Assembly: GCA_902493795.1 (NCBI GenBank)
Contig: CABUQZ010000009.1
Span: 3,329-67,328 of the forward strand
Origin: an uncultured Clostridium sp.
GTDB taxonomy: Bacteria > Bacillota_I > Bacilli_A > RF39 > UBA660
DNA: 64,000 nucleotides
Direction: 5' to 3'
The position numbers and the translations under genes were made by a program. Shown piece after piece: positions 1-64,000 of the stretch (the first letter of the stretch is position 1; the number at the start of each line of letters is the position of its first letter). The notes under the pieces are model-generated. The model was not told the DNA's origin and did no database searches. It worked only from the letters and a program-made list of their open reading frames with translations.

Positions 1-2654
1 TAAAAATAGATCATACAAAACCTACTTGTACGCTTAAGAAAACAGGTACAATGGGAAAAAACAATTGGTATGTGAGTGATGTTACAGTCTCATTTGATGT
101 AAATAATGACTTAGTACCATCAAATGGAGACCATAATGCAATAAGTCAGGTAAAAATAAGTAATATAACTAAGATGCCTGGTAACTTGTTAAGAACATCA
201 TCAAATAATAATATAGTTCATAGCGTTGATATAGCTAATGTAGAATACCGTGGATATGTTGAAGATAAAGCAGGAAACTTCTATGTATGTCAAACTAATT
301 TTAAGAAAGATGATACTAATCCAGTATGTCGTATTGATTTATCAGGTACAGTTGGAGAAAATGATTGGTATACATCTAATGTAGGAGTGTCTTTTGGTAG
401 TCATACAGATAATTTGAGTGGAGTAGCAAAATATGGAATAGGAAGCGTTGATGGTAGTAAAACGATAAATCATACAAGAGATACTGCTGGTGTAACATAT
501 ACAGGACATATAATAGATAATGCTGGAAATACTGCAACATGCTCTAATACATTCAAAAAAGATGCTACAAATCCTTCATGTACTATTAGACTTACTGGAA
601 CAATAGGAGATAACGATTGGTACACAACAAATGTAGGGGTATCTTTTGGTAGTCATACAGATAACTTAAGTGGAGTAGCACAATACGGAATAGGAACATT
701 ATCAGGAAATAAATCATTAACTCACACAGCAGACACCACAAGTCAAAGTTATACAGGACACATAAAAGATAATGCTGGAAATACATCATCATGTACTGCA
801 ACATTCAAAAAAGATGCAACTCCTCCAGTTTGTACAGTAACAGGTGCTGCAGATTTAAGATGTACAGATAGTAATGGAGTAGTAAGTTATTATTGGGGAA
901 CAAATGGAAATGCAGCGAGAAGTTCGTTTACTACTATAACAACAACTAAAGATTTTAAAAGGACAGACAAACCTAATGTAGCAGGTACATATTATATAAA
1001 GGCATATGATGTAGCAGGAAACAGGTCAAGTGGAGCAAGTGCAACTTATACAGCTGTCACCCCACCAACAGGAGCAAGCAACTGTAATTCATTAACTTAT
1101 AATGGAAGTAGTCAAACACTTGCTAGACCAGTAACTGGATACTCCTACAGGAACAACTCAGGAACAGATGCAAATATTTATACAGTAACAGCAGTATTAG
1201 ATCCACGATATGTATGGTCAAACAAAACATTAAGCGACAAATCATTTAGTTGTAGCATATCAAAAAAGAATTTAAATGTTAGTGCTGACAATAAATCAAA
1301 GACATACTTGGAAAATAATCCAACTTTAACACATTCATATAGAGATAATGTAAGTGGTGAAACACCAGGATTTACTGGAGCTTTAACAACAACAGCTACA
1401 AAGAATAGTGATGTTGGAAGATATCCAATTAAACAAGGAACTTTAAAAATTGTAGATAATGGAATATTCAAGGTTTCAAATTATAACTATGTGTTTACAG
1501 AAGGAACATTAACAATAAACAAAAGAACTCCTGTTATGGAATGCAATGTGACTCCTGGATTAATATATAATGGAAGTTCTCAAACACTAGGAACTGCAAC
1601 ATCTGATGGTCCTGGAAGAATTACATATTCAAATGAAAAAAGAACAGATGCAGGAAGTCAAACTTATACAGCAACAGTTGCAGAAACAAGTAACTATACA
1701 AGTAATAGTATAGAGTGTACTGGTTCTATTGCGAAAAAAGATGCAACCATAACATGTAGATCAAATTCAGAAACATATACAGGAAGTACAATATCATTAG
1801 GAAATGCAACTGTAGATAGTAATGGAAGTATTTCTTATTCAAGCAATAGACAAACTTATGTAGGAACATATGAATATACAGTAAATGCAGCAGAAACACC
1901 TAACTACAATTCTGCAACAAAGAAATGTAGTGCAACAATTAGTTGTGCATCAGGATACACTGCAGAATCAGGATCAAATAGCAGATGTTATAAAACTTTA
2001 ACAGGAACAATAAATGCAAATGGTGGAAGCTATTCTGGTGCAACACCTACTTGCAATAAGTATTATGAAGATTCATCATGTTCATTAACATTCCCAACTA
2101 CTGAACCAACAAGAACAGGATATACGTTTAAAGGATGGTCAACATCAAGTACTGCTAGTAGTGGAACAGCTGCAGGTGGTTCAGTAAGTATAACAGGAGA
2201 TACAACATTTTATGCTACTTGGAAAGTAAATTGTAAAGATGGATACACATATCAATCTGATGGCACTTGTAAGAAAACTTATACTGCCACTTCAGAAAGC
2301 TATTGTACTGGTGGAAGTTGGTCAAAGAGTGATACATTCAGTTCTAAGAATAGTTGTAGTAGTACTTCAAAACCATCTGATCCAAAAGAAGGAGATAAAT
2401 ATATAGATTGTGCTTATCCAGTTTATAAAGCATATTGTAAAGGAGAGACAAGTAGTGCTGTTAGTGGAAGAACATATTCTTACGACAAAACTAAAATATG
2501 TAATAAATATTGTAGTGGTAAAACTTGTACAACAATACAAGGATATGGGCATAGAGTATATACATATTCATGTTCTAGTTGGGGAACACGTTACAAATGC
2601 CCTGATGGTGGAACATTAGATGGATCAACATGTATATTAATAGAATATCCATAG
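1..2654 (+). CDS. Giant secreted/surface repeat protein, 5'-truncated by the window edge; paralogue of the 3944..7042 product
   Basis: The frame of the 51..2654 ORF stays open back to nt 3. It reads KIDHTKPTCTLKKTGT, which matches residues about 347 onward (RIDNTKPTCTLKKTGT) of the downstream paralogue, so the ATG at 51 is internal. Contents: Cys-bracketed modules of about 84 aa with a DNAGN motif; MBG-like segments (LTYNGSSQTL..., NYNYVFTEGTLTINK); a Listeria-Bacteroides-type repeat (TGYTFKGWSTS...FYATWK); and a Cys-rich C-terminus. Confidence 0.8.
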   Translation, partial: KIDHTKPTCTLKKTGTMGKNNWYVSDVTVSFDVNNDLVPSNGDHNAISQVKISNITKMPGNLLRTSSNNNIVHSVDIANVEYRGYVEDKAGNFYVCQTNFKKDDTNPVCRIDLSGTVGENDWYTSNVGVSFGSHTDNLSGVAKYGIGSVDGSKTINHTRDTAGVTYTGHIIDNAGNTATCSNTFKKDATNPSCTIRLTGTIGDNDWYTTNVGVSFGSHTDNLSGVAQYGIGTLSGNKSLTHTADTTSQSYTGHIKDNAGNTSSCTATFKKDATPPVCTVTGAADLRCTDSNGVVSYYWGTNGNAARSSFTTITTTKDFKRTDKPNVAGTYYIKAYDVAGNRSSGASATYTAVTPPTGASNCNSLTYNGSSQTLARPVTGYSYRNNSGTDANIYTVTAVLDPRYVWSNKTLSDKSFSCSISKKNLNVSADNKSKTYLENNPTLTHSYRDNVSGETPGFTGALTTTATKNSDVGRYPIKQGTLKIVDNGIFKVSNYNYVFTEGTLTINKRTPVMECNVTPGLIYNGSSQTLGTATSDGPGRITYSNEKRTDAGSQTYTATVAETSNYTSNSIECTGSIAKKDATITCRSNSETYTGSTISLGNATVDSNGSISYSSNRQTYVGTYEYTVNAAETPNYNSATKKCSATISCASGYTAESGSNSRCYKTLTGTINANGGSYSGATPTCNKYYEDSSCSLTFPTTEPTRTGYTFKGWSTSSTASSGTAAGGSVSITGDTTFYATWKVNCKDGYTYQSDGTCKKTYTATSESYCTGGSWSKSDTFSSKNSCSSTSKPSDPKEGDKYIDCAYPVYKAYCKGETSSAVSGRTYSYDKTKICNKYCSGKTCTTIQGYGHRVYTYSCSSWGTRYKCPDGGTLDGSTCILIEYP

Positions 2655-2687
2655 AATAGAAAATAAAATAATTGGGGTGAACATTAT

Positions 2688-3770
2688 ATGAAAAAAAATA
2701 AATCACTTTTATTAATTATTACAGGATTAATATTTATAGGTATTGCTACTTTCTTCTTTATAAATGAAGAAAGTAGCGAGAATCCTACTAAAAAGCAAGA
2801 ATCTACAGGAAAAGAAGAAAAAAAAATAGAAGTAGAATTCGGTTCTGCTAATGGTGAAGAAATAGACATATCTTCTTATCCAAAAACAAAACTAAAAGAA
2901 ACAGGACGAGATTATTTAAATGGACGTAACCTTAAAGAAAAAAATAAAATAGAATATCCGTTGTTTATAGATAATAAAGGTTTATTTGATTCTTACTATC
3001 AAAAATTTTATATTTCACAAACTAAAGAAATGACAATATCATCAAATATTTCAAGTTATCCAACCCTTGATACTGCAATTAAATATTTTGAAGAAGAAAA
3101 TTTTGACCAAGAGTTATATACAAAATATAATTATTCAGTATCTAAAAACAAAGAAATTATTGATGAAAAACAATTTGTATACATTTTAAGTAATGCCATT
3201 GAAAAGAATAATGATTTCTATCAATTTTTAGATATAATTATTGAACTAGATGACTCTGATTATTTTCAATTAACATATTCATTAAAGAATAAGGTTTTTG
3301 ATGAAAAAGACATAAAATATATAATTAATAACATAAATATAGTAAAAAATGCCGCAAATTATCTTTTATTTGAAGGAAAAGATTCAAAAGGTTACTTTAC
3401 ATTCTTGAATAATGAAAATGAATTAAATAAACTATATTTAGATATAAATAAAGACAAATATAAAGAAATAGAAGATTCAAAAAATAATTTAGATAAAACT
3501 AACTTTGAATATTTAACAAATAATGAAAAAATATTTGTTAGCATAGAACATGAATATGAAGAAAATATAATAGATAGTTTAGTTATAAAATATAAATTTG
3601 ATAGTTATATAAAAAGTGAAAAAGATTATAATGGTAAAAAAATAATTATTTTAACCAAAAATAAGGAACATATTTATTATACAGAAATTGATAATAAAAT
3701 ATATTATATGGTAAAAACTAATTTATTATTTGAAGATATAAATGATTTATTTGATTACAATATAAAATAA
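2688..3770 (+). CDS. Hypothetical membrane-anchored protein (single N-terminal TM, Lys/Glu/Asn-rich ectodomain)
   Basis: GGGGTGA RBS lies 7 nt upstream. N-terminus KKNKSLLLIITGLIFIGIATFFFI looks like a signal anchor. Sits between the two giant paralogues. No recognisable motifs. Confidence 0.6.
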   Translation: MKKNKSLLLIITGLIFIGIATFFFINEESSENPTKKQESTGKEEKKIEVEFGSANGEEIDISSYPKTKLKETGRDYLNGRNLKEKNKIEYPLFIDNKGLFDSYYQKFYISQTKEMTISSNISSYPTLDTAIKYFEEENFDQELYTKYNYSVSKNKEIIDEKQFVYILSNAIEKNNDFYQFLDIIIELDDSDYFQLTYSLKNKVFDEKDIKYIINNINIVKNAANYLLFEGKDSKGYFTFLNNENELNKLYLDINKDKYKEIEDSKNNLDKTNFEYLTNNEKIFVSIEHEYEENIIDSLVIKYKFDSYIKSEKDYNGKKIIILTKNKEHIYYTEIDNKIYYMVKTNLLFEDINDLFDYNIK

Positions 3771-3862
3771 AGAAAGAAAAATAATTATATACTATTTTAT
3801 CTTTTGCAGCAAAAATTATACTTCTGTGATAAATAATGTAAAATATGTAAAATAATGTAAAA

Positions 3863-3895
3863 AAGAAAGAAATTATGTAAATCTTTCTTTTTTTC
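3863..3895 (+). terminator. Rho-independent terminator
   Basis: Perfect 8-bp stem aagaaaga/tctttctt with an 11-nt loop, followed by a T-run. Confidence 0.6.
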
Positions 3896-3943
3896 AATAC
3901 TTTTCTTTTTTTTTATGATACACTCCAATCAATAGGTGAGAAT

Positions 3944-6900
3944 ATGAAAAATAAAAAAGGTTTTACTTTAATCGAAATGATTGGTGTAGTAATTATTATT
4001 GGTATCATTGCAATAATTGCCTTTAATACTTTTACTGGTAATTTAAAAGAGTTTAGAGATGATTATTATACTGATTTAGAAAGAACTTTGGCTGAATCAG
4101 GAAAAGAATTTTTTAACGACAACAGAAGGTTTAGACCAGATTCAGTCTTTTCTGCACAAAAAGTAACATTAGATGTACTTGTTGCTAAAAATTATATTAG
4201 TGAAGTAGAAGATTACGATGGAAATTCCTGCAGAAATGATAGTTATGTAATAATAATAAAAGAAGGAAAAGATGATTATACATATCATTCTTGTTTAGTG
4301 TGTTCTGAAGATAATTTTGATAACACTGATGATTCGCTATGTGACCCATCGTGGTTTGATCCAAGCACAATTTCTTATGGACTAGGAACACTTCCAACAT
4401 TATATATCTATAAAGGAACATCAAGAGACAAGTTAAGAGAACAACTTACGCTTCCTATTTCAATCATAAAAAAGGATGCAAGTGGCAATATCTTAAAAGA
4501 GATAAGAGGAGATGGCATTGATGACGTTCCAACGATACTTCCAAAAAACATAGATGTTGTGGATCCAAATAAAGTTGGAACATACAAAGTTGAATATGAA
4601 TATATAGATGCAGCAAACGAAAAACAACAAAAAACAACGAATGTTATAGTATATGAAAATGATGCCCCAAGAACAAACATTACATATGAAAATATAGTAG
4701 CTAGAGATTTAGATGGAAATCCATCAATTGAAAGTGGTACATACTTATCAGGAAAATGGGTACAAAAAATAACATTAAACTTAACAGCTAATGCATTAAC
4801 TGATCCAGAATCTAAAGTTGTTAAATATCAATGGAATAAAAATGGTAAATGGCAAGATATATGTACTGAAGTGAGAAGTAATGGTTCATGTACAAGAGAA
4901 ATAACAACTGAGATGAATGAAGAAATAAGTTTTAGAACAATAGATTCTAAAGGAAACATAGGTATTGTAACAAGCCCAATAGTAATAAGAATAGATAATA
5001 CAAAACCTACTTGTACGCTAAAGAAAACAGGTACAATAAAAGATAATGGTTGGTATGTAAGTGATGTTACAGTATCATTTGATATAAAAAATGATTTAGT
5101 TCCATCAAACGGAAATCATAATGCTATAAGTCAAGTAAAAATAAGTAATATCACTAGTATGCCAGGAAATATATCAAGAACATCATCAAATGATAATAAA
5201 GTACATAGCGACGATACAGATAATGTAGAATATCGTGGATATGTTGAAGATAAAGCAGGAAACTTCTATGTTTGTAAAACAACACTAAAGAAGGATGGAA
5301 CAGCGCCATCTTGTAGCATTAATCTTTCGGGTACAAAAGGAGATAATGACTGGTATACAACAAACGTAGATGTGTCATTTAAAACTCATTCAGATAACTT
5401 AAGTGGAGTAGCAAAATATGGAATAGGTAGTTACGACGGAAATAGAAATATTACTCATAAAGCAGATACATCAAGTGTAACATACACTGGATACATAAAA
5501 GATAATGCAGGAAACACAGCAACATGCTCAAATTCATTTAAAAAAGATGGAACAGCGCCATCTTGTAGCATTAGTCTTTCAGGTACAAAAGGGGATAATG
5601 ACTGGTATACAACAAACGTAGATGTATCATTTAGAAGTAATACAGATAACTTAAGTGGAGTAGCAAAATATGGAATAGGTAGTTACGACGGAAACAGAAG
5701 TACTACTCATACAGCAGATACATCAAGTGTAACATACACTGGATATATAAAAGATAATGCAGGAAACACAGCAACATGTTCAAATTCATTTAAAAAAGAT
5801 GGAACAGCGCCATCTTGTAGCATTAATCTTTCAGGTACAAAAGGGGATAATGACTGGTATACAACAAATGTAGATGTGTCATTTAAAACTCATTCAGATA
5901 ACTTAAGTGGAGTAGCAAAATATGGAATAGGTAGCTACGACGGAAACAGAAATACTACTCATACAGCAGATACATCAAGTGTAACATACACCGGATACAT
6001 AAAAGATAAAGCAGGAAACACAGCAACATGCTCAGATTCATTTAAAAAAGATGGAACTAAACCTTCATGTGGAAATTGGAGTGGTGAAAGTACTTCGTGG
6101 ACAAAAGAAAATAGAGAAATAAGTGTAGGATGTAGCGATTCCACAAGCACTTGTGATAAATCTAAATATAGTACTACAATAAGTAGTGGAACAACATCAA
6201 CAAAAAGTATTTCATTTGAAATCAAAGATAAAGCAGGAAACAAAGAAACATGTAGAAAAACAGCAAATGTATACGTAGATAAAGAAGCTCCAACATGTAC
6301 TACTTCAAAATCAAATGAAGGAACAACAAGTGGAGTTAACGTATCAATATCTTGCAATAATGTCGGAAATGGATCAAATGTAACATGCCCATCAAGTGAG
6401 AATGGAGTAAAAAGTAGTAAAACATATACAGTTAGAGATGCAGCAGGAAATACAAGCACTTGTAATGTTTCAGTAACACCACAATCTCAAAAAAGAACAA
6501 ATACTTGTTCAACAGGTAAAAGATGTTCAAGTGCAAGTTGTGAAACATATACTGAATGTAAAACTTCAGCCTGTGGTGTTAATAAATACAAATCATGTAA
6601 AAATTCAGCTTGTGGTACAGAAAAATGTAATTGTTCAAGTTGCTATACTACAAAGAACACTTGTGTGGGAGGATACGTTGATAAAATAATATACGACACA
6701 GGTGATAGTTTCACTAGCCAAGATTGTTATAATAAGCAAGGTGTAGTTGATAGCAGTGGAAGAAGATGTATAAAGAGTGAATGGAATAGCTGTAAAACAG
6801 GATCACCTAATGAATGTGTATATGGATGTGGAACTTGCAATAAAACTTGTAGAACAGAAGCCTGTGGAATAGAATCCTATAATTCTTGTAGAACGTCAGC

Positions 6901-7042
6901 TTGTGGATGTGAAACATATTCTCGAGATATAAATAAATGTGGATGTGAAACATGGAAAGGATGGACAGGATGGAGCAACGCAAATTGTACCCCATCATCA
7001 TCAAATTCATCACAAACTGAATGTAGAACAGTTTACAATTAA
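3944..7042 (+). CDS. Giant modular type IV pilin-like (class III signal peptide) protein with tandem Cys-bracketed Ig/HYR-like modules and a Cys-rich C-terminal region
   Basis: N-terminus MKNKKGFTLIEMIGVVIIIGIIAIIAF has the prepilin motif K-G|F-T-L-I-E followed by a hydrophobic helix. GGTGAG RBS upstream. At least 6 modules end in D(N/K)AGN..(T/S)C...KKDG. The last roughly 190 aa carry many Cys, including repeated (K/R)(T/N)(S/E)ACG motifs. Confidence 0.85.
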   Translation: MKNKKGFTLIEMIGVVIIIGIIAIIAFNTFTGNLKEFRDDYYTDLERTLAESGKEFFNDNRRFRPDSVFSAQKVTLDVLVAKNYISEVEDYDGNSCRNDSYVIIIKEGKDDYTYHSCLVCSEDNFDNTDDSLCDPSWFDPSTISYGLGTLPTLYIYKGTSRDKLREQLTLPISIIKKDASGNILKEIRGDGIDDVPTILPKNIDVVDPNKVGTYKVEYEYIDAANEKQQKTTNVIVYENDAPRTNITYENIVARDLDGNPSIESGTYLSGKWVQKITLNLTANALTDPESKVVKYQWNKNGKWQDICTEVRSNGSCTREITTEMNEEISFRTIDSKGNIGIVTSPIVIRIDNTKPTCTLKKTGTIKDNGWYVSDVTVSFDIKNDLVPSNGNHNAISQVKISNITSMPGNISRTSSNDNKVHSDDTDNVEYRGYVEDKAGNFYVCKTTLKKDGTAPSCSINLSGTKGDNDWYTTNVDVSFKTHSDNLSGVAKYGIGSYDGNRNITHKADTSSVTYTGYIKDNAGNTATCSNSFKKDGTAPSCSISLSGTKGDNDWYTTNVDVSFRSNTDNLSGVAKYGIGSYDGNRSTTHTADTSSVTYTGYIKDNAGNTATCSNSFKKDGTAPSCSINLSGTKGDNDWYTTNVDVSFKTHSDNLSGVAKYGIGSYDGNRNTTHTADTSSVTYTGYIKDKAGNTATCSDSFKKDGTKPSCGNWSGESTSWTKENREISVGCSDSTSTCDKSKYSTTISSGTTSTKSISFEIKDKAGNKETCRKTANVYVDKEAPTCTTSKSNEGTTSGVNVSISCNNVGNGSNVTCPSSENGVKSSKTYTVRDAAGNTSTCNVSVTPQSQKRTNTCSTGKRCSSASCETYTECKTSACGVNKYKSCKNSACGTEKCNCSSCYTTKNTCVGGYVDKIIYDTGDSFTSQDCYNKQGVVDSSGRRCIKSEWNSCKTGSPNECVYGCGTCNKTCRTEACGIESYNSCRTSACGCETYSRDINKCGCETWKGWTGWSNANCTPSSSNSSQTECRTVYN
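5301..6056 (+). repeat. Three near-identical in-frame 252-bp (84-aa) tandem repeats inside the pilin-like gene
   Basis: The string cagcgccatcttgtagcatta recurs at 5301, 5553 and 5805 (period 252). Units encode TAPSCSI(N/S)LSGTKGDNDWYTTNVDVSF...YIKD(N/K)AGNTATCS(N/D)SFKKDG. Confidence 0.95.
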
Positions 7043-7070
7043 AAATTGATAATATATTTTAAAACAGAAA

Positions 7071-7102
7071 GGGTAAACAAAAAAATATGTTTACCTTTTT
7101 TT
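7071..7102 (+). terminator. Rho-independent terminator of the pilin-like gene
   Basis: Stem gggtaaaca ... tgtttacc followed by ttttttt. Confidence 0.75.
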
Positions 7103-7134
7103 GCATTTTAGCTTGTCAACTTTATTTCTACTCA

Positions 7135-7163
7135 TTGCAAATAAAACAAAATTATGCTATAAT
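7135..7163 (+). promoter_or_regulatory. Sigma-A-type promoter (TTGCAA-17-TATAAT with extended -10 TGc)
   Basis: ttgcaa at 7135-7140, 17-nt spacer, tgc-tataat at 7155-7163. Precedes a leader of about 100 nt to the small CDS at 7266. Confidence 0.65.
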
Positions 7164-7265
7164 TCGTTAGTAGTAGTGAATACTGGATTAGTATTTAATT
7201 AATCTCTTCGTCATGAAAAGTTAACTAAAGAAGTCCAAATATTATACTAAGAAGGAGAGATTAAA

Positions 7266-7439
7266 GTGGCAGAAACAGAATACAAAGACAAAACAATAAA
7301 ATGTGTTGATTGTGGAACTGAATTCGTTTTCACAGCTGGTGAACAAGCTTTCTATGCTGAAAAAGGTTTAACAAATGAACCAAAAAGATGTAAACCATGC
7401 CGTGATAAAAGAAAAGAAGAAAAAAACAATAATAAGTAG
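7266..7439 (+). CDS. Small zinc-ribbon protein (57 aa, CxxC...CxxC), GTG start; absent from the ORF track
   Basis: GAAGGAGAGA RBS ends 5 nt before the GTG. Translation: VAETEYKDKTIKCVDCGTEFVFTAGEQAFYAEKGLTNEPKRCKPCRDKRKEEKNNNK. This pattern (CxxCg.eF.f...EQ.FY.ekG...P.rC..Cr) is typical of the widespread 'probable zinc-ribbon domain' small proteins. Confidence 0.75.
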   Translation: MAETEYKDKTIKCVDCGTEFVFTAGEQAFYAEKGLTNEPKRCKPCRDKRKEEKNNNK

Positions 7440-7492
7440 TTTTTTCGACAAAAATTACTCTTCGTGTTTGTTACCATTAATTTGGTGATAAC

Positions 7493-7924
7493 ATGAAGGG
7501 TAATTTTTTTGCTTATGTATTAATTGCAATAATTCTAGGGTTTATCTCTGCAGAAGTTATATATGATGATTATAAAGATGGACTAGATGATAACAAATAT
7601 AACGCTTACTTAGTACAAATAGGAAGTTTTAAAGACGATGATGAAATAGATCCAGGTAACTATTTAGTTTTAGAAGAAGATGGAACATATAATGTCTATG
7701 CAGGAATAACAACAAAACTTTCTAATGCAACAAAAATAAAGAACATGTATGAAAGTGAAAATGTAAACACATATATAAAACCTATTGTTATTGATAACGT
7801 TGAATTTATGAGTAATCTAGAACAATTTGATATTTTACTAGAAGAAGTTGATTCTAAAGATAATTTAATTTCTATAAATGATGTCATAATATCTGAATAT
7901 GAACAAACTGTATTAGGAAAATAA
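7493..7924 (+). CDS. Membrane-anchored protein with a possible SPOR-like domain
   Basis: N-terminal TM FFAYVLIAIILGFISA. YNAYLVQIGSFKDDDE and GTYNVYAGITTKLSNATKIKNMY resemble the SPOR repeat pattern (y.vQvGsF / y.V.aG.f.s...A). Weak call. Confidence 0.45.
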   Translation: MKGNFFAYVLIAIILGFISAEVIYDDYKDGLDDNKYNAYLVQIGSFKDDDEIDPGNYLVLEEDGTYNVYAGITTKLSNATKIKNMYESENVNTYIKPIVIDNVEFMSNLEQFDILLEEVDSKDNLISINDVIISEYEQTVLGK

Positions 7925-7957
7925 AAAATTATAGATAATAATATCATTGGTGATATT

Positions 7958-8641
7958 ATGAAAATAAAAGAACTTCCAAAAGAAGAAAGACCTCGTGAAA
8001 GATTAATAAATTATGGAGTTAAAAATTTATCAAATGAAGAACTGCTATCTATTATTTTAAGATGTGGGACTAAAAAGGAATCAGTAAAAGATCTAGCAAT
8101 TAACATAATAAACGAATTTAAAACTATCTCTAATTTAAAAAATGCAACTATAAACAAACTGCAAGAAATAGATGGTATGGGTTTATCGAAAGCCTCAGTT
8201 ATTTTAGCATCGATAGAGCTAGGAAAAAGAGTATACTTTCAAGAAAATTCTAGTAAACTAGTATTAAATAGTCCAGATAAAATATATGAAAATACTAAAT
8301 ATTTATTTACAAATAAAAAACAAGAATTGTTTTACTGTCTTTATTTCAATAATAAACAACAACTAATTGGAAAAGAATTATTATTTATTGGAACGGTAAA
8401 TAAAAGTATAACTCATCCAAGAGAAATTTTTAAATATGCTTATTTGTATTCTGCTACAAGTATTGTTTGCCTACATAATCATCCATCAGGTGATGTTGCT
8501 CCTTCAAAAGAAGATATGTTTTTTACAGATTCGTTAGTAAATATAGGATTAGTTCAAAAAATACCAATATTAGATCACATTATTGTAAGTGATAATAACT
8601 ATTATAGTTTTCGAGAAAATGGGAAAATTATAAATAGGTGA
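7958..8641 (+). CDS. radC: RadC/JAB-domain protein
   Basis: N-terminal HhH region (ELPKEERPRERL..., LSNEELLSIILR). JAMM motif HNHPSGDVAPSKED. Positioned directly upstream of mreC as in Bacillus. Confidence 0.9.
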   Translation: MKIKELPKEERPRERLINYGVKNLSNEELLSIILRCGTKKESVKDLAINIINEFKTISNLKNATINKLQEIDGMGLSKASVILASIELGKRVYFQENSSKLVLNSPDKIYENTKYLFTNKKQELFYCLYFNNKQQLIGKELLFIGTVNKSITHPREIFKYAYLYSATSIVCLHNHPSGDVAPSKEDMFFTDSLVNIGLVQKIPILDHIIVSDNNYYSFRENGKIINR

Positions 8642-8645
8642 TTTT

Positions 8646-9371
8646 ATGAAGAAGAGGAAAAAAAGTAAAAAGAATAACAAAATAAAAGATAGGTTATTAA
8701 TTTTTATAATGTTTTTTTTATTAGCACTTTCGTATTTTGAATTAAATAGTGATATTCGTCTTGGTAATATCATAAAAGATCTTATTTTCTATCCTTCAAG
8801 TAATGTTAAAACACAGGCTTTTATTAAAACATATGAAACTGAGTTAATTGAAGAAAATAAAGAATTAAAAAAAATAATGAATATTAAATTATCTTTAACG
8901 GATTTTGATATAGAATATGGAACAGTTATAGAAAGGAACAATTCTTACTGGCTAGAAGAACTAACAATAAATAAAGGACTACTAAATGGTATAAAAAAGG
9001 ATTCACCAGTAATTACTGAAGGTGGTCTAATAGGTAAAATATCCTCAGTGTCATTAAGTAATTCAACTATTAAACTAATAACAAATGAAGAATCATCTAT
9101 TCCTATAACAATAAATAAAAAAAATAAACTACTAACAACTAAAAATAATAAAGTTATTATAAGAGGAATAAATGCTAAAGATAAAATAAAAGTAGGAGAT
9201 AGTGTAACAACTAGTGGTCTTTCAAGTAGTTTCCCAAAAGGAATACTAATTGGTACAGTATCAAGTATTACTAAAGAAAAAGATAAAGTTGGATATATAG
9301 CAGAAGTTAAATTAAGTAGTAATATTGATAATTTAAGATTTGTAGCAGTATTAAAAAGGAAAATATCATGA
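8646..9371 (+). CDS. mreC: Rod shape-determining protein MreC
   Basis: N-terminal TM, coiled coil (ELIEENKELKK), and C-terminal beta domains with VITEGGLIGKISSV and TTSGLSSSFPKGILIGTV. Followed by mreD through an ATGA overlap. Confidence 0.85.
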   Translation: MKKRKKSKKNNKIKDRLLIFIMFFLLALSYFELNSDIRLGNIIKDLIFYPSSNVKTQAFIKTYETELIEENKELKKIMNIKLSLTDFDIEYGTVIERNNSYWLEELTINKGLLNGIKKDSPVITEGGLIGKISSVSLSNSTIKLITNEESSIPITINKKNKLLTTKNNKVIIRGINAKDKIKVGDSVTTSGLSSSFPKGILIGTVSSITKEKDKVGYIAEVKLSSNIDNLRFVAVLKRKIS

Positions 9372-9838
9372 TAATAAGTCTAATATCTTTTATTCTTGAC
9401 GTAATAATACTAAATATTACAAAATATAATCATGAAGTTATGCTTATTTTTCCAATGTTTACTATAGTATCTTTATTATCTTCAATTTATTTTAGAAAAG
9501 ATAAACTAATAAACTATTTTACACTTTCTTTATATTTTTCTTTAACAGGACTGTTTGTTTATCCAATTTTTTTCTATTTATTAGAGTTATATATCATTAG
9601 AAAAGATTTAAAAAATTTTAATATTAATAATTATCTTTTTAAAGTTATGTCATCATTAATAGTATTTGATTCTTTATTCTTCTTACTTACTAAAATACCT
9701 AGAATTACTTCTTATAATATTTCTCTTTTATTTAACAAAATAGTGATAACTCTTCCAATAAATTTTTTGTATTCAGTAATATTATTTTACATAAATAAAG
9801 TTCTAAAACAGCATGACAAGAAGTATAAATTAGTATGA
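9368..9838 (+). CDS. mreD: Rod shape-determining protein MreD (polytopic membrane protein)
   Basis: 156-aa polytopic hydrophobic protein, translationally coupled (ATGA) to mreC. Call rests on position and size. Confidence 0.7.
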   Translation: MIISLISFILDVIILNITKYNHEVMLIFPMFTIVSLLSSIYFRKDKLINYFTLSLYFSLTGLFVYPIFFYLLELYIIRKDLKNFNINNYLFKVMSSLIVFDSLFFLLTKIPRITSYNISLLFNKIVITLPINFLYSVILFYINKVLKQHDKKYKLV

Positions 9839-10428
9839 CAGAATTAGAAAAATATAAAAAAAAGAAAAAAAATAATAATCATAATAATATAGAAAAAAGT
9901 AATTATTTAAATATTATTCTAAAAAAATCATTGTTGTCTATTATACTTTTCCTAGTTTTTTTAATCTCTACTAAAAATAACGAAAGTTTTAAAAATATCA
10001 TTTATGAAAATGTATATGGAAATAACATATCTTTTGCTAAATTTAATTCCTGGTATCAAAAAAACTTTGGAGATTTGTTCCCTTTAGGAAAGATTGATGA
10101 TGTTCCAGTTTTTAATGAGAGTATAACTTTTTCTAAAAAAGAAAAGTATTTGGATGGTGTTTTACTAACAGTAGAAGATAATTACATTGTCCCATCATAC
10201 ACAGATGGTATTGTTGTATATATTGGAGAAAAAGAAAACTATGGAAATACCATTATTATAGAGGATGAAAACAATGTAAATTATTGGTATTCAAATGTTA
10301 ATGTTTTAAATATAAATATATATGACTATGTAAAAAAGGGTGAGTATATAGCAGAAGCAAAAGATAATAAACTAATTATGCTATTCCAAAAGAAAGGTAA
10401 AATAGAAGACTATCAAAAATATATTTAA
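9835..10428 (+). CDS. Membrane protein with a degenerate LytM/M23 domain, SpoIVFA-like
   Basis: Basic N-terminus, one TM (LLSIILFLVFLIS), and a C-terminal M23-like fold (DGIVVYIGEKENYGNTIIIED...YWYSNV...VKKGEYIAEA) that lacks the catalytic His residues. Lies immediately upstream of a SpoIVFB-like M50 protease, the same order as B. subtilis mreCD-(minCD)-spoIVFA-spoIVFB. Confidence 0.6.
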   Translation: MTELEKYKKKKKNNNHNNIEKSNYLNIILKKSLLSIILFLVFLISTKNNESFKNIIYENVYGNNISFAKFNSWYQKNFGDLFPLGKIDDVPVFNESITFSKKEKYLDGVLLTVEDNYIVPSYTDGIVVYIGEKENYGNTIIIEDENNVNYWYSNVNVLNINIYDYVKKGEYIAEAKDNKLIMLFQKKGKIEDYQKYI

Positions 10429-10501
10429 AGTATCCTCTCTTACTTATATATTTATATTTGCAAGTCTTCTTACTGGGCATTTTAAAGAAATAATATTATA
10501 T

Positions 10502-11137
10502 ATGTCTTTAATCATTTTTCATGAAATAGGGCATTTAACATCAGCTAAAATATTTAACTGGCAGGTAGATAAAATATATATTTATCCCTTAGGAGGTATC
10601 ACAAGATTTAATGACAAGATAAATAAACCTCTAGTAGAAGATCTAATAGTAACCTTGATGGGACCAATTTTTCAAATTATTTTAGCTTATTTTTTAATAA
10701 AATTAGATAGTAGAGTATATCTATTTAATAAAACATTACTATTATTTAATCTACTTCCAATAGCACCTTTAGATGGTAGTAAATTAGTAGCAGTTTTTCT
10801 ATCTTTAATTATAAGGTATAAAAAGAGTTTATATTTAAATATAGTGATATCTTTTATTACATATTTATTTGTTCTTTCATATTTCATTTTATACAAAAAT
10901 TCGATTATCTTTTTATTTGTAATATTTCTCTTGTTTTTTAAAATAATTGATGAAAAAAATAAAATATCTTTCTATTTTGATAAGTTTTTATTAGAAAGAT
11001 ATTTATATATTTTTAAGTTTAAGAAAACAAAAGTTGTTAAAGATGTAAATAATTTTTATAAATATAAGAATAATATTGTGAAAACAAGTAAACTAAAAAC
11101 AGAAAAAGAGCTTCTTAAAGAGTATTTTGAAAAATAA
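10502..11137 (+). CDS. spoIVFB: Site-2 (M50) intramembrane metalloprotease, SpoIVFB-like; true start probably upstream of the called ATG
   Basis: HEIGH zinc motif at residues 7-11 of the ATG-started ORF; NLLPIAPLDGS motif (M50 NxxPxxxxDG); polytopic. The in-frame upstream sequence (from 10406) encodes ...SSLTYIFIFASLLTGHFKEIILY, resembling the SpoIVFB N-terminus (..LLTGH..). Confidence 0.75.
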   Translation: MSLIIFHEIGHLTSAKIFNWQVDKIYIYPLGGITRFNDKINKPLVEDLIVTLMGPIFQIILAYFLIKLDSRVYLFNKTLLLFNLLPIAPLDGSKLVAVFLSLIIRYKKSLYLNIVISFITYLFVLSYFILYKNSIIFLFVIFLLFFKIIDEKNKISFYFDKFLLERYLYIFKFKKTKVVKDVNNFYKYKNNIVKTSKLKTEKELLKEYFEK

Positions 11138-11140
11138 TAA

Positions 11141-12601
11141 TTATTCTTTTTTAACTTTTATATTTGTTGCACTAGGTCCATGGACTAAATTACCATCAAT
11201 ATCAAACTTTGATGAGTGACAAGGGCAGTCCCATGTTTTATCTGTATAGTTAAATATAAGACTACATTTCATATGTGGGCATTTATTGTAAACAATATGA
11301 GCATCCCCTGAAGAATCAACGTATTTTCCATACCAAATTCCATCTTTTTTAAAGACTGTCACATCATCATTATAAAATGGTTGATTCTTTACTAGTTTAC
11401 TTAATATAAAACTGGTTCCATTTGAAAAACTATTTGCTGTATACTTAAAAAAGTTACTCATTCTAGTAGGATTAAAAGTATCACTATACTCATTTTTTAT
11501 ATTTAAAATAGAATCACTTATAATCTTAGCTGATATAGTACCATTTAAAAATCCCCATGTAGAATATCCTGTTGCAATATATAAGTTATCATCTAGTTTT
11601 CCAGAGAAGGGGATATAGTCAGGACTAATCACATCGATATTGGACCATTTATAAATAGGTTTTTTATGGTATTTTGATTGATATTCCAAAGAAAATTTAT
11701 CTTCTTCACTTTTTGAGTCGATCATCTTACTTATTGATTTAGAATGAGAACAGTATATCTCGTAGTTTCCATCATCTGTGTAGTATCTAACTGAATAATC
11801 ACCAATTTGGGAAATAGCATTAAACATTTTATTTTTATCGACAAGTGAAGCAAGTAAATAGCTTTTTTCTACTGTTGTTTTAAAAGGGATAAGTCCTAAA
11901 GATATTAAAAAAGGATAATGGGTTGCAACAATAACTATTTTTGATTTAATAACATTATTATTTACATTGGTATAGTAATATCCATCTTTAAAATCAATAT
12001 CAGTTGCTAAAGAGTTTTCATAAATTTTTATCTTATTCTTAACTACATCTTTTAGACCAGTTAAATATTTATGTGGATTAAAAACAAAAGTGTCTCTTAC
12101 TTCTATAGAATAAATATTATTAGGAATATCTTTATTTTCTACAACATTATATAAAATATTATTCCTTTTTAATATTTTTTCTATTTTTTTAATGTCTTTA
12201 ATCTCTTTTTCACTAGTAGCAAAAAGAAAAGAGCTATTAGGTTCCAAATTACAATTAATCTTTTCCTTAGTAATTATATCTTTAATAATCTTTAAAGCTT
12301 CTAACTGGCTTTTTAAATAAACGTCTTCTTTTTCAATACTTCCTTTTACTAAAGAATCTTGTAAATATGTAAGTTTTCCAGTTGAATACGCACTAACTCC
12401 AAATCCAATGGTTCCTTTATCGACTAAAATAATATCTTTACCTTGTAGAAAATAACAACAAGAAAGCCCAGTAATACCACCACCAATAACAAGTATCTCA
12501 GAAGTTAAATCTTTATCTATTTCATTAAAAGAGGAAAAATTAGCATCTTTTAACCAAATACTTTCATTCATAAAATCATCACCTATATATGTAATGAACA
12601 T
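11141..12601 (-). CDS. FAD-dependent oxidoreductase fused to a C-terminal Rieske [2Fe-2S] domain (YhfW-like)
   Basis: Dinucleotide-binding motif VIGGGITGLS near the N-terminus. Rieske motifs CPHMKC...CPCHSSKF at the C-terminus. Confidence 0.8.
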   Translation of the reverse strand: MFITYIGDDFMNESIWLKDANFSSFNEIDKDLTSEILVIGGGITGLSCCYFLQGKDIILVDKGTIGFGVSAYSTGKLTYLQDSLVKGSIEKEDVYLKSQLEALKIIKDIITKEKINCNLEPNSSFLFATSEKEIKDIKKIEKILKRNNILYNVVENKDIPNNIYSIEVRDTFVFNPHKYLTGLKDVVKNKIKIYENSLATDIDFKDGYYYTNVNNNVIKSKIVIVATHYPFLISLGLIPFKTTVEKSYLLASLVDKNKMFNAISQIGDYSVRYYTDDGNYEIYCSHSKSISKMIDSKSEEDKFSLEYQSKYHKKPIYKWSNIDVISPDYIPFSGKLDDNLYIATGYSTWGFLNGTISAKIISDSILNIKNEYSDTFNPTRMSNFFKYTANSFSNGTSFILSKLVKNQPFYNDDVTVFKKDGIWYGKYVDSSGDAHIVYNKCPHMKCSLIFNYTDKTWDCPCHSSKFDIDGNLVHGPSATNIKVKKE

Positions 12602-12743
12602 AATTATGATAAATTATTCATAAAGTTTAAAAGATAATTTAAATTATTAGGAAATAAGTTATTAAAAAGAAGTTATTTCTTAATAAAAGTGCTATTGTAA
12701 ATTTAACTTAAAAATGATATAGTACTGATGTAAGGATGATAAG

Positions 12744-12965
12744 ATGAGAAAAAGAAAATGTGAGCTTTGTGGAGCTACAATTAGCAAAAACGATGCTTTT
12801 TGCAAAACTTGTGGAAACTCCATAAAAAAAGATAAAGATATAACTGATGCAGTAATAGAAGATCCAAGTAGTAAAAGTAACACTAAATTCTTAGTTACTA
12901 TAATTTCTATAATTATAATTATTATTTTAGTGCTACTAGTATACTTTCTATTATTTGGAAATTAA
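12744..12965 (+). CDS. Small zinc-ribbon membrane protein
   Basis: CELCGATISKNDAFCKTCG zinc ribbon plus a C-terminal TM (FLVTIISIIIIIILVLLVYFLLF). Preferred over the overlapping antisense ORF 12692..12883. Confidence 0.6.
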   Translation: MRKRKCELCGATISKNDAFCKTCGNSIKKDKDITDAVIEDPSSKSNTKFLVTIISIIIIIILVLLVYFLLFGN

Positions 12966-13002
12966 AAAATAATAAAAACATATAATTCTAATGGAGGATT
13001 AT

Positions 13003-13695
13003 ATGTTTTTTAAATTGTTAAATAAATTAAAAGAATTATTTGTTTTTACAGCAAGTTATTCAAATAATGTCTTCTTAGATCCTTTAAGTGAAGAAGAAGA
13101 AAAAGAAATGCTTCAAAGAATGAAAGAAAATGATAATGAAGCAAGAAATACTCTAATTGAACACAACTTGCGATTAGTTGCTCACATCGTAAAAAAGTTT
13201 GACTATAAAAGTGTTGATCAAGATGATTTAATTAGCATTGGAACAATTGGACTTATTAAGGGTGTTGATACATTTCAAAAAAGTCATGGAACAAAACTTA
13301 CTACTTATTGTGCTAAATGTATAGAAAATGAAATCTTGATGTATTTTAGAAGCAACAATAAAACAAATAAGAATATTTCATTAAATGAATCAATTGGCTT
13401 TGATAAAGAAGGAAATGAAATAACTATTCTAGATATTCTTAAAATGCCTTCTCCTGATTATATAAATGATATATCAGAAAAAGATAACATTAAGCTTTTA
13501 AAACAGTATTTCAACGTTTTAACTGATAGAGAAAAAGAAATCATAATGAAAAGGTATGGATTAGGAAATTACGAAGAAAAAACACAAAAAGATATAGCAA
13601 AAGAATATAAAATATCTAGAAGTTATGTCTCTAGAATTGAAAAAAGAGCTCTTATGAAAATGTTAAGAGAATATCTAAAAAATAACAAAGAGTAA
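13003..13695 (+). CDS. sigK: Sporulation sigma factor, pro-sigma-K type (uninterrupted)
   Basis: IEHNLRLVAHIVKKF, DLISIGTIGLIKG, TYCAKCIENEILMYFR and ISRSYVSRIEKRAL are sigE/sigK-group signatures. The N-terminal prosequence KLKELFVFTASYSNNVFLDPLSEEEE parallels B. subtilis pro-sigK (..KELVFLVSYVKNNAFPQPLSSSEE). GGAGG lies 5 nt before the ATG at 13003, so the ATG at 12991 lies within the RBS. Confidence 0.85.
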   Translation: MFFKLLNKLKELFVFTASYSNNVFLDPLSEEEEKEMLQRMKENDNEARNTLIEHNLRLVAHIVKKFDYKSVDQDDLISIGTIGLIKGVDTFQKSHGTKLTTYCAKCIENEILMYFRSNNKTNKNISLNESIGFDKEGNEITILDILKMPSPDYINDISEKDNIKLLKQYFNVLTDREKEIIMKRYGLGNYEEKTQKDIAKEYKISRSYVSRIEKRALMKMLREYLKNNKE

Positions 13696-13814
13696 GGAAG
13701 AAAAACACACAATTAGTTTATTTCTATAGACTTTTTTTTCTATTACAAGTATAATTAACTTATAATAGACGAATGATATGAGAAGTGTGTATACATCATA
13801 GTTTAGGAGGATAT

Positions 13815-15290
13815 ATGAAATATTTTAAAGTGTTGTTAACTATTATACTAGCCTTTGTTGTTGTTCCAACAATTGTTTTAGCAGCAGAAAATAGCATTAG
13901 TTTGGAATGTAATACAGTTGTAAGTAAAGGTGATGAGTTATCAGTTGATATTGTGCTTACAACTAAAGATACGACAAATGGTTTTGCAGCAAGCTTTACG
14001 TATGAGAAGTCAGCACTAGAACTTTTAAGTATTGAAAATAAAGATAACTGGGAAAGAAATCAAGAAGGGGAAACAGAAAGTGAAAATGGTCCACTTACTT
14101 TGAAATTTACTCATCCTAATGGAATTTCAGGAAAAACTACTGTTGCAACTATCAGGTTTAAAGTAAAAAAAGATGCTACTAAATCAAGTGCTATCTTAAC
14201 AATAGAAGGAACTGTAACTGCCAAAGAAGATGGAACAACTAGTACATTAGAAAAAGTAGAAAAGAAAATAGATATAAAATCAACAGATAATACACTAAAA
14301 GATTTAAAATTTAATGGAGAAACATTTATTAATTTTAAACCAACACAATATAGCTACACAAAAGAAGTAGATTCAAGCGTCATAACAGCTAATATTGAAG
14401 CAGAATTAAATGACCCAACAGCAAAATTTAAAGATAAATATGCACCAAAAACAGGGCAACCACTAGATTATGGTAAAAATGTTTTTGAAATAATAGTAGT
14501 ATCAGCTTCTGGGGAAGAAAAAAAATATGTAATAACAATTGTTAGAGCAGATAATCGTGGAACAAACAATAATTTAAAAAGTTTATTAATAAATTCAAAT
14601 CCAAAGTTATTTACCTTTGATAAAAGTGAACTAGAGTATACAATCACAACTCACAAGTTAAAAACTATCGATGTTACAGCAATACCAGAAGATGAAAAAG
14701 CAAAAGTTGATATTAAAAAACCAGATGAATTAAAAATTGGTCTTAACGAAGTAACAATAACTGTAACAAGTGAGAAAAAAGAATCAAAAGTATATAAAAT
14801 AACAATTAATAATGTAGATACTGATATAGATACAACACTAAGTAACATTGAAATATTTGGGCTAGACGAAGAATTTAATTTCGAAAAAGATAAACTAGAC
14901 TATGAAGTATTATATAAAGAAAAATATAAAGACACAATTGTTATAAAACCAGTATTAAGTAATAAAGATGAAGCAGAATATGATAGAGCAAAACTAGAAA
15001 GTGATATTTCAAACTTAGGACCAGATAAGAAAGTAACAATAACAGTAAAAGCCAAAGATGGAACAAAAGGAGTAGAAAGAGTATATACAATTACCTTTAA
15101 AAAAGACACAAGAATAAACTTTTTCTTGATTTTAGGATTAATTATATTTATAGTATTACTTGTGATTTTCATAAGATTAGTATTAGAGAAAAAAAGAAAT
15201 GACAAACAAAATACTAATAACAATAACAAAAAAGAGAAAGAAGAAGAATTAGTTAAGACTAAAAAATTAGAAAAAGTAAGAGTAGAATAA
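13815..15290 (+). CDS. Surface protein: signal peptide, cohesin-like N-domain, 3-4 cadherin-like beta-sandwich repeats, C-terminal TM anchor
   Basis: AGGAGG RBS before the ATG at 13815 (MKYFKVLLTIILAFVVVPTIVLAAE). Repeats start at NTLKDLKFNG / NNLKSLLINS / TTLSNIEIFG and end like KKYVITIVR / KVYKITINN / RVYTITFKK. C-terminal TM FFLILGLIIFIVLLVIFI followed by a basic tail. Confidence 0.7.
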   Translation: MKYFKVLLTIILAFVVVPTIVLAAENSISLECNTVVSKGDELSVDIVLTTKDTTNGFAASFTYEKSALELLSIENKDNWERNQEGETESENGPLTLKFTHPNGISGKTTVATIRFKVKKDATKSSAILTIEGTVTAKEDGTTSTLEKVEKKIDIKSTDNTLKDLKFNGETFINFKPTQYSYTKEVDSSVITANIEAELNDPTAKFKDKYAPKTGQPLDYGKNVFEIIVVSASGEEKKYVITIVRADNRGTNNNLKSLLINSNPKLFTFDKSELEYTITTHKLKTIDVTAIPEDEKAKVDIKKPDELKIGLNEVTITVTSEKKESKVYKITINNVDTDIDTTLSNIEIFGLDEEFNFEKDKLDYEVLYKEKYKDTIVIKPVLSNKDEAEYDRAKLESDISNLGPDKKVTITVKAKDGTKGVERVYTITFKKDTRINFFLILGLIIFIVLLVIFIRLVLEKKRNDKQNTNNNNKKEKEEELVKTKKLEKVRVE

Positions 15291-15310
15291 CTATTTCTTA
15301 AGAGGATTCT

Positions 15311-15832
15311 ATGAAGAAATATATTCCTAAAATGTATAAAAAAAACATTAAAGAAATTGATTATGATAAGTTAAAAAAAATGAATATCAAGTGCTTGATG
15401 TTTGATTTAGATAATACTTTATTAAAAGTTCATAAAAGTCTTCCTAAAAAAGAAGTATGTGACTTAATAAAAAAATTAAAACCTAATTTCAAAATATTTA
15501 TAGCATCAAATAATAGCAGCAAGAAACGTTTGTCTCTTGCTGCTAAAAGTCTTGGTGTAGATTTTGTAAGATTTGCCATGAAACCTTTTTCAAGAGGGTT
15601 TAAGAAAGTACAGAAAAATTGTGGCGTTGAAAAAAGTGAAATGTGTATTATTGGAGATCAAATAATGACAGATATCCTAGGGGGAAATAAATATGGTATT
15701 TATACTATATTAGTAGATCCTCTTTCAAAAGAAGAATTAAAAGTAACTGGATTTAACAGAATACTAGAAAAAAGAGTATTAAATAAACTTGAAAAGAAGA
15801 ACCTTTTCAAAAAAGGAGAATACTATGAATAA
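15311..15832 (+). CDS. yqeG: YqeG-family HAD phosphatase
   Basis: HAD motifs MFDLDNTL, ASNN and IIGDQIMTDILGGN. Directly upstream of yqeH, as in Bacillus. Confidence 0.8.
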   Translation: MKKYIPKMYKKNIKEIDYDKLKKMNIKCLMFDLDNTLLKVHKSLPKKEVCDLIKKLKPNFKIFIASNNSSKKRLSLAAKSLGVDFVRFAMKPFSRGFKKVQKNCGVEKSEMCIIGDQIMTDILGGNKYGIYTILVDPLSKEELKVTGFNRILEKRVLNKLEKKNLFKKGEYYE

Positions 15833-16835
15833 CGAAAAATTTTGTCTTGGATGTGGAGTAAAGCTACAAGACACTAATATGTTATTTGAAGGATACACTC
15901 CAGACTTAGAGAATAATATCTGTTCAAGATGCTTTAAGTTAAGAAACTATGGAGACTATCAAATTTCAACAAAATCTAATGAAGAATATATTGAAATACT
16001 AAAAAAAGTAAATGATACAAAAGACTTAGTTTTGTATGTAGTGGACTTATTAAATATAGAAAAAGATCTTAATATGATAAGAAACTATATAACAAATAGA
16101 CTTATTCTAGTACTTACTAAAAGAGATATTCTTCCAAGAAGTGTAAATGATGAGAAAATTAAAAACTATTTTGCAAATCTTGGACTAGATTATCAAGATA
16201 TAATAATTACAAGTGCTAATAAAAACTACAATATGGATGAACTTCTTTTAATGATTAAAAAGCACAAATCAAGTAAATATGTTTATGTGGTAGGAAAAAC
16301 AAATGCAGGTAAAAGCACATTAATAAATAAAATGATTCAAAACTATAGTGAAGAAGATAAGTATGAACTAACTATTTCTCCACTTCCATCAACAACACTT
16401 AATAAAATTGATGTTAAACTAACTGATGATTTAACACTTATTGATACACCAGGTCTTATTGATAGAGGAAGTATTGTAAACTATGTTGATTTTGATACGA
16501 TAAAGAAAATAAATGCTAAAAAAGAAATAAATCCTGATACATTTCAATTGAAAAAAGGACATACATTAATAATTCCAGGTATCTTTAGAATTGATTATGT
16601 CGAAGGAGAAAAGAATAGCTTTACATTTTTTGTGTCAAATGACTTAGAATTTATAAAAAAAGATACATCTAAATGTGAAGAAGTAAATGACTTAACAAAA
16701 AGAACTATTGAAGTTGGATATCATCAAGATTTAGTTATAAATGGTTTAGGTTTTATAAAGATTACAGAGAAGGCACTAGTTAATGTGTACCTACAAAGTA
16801 ACGTAGAAGTTTTTGTAAGGGACTCATTGATATAG
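15825..16835 (+). CDS. yqeH: Ribosome biogenesis GTPase YqeH (circularly permuted GTPase with N-terminal zinc ribbon)
   Basis: CLGCGVKLQ...CSRC zinc ribbon; TKRD (G4) precedes the GKTNAGKSTLIN P-loop; DTPG. AGGAG RBS before the ATG at 15825, with an 8-nt overlap onto yqeG. Confidence 0.85.
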   Translation: MNNEKFCLGCGVKLQDTNMLFEGYTPDLENNICSRCFKLRNYGDYQISTKSNEEYIEILKKVNDTKDLVLYVVDLLNIEKDLNMIRNYITNRLILVLTKRDILPRSVNDEKIKNYFANLGLDYQDIIITSANKNYNMDELLLMIKKHKSSKYVYVVGKTNAGKSTLINKMIQNYSEEDKYELTISPLPSTTLNKIDVKLTDDLTLIDTPGLIDRGSIVNYVDFDTIKKINAKKEINPDTFQLKKGHTLIIPGIFRIDYVEGEKNSFTFFVSNDLEFIKKDTSKCEEVNDLTKRTIEVGYHQDLVINGLGFIKITEKALVNVYLQSNVEVFVRDSLI

Positions 16836-16876
16836 TCCTTTTTTTGTAAAAAAATATGTCAATTTGCTCTAAAAAT

Positions 16877-16905
16877 TTGAATATAAGTACAAAAGTTGCT
16901 ATAAT
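16877..16905 (+). promoter_or_regulatory. Sigma-A-type promoter (TTGAAT-17-TATAAT, extended -10)
   Basis: ttgaat at 16877-82, 17-nt spacer ending in tgc, tataat at 16900-05. Upstream of the hydrolase-murF-ddl gene string. Confidence 0.6.
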
Positions 16906-16920
16906 TAACGTAGGTGTTAA

Positions 16921-17655
16921 ATGATGATATTTAAAGTTAAAGATATAGATGTTAATTACATACAATATGGTAAGGGAAACATAGATGTCGTGTTACTACA
17001 TGGTTGGGGACAAAATATAGAAATGATGGACCCAATAGGAAAGAAGCTCGAAAATATAGCAAAAATAACAATAATTGATTTACCAGGACACGGAAAATCT
17101 AGTGAACCCTTAGAAAGTATTACAATTTATGACTATTGCGAAGTAGTAAAAGAACTACTTGATTATTTAAAAATTAAAAAGCCCATTATGATTGGTCATT
17201 CTTTTGGAGGACGAATCTCTATAATATATGCTTCAAAATATGAAACAGAAAAACTTGTTCTTCTTGGAGCACCTTGTATTAGAAAACAACATAAAGAAAG
17301 CCTTAAAGTAAAGACTTTAAAAACATTGAAGAAAGTACCAGGACTAAATAAGTTAGAGGGATTTGCTAAAAAACACATAGGGTCAAGAGATTATCGAAAT
17401 GCATCTCCAATAATGAGAGCGATACTAGTAAACACAGTAAATGAAGACCTAAGTGAATGTGCCAAAAAAATCGAATGCCCAACCATTTTAATTTGGGGAG
17501 ATAATGATACAGAAGCACCACTAGAAGAAGCAGAAGAACTAGAAAAAACAATGAAAGACGCTGGATTAGTTGTTTACGAAGGTGGAACACACTACACTTA
17601 TCTTGAATTTCTAAATCCTGTATGTAATGTTATAAAAACATTTATTAAGGAGTGA
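16921..17655 (+). CDS. Alpha/beta-fold hydrolase
   Basis: LLHGWG, nucleophile elbow GHSFGG, and late WGDND...H pattern. Paralogous to 50895..51638. Confidence 0.8.
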   Translation: MMIFKVKDIDVNYIQYGKGNIDVVLLHGWGQNIEMMDPIGKKLENIAKITIIDLPGHGKSSEPLESITIYDYCEVVKELLDYLKIKKPIMIGHSFGGRISIIYASKYETEKLVLLGAPCIRKQHKESLKVKTLKTLKKVPGLNKLEGFAKKHIGSRDYRNASPIMRAILVNTVNEDLSECAKKIECPTILIWGDNDTEAPLEEAEELEKTMKDAGLVVYEGGTHYTYLEFLNPVCNVIKTFIKE

Positions 17656-17660
17656 TTTAA

Positions 17661-19268
17661 ATGGATTTATTAATATATTTAATATTCTTCTTTCAACTAT
17701 TTTATGCTGCATACACAAGTAAAAAAGCACTTCATATGCTACAACAAAACTTATATAATGAAAACAATAGATATATAAAATGGGTGTTTGAAAACAAAAA
17801 GCAAACATTTACAAATTTAAATTTATATGGAATATTATTTTCTATATTACTTATGTACTCAAGAACAGAAGATATGGACTTATTCTTCCTAGGAGTATTG
17901 ATTTTAGTCTACATAATAAGTTTTCTAGTAGATAAAGATAAAAGAAAACTAGATCAAAATAAAAAACCACTTGTAATAACAGCTCGTGTTAAAAGATTAA
18001 TATTTACATTGTGTATTTTATTTTTAATTCCAATAGTAGTTTATTTTTTCGATAAGTATTCAAGAAATTACGTAATACTTTCTTATGCCATTATGATATC
18101 TTTAGATTACATTATTATTTATATTGCTAATTTAATAAATCATCCACTAGAAAGAATGATTTATCATGGCTTTGAAAAAAAGGCTAAAAATAAACTTAAA
18201 TCTATGAAAAATTTAAAAGTAGTAGGTATTACTGGAAGTTATGGAAAAACTAGTAGTAAAAATATTCTTGATAGTGTCTTAAATGTAAGATTTAATTCAC
18301 TAGCAACACCAAAAAGTTTAAATACTTTTAATGGTTTAATGATAACAGTTAATAATAAATTAACTAAGTTTGATGAAATCTTTATAGCAGAGATGGGAGC
18401 ATATGTTAAAGGAGAGATTAATGGTCTTTGTAAATTAGTTAATCCTAAATATGGAATAATAACATCAATTGGAACTGCTCACTTAAAGACTTTTGGAAGT
18501 GAAAAAAACATTCAAGAAGGTAAAATGGAACTTATTGAGTATCTTCCAAGTGATGGAGTAGGAGTTCTTAATAAAGATGATCCAAAACAAAAAGATTATA
18601 AAATTAAGAAAAAAGATCATGCTAAAATATTGTGGATTGGTATAGATGAAGATGACGTTGATGTAAGAGCAGAAAACATTAAATGTAACAATAAAGGAAC
18701 ATCTTTTAATGTTATATTTAAAGGTGATAAAAAAGCTTACCCATTTGAGACAAAACTTCTTGGAAAACATAATGTTTATAACATCTTGGCAAGTATAGCT
18801 CTAGGAAAAGAATTTGGTCTTTCTATAAAAGAGTTACAACAAGGAGTTAAAAATGTTAATCAAGTAGAACATAGATTGGAACTTAAAAGAATCGGTACCT
18901 TCTATCAAATTGACGATGCCTATAATTCTAATCCAGTTGGAGCAAAAAGCGCATTAGATGTTCTTGATATGATGGATGGAACTAAAGTTGTAGTAACTCC
19001 AGGAATGATAGAACTAGGAAGCAAAGAAAAAGAACTAAATAAAGAGTTTGGAAAACAAATTGCAGATGTTGCAGATGAAGTAATTCTAATTGGAGAAAAA
19101 AGAACAAAACCAATTCATGAAGGTTTACTTGAGAAAAAATACAATGAGAAAAAAATACATGTATTAAATGACGTAAGAGAAGCATATACTCTTATCAATA
19201 AACTAAAAGATAAAGAAGACTTATATGCGTTATTTGAAAATGATTTACCAGATACATATACTGAGTAG
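17661..19268 (+). CDS. murF: UDP-MurNAc-tripeptide--D-Ala-D-Ala ligase MurF with an N-terminal polytopic membrane extension
   Basis: Mur ligase P-loop GITGSYGKTSSK, DAYNSNP, and C-terminal domain. The first ~175 aa are 4-5 hydrophobic helices instead of the usual soluble N-domain. ddl is immediately downstream. Confidence 0.85.
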   Translation: MDLLIYLIFFFQLFYAAYTSKKALHMLQQNLYNENNRYIKWVFENKKQTFTNLNLYGILFSILLMYSRTEDMDLFFLGVLILVYIISFLVDKDKRKLDQNKKPLVITARVKRLIFTLCILFLIPIVVYFFDKYSRNYVILSYAIMISLDYIIIYIANLINHPLERMIYHGFEKKAKNKLKSMKNLKVVGITGSYGKTSSKNILDSVLNVRFNSLATPKSLNTFNGLMITVNNKLTKFDEIFIAEMGAYVKGEINGLCKLVNPKYGIITSIGTAHLKTFGSEKNIQEGKMELIEYLPSDGVGVLNKDDPKQKDYKIKKKDHAKILWIGIDEDDVDVRAENIKCNNKGTSFNVIFKGDKKAYPFETKLLGKHNVYNILASIALGKEFGLSIKELQQGVKNVNQVEHRLELKRIGTFYQIDDAYNSNPVGAKSALDVLDMMDGTKVVVTPGMIELGSKEKELNKEFGKQIADVADEVILIGEKRTKPIHEGLLEKKYNEKKIHVLNDVREAYTLINKLKDKEDLYALFENDLPDTYTE

Positions 19269-19277
19269 GAGGATAAA

Positions 19278-20459
19278 ATGATAAAAGTTGGTGTTATTTT
19301 TGGTGGAGAAACAGTTGAACATGAGGTAAGTATTATTTCAGCTGTTCAAGCAATGAATAAATTAGATAATGAAAAGTATGAAATTATACCTATATATATT
19401 ACAAAAGAAGGTGAATGGTACACAGGTTCTGCCTTAAGAGAAATCGATATATATAAAGATATGGAAGTTTTAAAAAGATATACAAAAAATGTTGTTCTTT
19501 ATAAGAAAGATGATCGCTTTGTACTTCAGAAGAAAGGCTTTTTAAAGTCAATTGTTAATGATATAGATGTAATGCTTCCTGTAGTTCATGGAACTAATGT
19601 TGAAGATGGTGTATTACAAGGATATCTAAAGACAATTGGTATTCCTTTTGCAGGAAGTGGAGTAATGCCTAGTGCTGTTGGGCAAGATAAAGTAATACAA
19701 AAACAAGTATTCGAGTGCACTAATCTTCCAATTACAAAATATCATTGGTTTTATGATTGTGATTACAAACAAGATTCTGATGAAGTAATTAAAGAAATCG
19801 AAAAGAAATTGAATTATCCAATGATAGTAAAACCTGCTACTTTAGGTAGTAGTGTTGGAATATCTTCGGTAGAAGATAAAAAAGATCTAAAAAAAGCAAT
19901 TGAAGATGCTATACAATATGACACTAAGGTTGTTGTAGAAGAAAAAGTAGAAAACCTAGTTGAAGTAAATATAAGTGTTTTAGGAAACTATGAAAACTGT
20001 AATTTAAGTGAAATAGAAGAAGTTATAACAGATAATGCACTTCTTACCTATGAAGATAAATACACAGGTGGTAAAAAAGGAAGTTCAAAAGGAATGGCAA
20101 GTGCTTCTCGTATCATTCCAGCTAAAATTGATAAGAAACTAAAAGAAACAGTTGAAGATGTTGCTACAAAAGCTTATAGAGCTATGGGATTAAGTGGAGT
20201 ATCAAGAATAGACTTCTTAATCGATAAAGAGAAAAAGACAGTTTATATTAACGAGGTTAATACTTGCCCTGGAAGCTTAGCATTTTACTTATGGGATGCC
20301 AAAGGAAAAGACTTTACTCAATTATTAGATGATTTAATTAATTTAGCAATTAAAGATTTTAAGAAAGATAGAAAGAAAGTTAGAAGCTTCAAATCAAATA
20401 TTCTTAGTGGATATAGTGGCCTAAAAGGTGCCAAAGGAAAATTCGGAAAATTAAAATAA
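19278..20459 (+). CDS. ddl: D-alanine--D-alanine ligase
   Basis: VGVIFGGETVEHEVSIISA, ATP-grasp core, and NEVNTCPGSLAF. Confidence 0.9.
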   Translation: MIKVGVIFGGETVEHEVSIISAVQAMNKLDNEKYEIIPIYITKEGEWYTGSALREIDIYKDMEVLKRYTKNVVLYKKDDRFVLQKKGFLKSIVNDIDVMLPVVHGTNVEDGVLQGYLKTIGIPFAGSGVMPSAVGQDKVIQKQVFECTNLPITKYHWFYDCDYKQDSDEVIKEIEKKLNYPMIVKPATLGSSVGISSVEDKKDLKKAIEDAIQYDTKVVVEEKVENLVEVNISVLGNYENCNLSEIEEVITDNALLTYEDKYTGGKKGSSKGMASASRIIPAKIDKKLKETVEDVATKAYRAMGLSGVSRIDFLIDKEKKTVYINEVNTCPGSLAFYLWDAKGKDFTQLLDDLINLAIKDFKKDRKKVRSFKSNILSGYSGLKGAKGKFGKLK

Positions 20460-20479
20460 AACTATAGGGGAGTGGTTGT

Positions 20480-21619
20480 ATGGATTTTTTGGAAGAAAAG
20501 GATGATAATGAATTGTCATTATATTTTGATGTCCAAAATTTATCTATCGACCACTCTTTAAGTTTGGATGAAATAGAAGAATATAAAGACTTAATTTTCT
20601 CCCCTAATAGCATATCTCAAATATATTTTAAAAAAGGAACTGATAAAGAAAGTGTAGAGCTTGTAAAAAATCTATTATCAATCAGTGATTACGTAGTTGA
20701 CGAGAATGTCGAAAAATATGTTTTAGTAGACATGGATAAAAAAGAACTTGAAGACTTTTTAAATTCGAGTTACGAAAACCCATCATCATGGTCACTTCCT
20801 TATGAAAATAATAATTCAAGTTTTTCAATGGTAGATATTCCAATGTTTAGGGTATTAGTAAGTTATATTAAATCTTTAGAGAATGAAAACTTATCTCCAT
20901 TAGAGATGGTTATGAAAGTCTATGATAGAGTTAAAATGTTTGATTACTCTAGCAATTTAGAAGAAAGAAAACTTCCAGATATAATAAGAACTAGAACAGC
21001 AAATCAAAAGGAGTATAATGAACTTTTCTCTTATATCCTTAATTATATGGGATTTAAAACATTTCTTGGAACAGTAAAGAGTAAAGATAAAAGAACATCT
21101 CTTATAACACTTGTCGATATAAAAGATCCAAAACATCAAGTAGATGGAATATATCTTTTTGATCCATCAATGGACTCTCTTTCAAAAGAAGATTATAAAG
21201 ATGAAGAAATAAGAAAAATGAATTATAATTTCTTCGGTTTAAATGTATGCTTAATAAATAAATCAAAATATGAAGATAGTCTTTCTAATGTTTTAGCTTT
21301 AATTGCACTTGATAACTATGATTATAGCTACGATAAGATAAACACAACTGAAAATAAAGAATTATTAAAAGAAATAAAGAATATATTAAAATCTTTTAAT
21401 CTTTCCTACAAAGAACTATATGAAAGAATAAGAAGTAGTATATCAATTGACTGTGATAAGATTGTAGAAGTAAATAACATATTAAAACCAGTTGACCCTG
21501 AAATAGAAAAAAGAAGATCTCATTTTATAAAAGAAAACTACAAATTAAGAAAGAAAGAACTATTTGAAAGTGACTTTGAAGAAGAACTTGCAAATATAAT
21601 GGGAAAATTAAATAATTAA
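20480..21619 (+). CDS. Hypothetical protein (379 aa)
   Basis: Long ORF with coding-like composition and a downstream terminator. No motif recognised. Confidence 0.55.
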   Translation: MDFLEEKDDNELSLYFDVQNLSIDHSLSLDEIEEYKDLIFSPNSISQIYFKKGTDKESVELVKNLLSISDYVVDENVEKYVLVDMDKKELEDFLNSSYENPSSWSLPYENNNSSFSMVDIPMFRVLVSYIKSLENENLSPLEMVMKVYDRVKMFDYSSNLEERKLPDIIRTRTANQKEYNELFSYILNYMGFKTFLGTVKSKDKRTSLITLVDIKDPKHQVDGIYLFDPSMDSLSKEDYKDEEIRKMNYNFFGLNVCLINKSKYEDSLSNVLALIALDNYDYSYDKINTTENKELLKEIKNILKSFNLSYKELYERIRSSISIDCDKIVEVNNILKPVDPEIEKRRSHFIKENYKLRKKELFESDFEEELANIMGKLNN

Positions 21620-21627
21620 AAAAAATT

Positions 21628-21655
21628 AGAAATTCATTGGAATTTCTTTTTATTT
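21628..21655 (+). terminator. Rho-independent terminator
   Basis: Stem agaaattc, loop attg, stem gaatttct, followed by ttttattt. Confidence 0.7.
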
Positions 21656-21673
21656 GAATAATAATATATAGTG

Positions 21674-21702
21674 TTGACAAAATATTTAATAATTAGTATA
21701 AA
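21674..21702 (+). promoter_or_regulatory. Sigma-A-type promoter of topA (TTGACA-17-TATAAA)
   Basis: ttgaca at 21674-79, 17-nt spacer, tataaa at 21697-702. Confidence 0.6.
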
Positions 21703-21726
21703 TAAATAGGAAATGGATGTGGGATA

Positions 21727-23748
21727 GTGGCAAAAAATTTAGTAATAGTGGAGTCACCAAGCAAAAGTAAAACAATTGAAAAATATTTAGGAAATGGATA
21801 TCATGTAGTATCATCTAAGGGACATATAAGAGATCTTGCAACAACAGGAAAATATGGCTTAGGTGTTGATATAGATAACGGGTTTAAACCTTCATACGTA
21901 CCAATAACTGGGAAACAAAAAACAATAAGCGAATTAAAAAAATTCGTTAAAGATAGCGATAAAATCTATCTTGCAACCGACCCAGACCGTGAAGGGGAAG
22001 CAATAAGTTGGCACTTAAAAGAAGCATTAGGAATCAAAGAAAGTGATTATGAAAGAGTCTTATTTCACGAAATAACAAAAGATAAAGTAATTGAAGCTTT
22101 TGAAAGTCCAAGAAAAATAGATTATGATTTAGTAAAAAGCCAAGAAACAAGAAGAATACTTGATAGAATAATTGGTTTTAGACTAAGTAAATTAATGCAA
22201 GCTAAAACAGGTGGAAAAAGTGCAGGTCGTGTTCAAAGTGTAGCATTAAAACTTATCGTTGATAGAGAACGTGAAATACAAGCATTTAAAAGTGAAGAAT
22301 ATTGGACATTAACATCTGTATTTAGTAATTTTGAAGCAACATTATTTAATTATAAAGAAAAAGAAATAAAATTAAAAAATGAAGAAGAAACTGATAATGT
22401 AATCGCATCATTAGGAAAAGACTATAAAGTAATAAAGGTTGAGGAAAAACAAAAGGCTAAAAAAGCAAAACCACCATTTATTACTAGTACAATGCAGCAA
22501 GATGCTTCTAATAAACTTGGGTTTAACGCTAAAAAGACAATGTCACTTGCTCAAAAACTATATGAAGGAATAGATATTGGAACTGAAACAGTAGGTCTTA
22601 TAACATACATGAGAACTGACTCAATAAGATTAAGTGATCAGTTCATTAAAGAGTCATATAAATTTATTAACGATACCTATGGAAAAGAGTATGTAGGATA
22701 CGTAAAAACAACAAAGAAGAAAGATAACGTTCAAGATGCCCATGAAGCTATAAGACCAACAAGTATTTATAGAACACCAGAGAAAATGAAAGAATATTTA
22801 TCAAAAGATGAATATAAGTTGTACGAGTTAGTATATAGAAGAGCACTAGCGTCTATCATGGCTGATGCTAAAGTAAACGCAACAACAGTAGTACTAAGAA
22901 ATAACGATTATGACTTTAAGGCAACTGGTCAAGTATTAATTTATGATGGATACTTAAAAGTGTATAAAGAATTTGAATCAAGTGAAGATAAAGAACTACC
23001 AGTATTAAAAGAAAATGAAGTTCTAAACAGTGAAGACTTAAAGAAAGAGCAACATTTCACTCAGCCACCAGCAAGATTTACAGAAGCTAAATTAATTCAT
23101 GAGATGGAGGAGTTAGGAATAGGAAGACCATCAACGTATGCAACAGTAATCGATACAATTAAGGAAAGAAAATATGTTGATTTAGAGGAAAAGAAATTTA
23201 TTCCAACTGAAATGGGTATTGAAACAACTGATAAACTACAGGAGTTCTTTAGTGGAATAATTAATGTTGAGTACACAGCTAATATGGAAACAGACTTAGA
23301 TAAAATTGCTGAAAACAAAGAAGATAATATCAAAGTATTACAAGAGTTCTATGATTCGTTTGAGCCACTTGTAAAAAAGGCTTTTGGAGAAATGGAAAAG
23401 AAAAAAGCAGAAGAAACAGGAGAAAATTGTCCAAATTGTGGAAGCCCATTAGTAATTAGAAAAGGAAAGTTTGGAGAATTTACTGCTTGTAGTAATTATC
23501 CAAATTGTAAATATATCAAAAAGGAACAAAAAGAGATAAAAGAAATAACAAAATGTCCTAAATGTGGTGGCACAATAGTAGAAAAAACAAGTAAAAGGGG
23601 AAAAGTCTTCTATGGATGTAATAATTACCCAACATGCAAAGTAGCAACATGGGATATTCCAACTGGAGAATTATGCCCTGAATGTAACGAATTACTAGTA
23701 AATAAAAATAACAAGATAGTTTGTTCAAGTTGTAAATATGAAAAATAA
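21727..23748 (+). CDS. topA: DNA topoisomerase I
   Basis: GTG start. Toprim motif LVIVESPSKSKTIEKYLG, DPDREGE, active-site region GLITYMRTDS, and three C-terminal CxxC...CxxC zinc ribbons. Confidence 0.95.
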   Translation: MAKNLVIVESPSKSKTIEKYLGNGYHVVSSKGHIRDLATTGKYGLGVDIDNGFKPSYVPITGKQKTISELKKFVKDSDKIYLATDPDREGEAISWHLKEALGIKESDYERVLFHEITKDKVIEAFESPRKIDYDLVKSQETRRILDRIIGFRLSKLMQAKTGGKSAGRVQSVALKLIVDREREIQAFKSEEYWTLTSVFSNFEATLFNYKEKEIKLKNEEETDNVIASLGKDYKVIKVEEKQKAKKAKPPFITSTMQQDASNKLGFNAKKTMSLAQKLYEGIDIGTETVGLITYMRTDSIRLSDQFIKESYKFINDTYGKEYVGYVKTTKKKDNVQDAHEAIRPTSIYRTPEKMKEYLSKDEYKLYELVYRRALASIMADAKVNATTVVLRNNDYDFKATGQVLIYDGYLKVYKEFESSEDKELPVLKENEVLNSEDLKKEQHFTQPPARFTEAKLIHEMEELGIGRPSTYATVIDTIKERKYVDLEEKKFIPTEMGIETTDKLQEFFSGIINVEYTANMETDLDKIAENKEDNIKVLQEFYDSFEPLVKKAFGEMEKKKAEETGENCPNCGSPLVIRKGKFGEFTACSNYPNCKYIKKEQKEIKEITKCPKCGGTIVEKTSKRGKVFYGCNNYPTCKVATWDIPTGELCPECNELLVNKNNKIVCSSCKYEK

Positions 23749-23775
23749 AAAGTATTAGAGATTTCTAATACTTTT
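23749..23775. terminator. Bidirectional hairpin terminator between convergent topA and the DUF3592 gene
   Basis: Stem agtattaga, loop gatt, stem tctaatact, flanked by A-run and T-run. Confidence 0.65.
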
Positions 23776-24478
23776 ATTGTGGCATATATTTATTTAAGGA
23801 TTCAATATCCATAACGTATTCTTTGTAATTACTAGGATTTACATATACTGGAATTTTTTGAATGTTATTACTTGCAATTACATTAGGTGTATCATCGTAT
23901 ATATTATCGCTTGTAAATTCATAAGTTGTTCCATCTGGTCCAACTGCTGAAGCTTTAATAACAAATGGGCTAACACCATTTACTCTAACACTTGTATTTT
24001 GAATAACACTAACTATATTAGCATCAATAAGACAACCATATCCTATAATTCTTTTACTTTTTTTCTTTTTCTTTAAATTAGCTATAAACCAAATCAAAGG
24101 TATTAATACGAATACACCACCTAAAATAGAAAATATAATTACTATTATTGAACTATCACTAGACATTATTTCACCAGGGTTATCAGGATTATAATAAATA
24201 GTAACAATATTACCCTCTCTCATAGAAGAATTATAAGTATTTAATTCCTCATTATATGTTTTACCATCAACAAAGTATGATACATACACATCGTAATCAG
24301 AGTCACCATCACCATGATACCTTTCATTAATTCTTGTAATAGTAGCCTCGGTCTTTATAGCATTTTTCATGAAATTTTTAGTATCATTCCAAATAAAAAA
24401 TCCTAAAGCAACAAATATAATACCAACAATCAAAAAAATTGACATAACTATTTTTACTGTTTTATTTCCTCGTTTCAT
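23774..24478 (-). CDS. DUF3592-like membrane protein
   Basis: TM, then a beta-rich segment (ATITRINE...DVYVSYFVDGKTY...GNIVTIYYNPDNPGE), a second TM and basic stretch, then a second similar beta domain. This is the pattern typical of DUF3592. Confidence 0.6.
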   Translation of the reverse strand: MKRGNKTVKIVMSIFLIVGIIFVALGFFIWNDTKNFMKNAIKTEATITRINERYHGDGDSDYDVYVSYFVDGKTYNEELNTYNSSMREGNIVTIYYNPDNPGEIMSSDSSIIVIIFSILGGVFVLIPLIWFIANLKKKKKSKRIIGYGCLIDANIVSVIQNTSVRVNGVSPFVIKASAVGPDGTTYEFTSDNIYDDTPNVIASNNIQKIPVYVNPSNYKEYVMDIESLNKYMPQ

Positions 24479-24565
24479 TTAATATCACTCCTTTATTATA
24501 TTTTAGCACAAGAAAGAACTTATAATAAAAACTTATGCTGAATGCTTATAAAAAAAATAATATCT

Positions 24566-26443
24566 TTACACGATATTATTTTTCTTTGCTAAAACTTTTT
24601 GATATTGAATTTGATAATCATCAATACTTCTTCTTTTATTATTAATTATTTCTGCTGTTTCATCAAGCTTATCTTCCATTTTTTTAATGTCATCTTTTGT
24701 ATAAGGATTTAAAAGAAATTTTTTAATGCATTCGTTTACTAAATTATCTGCAAGTCTTCTAAGAGGACTAGTAGAGTGGGAATAATACTTTGTACCCAAA
24801 CCAAAGTGCCCCACATTTTTTCTTGAATAGTATGCAACTGGCATTAATCTTTTAATCATATCGATATTATTAGCTATTTTATTTTCATCATTTTCTTTCA
24901 ATAAACTTTGTAATCTATCGAGTTTAATAATATCTTCTTCTTCAATATGATGACATCTATATAGGAATGGCAAATCAAGCTCTTTAAACTTTTTAGCAAC
25001 ATGATGGTTTGTATAAATCATAGCACTTTCGACAATTGAAGATCCAATTGATTTATCTTGATTACCATGAAACTGCTCATATAATTCATTTTCGTTATAA
25101 ACTCTTTTTAAAATAGGAGAGATATTAGATAAATGATAAACAATTTCAGCTAGTTCATCACTTCCTGTACCATTTTTCAAACATTCATCAAAAGATGAGT
25201 AAGATAGATTACCTGCAATTTCACATATCTCATTTTTAATATCAAAATTAATAAGATTTCCATTTCTTGCATCAATATCAAAATAATATGACATACAGTG
25301 CGTTTTCTTGCCAGTATTTAAACTCATCAAGTCCCCAGATAACTCTAGCAAATATAATGGAATACAATCATCATCCATATATATAGAAGTAGTTCTTCTT
25401 TTAGCTTCATCCATTAATATCGAATTTTCATCAATATAACTTCCAGGATCTGCAATATGTACACCTAAGTGATATATACCATCTTCATAAGTAATAGATA
25501 ACCCATCATCAAGTTCTTTAGCACCTTCACAATCAAATGTATATATCTTTCTATCAGTAGAAATAGGACCAATATCCTTATTCCTTAAAATAATATTTTT
25601 AGCTTCTAATTTATGTGCTTCCTTAAAATTATCATGTATTTCATATTTATAATTTAGATAAGAAATATCTTCTTCATTTTCTATTCCTAAAATAACGTCA
25701 ATAGCATTATTAGTATAAAAAGATAGCTTTTCTTTATGACGAGATGTTAAACATTCTTCTTTACTTGCAAAATCTTTTATTTTTTCAATAAGTAATTTCT
25801 TATTATATTTATTTGTACTTTTAACTAAGAAAGAAAATACTTTATCAAAGTAAATTAAATCATCTAAAGGGCCTAAATTAGGCTTAGATAAATAAGTATG
25901 TAAAGAAGATAAATAACCATCTAAAACTCTTTCAATTAAAGGAATATCATTTTTATCTATTGAATTACTTAAATAAGGAAATCTAGTTAAAGATTTTTCA
26001 ACAAAATTATAATACTTTAACTTAAATATAATATGATCGATAAATTCTTCTTTATTAGGATCATAATCAACTGGATTTTCAATATATATTCTAAGTAGTG
26101 TATTTTCCATTTTATTTAAAACATTGCAAAGTAACTTATATTTACTTCGTTCTTTACTATTTTGTGGCTTATTACTATGAAGAATAGTTCTTATATTATT
26201 ATGAATGAATATAAATCTTTCATATAAATTTTTTCTTATATTTTGATTATCCCCAATTAAATTTGCTAATTCGTCAAACAAAGAAAATAAATACGTTATA
26301 TCACTTTCATTTTCGTAACTAAAATTATTAATTTCATCTTCAAGTATTTCTACTAAAGCGTTACAAGCTTTAAATTTATTACTAGTTTGTAATCTTTCTT
26401 TTTCATTAAGAAGTAAATCTTTAATATGATCTATATAACTCAT
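24566..26443 (-). CDS. RNB-domain 3'-5' exoribonuclease (RNase II/R superfamily), atypical architecture
   Basis: RNB motifs GAKELDDGLSI, GVHIADPGSYI and STSPLRRLADNLV. GGAGGG RBS 8 nt before the ATG at 26443 (MSYIDH...). Confidence 0.8.
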   Translation of the reverse strand: MSYIDHIKDLLLNEKERLQTSNKFKACNALVEILEDEINNFSYENESDITYLFSLFDELANLIGDNQNIRKNLYERFIFIHNNIRTILHSNKPQNSKERSKYKLLCNVLNKMENTLLRIYIENPVDYDPNKEEFIDHIIFKLKYYNFVEKSLTRFPYLSNSIDKNDIPLIERVLDGYLSSLHTYLSKPNLGPLDDLIYFDKVFSFLVKSTNKYNKKLLIEKIKDFASKEECLTSRHKEKLSFYTNNAIDVILGIENEEDISYLNYKYEIHDNFKEAHKLEAKNIILRNKDIGPISTDRKIYTFDCEGAKELDDGLSITYEDGIYHLGVHIADPGSYIDENSILMDEAKRRTTSIYMDDDCIPLYLLELSGDLMSLNTGKKTHCMSYYFDIDARNGNLINFDIKNEICEIAGNLSYSSFDECLKNGTGSDELAEIVYHLSNISPILKRVYNENELYEQFHGNQDKSIGSSIVESAMIYTNHHVAKKFKELDLPFLYRCHHIEEEDIIKLDRLQSLLKENDENKIANNIDMIKRLMPVAYYSRKNVGHFGLGTKYYSHSTSPLRRLADNLVNECIKKFLLNPYTKDDIKKMEDKLDETAEIINNKRRSIDDYQIQYQKVLAKKNNIV

Positions 26444-26622
26444 AACTAAAACCCTCCACAATTATTATAAAATACTTTTCTTGAATTTTGAAGGATTATG
26501 TAGTATAATATAGGCTAATTTTATGCACATGTATATAAAATGGGGTAATTATAAGTGTGATAATAGCGTTTTTTGTTTGCTAAAATTTTATATTTAGCAC
26601 TATAAAGAAAGAGGGTATAAAA

Positions 26623-27531
26623 ATGGAAGTAATAATTAAAGATAAGAAAAGTGATATCATAACTGCTCAAAAAATTGTTAGCCGTGATTTTAAGATGAAT
26701 TCTAATGAAAACTTTTATATAAATTCAGGAATATATAATTTCACTAATGAGGCAGTAGCAGATCCTCTTTATAAAAGCGAGATAACAAATAAAAACAAAA
26801 TATTATCAGTTATTGCTTCAGGTGACCAAATTCTAAATTCGATATTGTTAGGTAGCACAGATATAACAGGTTTTGATATAAGTAGATTTCCTAAGTACTA
26901 CTTATTATTAAAAATTGCTGCTATACATGCTTTAGATAAAGAAGAATTTTTAGACTTTTTCTCATTTCATGGAACGGAAGAAGAAGTTGAAAGAAAATTT
27001 GATAAAATAATAGAACATTTAGACCCTGTAGCACTAGAATTTTGGCAAAGCTTATATGATTATTTTGAACCGTATGAAATATCAAGTTCAATGTTATTTA
27101 CAAGTAGTTATGTAGATAGATTAATGGCAGTAGTTTTTAATCCATATTTACAAGGTGATAAAGCATATGATGAATTAAAAGAAAAGTTACAAGATGTAAA
27201 ACTAAATTTAATTGATGGTAATATTTATTCTTTAGTAAGAGAACATAAATTTAAGGAACCATTTGACCTTGCTAATGTTTCAAATATTTTAGGAGGTAAT
27301 AAACAAAAAGATAATATAGAACTTCTTGAAAAAATACCATTAAATACTAATGCTAGTATACTTGGATATATGTTTTATTATGCGGTAGATGAAGAGAAAG
27401 AAAAAGAAAAAAAAGAAGTAGAAAAAAGTCTTACAAATAATAATATAACTACTAAAGTAAATGATGCTACATTAACAAATGGCGCAGGACTAATTCTAAC
27501 TAAAAGGAAAAGAAAAATATGGAAAATGTAA
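26623..27531 (+). CDS. DUF3419/BtaA-like SAM-fold protein, type A copy 1
   Basis: Motif I-like ILSVIASGDQILNS, acidic residue at ITGFDIS, and FPKYYLLLKIAAIHALDKEEFLDFF. Basic C-terminus LTKRKRK. Confidence 0.55.
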   Translation: MEVIIKDKKSDIITAQKIVSRDFKMNSNENFYINSGIYNFTNEAVADPLYKSEITNKNKILSVIASGDQILNSILLGSTDITGFDISRFPKYYLLLKIAAIHALDKEEFLDFFSFHGTEEEVERKFDKIIEHLDPVALEFWQSLYDYFEPYEISSSMLFTSSYVDRLMAVVFNPYLQGDKAYDELKEKLQDVKLNLIDGNIYSLVREHKFKEPFDLANVSNILGGNKQKDNIELLEKIPLNTNASILGYMFYYAVDEEKEKEKKEVEKSLTNNNITTKVNDATLTNGAGLILTKRKRKIWKM

Positions 27532-28406
27532 AAGAAGATGTTAGAATAGCACAACATGTAATAGAAGGGGATTTATTAATAATATTTGAACCAACATTTC
27601 ACTCACATTCTATTATCTATCCATCTACAAATGAAAAAATAAGCTCTCCTATATATAAAGATAGTTTAAAAAATAAAGAAAAAATACTATCGGTAATTGG
27701 TTCAGGTGATCAAATACTAAATTCAGTATTATTAGGGAGTAAACAAATAACAGGATTTGACATTTCATGTTTTACAGGTTATTATCTAAAACTAAAAATT
27801 GCAGCTTTAAAATCATTAAATTATCACGAATATCTTTCTTTCTTCTCATGTCAAAGTAAAAATAGATTTTCAAAAAAAATATATGAAAAAATAATTCCAT
27901 ATTTAGATAGTGACACAGAATATTTCTGGAGTAGTATTTTTAGTTTGTATGATGCTAAGGTAATAGGTTTTTCCAATTTGTTTGTAATGGTAAATAATAA
28001 TAAATTTAAACAAAATAACCCATATCTAGAATCAAAAGAAGAATATGAACTTCTAAAATCAAAAATAAAAGACATCGATATAAACTTGATATATAAAGAT
28101 ATATTTGAACTTGTAAATGAATTAACTGATAAATATAATTTGATAAATCTTTCGAATATTGTTGATTACAACATTAAAGGAGTAACGGTGGGAAACATTG
28201 TAAAAATTGATTGTCGATCTAGGGAAAAAATTAATAGACTGTTAAGAAACCTACCCATGGAAAATGAAGGAATAACTCTTATGTATTCAATGGATTATAA
28301 TATGGCAAGAATGATAGATGTTATTTTAACATCAAATGAAATGGAACATAATGAATATGAAATCGATTGCTTTCATAAATTAATTTTATCAAGAAAAAGA
28401 AAATAA
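27519..28406 (+). CDS. DUF3419/BtaA-like SAM-fold protein, type B copy 1
   Basis: ILSVIGSGDQILNS, ITGFDIS, and FTGYYLKLKIAALKSLNYHEYLSFF. C-terminus LSRKRK. 13-nt overlap with the preceding gene. Confidence 0.55.
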   Translation: MENVKEDVRIAQHVIEGDLLIIFEPTFHSHSIIYPSTNEKISSPIYKDSLKNKEKILSVIGSGDQILNSVLLGSKQITGFDISCFTGYYLKLKIAALKSLNYHEYLSFFSCQSKNRFSKKIYEKIIPYLDSDTEYFWSSIFSLYDAKVIGFSNLFVMVNNNKFKQNNPYLESKEEYELLKSKIKDIDINLIYKDIFELVNELTDKYNLINLSNIVDYNIKGVTVGNIVKIDCRSREKINRLLRNLPMENEGITLMYSMDYNMARMIDVILTSNEMEHNEYEIDCFHKLILSRKRK

Positions 28407-28420
28407 AAGGGGAAATAAAA

Positions 28421-29296
28421 ATGATAGTAAATAGTTTTGAAGTAGAAAAAGATATAGATAAAGCAGAAAAAGTAATAACTTCATCTTTGGAAAAAAATAA
28501 TAAAAGCTTTGATAGTAATTCAGGAATATATTTATTTAGTAATGAAGATATGTCTGATAATGTTTATAGAAGAAACCTACAAGAAAAAAAGAATTTACTA
28601 TCAGTTATTGGATCAGGTGATCAAGTAATTAACTCTATTTTATTTGGAAGTGAAAATATAAAAGCATTTGATATAAGTAATTTTCCAAAATATTTACTTC
28701 TTCTTAAACTAGGAGCAATAAAAAGTCTTACAAAAGAAGAATTTATGTCTTTCTTTGTAACAGAATCTAATGAAAAAGAATTATTAACTCTATTTAAAAA
28801 AATAGCAAATAATTTAGATGAAGATACACTAAGGTTTTGGTATTATTTAATTTCTAATTTTGGTATAGAACTAATAAGAGATTCCGAGTTGATAAAAAAA
28901 GTAAGAATGGAATATATGAATCCTTTTCAAAATCCTTATTTAATTGATAGGAATTCATTTGAAATAATAAGAGAAAGACTACAAGATGTAAAATTATCTC
29001 TTTTTGATGAGGACATTTATTCTCTTATAAAAAAAGAAAATAAAAAAGAGAAATTTGATCTTGCAAATTTATCCAATATAACAAGTTACAATAGAAGAAA
29101 GGATAATTTAGAGTTACTTGAAAGTATTCCACTAAGTGAAGAAGGCTATATCTTAAATTATTTTTTTTACAATGGATATAGACCAAAAATCATAGGATCA
29201 AAACCATGTCCAAGCCTATCAAATGAAAATATTGAAAGTACTATTTTTGACCTAGAAAATAAAAAAGGTGGATTAATACTTTCAAAAAGAAAATAA
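28421..29296 (+). CDS. DUF3419/BtaA-like SAM-fold protein, type A copy 2
   Basis: LLSVIGSGDQVINS, FPKYLLLLKLGAIKSLTKEEFMSFF, and FDLANLSNI. C-terminus LSKRK. Most similar to 26623..27531. Confidence 0.55.
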   Translation: MIVNSFEVEKDIDKAEKVITSSLEKNNKSFDSNSGIYLFSNEDMSDNVYRRNLQEKKNLLSVIGSGDQVINSILFGSENIKAFDISNFPKYLLLLKLGAIKSLTKEEFMSFFVTESNEKELLTLFKKIANNLDEDTLRFWYYLISNFGIELIRDSELIKKVRMEYMNPFQNPYLIDRNSFEIIRERLQDVKLSLFDEDIYSLIKKENKKEKFDLANLSNITSYNRRKDNLELLESIPLSEEGYILNYFFYNGYRPKIIGSKPCPSLSNENIESTIFDLENKKGGLILSKRK

Positions 29297-29312
29297 GAAA
29301 GAAGATGATAAA

Positions 29313-30176
29313 ATGAAAGATATAAGAAAAGATATAGATGAAGCAGAAAAATTAATAGAAGGAGCTCTATACAATCCATTTAAACCATTTTCTAGTCACT
29401 CATCAATTTATTCTTTTACTAATGAAAAAGCAAACAGCGAAATCTACAAAAAGACACTAGAAAATAAAGAAAAAATATTAACAATAGTAGGTTCAGGAGA
29501 TCAAATCCTTAATTCCATATTACTAGGAAGTAAAGATATAACGGCAACTGATATTTCTAATTTTACAGAGTATTATTTTAATTTAAAGTTAAAAGCAGTA
29601 AAAGCGTTAACATACGAAGAATATTTAGAGTTTTTCGACTTGAAAAGTAGAAAATGTTTTAGAAAAGATTTATACGAAAAAATATTGCCATTTTTAGATA
29701 GAGAAACTGCTTACTTTTGGAGTGTTTTATTTAGTTCTCATAAAACTACAAAGATAAGAAAATCTGATTTTTTTATGCCTGAAAACAATAGCTTTTTTAA
29801 GTCTATAAATATTAAAGATTATATTAAAAACAACCCTTATTTATCATCTCCTGATAATTATAAAAAACTAAAATCAAAAATAAATGATGTAAATATTAAT
29901 ATAATAATTGGAAATATTTTCGCTCTAATTGGTACATTAAGAAATGGTTATGATTTAGTGAATGCTTCCAATATAATGGATTATCATCATGGAAGTGAAT
30001 ATTTGTTCTTTCTAGAGCAATGCGACTTAAAAGAAGATGGAGTAATACTAGGATACTCAATGGCACGTGGAATAAATGCTGATAATTTAGAAAGAGCCTA
30101 TACAAATGGAATAGTGTTATCAGAAGGTCATCAATTAGATAAAAAACATAAGTTACTATTAACAAGAAAAAGATAA
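29313..30176 (+). CDS. DUF3419/BtaA-like SAM-fold protein, type B copy 2
   Basis: ILTIVGSGDQILNS and FTEYYFNLKLKAVKALTYEEYLEFF. C-terminus LTRKR. Most similar to 27519..28406. Confidence 0.55.
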   Translation: MKDIRKDIDEAEKLIEGALYNPFKPFSSHSSIYSFTNEKANSEIYKKTLENKEKILTIVGSGDQILNSILLGSKDITATDISNFTEYYFNLKLKAVKALTYEEYLEFFDLKSRKCFRKDLYEKILPFLDRETAYFWSVLFSSHKTTKIRKSDFFMPENNSFFKSINIKDYIKNNPYLSSPDNYKKLKSKINDVNINIIIGNIFALIGTLRNGYDLVNASNIMDYHHGSEYLFFLEQCDLKEDGVILGYSMARGINADNLERAYTNGIVLSEGHQLDKKHKLLLTRKR

Positions 30177-30187
30177 ATAATTTTAAG

Positions 30188-30210
30188 AGTACACGAAAGT
30201 GTATTTTTTT
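30188..30210 (+). terminator. Rho-independent terminator closing the four-gene block
   Basis: Stem gtacac, loop gaaa, stem gtgtat, followed by ttttttt. Confidence 0.6.
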
Positions 30211-30370
30211 AATAAGGAATTTTCTCGTAAAATTATAAAGCTAATAATACTAACTTTGTATTAAGTTATTTAAAAAAATAATAAGAGAAATATCGTTATA
30301 AATTTTTACTAAAAGTATTTAAAAATAGATATTAATTTGGTAAAATGTTATCTGTATGAGAGGTGTTAAA

Positions 30371-31117
30371 ATGAAAAAATATGTAATGAGTTTTTTTGTG
30401 ATAATTCTAGTATTATTTTTAACTGGATGTGGTTCATCTAATAGTGATTTAGGATTAAAAGACGATAAAGATAAACCAAATCCACCTGTTGCTAATAAAG
30501 AAATAGTTAAAATAGTTAAAGGTTATGAAGAAGGTAATGATGAAGCTATTGTCAAACTAGAAAATGATAATAAGTATTATGTTGTTGATGATAAAATATT
30601 ATATAGCTTTGAAGAAAAAGAAGAAAATGAGAACTTTTTTAAGATTAGAGATAAATATTTAGTAGTTTATAAAATTAGTAAAAAAGAAAGAGTTAATTAT
30701 ATCTTAAATCTTGAAACTGGTAAAAAGATTTATGAAGGAACAGATATCTTAGAGTATATTGATATAACAGAAGATGGTTATGTCTTAGTAAAAGAAATAA
30801 AAGAGGAATTATCAGGAACAACTTATAAATATAAGATAGTTGATAAAAATGGTAAGGAAACTTGGAGAGATGATGATTCTTATTATAATGCAAATATGTT
30901 TAAAGCAATTTATAAGAATGTTGTAGTTTATAGTGATATTAGTTATAACACATTTAAAATAATTGATGCAGTAAGTGGTAAAGAAACAGATTTTGGACTT
31001 ACTGGACATAATTCTTATTTTGAGTATCATGTTTATGGTGATGATATATTGATGGGTATTTCAGCTAATAATGATAAATATCGTATCTATAAAGTTTCTG
31101 AAAAACACAATGATTAA
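30371..31117 (+). CDS. Lipoprotein, unknown function
   Basis: Signal peptide with lipobox (FFVIILVLFLTGCGSS). RBS gagaggtg before the ATG at 30371. Confidence 0.7.
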   Translation: MKKYVMSFFVIILVLFLTGCGSSNSDLGLKDDKDKPNPPVANKEIVKIVKGYEEGNDEAIVKLENDNKYYVVDDKILYSFEEKEENENFFKIRDKYLVVYKISKKERVNYILNLETGKKIYEGTDILEYIDITEDGYVLVKEIKEELSGTTYKYKIVDKNGKETWRDDDSYYNANMFKAIYKNVVVYSDISYNTFKIIDAVSGKETDFGLTGHNSYFEYHVYGDDILMGISANNDKYRIYKVSEKHND

Positions 31118-31604
31118 TACGAAATTGAGTCATGTAAAGAAATTGTTAGATGATAAAAGAGTTTATGCAGAACCTTTATGGGAAACACCTGGTATTTATA
31201 ATTATGAAGATCAAAAATTACTTAAGGGATTTGACGAAGGCGGAATAGTACATTTTGCTGAATATAATGATAAATACTATATTATTAGTCAAACTAATTT
31301 CTATTATGTAATCGATGATAATTATAATTATGTTAAAGAACCAGTTAAGTTACCAGATGATATGACATATAATAGCGTTGAATTTAAAGAATTTGGTATG
31401 GTTATTAAGAAGGGTGCTGCAACTGGTACTATTAATTATGTTACTTACGAAGATATTCTTAAGGAAGATAATTTTTTAGATAAGAAAAAAACAGTTGAAG
31501 GTAAATTGGATGGTACAAATAAAGAATATGGTTTCTTAGGAAAAGATGGTAAATATAAATTAGTTGAAATGAATACTTTAAAAGAAGTTAAATTAAGTAA
31601 ATAA
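31110..31604 (+). CDS. Hypothetical protein, translationally coupled to the lipoprotein gene
   Basis: The ATG at 31110 overlaps the upstream stop (atgattaa). Shares the NDKYY(V/I)..D motif with the upstream product. Confidence 0.5.
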   Translation: MINTKLSHVKKLLDDKRVYAEPLWETPGIYNYEDQKLLKGFDEGGIVHFAEYNDKYYIISQTNFYYVIDDNYNYVKEPVKLPDDMTYNSVEFKEFGMVIKKGAATGTINYVTYEDILKEDNFLDKKKTVEGKLDGTNKEYGFLGKDGKYKLVEMNTLKEVKLSK

Positions 31605-31615
31605 TAGAAAATTGA

Positions 31616-31648
31616 GAATTAAGATAAAAATCTTAGTTCTTTTTTTTA
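31616..31648 (+). terminator. Rho-independent terminator
   Basis: Stem gaattaagat, loop aaaa, stem atcttagttc, followed by tttttttt. Confidence 0.7.
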
Positions 31649-31789
31649 GAAAAAATGAAACACTCAAGGTACATATCAATTAATTAGAAAAAATTAAGAG
31701 ATGACGTTAAAAAAAAATAAAAGTTTTCAATATTTAATCATTTGTTTTAAAAACACTTTGTTATGATATAATAATAACTGGTGATATAA

Positions 31790-34417
31790 ATGGAAAAAGT
31801 TATACTTATTGATGGAAACAATATTTTATTTAGGAGTTATTATGCAACTGCCTATAACGGAAATACTATGAAAAATTCTAAAGGGTTCCCAACTAATGCT
31901 TTGTATGGTCTTGTAAACATGATGAATAAAATTATCGAAGAAGAAAAACCAACTTATATAATGTGCGCTTTTGATAAAGGAAAAACATTTAGACATGAAA
32001 AATATGAAGACTACAAAGGTGGAAGAATAGAAACTCCAGATGAATTAAAATTGCAGTTTCCTGTAGCAAGAGAACTTGTTGAAGCAATGGGAATTAATTA
32101 TTTTGAAATAGATAATTATGAAGCTGATGATATTATTGGAACATTTGCAAAAAAGTGTAATAACAACAAAGATTTTGACGCAGTAATAATTAGTAGTGAT
32201 AAAGACTTACTTCAATTAATAACTGATGAAGTAGAAGTAAAACTATTAAAGCAAGTTGGAAATGTTCGTATGACTCATCAAGAGTTTGTTAACACTTATG
32301 GAATTGAACCACCTAGAATGGTTGATTTAAAAGCTCTTATGGGAGATTCATCAGATAATATTCCAGGAGTAAAAGGAATAGGAGAGAAGACTGCTTTAAA
32401 CTTATTACACGAATATACTACACTTGATAACCTATATGAAAATATAGAGACAGTAAAAGGAAAAGTAAAAGATAAACTAATAGAAGGAAAAGAATCTGCT
32501 TATAAAAGTTATGATCTTGCAACAATTTATACAGAAGTACCAATAGACACTGACTTTGAAAAAATAAGATACAAGGGATATAATACTTTAAAATTCATTG
32601 AAATGTTAGAAAACTTAGAGTTTTACTCTCTTCTTAAAAAGTTAAATATTAAAAAAGATGATACAAAAGAAGAAATAGAGAAAACTAAAACTGAAAATTT
32701 AGAAATAAAAGTAATAGATGATATTGATGATTTCAAGCCAGTTGGAAATTATTCAATTTATTTAGAATTACTTGGATATAACTACCATACTGCTAAACCT
32801 TTAGGAATAGCTATTTACGATGGAAAAACAAATTACTACATACCATTTGAAAAAGTAGTAGAAAATGGTGAGATTCTGTTAGAAAATGATAAAGAAAAAT
32901 ATACATATGACCTAAAGAAACTTTTAGTAGTACTTAAATACAATAATTTAACAATTAATAACTGTAACTATGACGCTATGATAGCAGGATATCTTTTAAA
33001 TTATAACGTTAAAGATGATATATCATATGTAATGAAAAATAACGGCTACGATGTAATGTTTTACGAAGAGGAGTTTGGTTCTCTTGCAAAACTTCATATG
33101 CCACCTGATAATACAGTAATTGAAAATGCCTGTAAAAAAGCAAAATACATATATGAATCAAAAGATGATTATCTAAAAGAAATAGACACAGAAGATGAAA
33201 AATATTTATTTAATGATATAGAAATGCCTCTTGCAACAGTTCTTGCAGATATGGAGTACACTGGAATAAATGTTAGCAAAGACTATCTTTTAGAAATGGG
33301 TAAAGAAATTGATGAAAAACTATCTTTATTAGAAAAAGAAATCTATGACCTTGCTGGAACAGAGTTCAACATAATGTCTCCAAAACAACTAGGAGATGTG
33401 TTGTTTGTCAAAATGGAGCTTCCATATCCTAAGAAAGTAAAAGATAATAGCTATTCAACAAGTAAAGATATTTTAGATAAAGTAGCTCCATACAGCCCAA
33501 TAATCGAGAAAATACTAGATTACAGAATGCTTTCTAAATTAAAAAATAATTATATCGATGGACTGATTGGTGAGATAAGACCTGATGGAAAAATACATAC
33601 GATGTTTAATCAAACCCTAACTAGAACAGGACGCCTTTCATCATCAAACCCTAACTTACAAAATATTCCTGCAAGACTAGAGTATGGTAAGTTAATAAGA
33701 AAAGCTTTTTATCCAGAGAAAAACTCTATAATATTATCAAGCGACTATTCTCAAATCGAATTGAGAATTTTTGCAGCACTTTCAAAAGCAGATAACTTAA
33801 TTGAAGCTTTTAAAGAAGGAAAAGATATCCATGCTAAAACAGCAAGTGATATATTTGGGGTTAGAATAGAAGAAGTAACAAAAGATCAAAGAAGACAAGC
33901 TAAAGCAGTAAACTTTGGAATACTTTATGGAATAAGTAGCTTTGGACTTTCTGAAGACTTAAATATCGATGTTTATAAAGCTAAAAAGTTTATTGATAAT
34001 TACCTAGAAACTTATCCAAGAATTAAAGAGTATATGAAAGAAGTACTAGAAAAAGCTCATAAAGATGGCTTTGTTACAACAATAATGAATAGAAAAAGAG
34101 TAATTGAAGAGCTAAATAACAAAAATTATATGATAAGATCAAGTGGAGAAAGAATGGCTCTTAATACTCCAATTCAAGGAAGTAGTGCAGATATTCTAAA
34201 AAAAGCCATGGTTGAAATTTATGAAGAATTTGAAAAAAGAAATCTAAAAAGTAAAATGCTTATTCAAGTTCACGATGAACTAGTATTTAACGTTTTAGAA
34301 AGTGAAGAAGCTGAAGTAGAAGAAATAGTAAAAGACATCATGGAAAATACGTACAAATTAAGTGTTCCTTTAATTGTAGATATCAATAAAGGAAAAGATT
34401 GGTACGATGCAAAATAA
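31790..34417 (+). CDS. polA: DNA polymerase I
   Basis: 5'-nuclease domain (LIDGNNILFRSYYA), and polymerase motifs DYSQIELR, RRQAKAVNFGILYG and QVHDELVF. Confidence 0.95.
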   Translation: MEKVILIDGNNILFRSYYATAYNGNTMKNSKGFPTNALYGLVNMMNKIIEEEKPTYIMCAFDKGKTFRHEKYEDYKGGRIETPDELKLQFPVARELVEAMGINYFEIDNYEADDIIGTFAKKCNNNKDFDAVIISSDKDLLQLITDEVEVKLLKQVGNVRMTHQEFVNTYGIEPPRMVDLKALMGDSSDNIPGVKGIGEKTALNLLHEYTTLDNLYENIETVKGKVKDKLIEGKESAYKSYDLATIYTEVPIDTDFEKIRYKGYNTLKFIEMLENLEFYSLLKKLNIKKDDTKEEIEKTKTENLEIKVIDDIDDFKPVGNYSIYLELLGYNYHTAKPLGIAIYDGKTNYYIPFEKVVENGEILLENDKEKYTYDLKKLLVVLKYNNLTINNCNYDAMIAGYLLNYNVKDDISYVMKNNGYDVMFYEEEFGSLAKLHMPPDNTVIENACKKAKYIYESKDDYLKEIDTEDEKYLFNDIEMPLATVLADMEYTGINVSKDYLLEMGKEIDEKLSLLEKEIYDLAGTEFNIMSPKQLGDVLFVKMELPYPKKVKDNSYSTSKDILDKVAPYSPIIEKILDYRMLSKLKNNYIDGLIGEIRPDGKIHTMFNQTLTRTGRLSSSNPNLQNIPARLEYGKLIRKAFYPEKNSIILSSDYSQIELRIFAALSKADNLIEAFKEGKDIHAKTASDIFGVRIEEVTKDQRRQAKAVNFGILYGISSFGLSEDLNIDVYKAKKFIDNYLETYPRIKEYMKEVLEKAHKDGFVTTIMNRKRVIEELNNKNYMIRSSGERMALNTPIQGSSADILKKAMVEIYEEFEKRNLKSKMLIQVHDELVFNVLESEEAEVEEIVKDIMENTYKLSVPLIVDINKGKDWYDAK

Positions 34418-34435
34418 TTAAGTAGGTGAAGTAGT

Positions 34436-35257
34436 ATGCCAGAAAAACCAGAAGTAATAACAGTAGCAAAAAAACTAGAAAAGAAATTATTAGAAAGAAA
34501 AATACTAAATGTAGAAGTCTATCACGATAATATGATTGATTATCCAACAGTAGACTTATTTAAGAAAAATATAGAAAATGAAACAATACATGAGATAACA
34601 ACACGTGGGAAATGGATTGTTCTTTCTCTTGATCACTACTATTTGCTTTTTCACCTAAGAATGGAAGGAAAGTTCTTTTTTAGAACTAAAGATGTTCCTA
34701 AAGATAAGCATGAACATGTTATATTTAATATGGATAACGAAGAACAACTTCGTTTTGCAGACGTAAGAAAATTTGGTAAAGTAATGCTTATCGAAAAAGA
34801 TAAAATATATAGTATGAAACCTTATACAGAACTAGGGTTAGAGCCATGGGATGAAAATCTCACTTCTCTTTATTTAAAAGAAAAGTATTCTAAAAAATCT
34901 CTTCCTATTAAAAGTGTTTTACTTGATCAATCAATAATTACAGGTATTGGAAATATATATGCTGACGAGATATTGTTTTTATCTAACATCAATCCATTAA
35001 CTAAAGCTAAAGATTTAACAGACGAAAATAGAAAAAGTATAATAGAAAACACCATTAAAGTGCTTGATGAAGCAATAAAAAAAGGTGGAACAACAATTAG
35101 AAGTTACACATCTGAAGAAGGAGTAACTGGTCTTTTTCAAAATGATTTGTATGTTCATGAAAGAGCCAAAGAGCCTTGTAGAAAATGTAAAACAGAAATA
35201 ATCAAAATAAAAGTAGGGGGAAGAGGTACATATTATTGTCCCAACTGTCAAAAATAA
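34436..35257 (+). CDS. mutM: Formamidopyrimidine-DNA glycosylase
   Basis: N-terminal MPEKPEV (catalytic Pro2/Glu3), H2TH region, and C-terminal zinc finger CRKC...CPNCQ. Follows polA as in Bacillus. Confidence 0.9.
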   Translation: MPEKPEVITVAKKLEKKLLERKILNVEVYHDNMIDYPTVDLFKKNIENETIHEITTRGKWIVLSLDHYYLLFHLRMEGKFFFRTKDVPKDKHEHVIFNMDNEEQLRFADVRKFGKVMLIEKDKIYSMKPYTELGLEPWDENLTSLYLKEKYSKKSLPIKSVLLDQSIITGIGNIYADEILFLSNINPLTKAKDLTDENRKSIIENTIKVLDEAIKKGGTTIRSYTSEEGVTGLFQNDLYVHERAKEPCRKCKTEIIKIKVGGRGTYYCPNCQK

Positions 35258-35270
35258 AGAGCCTGATATT

Positions 35271-36122
35271 TCAAGCTCTTTTTTCTTTTATTACTCTTTC
35301 TAATATATGTTCTGCTATTTCTTTAGTCTTATTATCTTTATCGAGTAATGGATTAAATTCTACTAGATCAAAAGATGTAATTAACTCTTTTCTTTTTAAT
35401 AACTCTTCTAAAATTTCAAATGCTTCTTCTTTGTTTATTCCACAAGATGCCTTAACGCTAACACCAGGTGCTATAACAGGGTCAATAACATCAAGGTCAT
35501 AACTAATGTGCACCCCACGAAGCCCAGAAACAATTTGAAAAGCTTTATCAATTATTTCTTTTACTCCGTATTTTTTAATATCCTCAGTTGTAAAAACAGT
35601 AACCCCAGCTTTTTCTAAATTAATGTATTCAGCATCTTCAATATCTCTTCCACCAATAAGAACAGTCTTCTTAGGATCAAAATAGCTATCATCATAAAAT
35701 GATGTTAAATAATTTCCATTTTGAAAAGATACACTAGCAAATGGCATTCCATGAAGGTTACCAGAAATAGTTGAATCCATATTGTGATAATCAGAGTGGG
35801 CATCAATCCAAAAAAGTCCAATGTTCTTGTATTTCTTTTTAGCACCCAAAGAAGACCCAATTGCTATCGCATGATCTCCTCCAATAGTAACTACAAAGTC
35901 ATTAGTATTAACAATTTTTTCATATAACTCTTTGTTAAACTTATTAACATACTTAATGTTTCTTTTTTTGTTTCCACTTTCAACTTCTTTTTTTACATCA
36001 TCTTTTTTCAAAACGATAACGCTATCAACTTCGTTATCATACTTATTTAATTCTAATGGTCCTAATTCACTTCCAGAGATATGTACCCCTAAATCAGAAC
36101 AAGCTTTTACAAATGTAGTCAT
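35271..36122 (-). CDS. Arginase-family ureohydrolase (arginase/agmatinase/formiminoglutamase type)
   Basis: Mn-binding motifs GGDHAIAIGS, IDAHSDYH and SYDLDVIDP. GGAGG RBS before the ATG at 36122 (MTTFVKA...). Confidence 0.85.
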   Translation of the reverse strand: MTTFVKACSDLGVHISGSELGPLELNKYDNEVDSVIVLKKDDVKKEVESGNKKRNIKYVNKFNKELYEKIVNTNDFVVTIGGDHAIAIGSSLGAKKKYKNIGLFWIDAHSDYHNMDSTISGNLHGMPFASVSFQNGNYLTSFYDDSYFDPKKTVLIGGRDIEDAEYINLEKAGVTVFTTEDIKKYGVKEIIDKAFQIVSGLRGVHISYDLDVIDPVIAPGVSVKASCGINKEEAFEILEELLKRKELITSFDLVEFNPLLDKDNKTKEIAEHILERVIKEKRA

Positions 36123-36227
36123 AAATACCTCCAAAATAACTATAATATAAACAAATAAATAATTCAATGCTTTTAAGTTGTTTAATTTTTTTTGAAAATA
36201 ATGTATACTCTTATTAAGAGGTTAAAT

Positions 36228-37673
36228 ATGAAAAAGCTAAATGAATTATATAAATGTGATTATGATGTAGAAGTAGAAGGTATAAAAATCAATTCGCAAG
36301 AAGTTGTTAAAAATGATTTGTTCATATGCACAAAAGGTGTAACAACAGATAGACACGACTTTGTAGATGACGCTATAAGACATGGTGCAAGTGCTATTGT
36401 AGCAAGTAAAAAAATTGATGTAGATGTACCTGTAATATATGTTGAAGATACAAATCAAGAACTAGCACCATTATGTGCGAGATTTTATGATCATCCTGAA
36501 GAAGAAATTAAAATATATGGAGTAACAGGAACAGATGGTAAAACAAGTACAACGACAATTGTTCAATATCTTTTAGGAAAAGAAAATTGTGGTTATATTG
36601 GAACTAATGGAAGAAGCTGTTCTAAGTTTGATAAAGATACAAATAATACAACACCAGACTCAGATAAACTTTATGAGTATTTTAGAGATTTTTTAGATTC
36701 TGGATGTAAAGAAGTAGCAATGGAAGCATCAAGTGAAGCTTTCTTTAGAAAAAGAATTGAATTATTATCTTTTGATGTTGGAGCAATCACCAATATAACA
36801 AGAGAACACTTAAACATTCATGGCTCTTTTGAAAATTATATAGAATGTAAGTGCCAACTTTTCAAACAAGTAAAAAAAGATGGGTATTCAATTCTAAATA
36901 AAGATGATGAATTTTATGAAACAGTAAGAAAGTCATGCGTATCTAAGCATATTTGGACTTATGGAAAAGAAAAAGATAATGATTTAGTAATTGCAGACTA
37001 CAAAATTAACCCAAATAAAACAGATATTATCTTTAATATTCAAGGAGTAGATTATAATATCGAAAGTCCATTATTAGGAGAATTTAATGTCTATAATTTA
37101 GCCTGTGCTATTTTAGTTTGTTTAGCAAGTGGAAAAACGATGGAAGAGCTTATCCCAAATATTAAAAATATAGCTGTTAAAGGAAGAATAGACGTATTAC
37201 CAAATGTAGGTCAAAACTTTACTGTAATGGTTGATTATGCTCATACTCCAAATGGAATAAAAAATATTTTAAAATTTGTTCATACACTTAATGTCAACAG
37301 AAGTATCGTAGTAATTGGTTCAGCAGGAGAAAGAGACTTCTTAAAAAGACCACTTATGGGAAAAACAGTAGTTGAAAACGCAAGTTATGCAGTGTTTACC
37401 TATGAAGATCCAAGAAGCGAAGACCCAGAAAATATTATTAAAATGATGACTTCTGAAATAGAAGATAAATCAAAATATGAAGTAGTAGTAGATAGAAGTA
37501 AAGCAATAGAAAGAGCTATTAATCTAGCAAGAGAAAACGATATTGTCTTGATTCTTGGAAAAGGAAACGAAACTTACGAAAAACTAAAAAATAAAACAAT
37601 ATATTTTAATGATGAAGAAGAAGCTATGAAAGCTTTAAAGAAAAGATATACAAAAGAAAAAGTGACACAATAA
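36228..37673 (+). CDS. murE: UDP-MurNAc-L-Ala-D-Glu--(meso-DAP or L-Lys) ligase MurE
   Basis: GVTGTDGKTST P-loop and DYAHTPNG. AAGAGG RBS before the ATG at 36228. The amino-acid specificity motif reads YEDPRSEDP, so the substrate is not resolved. Confidence 0.9.
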   Translation: MKKLNELYKCDYDVEVEGIKINSQEVVKNDLFICTKGVTTDRHDFVDDAIRHGASAIVASKKIDVDVPVIYVEDTNQELAPLCARFYDHPEEEIKIYGVTGTDGKTSTTTIVQYLLGKENCGYIGTNGRSCSKFDKDTNNTTPDSDKLYEYFRDFLDSGCKEVAMEASSEAFFRKRIELLSFDVGAITNITREHLNIHGSFENYIECKCQLFKQVKKDGYSILNKDDEFYETVRKSCVSKHIWTYGKEKDNDLVIADYKINPNKTDIIFNIQGVDYNIESPLLGEFNVYNLACAILVCLASGKTMEELIPNIKNIAVKGRIDVLPNVGQNFTVMVDYAHTPNGIKNILKFVHTLNVNRSIVVIGSAGERDFLKRPLMGKTVVENASYAVFTYEDPRSEDPENIIKMMTSEIEDKSKYEVVVDRSKAIERAINLARENDIVLILGKGNETYEKLKNKTIYFNDEEEAMKALKKRYTKEKVTQ

Positions 37674-37690
37674 CATTAGTAGGTGAAAAT

Positions 37691-38557
37691 ATGGATGGTA
37701 TTTTAGTAATAGATAAACAAGAAGGCTATACAAGTAGAGACATAGTAAACATTGTTGGAAGTTTATTAAATACAAAAAAAGTAGGACATGCTGGAACACT
37801 TGACCCAATAGCAACAGGTGTTTTAGTAGTAGCAGTAGGTAGTGCCTTAAAAGTAATAGAATTTATAAATTACAATGATAAAGAGTATATTGCCAAAGTA
37901 AAGTTTGGAATAGAAACAAATACATTAGATATAACAGGTACAATTACTAAAAAACAAGATAACTATTTTGTTGATTCAAATAAATTAAATGATGTAGTTA
38001 ATAGCTTCAAAGGAAAATACCTTCAAGAAGTACCTCTTTATAGCTCTATCAAAGTAGCAGGAAAAAGATTATATAAATATGCAAGGGATAATGAAGAAGT
38101 AGAACTTCCAAAAAGAGAAGTAGAAATATATAGGATAGAAGTATTGGAAATAAATCATGAAGGATTCACATTTAAAGCAGAAGTAAGCAAAGGAACATAT
38201 ATTAGAAGCCTAATTCGTGATATTGGAGAAAAACTAGGTATTCCTTGTACAATGGAAGCTCTAAGAAGAACTAAACAGGGAGTATTCACTTTAGATGATG
38301 CGATTAAATTATCTAGTATAGAAAATAATGACTATAAGTTCCTTCCAATAGAAAAAGTATTAAGTAACTATCCAATTGTTGAAGTAGATGAAGAAAAAGA
38401 AAAAAAGATTATGAATGGAATAGTACTTTCAAATACTTATGAAAAAGATATCGTCGTATTTAAAAGTAAAAAAACAAAAGATATAATTGCAATCTACGAA
38501 AAATATGACAAAGACACATCCAAAATAAAACCTATTAAAGTATTAAAAAACAAATAA
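37691..38557 (+). CDS. truB: tRNA pseudouridine(55) synthase
   Basis: GHAGTLDPIATGVLVVAVG catalytic motif, and YSSIKVAGKRLYKYAR. Confidence 0.9.
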   Translation: MDGILVIDKQEGYTSRDIVNIVGSLLNTKKVGHAGTLDPIATGVLVVAVGSALKVIEFINYNDKEYIAKVKFGIETNTLDITGTITKKQDNYFVDSNKLNDVVNSFKGKYLQEVPLYSSIKVAGKRLYKYARDNEEVELPKREVEIYRIEVLEINHEGFTFKAEVSKGTYIRSLIRDIGEKLGIPCTMEALRRTKQGVFTLDDAIKLSSIENNDYKFLPIEKVLSNYPIVEVDEEKEKKIMNGIVLSNTYEKDIVVFKSKKTKDIIAIYEKYDKDTSKIKPIKVLKNK

Positions 38558-38683
38558 ATTGAATTAAAAGAGAGCTCTTCTCTTTTTTCTTTTTTAGGAA
38601 AATGATGAATATTAGTTTAATTAAAATATAACTTTTATGATGAGTAGTTTTATGATAGAATAATTTACATATGGGGGATTTTT

Positions 38684-39580
38684 ATGACAAATAAGATGAT
38701 TGATAGAATTAAAGATAAACAAGATAGTAACATATCAATACAAGTAGAATTATTTGAACTTTTAAATGAATATAAAGGAATACTTAAAGATTCAATGATA
38801 GATTACCTAAATTCTTTAATTGGACTTGAATTTTCAGTTATAAGGGAATATATCAGTGAATCTGATAGGAAAAGACTTGGAGAATTAGAAGCATATAAAA
38901 TAATTGCAATATTTAATATTTATAATAGAGCATTAAAGTTATTTGAAAAAAGTGGTATAGATTATGATGTCCGAAATTATGACTATACAGGTTTAAAAGT
39001 ATCAACGTCTATAAGTGATAATGATGTAAGTTTATTTGGTTTCAATTACATAGAAAGACAAAATGACAATATACCTAGTGATTATAGAAGTATGAAAATT
39101 GGTGAAATATCTCTATACCAAACTTTAGAAAATGAGCAAGCAAAAAATGTAGAATATCAAAGGATAGAAAACAAAGTAAGAGAGTTAGAGGATGTCCTTA
39201 AAAGGATTAATCCTTATGGCAATCTATCTGTTTATTATAAGGCTAAAGAAGATTTAGAAGATTATAATCAAAAACTTGCTAGATTACTTGCTAAAAAAGA
39301 AGCATCAAATATTTATAAACAAGAAATAGAAACAACTAATTATATTCGAGACTTGTTCTTAGAAGATTATGGTATTGAGAAAGAAGAGCTTGAAGATAAA
39401 ACAGTTTATGACGACTATAAAAAATTTACTGAGCCAAAAGTTGTTGTTCCATCAGCGACAGTTTCTGGAATACATTTACCTCCTGTTCTTAGTTTCCCAA
39501 GAGAAAGAGATTTAACTCAAATAACACTTACCAAAAAAATGCCTAATTTAAGGATTCATAATCATATTACATATAGGTAA
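38684..39580 (+). CDS. Hypothetical protein (298 aa)
   Basis: Long ORF with a GGGGGA RBS. No motif recognised. Confidence 0.5.
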   Translation: MTNKMIDRIKDKQDSNISIQVELFELLNEYKGILKDSMIDYLNSLIGLEFSVIREYISESDRKRLGELEAYKIIAIFNIYNRALKLFEKSGIDYDVRNYDYTGLKVSTSISDNDVSLFGFNYIERQNDNIPSDYRSMKIGEISLYQTLENEQAKNVEYQRIENKVRELEDVLKRINPYGNLSVYYKAKEDLEDYNQKLARLLAKKEASNIYKQEIETTNYIRDLFLEDYGIEKEELEDKTVYDDYKKFTEPKVVVPSATVSGIHLPPVLSFPRERDLTQITLTKKMPNLRIHNHITYR

Positions 39581-39635
39581 TTTATTAAATAAGCAAAAGG
39601 AGCATAATATATGCTACTTTTTTCTTATAAAAAAA

Positions 39636-40241
39636 TTAATATTTATCTTCACAAATTGCAATAATATATCCCTCTAAATCATCAATTAATTTTAAAGAAA
39701 CACTATTATCACTACAGGAAATATCATTATAAGTTTTAATTTCAAATTGAACTTCTTTTATGTGATTTAAATTTGTTCCTTTCATTTTAAAATATGCTTC
39801 TTTTAAAGTATAAATTTCAAATAATCTCTTATATATATCATCGTTTCCTGACAAAATATATTCTTTTTCCTTGTCTGTTGCAAATTGATTTATAGAGTCT
39901 ATTGAAGTTGTTCTTATTTTTTCAATATCTACACCAACTTCATAATCTGATACTATAGCTATTACATATTGGTAAGAGTGACTAATATTATAAAATATTG
40001 GTTTGTTATTAATATATGGTTTTCCATTTTCATTTACTAAAAATTCTAGTTCTTCATAATTTGTCTTATAATTTTCCTTTAATAGCTCATCAAGTATAAT
40101 CTCTCCAGTAATAGAAGAGAGTTTTTTATCATCTTTTACATATTTTGCTATTCTATCTTTTTTTAAAGGGTAAAGTATATTATAAAACATATTTAAATAA
40201 TCTTTACTATAATAATCAAACCTTCTTATTTTATATTTCAT
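39636..40241 (-). CDS. Sfp-type 4'-phosphopantetheinyl transferase
   Basis: Motifs NGKPYI, YNISHS, VGVDIEKI and TLKEAYFK. Confidence 0.8.
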   Translation of the reverse strand: MKYKIRRFDYYSKDYLNMFYNILYPLKKDRIAKYVKDDKKLSSITGEIILDELLKENYKTNYEELEFLVNENGKPYINNKPIFYNISHSYQYVIAIVSDYEVGVDIEKIRTTSIDSINQFATDKEKEYILSGNDDIYKRLFEIYTLKEAYFKMKGTNLNHIKEVQFEIKTYNDISCSDNSVSLKLIDDLEGYIIAICEDKY

Positions 40242-40352
40242 AATAATATCTCCATATAGATATATAATACAATATTTTCTAAAACATAAGATACCATATT
40301 TGTTTTTGTGATATAATTCTTTTATAAGATTTAAGTGGGAGAAGTAAATATT

Positions 40353-41228
40353 ATGGGAAGAAAACTGTTTTGTGATATAAGTCCAACTTGTTATAAAATA
40401 TCTTCTGAAAAACAGATATTATTAAGAAAAGGTAAAGATTTATTAAAAAGAGCAAAAATTGCAAAAACTAAAAGTAAAGAAGAATTACCAAACATTGTAA
40501 AAAGTCATAGTTCTATTTTAGTAAGAAAACTTAATGGAGTTGATTTAAGACTTCAAGAAAATAAAGTAACTAATATAATGCTAGCTTGTAACAAAATTAA
40601 TGGAATAATAATTCATCCTGGAGAAACTTTTTCTTTTTGGAGAACTGTTGGAAAAGCTACAGAGAAAAAAGGTTATAAAAGGGGTCTAGTTATAAGTAGA
40701 AAGGGTATGACTTCTGGTTTTGGTGGAGGCCTTTGCCAAATGGCAAATATGATACACTGGCTAGTTTTAAATAGTCCTTTAGAAGTTACTGAACTACATC
40801 ATCATTCAGATGCTTTATTTCCAGATGAAAGAAGAAGAGTACCATTTGGAACAGGAACTTCAATTTGTTATAATTACGTAGACTATAGATTTAAAAATAA
40901 TACTGATCAAGATGTTCAAATATTGGTTTGGGTCGAAAATGGTGAACTATGTGGTGAACTACGAAGTGAAAGAGAATTTCCTTGTAGATATAAATTAATA
41001 GAAGAAAATCACCATTTCCAAAAAGAAGGCGAAGAATATTTTAGAATATCTCAAGTATACAGAATTGTAATAGATAGAAAAACAAACGAGGAATTATATA
41101 AAGAATTAATTCTAGATAATCATTCACGTGTTATGTATGATTATAACTTAATTCCCAAAGAGCAAATAAGGAATAATGAAGATGATAATAGAAAAAATTC
41201 AAAAAATAGTAGAAAAAAATCCAAATAA
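40353..41228 (+). CDS. VanW-family protein (short, VanB-cluster-like form)
   Basis: Core GFGGGLCQMANMIHWLVLNSPLEVTELHHHS is typical of VanW. The ATG at 40353 is preferred over the GTG at 40335. Confidence 0.75.
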   Translation: MGRKLFCDISPTCYKISSEKQILLRKGKDLLKRAKIAKTKSKEELPNIVKSHSSILVRKLNGVDLRLQENKVTNIMLACNKINGIIIHPGETFSFWRTVGKATEKKGYKRGLVISRKGMTSGFGGGLCQMANMIHWLVLNSPLEVTELHHHSDALFPDERRRVPFGTGTSICYNYVDYRFKNNTDQDVQILVWVENGELCGELRSEREFPCRYKLIEENHHFQKEGEEYFRISQVYRIVIDRKTNEELYKELILDNHSRVMYDYNLIPKEQIRNNEDDNRKNSKNSRKKSK

Positions 41229-42585
41229 AATCGCCTATAAAGTTAATAATGAAATAGTAACATATCAAGAATTATGGAGTTCTATCGAAAAGTATTCACA
41301 TCTTTTAAAATGTCAAGGAACATCTCCAGTTATAATTTATGGACATAAAGAAATAAATGTTATTAAATCAATATTATCTTGTCTTTTAGCTAACAGGACT
41401 TATGTTCCAATTGGATCTTGTACACCAATTTCTAGATTAGAGAAAATAGTTGAAATTACTAAATCAACATTAATATTAACAGATGAAGATATAAGTATTG
41501 ATAATATTTGTTCAACAAGTATTGAATTCTTAGATAAATTTGCTAGTTTTAAAGAAAATGAAATAGACAATAATATTGTTTATATGATTTTTACATCTGG
41601 AAGTACTGGAGAACCTAAAGGTGTTCCAATAAGTAAAGATAACTTAAATAATTTTGTAAACTGGATAAGTAACTTGAAACCTTTGTGCAATTACAAAGAT
41701 ATATGTGTTTTGAATCAAGCTAGTTTTAGTTTTGACTTAAGTGTTGCAGACTTTTATTATTCGATGTGTAATGGGCACACTTTAATCGCGTTAAATGGTG
41801 ATGTTCAAAATGATTTTGATGAAATATTTTCTATTATGCACGAAGTTACAGTAGCAGTTATGACTCCAACGCTTATGAAAATATGTTTGCTAAACAAAGA
41901 TTTTAATGAATTTAATTTTCCAAATTTTAAATGTGTATATTTTTGTGGAGAAACGCTAGAAAATAAAACAGTAAAGAAACTATTTGAATCTTTTCCAAAT
42001 TTAGAAGTAATAAATGCATATGGACCAACTGAGGCAACATCAGCAGTATCTGCAATAAATATTACGAAAGATATAGTAAATAACGAAGAATTACTTCCAG
42101 TAGGTTCTATTAATAATTTAGCAACTGATGTAGAAATAATCGATGATGAAATAGTTTTAAAAGGTCCAAGTGTTTTTAGTGGATACCTAGGAAATATGAA
42201 AGGTGGTTATTACAAAGAAGATAACCTTAATTGTTATAAAACTGGTGATATTGGTTTTATCAAAGATAATAAATTATATTGCAAAGGAAGAAAAGATAGT
42301 CAAATAAAATACAAGGGATATCGTATTGAATTAAATGATATTGAACAGAATATTTCAAAAATTAAAGGTGTTTTAGAGTGTGCAGTTGTTGCTAAATATA
42401 ACGAAGATAATGTTGTAAAAACAATAAAAGCTTTTGTAGTAGGAAACGTTGATGCAAGTTATATAAAAGAAGAATTGCAAAAAATAATTCCAGGCTATAT
42501 GATGCCTAGAACAATAAAAATATTAGATAAATTACCAATTAATCAAAATGGTAAAATAGATAGAAAGGCTTTAAGAGATTTATGA
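41176..42585 (+). CDS. DltA-like adenylation enzyme (D-alanine--carrier protein ligase family)
   Basis: Motifs MIFTSGSTGEPKGV, YGPTEAT, YKTGDIG, GRKDSQIKYKGYRIEL and GKIDRKAL. About 470 aa, as for DltA. Confidence 0.8.
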   Translation: MKMIIEKIQKIVEKNPNKIAYKVNNEIVTYQELWSSIEKYSHLLKCQGTSPVIIYGHKEINVIKSILSCLLANRTYVPIGSCTPISRLEKIVEITKSTLILTDEDISIDNICSTSIEFLDKFASFKENEIDNNIVYMIFTSGSTGEPKGVPISKDNLNNFVNWISNLKPLCNYKDICVLNQASFSFDLSVADFYYSMCNGHTLIALNGDVQNDFDEIFSIMHEVTVAVMTPTLMKICLLNKDFNEFNFPNFKCVYFCGETLENKTVKKLFESFPNLEVINAYGPTEATSAVSAINITKDIVNNEELLPVGSINNLATDVEIIDDEIVLKGPSVFSGYLGNMKGGYYKEDNLNCYKTGDIGFIKDNKLYCKGRKDSQIKYKGYRIELNDIEQNISKIKGVLECAVVAKYNEDNVVKTIKAFVVGNVDASYIKEELQKIIPGYMMPRTIKILDKLPINQNGKIDRKALRDL

Positions 42586-42824
42586 TAGGTAGTAAGATTA
42601 ATGTTAAAGATTTATTATATGATATATGTGAAGATGAATTAGTTTACAAAGATGACATTGATTTAGTAAGTAGTGGTTTATTAGATTCTTATGCCTTTAT
42701 CGAACTGTTTTCAAGACTAGAAGACTATGGAATAAATATTCAGCCAACAAGAATTGATCGTTCAAAGTTAAAAACAGTTAAAGGTATTGAAGCTTTGATT
42801 GAGGAATATTTAGATAAGAAATAG
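42582..42824 (+). CDS. DltC-like carrier protein (80 aa)
   Basis: ATGA overlap with the adenylation gene. Phosphopantetheine attachment motif GLLDSYAFIELF. Confidence 0.75.
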   Translation: MIGSKINVKDLLYDICEDELVYKDDIDLVSSGLLDSYAFIELFSRLEDYGINIQPTRIDRSKLKTVKGIEALIEEYLDKK

Positions 42825-42828
42825 AAAT

Positions 42829-42858
42829 AATATATCATATATTTGATATATTTTTTTT
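42829..42858 (+). terminator. Rho-independent terminator
   Basis: Perfect 9-bp stem aatatatca/tgatatatt with a 6-nt loop, then a T-run. Confidence 0.7.
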
Positions 42859-42942
42859 ACATGTTATTTTTAAGAACAAAATAAATAATATAAAAAAATA
42901 TAATTCTATGTTATAACTTATAATAGAGATGAGTGTGGTAAA

Positions 42943-44478
42943 ATGAATGAATTATTAGAAAAAGAAAAAACTATTTTGGAAGTTATTTCTGATATTTTTA
43001 TTTTTATCATTATCATTATCTTTCCACTTATGGTAGATTCAACAGGATTTTTTCACATACTAGAATGTAAATGGTATTCATTTATTTTAATTGCTGGAGC
43101 ATATATTGGAATTACAATGGTTGTATTTTTATATTTTCTGATAATCAAAAAAATAAATTATTTTAAAAATACCAAACTATCGATTATTCAGTGGCTTGCT
43201 ATCTTATTTTTGATAGTTAATCTCATTTCTTGTTTTGCTTCTCCCTTTTTTAAGTCTTATGATTTATTTATAGGTGTTGGAAGAGGAGAAGGTCTTATTG
43301 TTAGTTCACTTTATATTCTCATTTTTTTATTTGTATCCTTATTTGCTAAATTTAAAATAAAGTACTTAGCGTACTTTTCAATTGCATCGATATTGATAAA
43401 TTTTATTGCTATTTTACAATATATTGGATTTAATCCTTTTAATATGTATCAAAAAGGAATAGGAACACACAATGTAAGTTTTATGGCAACAATAGGTAAT
43501 GTTGATTTTATTTCTGCAATGTATTGTATTCTTTTATCAGTTTCTTTTTCATCATTTGTATTTCTTGAAAACGACAAAAAACATATGAAGATAATTCATC
43601 TTTTATCAGTATTGATGGGATTCTTTATATTGGGAATAATCGATGTTCAAAGTGGAAAAGTAGCATTTTTGTTAACTTTAGTTATAATATCACCATTTAT
43701 AATATCAAATAATAAACGATTAAGTAGAGCAGTTATAATGCTTGCAACAATACTAATGTCATATTGTATTAACATAATTATTAATCCAGAATATCACTAT
43801 GATTTACAAAAGCTAAGTTTGTATTTTCAATTTAATTATATAGTTGTTTTATTTATAGCTATTTGTGCATTATTAATTTATTTAGCATATATACTTTATA
43901 AAACAAATTATGATATTTCAAAAAATAAAAAAATAATAAAATTTTTCTATTTTGGTTTAATTGTGTGTGGCATTTTGGGGTTGATAGTCTTATATTTTGG
44001 AAATTTTAAAAGTGGAATGCTATATGAGATTCATGAATTATTGCATGGAAATTTTGATGACAATTTTGGTACATATAGAGTATTTTTATGGAAAAGAACA
44101 ATAACACTAATTAAAGAGTTTCCAATTTTAGGATCTGGCCCTGATACGTTTGCGATAAGATTTATGGCAAAATATACATCTGATATTGCTGCTATTGGAC
44201 CTTTGACACTTAATGATACTGCTGCAAACATTTATTTAACAATGATAATTAATTTAGGAATTGTAGGTTTACTTAATTATCTGGTTTTTCTTTTCTTTCA
44301 AATAAAAAAAGGCATAAAAAATATAAATTGTTATTCTTCTATTTTGCTTATTGCATTTATATGTTACTTAATTCAATCATTCTTTAACTTATCAGTTGTT
44401 ATTGTTAGTCCTATGTTCTGGATTTTGATGGCTTTACATTATAATAGTTTAGAAACTAATGCTATTGACAAAAAATGA
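42943..44478 (+). CDS. Polytopic Wzy_C / O-antigen-ligase-family membrane protein
   Basis: More than 10 predicted TM helices. A large loop contains the family-typical GTYRVFLWKRTITLIKEFPILGSGPDTF. Confidence 0.7.
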   Translation: MNELLEKEKTILEVISDIFIFIIIIIFPLMVDSTGFFHILECKWYSFILIAGAYIGITMVVFLYFLIIKKINYFKNTKLSIIQWLAILFLIVNLISCFASPFFKSYDLFIGVGRGEGLIVSSLYILIFLFVSLFAKFKIKYLAYFSIASILINFIAILQYIGFNPFNMYQKGIGTHNVSFMATIGNVDFISAMYCILLSVSFSSFVFLENDKKHMKIIHLLSVLMGFFILGIIDVQSGKVAFLLTLVIISPFIISNNKRLSRAVIMLATILMSYCINIIINPEYHYDLQKLSLYFQFNYIVVLFIAICALLIYLAYILYKTNYDISKNKKIIKFFYFGLIVCGILGLIVLYFGNFKSGMLYEIHELLHGNFDDNFGTYRVFLWKRTITLIKEFPILGSGPDTFAIRFMAKYTSDIAAIGPLTLNDTAANIYLTMIINLGIVGLLNYLVFLFFQIKKGIKNINCYSSILLIAFICYLIQSFFNLSVVIVSPMFWILMALHYNSLETNAIDKK

Positions 44479-44521
44479 CAAATTATACTATCATTTATCT
44501 TAGAGAATAGGGTGTGATTAT

Positions 44522-46186
44522 ATGTTAGAAAAATTTAAAGGGAATGTTATGAAACTTACATTGGGTGGAATAGCATTATTTATTTTCGGAATTTTTATAG
44601 GAATTCAATTAAACTCAGGAGCAATTGATTCGATTCAAGGATTTTTGTTTAATGTAACAAGAAACTCTAGCGCAACAAACTCAAACGCCACAAACTCAAA
44701 TGCCACAAACTCAAATGCCACAAACTCAAACGCAACGAATTCAAATGCAACGAATTCAAATGCCACAAACTCAAATGCAACGAATTCAAATGCCACAAAC
44801 TCAAATGCCACAAACTCAAACGCAGAAGATCCTAGTGCAACAGATAATATAATATATCTTGAAAGCTTTCATTTGATAACTAAAGAAGCAAATGCTGGAG
44901 ATACTGTTTACGTAAGTTTCGAAACAAGTGGTGCATGTCTTAATGGTATAACTGTCACATTAAAAAATCAAAAAAATAATACAACCTTTACTGCATTAGT
45001 AAAATCAATAGATGATGACCCATATATTATTTTACCAAGCAATTTATCTACATCTTCATACATTGTTACAGATGTATTACTAATTGGTTTGAACAGCGAT
45101 AAAACAACATTTAGTAAACATTACAACAATAATAGTATAGAATTAAAAGATACTGTCTCTGTTAAAGAAAAAGTTGTTGTTACCCCTGTAAAACTTAATA
45201 GTATTTCTATTGATCCAACTGATGTATCAGTGGGTAGTAAGATTAATGTCACATTTGATGTTAATAAATCTTTACAAAGCTTAAAACTAGAATTTAAATC
45301 TACAGATAATAAAACAATGGTTGTGTATGTTAAATCATTAACAAATAAACCATATTTTGAAATACCTACAACAACAGTTGGTGGAACATATTCATTATAT
45401 AGTGCTACATTAACTTCTTCTGATAGTACAAAAGTCTATACAACGAATGGATCTAATGGATCTTTAAAATTTAATTTTAATTCAAAACTTGTAATTAGTG
45501 ATGGAACAGAAACTTCATTTATATATAATAACGAAGATATTAATTCACAAATAATTACTAAGCTATATAATTCTAAAGAAAAAACAGAAATTACAATTAA
45601 TGCTGATTCAAACACAATAATTGATAAAGAATTATTTAATACAATTAAAGGAAAAGATAAAACTTTAATAATTAATCATAGTGATAATCAACTTGTATTT
45701 AATGGAAATGATATTAAGAATTCTAAAACTATAGATGTTAATATGTTAATCGAAGAAACTACAGCAAATGAAAATATTAGAAAATTAGTTTCAAAAGGTA
45801 TTATTGTTAACTTCCCAGATAATGGTAATCTTCCTGGAAATGCTTTAGTAAGAGTTAAAGCAACAGAAGATATTAATAAACTACTTGGTGATAAGATTTA
45901 TGTATATTTTTACAATGAATCTTCTAATAATTTCTCTGTTATAGCAGAAGATGTTAAGAAAAAAGATGACGGATATTATGAATTTACAATATCACATAAT
46001 TCTGATTATCTATTGGTAAATAAAAAAATAGATAGCAAATTAGTTGTATCTCAAAATATTGATAACGTAGTTTCATTCCAAAAAAGTAACGGTACATACT
46101 TGTTATTAATTGGAGTAGGAGTAGTTGTAGCTATATCATTAGCTATAGTTATCATAGTAGTTAGGAAAAAGAAAGAGATTAAATAA
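44522..46186 (+). CDS. Surface protein with N-terminal TM/signal anchor, (ATNSN)x10 low-complexity linker, beta-rich domains and C-terminal TM anchor
   Basis: N-terminal segment LTLGGIALFIFGIFIGIQL, then the repeat, then a C-terminal TM LLLIGVGVVVAISLAIVIIVV followed by RKKKEIK. Confidence 0.7.
   Translation: MLEKFKGNVMKLTLGGIALFIFGIFIGIQLNSGAIDSIQGFLFNVTRNSSATNSNATNSNATNSNATNSNATNSNATNSNATNSNATNSNATNSNATNSNAEDPSATDNIIYLESFHLITKEANAGDTVYVSFETSGACLNGITVTLKNQKNNTTFTALVKSIDDDPYIILPSNLSTSSYIVTDVLLIGLNSDKTTFSKHYNNNSIELKDTVSVKEKVVVTPVKLNSISIDPTDVSVGSKINVTFDVNKSLQSLKLEFKSTDNKTMVVYVKSLTNKPYFEIPTTTVGGTYSLYSATLTSSDSTKVYTTNGSNGSLKFNFNSKLVISDGTETSFIYNNEDINSQIITKLYNSKEKTEITINADSNTIIDKELFNTIKGKDKTLIINHSDNQLVFNGNDIKNSKTIDVNMLIEETTANENIRKLVSKGIIVNFPDNGNLPGNALVRVKATEDINKLLGDKIYVYFYNESSNNFSVIAEDVKKKDDGYYEFTISHNSDYLLVNKKIDSKLVVSQNIDNVVSFQKSNGTYLLLIGVGVVVAISLAIVIIVVRKKKEIK
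44672..44821 (+). repeat. Ten in-frame 15-bp tandem repeats encoding ATNSN
   Basis: Two synonymous unit types are interleaved: gccacaaactcaaa(t/c) and gcaacgaattcaaat, plus one gcaacaaactcaaac. Confidence 0.95.
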
Positions 46187-46194
46187 AAACAAAA

Positions 46195-46227
46195 AATATG
46201 TTTCTTAAATTGAAACATATTTTTTTA
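46195..46227. terminator. Bidirectional terminator between convergent genes
   Basis: Stem aatatgtttc, loop ttaaatt, stem gaaacatatt, followed by tttttt and preceded by an A-run. Confidence 0.7.
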
Positions 46228-47385
46228 TATTGTATTTTTCCAATTATTGTAAGGTTTGTCTTTAAATGTCTTGATTAATCTTTTTACTTTTTCTCTTGAA
46301 ACAGAACCTTTAAAAAATTTGTTTATTTCTTTATCAAGTAAAATGGTATTTTCTTCAAGAATTTCATTATATTTTTTTGCTTGAGAAATTTCTTCTTGAT
46401 ATTCATCTTCAAAGAATTTATCAACGAACTCTTTTTGTTTATCTTCATTTAGAATAGAAAAAGAAGATAGCAAATCTTTATTATTTCTAAACCTATTTAT
46501 TCTTGCAAGACTTCTAATATTTCTTTTTTTAGCTTCGTTACAAGAAGAAACAATATAATCCCAGGCAAGACTTTTATAAATACCATTGTTTAAGGCAGCA
46601 AAAACGGTTTCTTTTATTTCAAAAGGAGTATCACATTCCATAACAGCATTTAAAGCACGTTTTCTATTAACTATTTTTTTCCAACATTCTTCATCAATTG
46701 AAGTTGCACTAAGTCTTTCAATTTGTTCTCTTTTAGAAAATTGATTAGAAGAATCATTTACATTGATATATGAATGAATATCCTTAAGTAAAGTTCTAAC
46801 ATATTTTCTAGCAAGATCAATATTAACTTTATAAAGACGATTAAATGACATCACAATTAAATTAAGTTCTTCTTCACTAAATTGATCATTTAAAATTTTG
46901 TCTATTTCTTCATCAGTATATAACATTGGAAGAGCTAAAATTTGTGCTTTAACATAATTTTTGTCGTTAGCTTTATATAACTTATCAAGTAAAATATTTA
47001 CTTCTTGAGGAAAATAACTGATTTCTTTTTTAAAATCTCTATTTTTAAATAATCCACGAGCTACATAATAATATCTAGCTTTTTTTAAATCAATTTTTGA
47101 ATCCCAAAGCATACTTATATTAGTATTTCTAATTGAATTACGATCTTGTGAAGATAAAGAAGAAATTTCAAACTTAGTAAGATTCTTCAAAGAACATAAT
47201 ACTTTTGTAGCAATTTCATCCTGAAAGAAAGAAGAAAAGATAAAATTACGAGCTTCTTCTAATGAAATATCGCTAGGCAAGTTTTTAATTAATCGTAATT
47301 GTTCTTTTGTTAAATTAACAATATCTTCATCACTAAAATATTTATCTAGTTCTACTAGTAACTGTTCTAAAACATCATATTTCAT
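46225..47385 (-). CDS. Hypothetical protein (386 aa)
   Basis: Long ORF with no recognised motif. Confidence 0.5.
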   Translation of the reverse strand: MKYDVLEQLLVELDKYFSDEDIVNLTKEQLRLIKNLPSDISLEEARNFIFSSFFQDEIATKVLCSLKNLTKFEISSLSSQDRNSIRNTNISMLWDSKIDLKKARYYYVARGLFKNRDFKKEISYFPQEVNILLDKLYKANDKNYVKAQILALPMLYTDEEIDKILNDQFSEEELNLIVMSFNRLYKVNIDLARKYVRTLLKDIHSYINVNDSSNQFSKREQIERLSATSIDEECWKKIVNRKRALNAVMECDTPFEIKETVFAALNNGIYKSLAWDYIVSSCNEAKKRNIRSLARINRFRNNKDLLSSFSILNEDKQKEFVDKFFEDEYQEEISQAKKYNEILEENTILLDKEINKFFKGSVSREKVKRLIKTFKDKPYNNWKNTI

Positions 47386-47448
47386 TATATCACCTTCTAT
47401 TGAGAAAGTATTTTATCAAAAAAAAACACAAAATTCAAGAAAAATTAC

Positions 47449-47477
47449 TTGAAATTAAATGCGTGTTATTGTAATAT
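47449..47477 (+). promoter_or_regulatory. Sigma-A-type promoter of the hisS-aspS leader (TTGAAA-17-TAATAT)
   Basis: ttgaaa at 47449-54, 17-nt spacer, taatat at 47472-77. Confidence 0.55.
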
Positions 47478-47483
47478 AAAGTT

Positions 47484-47690
47484 AACTTCTGGCAAAAAGA
47501 GTAGTGAATATATTTTTTTTAGAGAAAGTATGTATGGTGAAAATACTTATTAATAATTCATGAATGACAGTTGCTTTATATGAAGAGTCGTGTATTCGCG
47601 TTAAGAATCAAAGCATAATTAATTATGGAATTAAGGTGGCACCACGAGGAAATCGTCCTTATATAGTGTCATCTTTTTATATTTTTTAGG
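47484..47690 (+). promoter_or_regulatory. T-box leader (tRNA-sensing riboswitch) of hisS-aspS
   Basis: Conserved T-box sequence ggaattaaGGTGGCACCACGag at 47628-47649. Stem I elements AGAGA (47521-25) and GGTGAAA (47536-42). Imperfect terminator helix ggcac..gagga/tcctt..gtgtc overlaps the T-box 3' half, followed by a T-rich tract. Same position as the B. subtilis hisS-aspS T-box. Confidence 0.8.
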
Positions 47691-47700
47691 AGGAAAAGTT

Positions 47701-49155
47701 ATGATTAATAAACAAAAAGGATGTCTTGACCTATATGGAATGAATGCTAAGAAATGGCAATATGTAAACAAAGTAATCGATAGTTTAATGGAAAAGTACA
47801 ATTATAATTATATTCGTACACCTATTTTTGAATCATCTGAACTATTTCATAGAGGAATAGGAGATTCAACTGATGTTGTAACAAAAGAAACCTATGACTT
47901 TAAAGATAGAGGAGATAGAAACATTACATTACGTCCTGAAGGAACAGCAGGAATAGTAAGAAGCTACATTGAAAACAAAATGTATGGAGATCCTAATCAA
48001 CCAGTAAAACTTTACTATAATGGAACAATGTATCGTTATGAAAGACCTCAAAGTGGAAGAGATAGAGAATTCACTCAATTTGGAGTAGAAGTATTAGGAA
48101 GCGATGATCCACTTGTAGATGCAGAAGTAATATCAATTCCAGTAATGCTTTTAAAAATGTTAGGTCTAAAAGGAGTTAAAGTAAAAATTAATTCATTAGG
48201 AGATAAAGAATCACGTGAAAGATATCGCGAAGCTTTAATTGATTACTTTAAACCACATATCAACGAACTTTGTGAAGATTGTAATGAACGTCTTCTAAAA
48301 AATCCATTGAGAATTTTAGATTGTAAAGTTGATAAAGATAATGTTTTATTAAAGAATGCCCCAAAAACAGTAGATTATTTAAATGAAGAAAGTACAAAAA
48401 GATTTGTAGCAGTTCAGGAATATTTAAATGAACTTGAAATAGATTATGAAATTGATTATAGACTAGTAAGAGGATTAGACTACTATAATCACATTGTCTT
48501 TGAAATAGAAGCTTCAGTTGAAGGATTTGGGTCAAATAACGTTTTAGCAGGTGGTGGAAGATATAATGGTCTTGTTGATACACTTGATGGACCAGCTACT
48601 TCTTGTGTAGGATTTGCTTGTGGCCTTGGAAGAATTATTCAAGCGCTAGATCTTGAAGAAGTAGAACTTCCAATTGATGATAAACTTGAAGTATTTGTAA
48701 TGTATGTGTCAGAAACAGAAAAGAAATACGCTGCAAGTTTAGTTAACTACCTAAGATCAAATGGGTTTAAAACTGATACAGAGTATACTGGAAGAGGATT
48801 AAAAGCTCAGTTTAAACAAGCAGATAGATTAAAAGCTAAATTCTTAATTATCTTAAATGATGAAGACTTAAAAAATGACGAAGTAAGAATAAAAGATAAT
48901 AAAACTAAAAAAGAAGAACTAGTAGGAATTGATTACTTATTATATTTCCTAGATGAACATTTAAGTGATGAAGATTTAGGTGACTTAGAAGATTATCAAC
49001 AACACCCATATTGTGAAGATGACTGTGATTGTGACCACGATTGCGATTGTGACTGTGATGATGACTGTGACTGTGACGAAGAAGACGAGTGCAAGTGTCA
49101 TCATGAAAATCACGAATGTTGCCATGGAAACTGTCATTGTAAGGAGGAAGATTAA
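47701..49155 (+). CDS. hisS: Histidine--tRNA ligase with a 63-aa Cys/Asp/His-rich C-terminal extension
   Basis: Class II motifs LRPEGTAGIVR, YRYERPQSGRDREFTQFGVE and GGGRYNGL. Anticodon-binding domain, then the tail SDEDLGDLEDYQQHPYCEDDCDCDHDCDCDCDDDCDCDEEDECKCHHENHECCHGNCHCKEED. Confidence 0.95.
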   Translation: MINKQKGCLDLYGMNAKKWQYVNKVIDSLMEKYNYNYIRTPIFESSELFHRGIGDSTDVVTKETYDFKDRGDRNITLRPEGTAGIVRSYIENKMYGDPNQPVKLYYNGTMYRYERPQSGRDREFTQFGVEVLGSDDPLVDAEVISIPVMLLKMLGLKGVKVKINSLGDKESRERYREALIDYFKPHINELCEDCNERLLKNPLRILDCKVDKDNVLLKNAPKTVDYLNEESTKRFVAVQEYLNELEIDYEIDYRLVRGLDYYNHIVFEIEASVEGFGSNNVLAGGGRYNGLVDTLDGPATSCVGFACGLGRIIQALDLEEVELPIDDKLEVFVMYVSETEKKYAASLVNYLRSNGFKTDTEYTGRGLKAQFKQADRLKAKFLIILNDEDLKNDEVRIKDNKTKKEELVGIDYLLYFLDEHLSDEDLGDLEDYQQHPYCEDDCDCDHDCDCDCDDDCDCDEEDECKCHHENHECCHGNCHCKEED

Positions 49156-50898
49156 ATGAAAAAATATAATAATGCAGAATTTAATATAAATAATGTTGGA
49201 CAAAAAGTAGAATTATATGGATGGGTACAAAAGAAAAGAGACCTAGGTGGTCTTGTATTCATCGATTTACGTGATAGATCTGGAATAATACAGTTAATAG
49301 TAAGACCAGAAAATGAGTTTTACAGTTTAGCATCATCATTAAAAACAGAATCAGTAATCAAAGCGGTTGGAGAAATTTCTGAAAGAGAAAATAAAAACTT
49401 TAAAATTCCAACTGGAGAAATAGAAGTAATAATAGAGTCACTAGAACTTATTAACTCATCTATTGATATTCCATTTGAATTAACAGATAACACAACAGCA
49501 CTTGAAGAAACAAGATTAAAATATCGTTACCTAGATTTAAGAAGAGAAAACTTAAAAAACAATTTAATTCTTAGACATAAAGTAACAATGATTGCAAGAA
49601 ATTACTTATCAAGTAAAGGATTTATTGAAGTAGAAACTCCAATTCTTTGCGTACCAACTCCAGAAGGAGCAAGAGACTATCTAGTACCATCAAGAATAAA
49701 TCATGGACATTTCTATGCACTTCCTCAATCACCTCAAATATTTAAACAATTATTGATGATTGGAGGAATGGAAAAGTATTTCCAAATAGCAAGATGCTTT
49801 AGAGATGAAGACTTAAGAGCAGATAGACAACCAGAATTTACACAAATAGATATCGAACAAAGCTTCTCAAGTGAAGAAGAAATCTGGGATACAGTTGAAG
49901 GATTAATGAAAAAGATTTTTTCTGAATTAAAAAACGTTCATTTAGAAAAATTCCCAAGATTAACTTATAACGAATGTATCGACCGTTTCGGAAGTGATAA
50001 ACCAGATACTAGATTTGCTATGGAAATACAAGATATCACTCCAATATTTAGTAAAACATTCTTTGAAGTATTTAGTAAAATCATCGCTGATGGTGGAATA
50101 ATTAATGCAATCGTATTAAAAGGATATGCATCAACAATTTCAAGAAAAGAAATAGATAAATTAACTGAATTTGTAAAAATATATAAAGCTAAAGCCTTAT
50201 CATACTTAAAATACAACAACAATGAATTAACAGGATCAATTGCTAAAGTTTTAGATGACGAAGAGAAAAAAGCTCTAATTAACCAATTAGACCTTCAAGA
50301 AAATGATATGGTATTTGTAATAGCAGATCAAAAAAGTATTACTAAAACTGCACTAGGAGCTTTAAGAGTTAAACTAGCTCGTGAAAAGAATTTAATTGCT
50401 GAAGATAAGTATAACTTCTTATGGGTTACTGAATTTCCAATGTATGAGTACTCTGAAGAAGAACAACGCTATGTTGCAGCCCATCATCCATTTACTGCTC
50501 CAAGAGAAGAAGATATCGATAAATTATTAACTGATAAAGAAAACTGCTACTCAAGAGCATATGACCTAGTGCTTAATGGATATGAATTATTAAGCGGATC
50601 AGTTAGAATTCATGATAGTGAAACGCAATCTAAAGTATTTGAAGCAATAGGATTAAGCCCAGAAGAAGCAAAAGAAAGATTTGGTTTCTTCCTAGAAGCA
50701 TTTAAATATGGTGCACCACCTCATTGTGGAGTAGGAATAGGACTTGAAAGACTTGTAATGATTCTATGTGGAACAGATAACATAAGAGATGTAGTAGCAT
50801 TCCCTAAAACAGCTAGTGCTCAAGACTTAATGAATGAAGCTCCAGGAACTGTTACAGAAAAACAACTTAAAGAACTAGGAATAAAACTAGATAACTAA
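49156..50898 (+). CDS. aspS: Aspartate--tRNA ligase
   Basis: Motifs FRDEDLRADRQPEFTQIDIE and GIGLERLVM, with the GAD insertion domain. The start abuts the hisS stop (taaatg), and its RBS AAGGAGGA lies inside the hisS tail codons. Confidence 0.95.
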   Translation: MKKYNNAEFNINNVGQKVELYGWVQKKRDLGGLVFIDLRDRSGIIQLIVRPENEFYSLASSLKTESVIKAVGEISERENKNFKIPTGEIEVIIESLELINSSIDIPFELTDNTTALEETRLKYRYLDLRRENLKNNLILRHKVTMIARNYLSSKGFIEVETPILCVPTPEGARDYLVPSRINHGHFYALPQSPQIFKQLLMIGGMEKYFQIARCFRDEDLRADRQPEFTQIDIEQSFSSEEEIWDTVEGLMKKIFSELKNVHLEKFPRLTYNECIDRFGSDKPDTRFAMEIQDITPIFSKTFFEVFSKIIADGGIINAIVLKGYASTISRKEIDKLTEFVKIYKAKALSYLKYNNNELTGSIAKVLDDEEKKALINQLDLQENDMVFVIADQKSITKTALGALRVKLAREKNLIAEDKYNFLWVTEFPMYEYSEEEQRYVAAHHPFTAPREEDIDKLLTDKENCYSRAYDLVLNGYELLSGSVRIHDSETQSKVFEAIGLSPEEAKERFGFFLEAFKYGAPPHCGVGIGLERLVMILCGTDNIRDVVAFPKTASAQDLMNEAPGTVTEKQLKELGIKLDN

Positions 50899-51638
50899 TT
50901 AAAAAATTCTAATATAATTTTTAAAACATAAAAGGGATACTCTAAATATACAAAGTGTGTTCCTTTTTTTATTGTAATTAATCCAGAATTATGAATTTTT
51001 TTGTTCATAAGAATTCCATCTTTCAAAGGAGTAGAAGTATCAAGCTCTCCCCATATTAATAAAGTAGGACAATAAATGTATTTTAAAAAACATCTTAAAT
51101 CAGTATTAACGATATTAGAAAAAGTAAGCTTCATATCAGAACTTAAATTCTTGTAGTCACTAGAACTATATTTAGAAATCAGCTTATTTAAATATTTGTC
51201 TCTTTTCTTCTTAGGTAAAAGATAACAACACTTCTTAAAGAATTTATATCTTAAAGTTCTTAACTTCCTTTTTAAACTTTTTCTTCTAATACCAGCGCCA
51301 CCAATAATAATTAATTTATCAACAACAACTCTATAGTTACCAATTAATAAAATAGCTAATCTACATCCAAATGAATGACAAAGAATATATGGTTTTACAA
51401 TATTATGCTTTTTAATAAACTTTTTTAAATACTTTGCATAATCATAGATTGTTAAATCAGTATTAGGAAACTTACTTTTCCCAAATCCAGGATAATCAAA
51501 TATATAAATCGTAAATTTATCTTTTAAATTATCTATATAATAATCAAATGTACTTCTTGTATCTCCCCAACCTGGAAGAATTAATAATACTTTTTTGCTA
51601 TTTCCATATTTTTCATAATAAAAATTATCTTTATTCAT
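50895..51638 (-). CDS. Alpha/beta-fold hydrolase (paralogue of 16921..17655)
   Basis: Motifs LPGWG, CHSFGC and WGELDTSTP...GTHF. Aligns with the other hydrolase along its whole length. Confidence 0.75.
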   Translation of the reverse strand: MNKDNFYYEKYGNSKKVLLILPGWGDTRSTFDYYIDNLKDKFTIYIFDYPGFGKSKFPNTDLTIYDYAKYLKKFIKKHNIVKPYILCHSFGCRLAILLIGNYRVVVDKLIIIGGAGIRRKSLKRKLRTLRYKFFKKCCYLLPKKKRDKYLNKLISKYSSSDYKNLSSDMKLTFSNIVNTDLRCFLKYIYCPTLLIWGELDTSTPLKDGILMNKKIHNSGLITIKKGTHFVYLEYPFYVLKIILEFFN

Positions 51639-51743
51639 AATTCACCTATTGTAGTCTATGAAAAAGTGTCAATAATGTCATAATTAGTGTATGTTTAATT
51701 GTAAAAAAAATGGCGATATACTATAATAAAATAGGTGATAGTA

Positions 51744-53162
51744 ATGAAGAAAACAAAAATAATTTGTAGTATAGGACCAGCTAGTCAAAATGTCGATATC
51801 ATGAGCGAAATGGTTAAAAATGGAATGAATGTAGCAAGAATTAATTTCTCTCATGGAAATTATAATGAATATAATGAAATTTTAGAAGTAGTTAAAAATA
51901 CTAGGATAAAAACAGGTGATAATAATATTGCAATTTTATATGATACTAAAGGACCAGATTTTAGATGTGGTGAAATAGTAAGCGAAGGAATTGATTTAAT
52001 TCCAGGAAATGTCGTAAGAATTGTTAAAGAAAATATTGTTGGAAGTAATAATACATTTACAGTTAATCATCCTGAAGTTTTAGATAAAATTAATATTGGA
52101 AATGAGATTTTACTTGAAGATGCTTTAATGAAAATAGTAGTTATCTCAAAAGAGTTTGATGGTTTAACTTGTAGAGTATTAGAAGGTGGAAACTTAAAGT
52201 CTAAAAAAGGAATTGCAGTTCCTGGCGTTAGACTTGATCTTCCTTTTATGAGTGAAGTTGATAAAGAAGATATAAAATATGCTTGTACCCATGAAGGAGA
52301 CTTTTTAGCACTTTCTTTTGTTGAATCAAGAGAAAATATCCTTGAGGCTAAAAAGATTTTGGAAGAAAATGGAAGAAGTGATATGAAAATCATTTCTAAA
52401 GTTGAAAGTAAAGCAGGGGTAGATAATCTTGATGAGATAATTGATGAAAGTGATGGAATAATGGTAGCTCGTGGAGATTTAGGAGTTGAAATTCCTGTTG
52501 AATACTTACCAGTTATCCAAAAAGATATGATAAGAAAGTGTCGTGAAAAAGAAAAATTCGTAATAGTTGCAACAGAAATGTTAGCATCTATGTACACATC
52601 TCCTCGTCCAACAAGAGCAGAAGTTACCGATATTTCAAATGCAGTATTTGATGGGGCAGATGCAGTTATGTTAAGTGGTGAGTCAACTGTAGGTGCTCAT
52701 CCAATCGATGCTGTAAGATATATGGCAAAAATTTGTGAGCAAGCTGAAAAAAATAGTTTATATTGCACAAAGTTTGAAAGACCAAGAACCTGTGATATCA
52801 CAGAAGCAATAGCAGCAAACGTATTAATAGCATCAAAAGAGTTAGATATTAAAGCAATAGTAGTGCCTACAACTGGAGGACATAGCCCTACAGTAATTAG
52901 TAACTTAAGACCAACTACCACAATACTTGCACTATGCCCAAACGAGAAAGTTGCAAGAGGCTTATCTCTTAACTATGGAGTCTATTGCAAAGTAGTAGCA
53001 TCTGTAAAAGAAGATGATATGGATGACGCAGTAAATAGCGCAAGAAATGAAGCCATAAAAACATTTAACCTTCAAGAAAAAGACGTAATTATCATAACTG
53101 GAGGAATCCATTTTAATAAATCAATTAAACAGACAAACTTCTTAAAAATCGAGGAAATTTAA
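51744..53162 (+). CDS. pyk: Pyruvate kinase
   Basis: Motifs KIICSIGPAS, ARINFSHG, MVARGDLGVEIP and MLSGES. AGGTGA RBS before the ATG at 51744. Confidence 0.95.
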   Translation: MKKTKIICSIGPASQNVDIMSEMVKNGMNVARINFSHGNYNEYNEILEVVKNTRIKTGDNNIAILYDTKGPDFRCGEIVSEGIDLIPGNVVRIVKENIVGSNNTFTVNHPEVLDKINIGNEILLEDALMKIVVISKEFDGLTCRVLEGGNLKSKKGIAVPGVRLDLPFMSEVDKEDIKYACTHEGDFLALSFVESRENILEAKKILEENGRSDMKIISKVESKAGVDNLDEIIDESDGIMVARGDLGVEIPVEYLPVIQKDMIRKCREKEKFVIVATEMLASMYTSPRPTRAEVTDISNAVFDGADAVMLSGESTVGAHPIDAVRYMAKICEQAEKNSLYCTKFERPRTCDITEAIAANVLIASKELDIKAIVVPTTGGHSPTVISNLRPTTTILALCPNEKVARGLSLNYGVYCKVVASVKEDDMDDAVNSARNEAIKTFNLQEKDVIIITGGIHFNKSIKQTNFLKIEEI

Positions 53163-53202
53163 TAAATCCTTATAAAATAAAGGTATTAAAAAATAACTAA
53201 AA

Positions 53203-53231
53203 AATGGCACTGTAAAATAGTGTCATTTTTG
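53203..53231 (+). terminator. Rho-independent terminator of pyk
   Basis: Stem aatggcact, loop gtaaaat, stem agtgtcatt (one G-U pair), followed by ttt. Confidence 0.6.
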
Positions 53232-53260
53232 TTGCTTTTTTACTTTCGTATGTTTATAAT
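53232..53260 (+). promoter_or_regulatory. Sigma-A-type promoter of lon (TTGCTT-17-TATAAT)
   Basis: ttgctt at 53232-37, 17-nt spacer, tataat at 53255-60. Confidence 0.55.
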
Positions 53261-53294
53261 AAAAAGCATATTTTCAAGGAGGTGAGCCACAAAG

Positions 53295-55694
53295 ATGAAA
53301 AGTAATCTTCCAGTTCTTTTACTAAAAAATATGGTTTTATTTCCTTTTAACGAGATTAGAATTGAGTTCGATACGACTTTAGATAAAAAAATAATATCAT
53401 TAGCAGAATCTTGTTATGATAACAAGATATTAATAGTAAATCCCAAAGATACTTTAGAAATTAGTCCCGAAATGGATGAACTTCCAAATTTCGGAATAGT
53501 GGGTAAAATAAAAATGAAACTTGAAATGCCTAATGGTAAGACAAGGGTAATAATTTTAGGAGAACAACGTGTTAAAATATATGCATATTCAAAAGATGAG
53601 GATATGTATGAGGCTCTATTTAGCTATCTTCCAAAAGAAGAGTTATCTCCAAAAGAAGAGATGGCTTACATAAGAGCACTTAATAAACATATCGATGTTT
53701 ATGTAAAAGAAGTACCTTACATGTCTAACACGATATTATCACAAACTTCTGGAATTAATGATATCGATAAATTAACTGATATTGTGGTCCTTTATCTTCC
53801 AATTAACTATGAAAGAAAGCAAGATTATTTAAAAGAAAGCTCTTCTACAATGAGAGTTAAAATGATTCTAGATGACATTAATAGTGATATGGAGATATTA
53901 CGCCTTGAACAAAGCATCGAAGAAAGCGTAGCAGATAGTTTGGAACAATCTCAAAAAGAATTCGTTTTAAGAGAGAAAATAAAAGTAATAAAAAAAGAGC
54001 TTGGCGATGAAAATCAAAGTGAATCAGATGTCATAAGAGAAAAAATAGATTCCTTAGATTGCCCTAAAAAAGTAAAAGAAAAACTATATATTGAATTAAA
54101 CAAATATGAGTCATCTAATTCAATATCACCAGAATCTGGAATGATTAGAAATTACATTGAATGGCTACTTTCACTTCCTTGGAGTAAAACAACTGAAGAT
54201 AGAAAAGATTTAAAAAAAGTAAGAGAAATACTTGATAGCAGTCATTATGGCTTTGAAAGTGTTAAAGATAGAGTAATAGAGTATCTTGCTGTAAAACAAA
54301 ATACTAATAACTCAAGAAGTCCAATAATATGTTTTGTAGGACCACCAGGAGTAGGAAAAACAACTTTTGCTAAAAATGTAGCTAAAAGTTTAAACCGTAA
54401 AGTTGCCAAAATCTCTTTAGGTGGAGTAAACGATGAAGCTGAAATAATCGGTCATAGAAGAACATATATAGGAGCAGCTCCAGGACTTATCATTCAGGGA
54501 ATGAAAAAAGCAGGAGTAAAAAACCCAGTTTTCATAATTGATGAAATAGATAAGATGACTAAAGATATAAAAGGAGATCCTGCATCTGCTTTATTAGAAG
54601 TCCTTGATAAAGAACAAAACAAGTATTTTGTAGATCACTACATTGAAGAAGAATTTGATTTATCTAGTGTCTTGTTTATTGCAACAGCAAATTATTTAGG
54701 TCAAATACCAGAAGAGTTAAAAGATAGACTAGAAATAATCGAACTATCTTCATACACAGAATTTGAAAAACTAGATATAGCTAAAAATCATTTGATTAAA
54801 AATCAAATAGAAGAACATGGACTAAAAGAAAATGAAGTAGAGTTTTCAGATGAGACAATACTAACTCTAATTAGAAACTATACTAAAGAATCAGGAGTAA
54901 GAGAACTAGATAGATTAATAGCAACAATACTAAGAAAAATAGTTAAGAAAATAGTAGTAGATAAAGAAAAGAAAAATTATAAGATAACTTCTGAAGATTT
55001 AGAAGAATACTTAGGAATAAAAAAATATTTATATAATGAAAATCAAGAAGAAGATAGAATAGGAATAGTAAATGGTCTTGCTTACACAATTTATGGAGGA
55101 GACATTTTGCCTATTGAAACAACATTATTTAAAGGAAAAGAAGAACTTGTTTTAACTGGATCTTTAGGTGAAGTTATGCAAGAATCAGCAAAAATCGCTC
55201 TTGACTACATTAAATCAAATAATGAAATATTTGGAATTAATTTAAATAATCTAGAAGGTAAAACAATTCACATACACGTTCCTGAAGGTGCAATTCAAAA
55301 AGAAGGACCATCAGCAGGAGTAGCCCTAACAACTGCTTTAATAAGTCTATTAACAAATATGAAAGTATCTTCAAAAATTAGTATGACTGGAGAAATTACC
55401 TTAACAGGTAGAGTACTTCCAATAGGAGGTTTAAAAGAAAAAGTAATTGGAGCCTATCGTGCTATGATAAATAAGATCTTTATCCCAAGAGAAAATGAAA
55501 AAGATTTAAAAGAGATACCTGATTATATTAAAGATAAAATTGAATTTGTCCTAATAGATAATTATTTAGATATTTTTAATAATATAGGTGGAAAGAAAAA
55601 TAATACGATAAATAAAAAAGAGAGTAAAAAAAGAAAAGAAAATAAAGAAGTTAATGAGATTAAAGAAAATAAATTAAATTTAGAAATTGAATAA
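53295..55694 (+). CDS. lon: ATP-dependent Lon protease (LonA)
   Basis: LON N-domain, Walker A GPPGVGKT, and protease motifs EGPSAGVALTTALIS and GGLKEK. Confidence 0.95.
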   Translation: MKSNLPVLLLKNMVLFPFNEIRIEFDTTLDKKIISLAESCYDNKILIVNPKDTLEISPEMDELPNFGIVGKIKMKLEMPNGKTRVIILGEQRVKIYAYSKDEDMYEALFSYLPKEELSPKEEMAYIRALNKHIDVYVKEVPYMSNTILSQTSGINDIDKLTDIVVLYLPINYERKQDYLKESSSTMRVKMILDDINSDMEILRLEQSIEESVADSLEQSQKEFVLREKIKVIKKELGDENQSESDVIREKIDSLDCPKKVKEKLYIELNKYESSNSISPESGMIRNYIEWLLSLPWSKTTEDRKDLKKVREILDSSHYGFESVKDRVIEYLAVKQNTNNSRSPIICFVGPPGVGKTTFAKNVAKSLNRKVAKISLGGVNDEAEIIGHRRTYIGAAPGLIIQGMKKAGVKNPVFIIDEIDKMTKDIKGDPASALLEVLDKEQNKYFVDHYIEEEFDLSSVLFIATANYLGQIPEELKDRLEIIELSSYTEFEKLDIAKNHLIKNQIEEHGLKENEVEFSDETILTLIRNYTKESGVRELDRLIATILRKIVKKIVVDKEKKNYKITSEDLEEYLGIKKYLYNENQEEDRIGIVNGLAYTIYGGDILPIETTLFKGKEELVLTGSLGEVMQESAKIALDYIKSNNEIFGINLNNLEGKTIHIHVPEGAIQKEGPSAGVALTTALISLLTNMKVSSKISMTGEITLTGRVLPIGGLKEKVIGAYRAMINKIFIPRENEKDLKEIPDYIKDKIEFVLIDNYLDIFNNIGGKKNNTINKKESKKRKENKEVNEIKENKLNLEIE

Positions 55695-55851
55695 AAGAAT
55701 TAAAAAATATACTTTAACTAATTAAACTTAATATGGTATTTATAATTAAAACTTATAAATATCTTTTTCTTTACGTTTATTGTTCTAAAATATATTTGCT
55801 ACTTATGTAATAAATGTTATAATTAAAATATATATAATATAGAGGTGTTTT

Positions 55852-56658
55852 ATGATACAAGTTATTATTTTAGCTATTATCCAAGGAATAGCAGAATTTT
55901 TACCAATATCTTCCTCAGCACATTTAATAATCTTTAGAGATTTATTTATGCTAGGAAAAGATGTAATAACAGAAGATATGAGTTTGGCTTTTGATTTATC
56001 TCTTCACTTAGGAACAGCGCTTGCAATACTTTTATTTTTCTTTAAAGACTTTTGGAATATGTTTAAAAAAGGAATGACTAAAGGTATTAAAGATAAAGAA
56101 GGAAAACTTATGTGGTATATAATTGCTGCCACAATACCAGCTGCAATTGCAGGAGTATTATTTGAGGATGTAATCGATAAAGTAATAAGAGAACAATACT
56201 GGCTTATTGCTTTAGCCTTAATCGTAATGGGAGTAATTATCTACTTTGCTGATAAGATTATGAGTCAAACCAAATCACTTAACAGTATGAAACTAAAAGA
56301 TGCAATAGTTATTGGATTTAGCCAGTTGTTTGCTCTTATCCCAGGTTTTTCAAGAAGTGGAACAACAATTGCAGCAGCAAGAGCTTTGAAAATGAATAGA
56401 GAAGATGCAGCTAAGTTTTCATTTTACTTAGCAGAACCAGTAGTTCTAGGAGCAGTAGTACTTCAATTTATAAAAACTGATTTATCAATTATCACAGCAA
56501 ATATAGCAGTATTCGCAGTTGGGATTTTAACATCCTTTGTAATTGGATTATTATGTATTAAATTATTATTGAAATATTTAAAAAATAATGATTTCAAAAT
56601 ATTCATGTGGTATCGTTTAGTATTTGGTATAATTGTATTAATACGTATAATGCTTTAG
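55852..56658 (+). CDS. uppP: Undecaprenyl-diphosphate phosphatase
   Basis: BacA motifs GIAEFLPISSSAHL and PGFSRSGTTI. 8 TM helices. Confidence 0.9.
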   Translation: MIQVIILAIIQGIAEFLPISSSAHLIIFRDLFMLGKDVITEDMSLAFDLSLHLGTALAILLFFFKDFWNMFKKGMTKGIKDKEGKLMWYIIAATIPAAIAGVLFEDVIDKVIREQYWLIALALIVMGVIIYFADKIMSQTKSLNSMKLKDAIVIGFSQLFALIPGFSRSGTTIAAARALKMNREDAAKFSFYLAEPVVLGAVVLQFIKTDLSIITANIAVFAVGILTSFVIGLLCIKLLLKYLKNNDFKIFMWYRLVFGIIVLIRIML

Positions 56659-56681
56659 CTAATCGTTTGATTAGCTTTTTC
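56657..56681 (+). terminator. Rho-independent terminator of uppP
   Basis: Stem agctaatc, loop gttt, stem gattagct, followed by ttttt. Confidence 0.75.
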
Positions 56682-56792
56682 TATGAAAAAAAACTGATTT
56701 ATTAATCTATATCACCATAAAATACATTTTTTTTGATTTTTTTATTTGCATTTTACAAAAATAGTGCTATAATTTAAGAGCAATGTTGTTAT

Positions 56793-56868
56793 GGGGCGTT
56801 AGCTCAGTTGGTAGAGCAACTGACTCTTAATCAGTGGGTCTAGGGTTCGAATCCCTAACGCCCCACCA
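56793..56868 (+). tRNA. tRNA-Lys (anticodon CUU), CCA encoded
   Basis: Manual cloverleaf: acceptor GGGGCGT/ACGCCCC, D-arm GCTC..GAGC, anticodon arm ACTGA-CTCTTAA-TCAGT, T-arm TAGGG-TTCGAAT-CCCTA. Own promoter (ttgcat...tgctataat) upstream. Confidence 0.9.
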
Positions 56869-57008
56869 AATTGATAGTAAACTTGAGTTATTCGAGTAAT
56901 AATAAAAAAACTACTCTCAAAATTAAATTGAAAGTAGTTTTATTTTTTTTAGAAAACATACTTGTATACTTACTATGTCATTAAACAATATCTAATGGTC
57001 AATTTTTA

Positions 57009-57536
57009 TTATTTTTTTAATGTTAATTTTTTAATAGCTTCAATGACATGGTGTTCACATAAACCAGTGCAATCATCCATATTTTTAATCATTTCATCAT
57101 CTGCCGTAAAACTAGTTTTAATCAATTCTTTATTTAAAAAAATTTGCAAATCAAAAGATTCATCATCTATTACTATAAAATTCTCTATATTCTTATTTTT
57201 TAACCAGGCCTTTATTTCATTTTGTCTAATCCCATTTGCATCTTTTGGTGTCACGTCGTAAATTATAAGTCCATACTCATTGAATAATTTAATCAAAGAT
57301 GCCATTTTTTCATTAAGAGGAATGTATTTTCCACATTCCATTTTTCCAAAATATCTCCAAGAGGAACTAAGTACAATAACAGCTCCTGTTTGATCAACAA
57401 TTTTTTTTAAAAGATTTAATCTTTCTAAGTCAATTTCAATTCTTCTAACACCAGTTTCAATATATTCATTATGAATATCAATAAAAGTTTGAGATGTATT
57501 TAAAACCCCATCTATATCCAAAAATATCACTTTCAT
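57009..57536 (-). CDS. HAD-like phosphatase (polynucleotide-phosphatase-like 'HAD_SAK' type)
   Basis: N-terminal MKVIFLDIDGVLN (DxDGV motif) and VLSSSWR. Small size of about 175 aa. Confidence 0.65.
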   Translation of the reverse strand: MKVIFLDIDGVLNTSQTFIDIHNEYIETGVRRIEIDLERLNLLKKIVDQTGAVIVLSSSWRYFGKMECGKYIPLNEKMASLIKLFNEYGLIIYDVTPKDANGIRQNEIKAWLKNKNIENFIVIDDESFDLQIFLNKELIKTSFTADDEMIKNMDDCTGLCEHHVIEAIKKLTLKK

Positions 57537-57758
57537 ATTTCCACCTCATTAATAAATAGAAATTTCTATGTATATTGTATCATAACTTTTTAAATAGATT
57601 ATCTAAGAAAGTTGTTGTAGGTATTCTTTTATGAGACCATATTGATAAATAACTTGGAGATAGATGAGTCCGAGTTTTTTATATTTGAAAATGTAATAAA
57701 TGTTGATAATTTTTATAATATTTGTGCTATAATAATGTTCATTTAGGAGTGATATCAT

Positions 57759-58391
57759 ATGAAATATGGATATAAAGGAGTAGAATTAAAAGATTTAATT
57801 GAAAAGTATGAACATAATGTTTCAAATAATACAATAAAAATTACATTCTTAGATGATTCTAGTTATGAAGTACCTTTTACAGAAGAAAATGAACAATTAA
57901 TATTAGATAAGATGCTTGAGCAAGCAAAAGCAAGAAGTGAAAGCGAAGCTCTACAAAATGCTATACAAAAAAGAAGAATAGATTTTCCTTTGATGATGCT
58001 AAAGGTTTCAGCTCTTATGATAAATAGTGCTAATAATAGTGGAGCAAATTCAAAAGAGTCAAAAATAATTTATAGCGTATTGGAAGGTCTTATTGCTGTA
58101 ACAATTGTATTAGATGGTGTAGAACTTAAATTTATAAGTGATGAAATAAAAGAATTGAAAAAATACGATATATATTTAGCAATTAAAGACAAATTAGAAA
58201 GCAAAATAAATTGTGATACATGTAATATGACTGATAGTAACTTAAGTACTTTAAATATCAACACATTAGATAATTATTCTCTAGGAGAAATTAAAAGAAT
58301 AAGAGATAATTTAGATAAAGATGAAAAATGGGGACAATACTTTAACAAACCTAATCAAGACAAAGTATTAGCTAAAAGACGTGGTAGATAA
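57759..58391 (+). CDS. Hypothetical 210-aa protein, tandem paralogue 1 (central hydrophobic segments)
   Basis: GGAGTGATAT RBS. Alignable over its full length with 58556..59188: shared M(K/N)YGYKG, ENEQ..LDKMLEQAKARSES, KELKKYD.YL.IK, LNINTLDNYSL.EI.RI and KWG.YF....KVLAKR.GR. Confidence 0.65.
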   Translation: MKYGYKGVELKDLIEKYEHNVSNNTIKITFLDDSSYEVPFTEENEQLILDKMLEQAKARSESEALQNAIQKRRIDFPLMMLKVSALMINSANNSGANSKESKIIYSVLEGLIAVTIVLDGVELKFISDEIKELKKYDIYLAIKDKLESKINCDTCNMTDSNLSTLNINTLDNYSLGEIKRIRDNLDKDEKWGQYFNKPNQDKVLAKRRGR

Positions 58392-58406
58392 TTTTACCAC
58401 TTTTTT
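58381..58406 (+). terminator. Rho-independent terminator (stem includes the last codons)
   Basis: Stem gtggta ... taccac followed by tttttt. Confidence 0.6.
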
Positions 58407-58555
58407 ATTGGAAGGTCTTCTTATTTTAGCATTTAAGAAATATTTTTAGACTTAAACTACATAAGATTTTTTAAGAAACATCAATATAAAGATAATTGAA
58501 TAATTTAACAAAATATGGTATAATATCATCGCTTTTTTATGAGGAGTGATATTAA

Positions 58556-59188
58556 ATGAACTATGGATATAAAGGAGCTAAAGATGAAGATTTAATAAAA
58601 AATTATACTCGTGTACTACGAGATAATAAAATAGAAATCACATTTTTAGATGGTTCCACACATGAGATACCTTTATCAGCTGAAAATGAACAGGCATTGT
58701 TAGATAAAATGTTAGAACAGGCAAAAGCAAGAAGTGAAAGTAGCGCATTAAAAAATGCAGAACAAAACAGAAAGAATGCAATGAGTTCGGCTTTTTTAAA
58801 GGCGATAACTCTTATGATAACAGGTGCATTTTATAATGGAGTTGATTCAAATGCTATGAAAGAATTTTATGGTATTTTTGGAGGTGTTACAGCACTAGCA
58901 ATGACAATTCAAGGTGTTAGAGTTGCTTTAACAAGTAAAGAAATAAAAGAATTGAAAAAATATGATCTTTATTTATCTATTAAAGGAAGATTAGAAGAAA
59001 AAAATGAAAATAATCTATTTAATGGAATCGAAGGACATTTTGAAAGCCTAAATATTAATACTTTAGATAATTATTCTTTAAAAGAAATTGAAAGAATAAA
59101 AGCTTATTTAGATAAAGATAAAAAATGGGGAGATTACTTTAAAGAAAGAAATAAAACAAAAGTATTAGCAAAAAGAAGTGGTAGATAA
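58556..59188 (+). CDS. Hypothetical 210-aa protein, tandem paralogue 2
   Basis: See 57759..58391. Has its own extended -10 (tggtataat) and the same RBS context, ggagtgatat. Confidence 0.65.
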   Translation: MNYGYKGAKDEDLIKNYTRVLRDNKIEITFLDGSTHEIPLSAENEQALLDKMLEQAKARSESSALKNAEQNRKNAMSSAFLKAITLMITGAFYNGVDSNAMKEFYGIFGGVTALAMTIQGVRVALTSKEIKELKKYDLYLSIKGRLEEKNENNLFNGIEGHFESLNINTLDNYSLKEIERIKAYLDKDKKWGDYFKERNKTKVLAKRSGR

Positions 59189-59203
59189 TTCTATCATTTT
59201 TTT
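59179..59203 (+). terminator. Rho-independent terminator (homologous to that at 58381)
   Basis: Stem tggtag ... ctatca (one G-U pair) followed by ttttttt. Confidence 0.55.
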
Positions 59204-59246
59204 ATATCTATTATATGGTATAATAGAAAACTAAAAGGAGGCTAAT

Positions 59247-59726
59247 ATGTCTAAAGTGAGTAATATTTTAATAATGCTAGAATATTTAAGTACAGGAAAA
59301 AAATATAGTATTGCTGAATTAGGAGAAAAGTTAGAAGTATCTCCTAGAATGGTTAGAGTTTACAAAGATGAGTTAGAAAAAGCAGGAATTTATATTGAAA
59401 CAATTAAAGGTCCATATGGAGGATATGTATTAAATCAAAATATAAATGTTCCAAAAAGATTTATAACACCAAATGACATCAATATTGAAAATAAAGAACT
59501 ATATAACTTAATTAATAAAGCTATTAAAGAAAAAAGAAAGTGTTGTATAGAATATTACTCAAAAGAAAAAAAGGAAATATCCTCTAGGGTAATTCATCCT
59601 TACGATTTGATTCTACTAGGAAAAGAATGGGGAGTTGCAGCATATTGTGAGAAAAAACAAGAAATAAGACACTTTTATCTTAATCGAATTAGTAAAATTA
59701 ATTTATTAGAAAAATATTATAACTGA
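59247..59726 (+). CDS. Short HTH-WYL transcriptional regulator (159 aa)
   Basis: N-terminal wHTH (YSIAELGEKLEVSPRMVRVYKDELEKAGIYIE). C-terminal WYL-like pattern IEYYSKEKKEISSRVIHPYDLILLGKEWGVAAYCEKKQEIRHFYLNRI. Confidence 0.65.
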   Translation: MSKVSNILIMLEYLSTGKKYSIAELGEKLEVSPRMVRVYKDELEKAGIYIETIKGPYGGYVLNQNINVPKRFITPNDINIENKELYNLINKAIKEKRKCCIEYYSKEKKEISSRVIHPYDLILLGKEWGVAAYCEKKQEIRHFYLNRISKINLLEKYYN

Positions 59727-59791
59727 CATATATATTTCCTCTTAGTTTGTTAAAATAATTTCAAAAGTTCATATAAAAGGAGATATGTAGA

Positions 59792-60397
59792 ATGAAAAAA
59801 TTAACTTATGTAACAGGGAATTATGGAAAATATATTTCTGTAAAAGAAACATTCGAAAAAGAAGGAATAATAATCGATTATTATACTTGTGATTTAGATG
59901 AACCAGATGTTAATGACATCTCCATTATTTCTAGAGAAAAAGCAAAAGAATCATACGAAAAGTTAGAAAGTCCAGTATTTGTAGCTGATTCAGGATTTTA
60001 TATTGAAGACTATCCAAATAATCCTGGGTATCCTGGCGCATTTGTTAAAAGAAGTGGTGTTAGCACTAATATTGATAATCTTCTAGAAATAATGAAAGAT
60101 GTAAGTAATAGAAACTGCTATTTTCTTGATTGCCTTACTTTTTATGATGGAGATAATTATTATCAATTTTATGGAACGAGCAAAGGAACTTTGTCATACG
60201 AAAAGAAAGGACATAGTAATAAAAGAGCAAAGTCGAATTTATGGTATGTTTTTATTCCAGAAAACTATGAAAAAACACTAGCAGAGATGACAGACGAAGA
60301 AAGAAAAGAAAGAAGTCTTAATCATATATCTGCAACAAAAAAATTTGTAGATTGGTATAAAAATGAATATTTAAGCATAAAAAGACTAACAAAATAA
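59792..60397 (+). CDS. Divergent Ham1/ITPase-family (non-canonical NTP pyrophosphatase-like) protein
   Basis: Motifs YVTGNYGKYISVKE (TGN.GK..E), EKAKESY, VADSGFYIED..NNPGYPGAFVKR and LAEMTDEERKE. The canonical GFGYDP and SHR motifs are replaced. Confidence 0.6.
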   Translation: MKKLTYVTGNYGKYISVKETFEKEGIIIDYYTCDLDEPDVNDISIISREKAKESYEKLESPVFVADSGFYIEDYPNNPGYPGAFVKRSGVSTNIDNLLEIMKDVSNRNCYFLDCLTFYDGDNYYQFYGTSKGTLSYEKKGHSNKRAKSNLWYVFIPENYEKTLAEMTDEERKERSLNHISATKKFVDWYKNEYLSIKRLTK

Positions 60398-60467
60398 TCA
60401 ATTTTATATTATTATGTTATTAGAGGTTCTAATTATTGAAGAATCATATCAAAAGAAGGAGGATTAT

Positions 60468-61598
60468 ATGTCAATTATTGAATGGCTAAAAAATGAAGTA
60501 AAAAAAGAAGAGGAAAAAGAAGTACCTATTTTTTTAGAAGATAAGATTAATGAGTATCTTAGTTGGTACTATAAAAATATGGTAAAGGGAAAAACTAGTA
60601 AAGAAGAAGCGTACAGCACACTATCAACACTTCAAAATTTTATCGACAAAATGGCTATATGGTATGAATTAAGATATCCAGATTATGAAGTTAATAAAAT
60701 AATTCCATATAAAGAGCAAGAAGAAAAAAATGTCGATGAAGAAATGTTTGAAAATAACCCATATATTAACGAAGAATTAGAAGAGAATTCTCTAGCTAGA
60801 GCTATGAATTGGGATGAGTTTTACAATACAAGCGTTTTTGTAAGAGCACTTCCAGAAGAAGAAAAGAAGTTTTTAAAAAGACCACAATATCCAAAAAACA
60901 TATCTATAGAAATAAATGGAAAAAAATATTACATTTCTGCAAGTGGAATAGTACTTGATGAGAGATTATCAAATAAAATTACTTTATGTGATTGTGATGG
61001 AAGAACATTTGAGTTTGAAAATTTAAAAATCAAAGAATTACTTGAATTATTTAAAGTAGAACTTTTTGATGTATCAAAAAAATCAATTAAAGAAATAGAA
61101 AAAGCGGTAGAAGGATATAGAAAAGAAGAAAAAAGTAAAGAAGAGCTTTTAAATGCAGTTATGTATAGAATAATAGAACGTGGAGGACCTAAATTAGGTG
61201 CAAGAAGAGCATTTTTGTTTGCTAAAGAATTTGGAAGAGATATAGATGTTCCAATGATGTATGGTGTAGATAGTACTGATGCTTATCAAAGAACATTTAT
61301 AAATGAATATATAAAATCTGGTGGAAGCAAGAATTTAGATTGCTATGTTAACTATGGAAGAGATGGAAAAAGAAGAAAACTAGAAATAAAAACTATCGAA
61401 GAACTATTAAAAAGTAGAGAACTAAATACTAAAGAAAGCTATACAGAAGAAGAAAATGCTATACATCAAAGAATAGTAGATATCTTATCAAAGGGAATTG
61501 ATAAAGATAAATTAGAACAAGAAAAATTAGCAAAACAAAAAAGTGAAGCTAAGAGTCTAAGACTTGAAAGAAATTTAAATAAAAGTAGAAACAGATAA
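60468..61598 (+). CDS. Hypothetical protein (376 aa, Glu/Lys-rich)
   Basis: GGAGG RBS 5 nt before the ATG at 60468. No motif recognised. Confidence 0.55.
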   Translation: MSIIEWLKNEVKKEEEKEVPIFLEDKINEYLSWYYKNMVKGKTSKEEAYSTLSTLQNFIDKMAIWYELRYPDYEVNKIIPYKEQEEKNVDEEMFENNPYINEELEENSLARAMNWDEFYNTSVFVRALPEEEKKFLKRPQYPKNISIEINGKKYYISASGIVLDERLSNKITLCDCDGRTFEFENLKIKELLELFKVELFDVSKKSIKEIEKAVEGYRKEEKSKEELLNAVMYRIIERGGPKLGARRAFLFAKEFGRDIDVPMMYGVDSTDAYQRTFINEYIKSGGSKNLDCYVNYGRDGKRRKLEIKTIEELLKSRELNTKESYTEEENAIHQRIVDILSKGIDKDKLEQEKLAKQKSEAKSLRLERNLNKSRNR

Positions 61599-61604
61599 AA
61601 AAGT

Positions 61605-61638
61605 AAGGGAAAAAGCCTGTAAAAATGCTTTTTCCCTT
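61605..61638 (+). terminator. Hairpin terminator
   Basis: 12-bp stem aagggaaaaagc/gctttttccctt with a 10-nt loop. Overlaps the -35 of the tRNA-Ser promoter. Confidence 0.6.
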
Positions 61639-61665
61639 GACTTAAAATTTAATAATATGTATAAT
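61637..61665 (+). promoter_or_regulatory. Sigma-A-type promoter of tRNA-Ser (TTGACT-17-TATAAT)
   Basis: ttgact at 61637-42, 17-nt spacer, tataat at 61660-65. Confidence 0.7.
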
Positions 61666-61679
61666 GAATAAGTAGGCAT

Positions 61680-61770
61680 GGAGATATACTCAAGAGGCTG
61701 AAGAGGCGCCCCTGCTAAGGGTGTAGACCGGGCAACTGGTGCGAGGGTTCAAATCCCTCTGTCTCCGCCA
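61680..61770 (+). tRNA. tRNA-Ser (anticodon GCU), long variable arm, CCA encoded
   Basis: Acceptor GGAGATA/TGTCTCC, anticodon arm CGCCC-CTGCTAA-GGGTG, long variable arm TAGACCGGGCAACTGGTGC, T-arm GAGGG-TTCAAAT-CCCTC. Confidence 0.9.
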
Positions 61771-61780
61771 TATATGAATT

Positions 61781-61811
61781 AACCTTGAATTTTCAAGGTT
61801 TTTTATTTTTT
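61781..61811 (+). terminator. Rho-independent terminator after tRNA-Ser
   Basis: Stem aaccttg, loop aatttt, stem caaggtt, followed by ttttatttttt. Confidence 0.75.
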
Positions 61812-61838
61812 CAGGCGTTGTACGTTGGAGGTTTTGAA

Positions 61839-62918
61839 ATGACAATAGACCAAGCAAAACAAGAGTTAGTAAGAAGATATAGATTTTTATATGAAAATGC
61901 TTATTTTATATTAGCACCATATATGTATGAACAAAGTAAAGAAAAATTTGAAAATATGGTAAAAAAAGATACTAAAAAATATGGTAAAATTTCTTTTACT
62001 GAGCCACTAATTTATTTAAATATTGGCACTTTAGATGATATCAATTCTTTATTTGAGGAATTTTTATTATCAGATAAACCTATGGAAGAAAGCAAACTTT
62101 ATAAACTTGTTAATAGTAAAAGAAATGATAAGGAATATCTAGAACAAGTAAAAAAAGGTTTAGAGTTATTAGAAAAATTAAATACTAAAGAAGCTTGTAA
62201 TAAAGAAAATTTGTCTATATGGAAGATATTAAATGTAACAAGTGATTATATCATTGAACAATCAGGAGATTTAAAAAATAAGAAAAGAAAATTAAGTATT
62301 ATTGATGAGTACTATAGAATTGCTAGATATCAAAATGATGGAAAAATATATACAAGTGGAAGAGAGTTAACTTTACATGATGTTAGTTCTATTACAGTTG
62401 TGCCACTCCATCAAAGAGAACCTTTAAAAGATAAAAAAGACGTAGGAATAACAAATAATTCTTTCATAACGGCAATATCAAATGCTCCATTTTACAAAGA
62501 TAATAGGTCACTTTTTAGTGAAAGAGAAAAGCAACAAATTTATCTATATTATCACGATGAATTACCTTGTGATCTAGAAATTACTTGTACTATTGAAGAA
62601 CCATATAATAAAACAATGAAAGAAACAAGATTACATAGACCAGAAAATACTGAACCTTGTGAAAAAAAATTTATTATAAGAGAAGAAGAAATATTTGTTA
62701 ACCCAAGTGATAGATCATATAGATATTATCAGTTATGCCCACATTGTGGATTTATAGTAAATATTCCTAAAGAAATTTTGTCAGAAGGTATAAAACAAAG
62801 AATAGAAGATAGATGTATCAAAGATGATAAATTGTTTAGAAAAATGCTCCTTTATTCAGAGTTATTTAGTTTGGATAAAAACTCAAGCCAAGAACAAAAA
62901 AAATTACTAAAAAAATAG
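61839..62918 (+). CDS. Hypothetical protein (359 aa) with a C-terminal Cys pair (CPHCG)
   Basis: GGAGG RBS before the ATG at 61839. The track start at 61785 lies inside the tRNA terminator. YYQLCPHCGFIV near the C-terminus. Confidence 0.55.
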   Translation: MTIDQAKQELVRRYRFLYENAYFILAPYMYEQSKEKFENMVKKDTKKYGKISFTEPLIYLNIGTLDDINSLFEEFLLSDKPMEESKLYKLVNSKRNDKEYLEQVKKGLELLEKLNTKEACNKENLSIWKILNVTSDYIIEQSGDLKNKKRKLSIIDEYYRIARYQNDGKIYTSGRELTLHDVSSITVVPLHQREPLKDKKDVGITNNSFITAISNAPFYKDNRSLFSEREKQQIYLYYHDELPCDLEITCTIEEPYNKTMKETRLHRPENTEPCEKKFIIREEEIFVNPSDRSYRYYQLCPHCGFIVNIPKEILSEGIKQRIEDRCIKDDKLFRKMLLYSELFSLDKNSSQEQKKLLKK

Positions 62919-62943
62919 TTAATACTTACAAAGGAGAATTATA

Positions 62944-63438
62944 ATGTTTGGAAATAAAAAAGTATTAAAAGAAATAGAAGAAGCAAAACAACAATTAGAG
63001 GCGCAAAAACAGGAACTCTTATTTATTAAAGAACAACTAGAAGATTCAACACCAAAAGTTGATATTTCAAATATATATGTGTGGAAAGATAATGATTTAT
63101 ATAGTATTGTTAGGTTAGATGTTCAAAAGATTCATGGTAGAAATTGGAGCGGCGCAGGTGTAGAAACAGATGGATATTTATCTACTTTGATTGATATATT
63201 TACCAATAATATAGTGTATCAAAATAGATCTACTGAAAAAATAAGTAGAAAGCAATACATTTTAGGGAAAACCTTAGATGAAGGACGTTATGGTTACTTT
63301 ATTCCTTTACATGATGTTGATAGAAACTTACTAGCTTACATTAATAAAAAGGTACCTTTATATGTTTTACAACAACTTTATTATAGATTAAATAATGTTG
63401 ATGTAAATGCTTATGTATTAAAAAAGGAAAAATCCTAG
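62944..63438 (+). CDS. Hypothetical protein (164 aa, N-terminal coiled coil)
   Basis: AAGGAG RBS. No motif recognised. Confidence 0.5.
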   Translation: MFGNKKVLKEIEEAKQQLEAQKQELLFIKEQLEDSTPKVDISNIYVWKDNDLYSIVRLDVQKIHGRNWSGAGVETDGYLSTLIDIFTNNIVYQNRSTEKISRKQYILGKTLDEGRYGYFIPLHDVDRNLLAYINKKVPLYVLQQLYYRLNNVDVNAYVLKKEKS

Positions 63439-63599
63439 AACCGATTAAAAATTTTAAATTTTTAAATATTCTTTTTATAATCAAACGCATCCTATTTTAT
63501 TTGTTATAGGCAAAAAAATAATATTATTTATTAATCATCAATATCTTGAAAAAAGTAAACTTCTTATATATAATTATACTAGAATAAGGAGTGTATCTT

Positions 63600-64000
63600 A
63601 TGGATAAAAAGAATAACGAGAAAATCGAAAAAGAGGTTAATAAAGAACTTTATGAATTAAAAGGAAGAAAAAAGAAAAAAAGAAGAAAAGAAAAACCAGT
63701 TCAAGCATTTAAAGAAAAAGAAAAACTTTTTAAATCACAAAAAGTTAAATATATTGTTGAACTATCTGTTGTATTAATCTTTTCAATTATTATGCTTGTA
63801 TTATTATGTAATAGAACTTTCTTTAGAGAGGATTATAAAACAAGTAAGATATCATTAAATATCCCCTTATTAATGTTTTTTGAAAAAGATGACGGAAAAG
63901 AAATTGTTCTAAAGACACTAAGAAAATCAGACTATGTAAAAGATTTCTTTGATGGTGAATTAGAAAAAATGACAAGATATAAATGTGCAAACACAGTTTT
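63600..64000 (+). CDS. Hypothetical membrane protein, 3'-truncated by the window edge
   Basis: AAGGAG RBS before the ATG at 63600. Open frame to the window end: MDKKNNEK...KKKKRRKEK..., then TM IVELSVVLIFSIIMLVLL. Not in the ORF track because no stop falls within the window. Confidence 0.55.
   Translation, partial: MDKKNNEKIEKEVNKELYELKGRKKKKRRKEKPVQAFKEKEKLFKSQKVKYIVELSVVLIFSIIMLVLLCNRTFFREDYKTSKISLNIPLLMFFEKDDGKEIVLKTLRKSDYVKDFFDGELEKMTRYKCANTV

Follow-up and report, generated by a model that had tools for sequence, protein, structure and literature searches.

A cysteine- and histidine-rich C-terminal tail, predicted to bind metal ions, on the histidyl-tRNA synthetase of small-genome gut Bacilli

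Few enzymes have been studied as thoroughly as the aminoacyl-tRNA synthetases, and the domains appended to them are well catalogued. Tails rich in Cys or His have been described on several other carriers. The tail of SlyD, the FKBP-type PPIase of E. coli and H. pylori, binds several Ni2+/Zn2+ ions (PMC3292732), and domain B of Helicobacter pylori HspA (GroES) has been described as a nickel-scavenging His/Cys-rich tail (PMC8779794, PMC5116745). In SecA, a flexible linker leads to a Cys/His metal site at the C-terminus, through which the enzyme is modulated (PMC6620043; bioRxiv 10.1101/613315). In the C-terminal di-Cys extension of plant HMA4, the Cys pairs confer nanomolar zinc affinity and are required for function (PMC6255694). 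Our literature search found no description of this kind of tail on any aminoacyl-tRNA synthetase, and an earlier note on the same DNA, written from the sequence alone, had likewise known of no such appendage on these enzymes.

The window, that is, the whole stretch of 64,000 nucleotides that was analysed, carries hisS as an ORF at 47701..49155 on the + strand, encoding 484 aa: 421 HisRS residues and then a 63-residue tail (Table 1). The protein belongs to the class II HisRS, as its catalytic core (tRNA-synt_His, PF13393, residues 10-311, 140.6 bits) and its HGTP anticodon-binding domain (HGTP_anticodon, PF03129, residues 330-418, 50.1 bits) exceed the curated cut-offs in the Pfam search, and the NCBIfam model hisS (TIGR00442) gives 463.9 bits against a cut-off of 286.75. 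In the AlphaFold model, whose confidence for the HisRS body is moderate, the last helix of the body comprises residues 410-421 and the tail begins directly thereafter. The hisS gene is single-copy in the genome; the sole further match, a weak one, is to the anticodon-domain region of a 589-aa ORF.

Table 1. Features of the hisS-aspS locus in the window
Feature	Coordinates	Strand	Supporting match
T-box leader (very probable) upstream of hisS	47485..47663	+	RF00230
hisS, HisRS body: class II catalytic core and anticodon-binding domain, residues 1-421	47701..48963	+	PF13393, PF03129, TIGR00442 above cut-off
Acidic linker SDEDLGDLEDYQQHPY, residues 422-437	48964..49011	+	
CxC array CEDDCDCDHDCDCDCDDDCDCDEEDECKC, residues 438-466, 10 Cys and 1 His, degenerate 6-nt GAYTGY repeat	49012..49098	+	
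Cys/His end HHENHECCHGNCHC, residues 467-480, 4 Cys and 5 His	49099..49140	+	
Last four hisS codons, KEED, containing the aspS Shine-Dalgarno sequence AAGGAGGA (49141-49148)	49141..49152	+	
hisS stop TAA, with the aspS ATG abutting at 49156	49153..49155	+	
aspS, AspRS, 580 aa	49156..50898	+	

The tail, residues 422-484 (48964..49152), reads SDEDLGDLEDYQQHPYCEDDCDCDHDCDCDCDDDCDCDEEDECKCHHENHECCHGNCHCKEED. It contains 14 Cys (22%), 7 His, 18 Asp, 10 Glu and 2 Lys, so that 28 acidic residues stand against 2 basic ones; the earlier note had described a tail of this length and Cys/His content after the anticodon-binding domain, and our counts and the Pfam limits agree with it. The Cys residues, at positions 438, 442, 444, 448, 450, 452, 456, 458, 464, 466, 473, 474, 478 and 480, form six CxC pairs and one CC. 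At the rates of the proteome (Cys 1.12% and His 1.28% in ORFs of at least 200 aa), the binomial P is about 1e-14 for at least 14 Cys in 63 residues and about 1e-18 for at least 21 Cys plus His. When all stop-to-stop ORFs of the genome were scanned, no second long ORF showed a comparable Cys/His-rich stretch, the remaining matches being short off-frame ORFs; the appendage is specific to HisRS within this genome. AlphaFold gives the tail a pLDDT of 26-37 and no secondary structure, so it is predicted to be disordered. A relative of the tail turned up neither among the Pfam families, metallothionein models included (E up to 1), nor in the PDB (E up to 10). Searches of 5.8 billion proteins with the tail alone and with this region of the protein returned nothing beyond the protein itself, neither a free-standing relative nor another carrier family, at a sensitivity limited by the low complexity of the tail and the huge database.

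As had been noticed earlier, the tail is locally richer in GC (40.7%) than the hisS body (30.0%) and the window (26.9%). Most of the excess comes from the amino-acid composition, through Cys, Asp, His, Glu and Gly codons, and the shift to C-ending codons is modest; an origin of the patch in foreign DNA is thus ruled out. TRF reports a repeat at 49020-49077 with a period of 6, 9.7 copies and 74% matches. Two ORFs that overlap the tail, one of 72 aa on the - strand (48985..49203) and one of 48 aa on the + strand (49013..49159), consist of Val/Thr/Ile runs and were rejected as off-frame by-products of the GAYTGY repeat.

The HisRS tail resembles each of the known systems in part. Like that of SlyD, it is a C-terminal, His/Cys/Asp-rich, predicted disordered appendage on a folded housekeeping protein, with a length and sequence that vary among species. 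The SlyD tail, however, is dominated by His and works with HypB in [NiFe]-hydrogenase maturation, whereas the HisRS tail is dominated by Cys, its carrier is an aminoacyl-tRNA synthetase, and HypB and UreG were not found in the genome. HspA, too, is an abundant essential protein extended at its C-terminus by a His/Cys-rich stretch specific to its lineage, and its CC...H-rich pattern resembles the HHENHECCHGNCHC end of the HisRS tail. The HspA extension has been reported from Helicobacter, where it is tied to the nickel demand of urease and hydrogenase, whereas HisRS tails occur in many families, reach a maximum of about 130 aa and 41 Cys, and are found in genomes without nickel-maturation GTPases. 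With bacterial metallothioneins (SmtA/BmtA) the HisRS tail shares a very high content of Cys in CxC and CC motifs, His as an additional ligand, the lack of a predicted apo fold and an expected capacity of several ions in thiolate clusters, but it is not free-standing, is not homologous to them, is far more acidic and has no fixed number of Cys. SecA likewise joins a housekeeping enzyme, a flexible linker and a C-terminal Cys/His part, and the short HisRS ends of some relatives (CKSC...CDDC, CGCNDCSC) resemble its single site; unlike SecA, with its fixed motif, single ion and known partners (SecB, ribosome), the tail studied here is multi-site and without register. HMA4 has a comparably long cytosolic tail with repeated Cys pairs, but it is eukaryotic and its carrier is a zinc pump instead of a translation enzyme. 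The features of a zinc ribbon or knuckle are absent from the tail, which has neither fixed CxxC...CxxC spacing nor a predicted compact fold. By analogy, our best reading of its type is a predicted multi-ion tail of the metallothionein or SlyD kind.

The tail is not an artefact. Independent assemblies in NCBI, ENA and Logan contain the same 484-aa protein or near-identical variants on more than 40 contigs, and a frameshift or assembly chimera, which the earlier note had wished to see excluded, is ruled out by the single open frame, the recurring length across assemblies and the conserved relatives. The note had also proposed a survey of orthologues: Cys/His/acidic tails are present on nearly all of the best 120 homologues, and 91 of 136 distinct HisRS from related loci have at least 3 tail Cys (range 3-41 Cys, up to about 130 aa), so the tail is far from absent among close relatives. 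Another 39 of the 136 have an acidic tail without Cys or no tail, which indicates that the function of the tail is dispensable in those members of the clade. Cys-rich tails span at least seven families of small-genome Bacilli (f1, f5, f7, f8, f15, f16 and f27) in a comparison sample of genomes drawn from one class only, and in genus g35 the tail is present in 4/4 complete genomes. Among representatives of 50% clusters, Cys/His tails appear in 4-5 of 150, a coarse picture in which the clade collapses into tail-less representatives. The bacteria bearing the tail are common gut bacteria of humans, ruminants, rabbits and rodents, and these gut anaerobes are known from MAGs alone.

The number of Cys ranges from 0 to 41 across relatives, with variable spacing and without a conserved register. 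Some relatives have tandem units, such as (CGDDCS)n and 19-22-aa repeats, and some have pure His tails without Cys, such as EDHDHHHHHEQQE. The short tails of other families end in a Cys4-type pattern (the CKSC...CDDC and CGCNDCSC ends mentioned above), and judged by their sequence these ends, unlike the tail in the window, could have the features of a zinc ribbon or knuckle. Thus, the tail is real, inherited and widespread, and its ligand residues are the conserved feature, without a fixed fold or spacing.

An acidic linker precedes the Cys/His part in relatives and is kept in Cys-free variants, e.g. ...SSEEFSDSDLEEYLEQNEE, which suggests that the acidic layer arose before the Cys and His residues were added. 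This linker and the 28 acidic residues against 2 basic ones, tethered to the anticodon-binding domain, would fit an acidic disordered tail that affects tRNA binding or solubility, either as a nucleic-acid mimic competing with tRNA at the adjacent anticodon-binding surface or as an entropic bristle, with Cys and His secondary. That explanation leaves the 15-fold enrichment of Cys, the 10-fold enrichment of His and the top conservation of Cys unexplained, and we regard it as improbable for the tail as a whole; it may apply to the linker by itself.

In 154 unique tails, Cys makes up 17.4% (15.5x the proteome), His 13.3% (10.3x) and Asp plus Glu 36%, and Asn, Lys, Ile and Phe, which a 27% GC bias favours, are depleted. 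In 76 alignable pairs of tails, where alignments of such low-complexity sequences are uncertain, 5.7% of Cys and 12.7% of His positions were changed, compared with 16.9% overall (Fisher P for lower change 2e-28 for Cys and 4e-9 for His). One within-species variant shows 8 differences, of which 7 fall in the tail, C474 -> H among them. On a tree of HisRS bodies, for which the loci were partly picked for long matches, the tail trait needs at least 16 changes, against 29-43 with shuffled labels. The trait is heritable but turning over, and the length and sequence of the tail change fast. Since Cys is least changed and the composition opposes the AT mutation bias, selection acts on ligand content, not on sequence or fold. 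In prokaryotic low-complexity regions, Cys is otherwise strongly under-represented (PMC6821194).

These data also bear on whether the tail is a neutral low-complexity expansion, in which GAYTGY slippage into the hisS-aspS spacer was tolerated at a free C-terminus. The 6-nt periodicity of the array, the rapid turnover of length with tandem units in relatives, and the 16 or more gains or losses, with the tail dispensable in some lineages, speak for slippage. However, a composition opposed to the AT mutation bias has been maintained over at least seven families, change at Cys is three times rarer than average, the trait is strongly clustered on the tree, and synonymous codons are mixed inside the array, which is therefore not a recent perfect repeat. 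A neutral origin of this kind is very improbable.

The tail lies at the junction with aspS, and because stop and start abut, aspS is probably translationally coupled to hisS. The earlier note had proposed that the region is constrained at both the RNA and the protein level; the aspS Shine-Dalgarno sequence does lie inside the tail, but it limits only the last four codons. In relatives, terminal EEE, EGE and KEED residues are encoded by Shine-Dalgarno sequences of the GAGGAGGAA or GAAGGAGA type. In about half of the related loci the Shine-Dalgarno sequence is positioned 3' of the hisS stop codon, at four loci a terminator-like hairpin and then a different gene come after a Cys-rich hisS in place of aspS, and in Cys-free relatives the coupling to aspS is equally tight. 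The occurrence of Cys tails with the Shine-Dalgarno sequence after the stop, or without a downstream aspS, indicates that the Cys/His part is free of RNA-level constraint, and that the tail acts at the protein level, independently of the coupling to aspS.

The leader upstream of hisS matches RF00230 with 87 bits against a gathering score of 93 (E 8.8e-20, full model 1-219); the conserved T-box sequence is present, and it is very probably a genuine T-box. In our reading of the alignment, the specifier loop ...GAA U GAC A... presents a GAC (Asp) specifier, and the leader would then not sense tRNA-His. One could suppose that the run of Asp, His and Cys codons fills this gap as a sensor that ties completion of HisRS and initiation of AspRS to charged tRNA-Asp, tRNA-His and tRNA-Cys: Asp and His are the substrates of the operon's two enzymes, and the hisS stop abuts the aspS ATG with the Shine-Dalgarno sequence inside the tail. 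Such a sensor is highly improbable. The conserved residue is Cys, while CysRS lies outside the operon; many tails have few Asp; and both the Cys tails kept where the Shine-Dalgarno sequence follows the stop or aspS is replaced behind a hairpin and the tightly coupled Cys-free relatives speak against it.

We therefore favour binding of metal ions. It is probable, though well short of certain, that the sole HisRS of this organism bears a disordered, acidic, thiolate- and imidazole-rich tail selected for binding soft or borderline transition-metal ions. Through the acidic linker the tail is tethered where the anticodon-binding domain ends, and it would fold around several ions in metallothionein-like clusters. 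Metallothionein clusters use roughly 3 ligands per ion, and 14 Cys and 7 His would then hold about 5-7 ions per chain, and double that number per HisRS dimer. The ion bound in the cell would most likely be Zn(II); the tail would also accept Cu(I), Cd(II), Ni(II) or Fe(II).

The metal context of the genome favours zinc over nickel, because HypB and UreG were not found. COG0523 was not found either, and the sole two cobW-family matches, both weak, are Era and Ffh; as the assembly is 94% complete, these absences are probable, not certain. The earlier likening of the tail to those of HypB, SlyD and UreE thus fits its form, for SlyD, HypB, UreE and HspA are likewise folded carriers with a disordered terminal tail of His, Cys and acidic residues, but the case for a nickel function is weak. 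A Fur-family regulator adjoins a binding protein of the ZnuA family that matches zinc binders best, and an ArsR/CadC-like regulator occurs with two P1B ATPases. Across 61 relatives, the content of Fur, ZnuA, CDF exporter and HisD did not track with the presence of the tail. We rejected the idea that the tail results from loss of the CDF zinc exporter, since the exporter is missing in this assembly yet present in most tail-bearing relatives.

Two other uses of the Cys residues have to be weighed against metal binding. The first is a thiol redox switch or oxidant sink, in which the Cys array, bare or as a zinc thiolate as in Hsp33, would be oxidised by oxygen or peroxide, altering HisRS activity or solubility and slowing translation via uncharged tRNA-His. 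The bearers are gut anaerobes, Cys is the most conserved residue of the tail, and with 14 Cys packed into 63 residues the CxC and CC motifs could close vicinal disulfides; the switch is also compatible with metal binding, as a zinc-thiolate switch requires both. Nevertheless, His is likewise 10-fold enriched and conserved, the pure His tails and the interchange of Cys and His fit metal ligation better than disulfide chemistry, and a switch would not require up to 41 Cys. We consider it unlikely.

The second is an iron-sulfur site, in which the tail would ligate at least one Fe-S cluster and link HisRS to iron or oxygen status. An aminoacyl-tRNA synthetase, the TrpRS of Thermotoga maritima, reportedly carries a [4Fe-4S] cluster, and the tail is rich in Cys in an anaerobe. 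A further precedent is given by SecA-type Cys/His tails, long taken for zinc sites, which were reported to bind iron in vivo (bioRxiv 10.1101/613315). The spacings in the HisRS tail are CxC, CxxxC and CC only, and the ferredoxin-type CxxCxxCxxxC spacing is absent; together with the variable number of Cys without a conserved register among relatives and the atypically high content of His and Asp/Glu, this makes an Fe-S site quite improbable.

For the favoured multi-ion tail, the most likely role would be that of a protein-bound zinc buffer or small reserve on an abundant, essential and constitutively made enzyme. With synthetase copy numbers and zinc quotas at their usual levels, only a few percent of a cell's zinc could reside on HisRS tails, so bulk zinc storage is unlikely. 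A metal-dependent modulator of HisRS, in line with the speculative link between metal status and His-tRNA charging that the earlier note had suggested, would be a less likely role than a zinc buffer. In its fullest form, a metal- or redox-gated HisRS across a large radiation of small-genome gut Bacilli that are auxotrophic for histidine, such modulation is rather unlikely: the polyanionic Cys/His tail would be held beside the anticodon-binding surface, zinc occupancy or oxidation of the tail would switch the charging of tRNA-His, and metal and oxygen status would be passed on to translation and, via uncharged tRNA-His, to growth control. If this were true, it would be the first case of a metallothionein-like regulatory module joined to an aminoacyl-tRNA synthetase.

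In conclusion, these tails amount to a library, supplied by nature, of short genetically encoded sequences with a high density of Cys and His and putative metal-binding ability. If the tail binds zinc, it would represent a protein-based metal buffer in Firmicutes-type bacteria, for which, to our knowledge, no metallothionein has been established, and it would be a physical link from metal homeostasis to translation.

The hisS gene encodes a protein in which Pfam assigns residues 10-311 to the HisRS core and residues 330-418 to the HGTP anticodon-binding domain, and which scores 464 bits against the NCBIfam hisS equivalog (cut-off, 287). A genome search found this HisRS only. In the AlphaFold2 model, built with 43 homologues, the last helix of the anticodon-binding domain stops at residue 421, and residues 424-484 have pLDDT values of 26-37 and are devoid of secondary structure. 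The 63-residue tail that the earlier note had described was reproduced at residues 422-484 with its 14 Cys and 7 His; translation of this segment also gives 18 Asp, 10 Glu and just 2 Lys, and the Cys include six CxC pairs and one CC. Compared with the proteome (Cys, 1.12%; His, 1.28%), these counts have binomial P values of ~1e-14 for Cys and ~1e-18 for Cys and His together. No second long ORF with a Cys/His-dense stretch was found among all stop-to-stop ORFs of the 1.64-Mb assembly.

The earlier note had asked whether the tail might stem from a frameshift or an assembly error. In NCBI, ENA and Logan assemblies, the 484-aa form is recorded on 22, 19 and several single contigs. Eight members make up the 90% cluster of this HisRS; the tail sequence is identical in five of them and the variants keep the frame. 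In one variant, seven of eight differences fall within the tail, including a Cys-to-His exchange. This recurrence across assemblies and the frame-keeping variants rule out an artefact.

Coordinates of features in the window and on contigs C5, C9 and C34 of the source genome
Feature	Position	Strand	Description
T-box leader	47485-47663		Upstream of hisS-aspS; Rfam 87 bits, E 9e-20
hisS ORF	47701..49155	+	484-aa HisRS
HisRS tail	48964..49152		Residues 422-484
aspS Shine-Dalgarno (SD) sequence	49141-49148	+	AAGGAGGA, within the last four hisS codons (KEED)
Rejected ORF	48985-49203	-	72 aa
Rejected ORF	49013-49159	+	48 aa
ATNSN-repeat protein	44522-46186	+	554 aa
Fur-family regulator and ZnuA-family lipoprotein	C34:3140-4425		Regulator of 134 aa with CxxC...CxxC; lipoprotein directly downstream
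Metal-efflux cluster	C5:28836-33719	-	ArsR/CadC-like regulator, two small HMA proteins, two CPC-type P1B ATPases
Open frame at contig start	C9:1-1066		355 aa; upstream of the window

A survey of HisRS orthologues, as the earlier note had proposed, showed that C-terminal Cys/His/acidic tails are widespread in relatives. Of the 120 best homologues, which share 71-100% identity with the query, almost all end in such a tail; apart from a few truncated entries, they are 439-515 aa long. The 80 named loci belong to uncultured Bacilli MAGs of goat, sheep, deer, rabbit, mouse, chicken and human guts, the human sources including Hadza and Nepal. Most of these loci have the tail, which can be as short as ECECGGH or consist of repeats, as in (CGDDCS)n, that extend over more than 100 residues. 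Beyond the source genome's own family, Cys- or His-rich HisRS ends occur in six families of the same class of small-genome Bacilli (our f5, f7, f8, f15, f16 and f27). In one genus, all four complete genomes (2.4-3.0 Mb) have the end ...GGCCGGHGHD...ECCGG...GCGCQH, and further examples are short Cys4 ends (CKSCSEESCDDC, CGCNDCSC) and pure His ends (EDHDHHHHHEQQE). Most other HisRS are without such ends: of the top 150 representatives of 50%-identity clusters, ~145 have none. Three or more Cys past the last helix are present in 91 of the 136 distinct HisRS that all loci together yielded. When the enzyme body alone was used for a FastTree tree, the trait required at least 16 changes vs 29-43 with shuffled labels; the tree is a quick one, and part of the sample was picked for matches that extended into the tail. 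The tail is inherited within clades and has also been repeatedly gained or lost.

The 154 unique tails contain 17.4% Cys, 13.3% His, 36% Asp+Glu and 9% Gly, and residues favoured by AT bias are depleted. In 76 alignable tail pairs, taken as a spanning forest of nearest neighbours, the proportion of changed positions was 5.7% for Cys, 12.7% for His, 18.8% for Asp, 44% for Asn and 16.9% overall, rates that are only indicative because alignments of such sequences are uncertain. The most frequent replacement involving Cys was Cys-His. The tails differ in length, register and repeat number. The low rates of change at Cys and His, together with the unfixed length and register, argue that selection maintains the ligand content of the tail instead of a fold; neutral expansion is one of the two weakest alternatives. 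The repeat in the array is degenerate, with a period of 6 nt and mixed synonymous codons; the array grew by slippage, though not in the recent past. The two rejected ORFs, which overlap the tail DNA, are not genes: they arise from the GAYTGY repeat read off frame and translate to Val/Thr/Ile runs. The tail is locally GC-rich, as the earlier note had said (38% in tails vs 30% in bodies, 74 loci); this excess is mostly due to composition, with a modest shift toward C-ending Cys, Asp, Gly and Glu codons.

The earlier note had also placed the aspS ribosome-binding site within the tail. The hisS TAA stop abuts the aspS ATG, and the SD indeed lies inside the last four codons, but the Cys/His part of the tail is upstream of it in every case. 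The terminal EEEE, EGE and KEED residues of relatives are SD-encoded. The endings ...DEEI and ...DEKI arise where hisS overlaps the aspS start by 13-14 nt out of frame (loci L006-L008, L012 and L035-L038); there, the aspS start ATGAAGAAATATAA gives D-E-E-I-stop when translated in frame with hisS and M-K-K-Y-N in its own frame. The SD is located past the hisS stop codon in roughly half of the loci, and four loci (L027, L057, L071 and L074) have, after a Cys-rich hisS, a terminator-like hairpin and then some gene that is not aspS. It follows that the tail is a feature at the protein level; a codon-level sensor for aspS is the other of the two weakest alternatives. The T-box leader, very probably genuine, falls just short of the Rfam gathering score of 93 and is missed when scanning with default settings. 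We read its specifier position as GAC (Asp); thus, the operon would sense tRNA-Asp, not tRNA-His. Elsewhere in the window, the ATNSN-repeat protein is a predicted membrane or surface protein whose N-terminal region has ~11 tandem pentapeptides and whose C-terminal end is hydrophobic, basic and anchor-like. The open frame on C9 has a Cys-dense C-terminal stretch, VCCTCSKRTCQTCNKKCRTAACGCETCSTC.

The tail matched no Pfam family at E values up to 1 and no PDB chain at E values up to 10, and protein database searches found neither a related small free-standing protein nor another carrier protein. Cys is strongly under-represented in prokaryotic low-complexity regions according to a survey (PMC6821194). 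Comparators as metal-binding tails are SlyD (PMC3292732) and HspA (PMC8779794, PMC5116745), and further ones are the SecA C-terminal metal-binding domain (PMC6620043; bioRxiv 10.1101/613315) and the HMA4 di-Cys tail (PMC6255694). The earlier note knew of no such appendage on a synthetase, and our full-text literature search likewise turned up no account of a HisRS, or of any aminoacyl-tRNA synthetase, that bears a Cys/His-rich tail. Metal-binding low-complexity tails are known, HisRS as their carrier appears to be undescribed, and metal binding here is predicted.

The best-supported reading is a putative metal-binding tail similar in kind to metallothioneins or to the tails of SlyD and HspA. 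The observation in the earlier note was confirmed, and its interpretation is supported in part. The disordered polyanionic tail would wrap several soft or borderline ions with its thiolates and imidazoles. Rival readings are a thiol redox switch, an Fe-S site and a purely acidic tail that competes with tRNA.

If the tail binds metal, zinc is most likely the ion, because zinc-type uptake and efflux genes are present and nickel-enzyme maturation GTPases were not found. The C34 locus looks like a Zur-regulated zinc uptake locus; the best matches of its lipoprotein are zinc binders (AztC, AdcA), though sub-threshold, and the Fur/ZnuA-family adjacency is repeated in several genomes of the same genus. 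The genome encodes a second ZnuA-family protein. In the C5 cluster, the HMA proteins have 76 aa and 70 aa (the latter CopZ-like), and the ATPases are a 617-aa CPC/DKTGT protein without an HMA domain and a 732-aa CopA-like protein. HypB, UreG and COG0523 were not found in the genome, where the cobW-family matches were Era and Ffh. A cation-diffusion-facilitator (CDF) exporter (PF01545), of which most relatives have one to three, is missing from the source assembly, which may be a consequence of its 94% completeness. Histidinol dehydrogenase (HisD, PF00815) is missing here and in 59 of 61 group genomes and present in 14 of 14 controls; the group is probably auxotrophic for histidine. Tail presence was tracked by none of Fur, ZnuA, CDF or HisD content.

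With typical synthetase copy numbers and zinc quotas, HisRS tails could contain only a few percent of cell zinc. Therefore, a putative role of the tail as a buffer, a small reserve or a regulatory element is more plausible than bulk storage.
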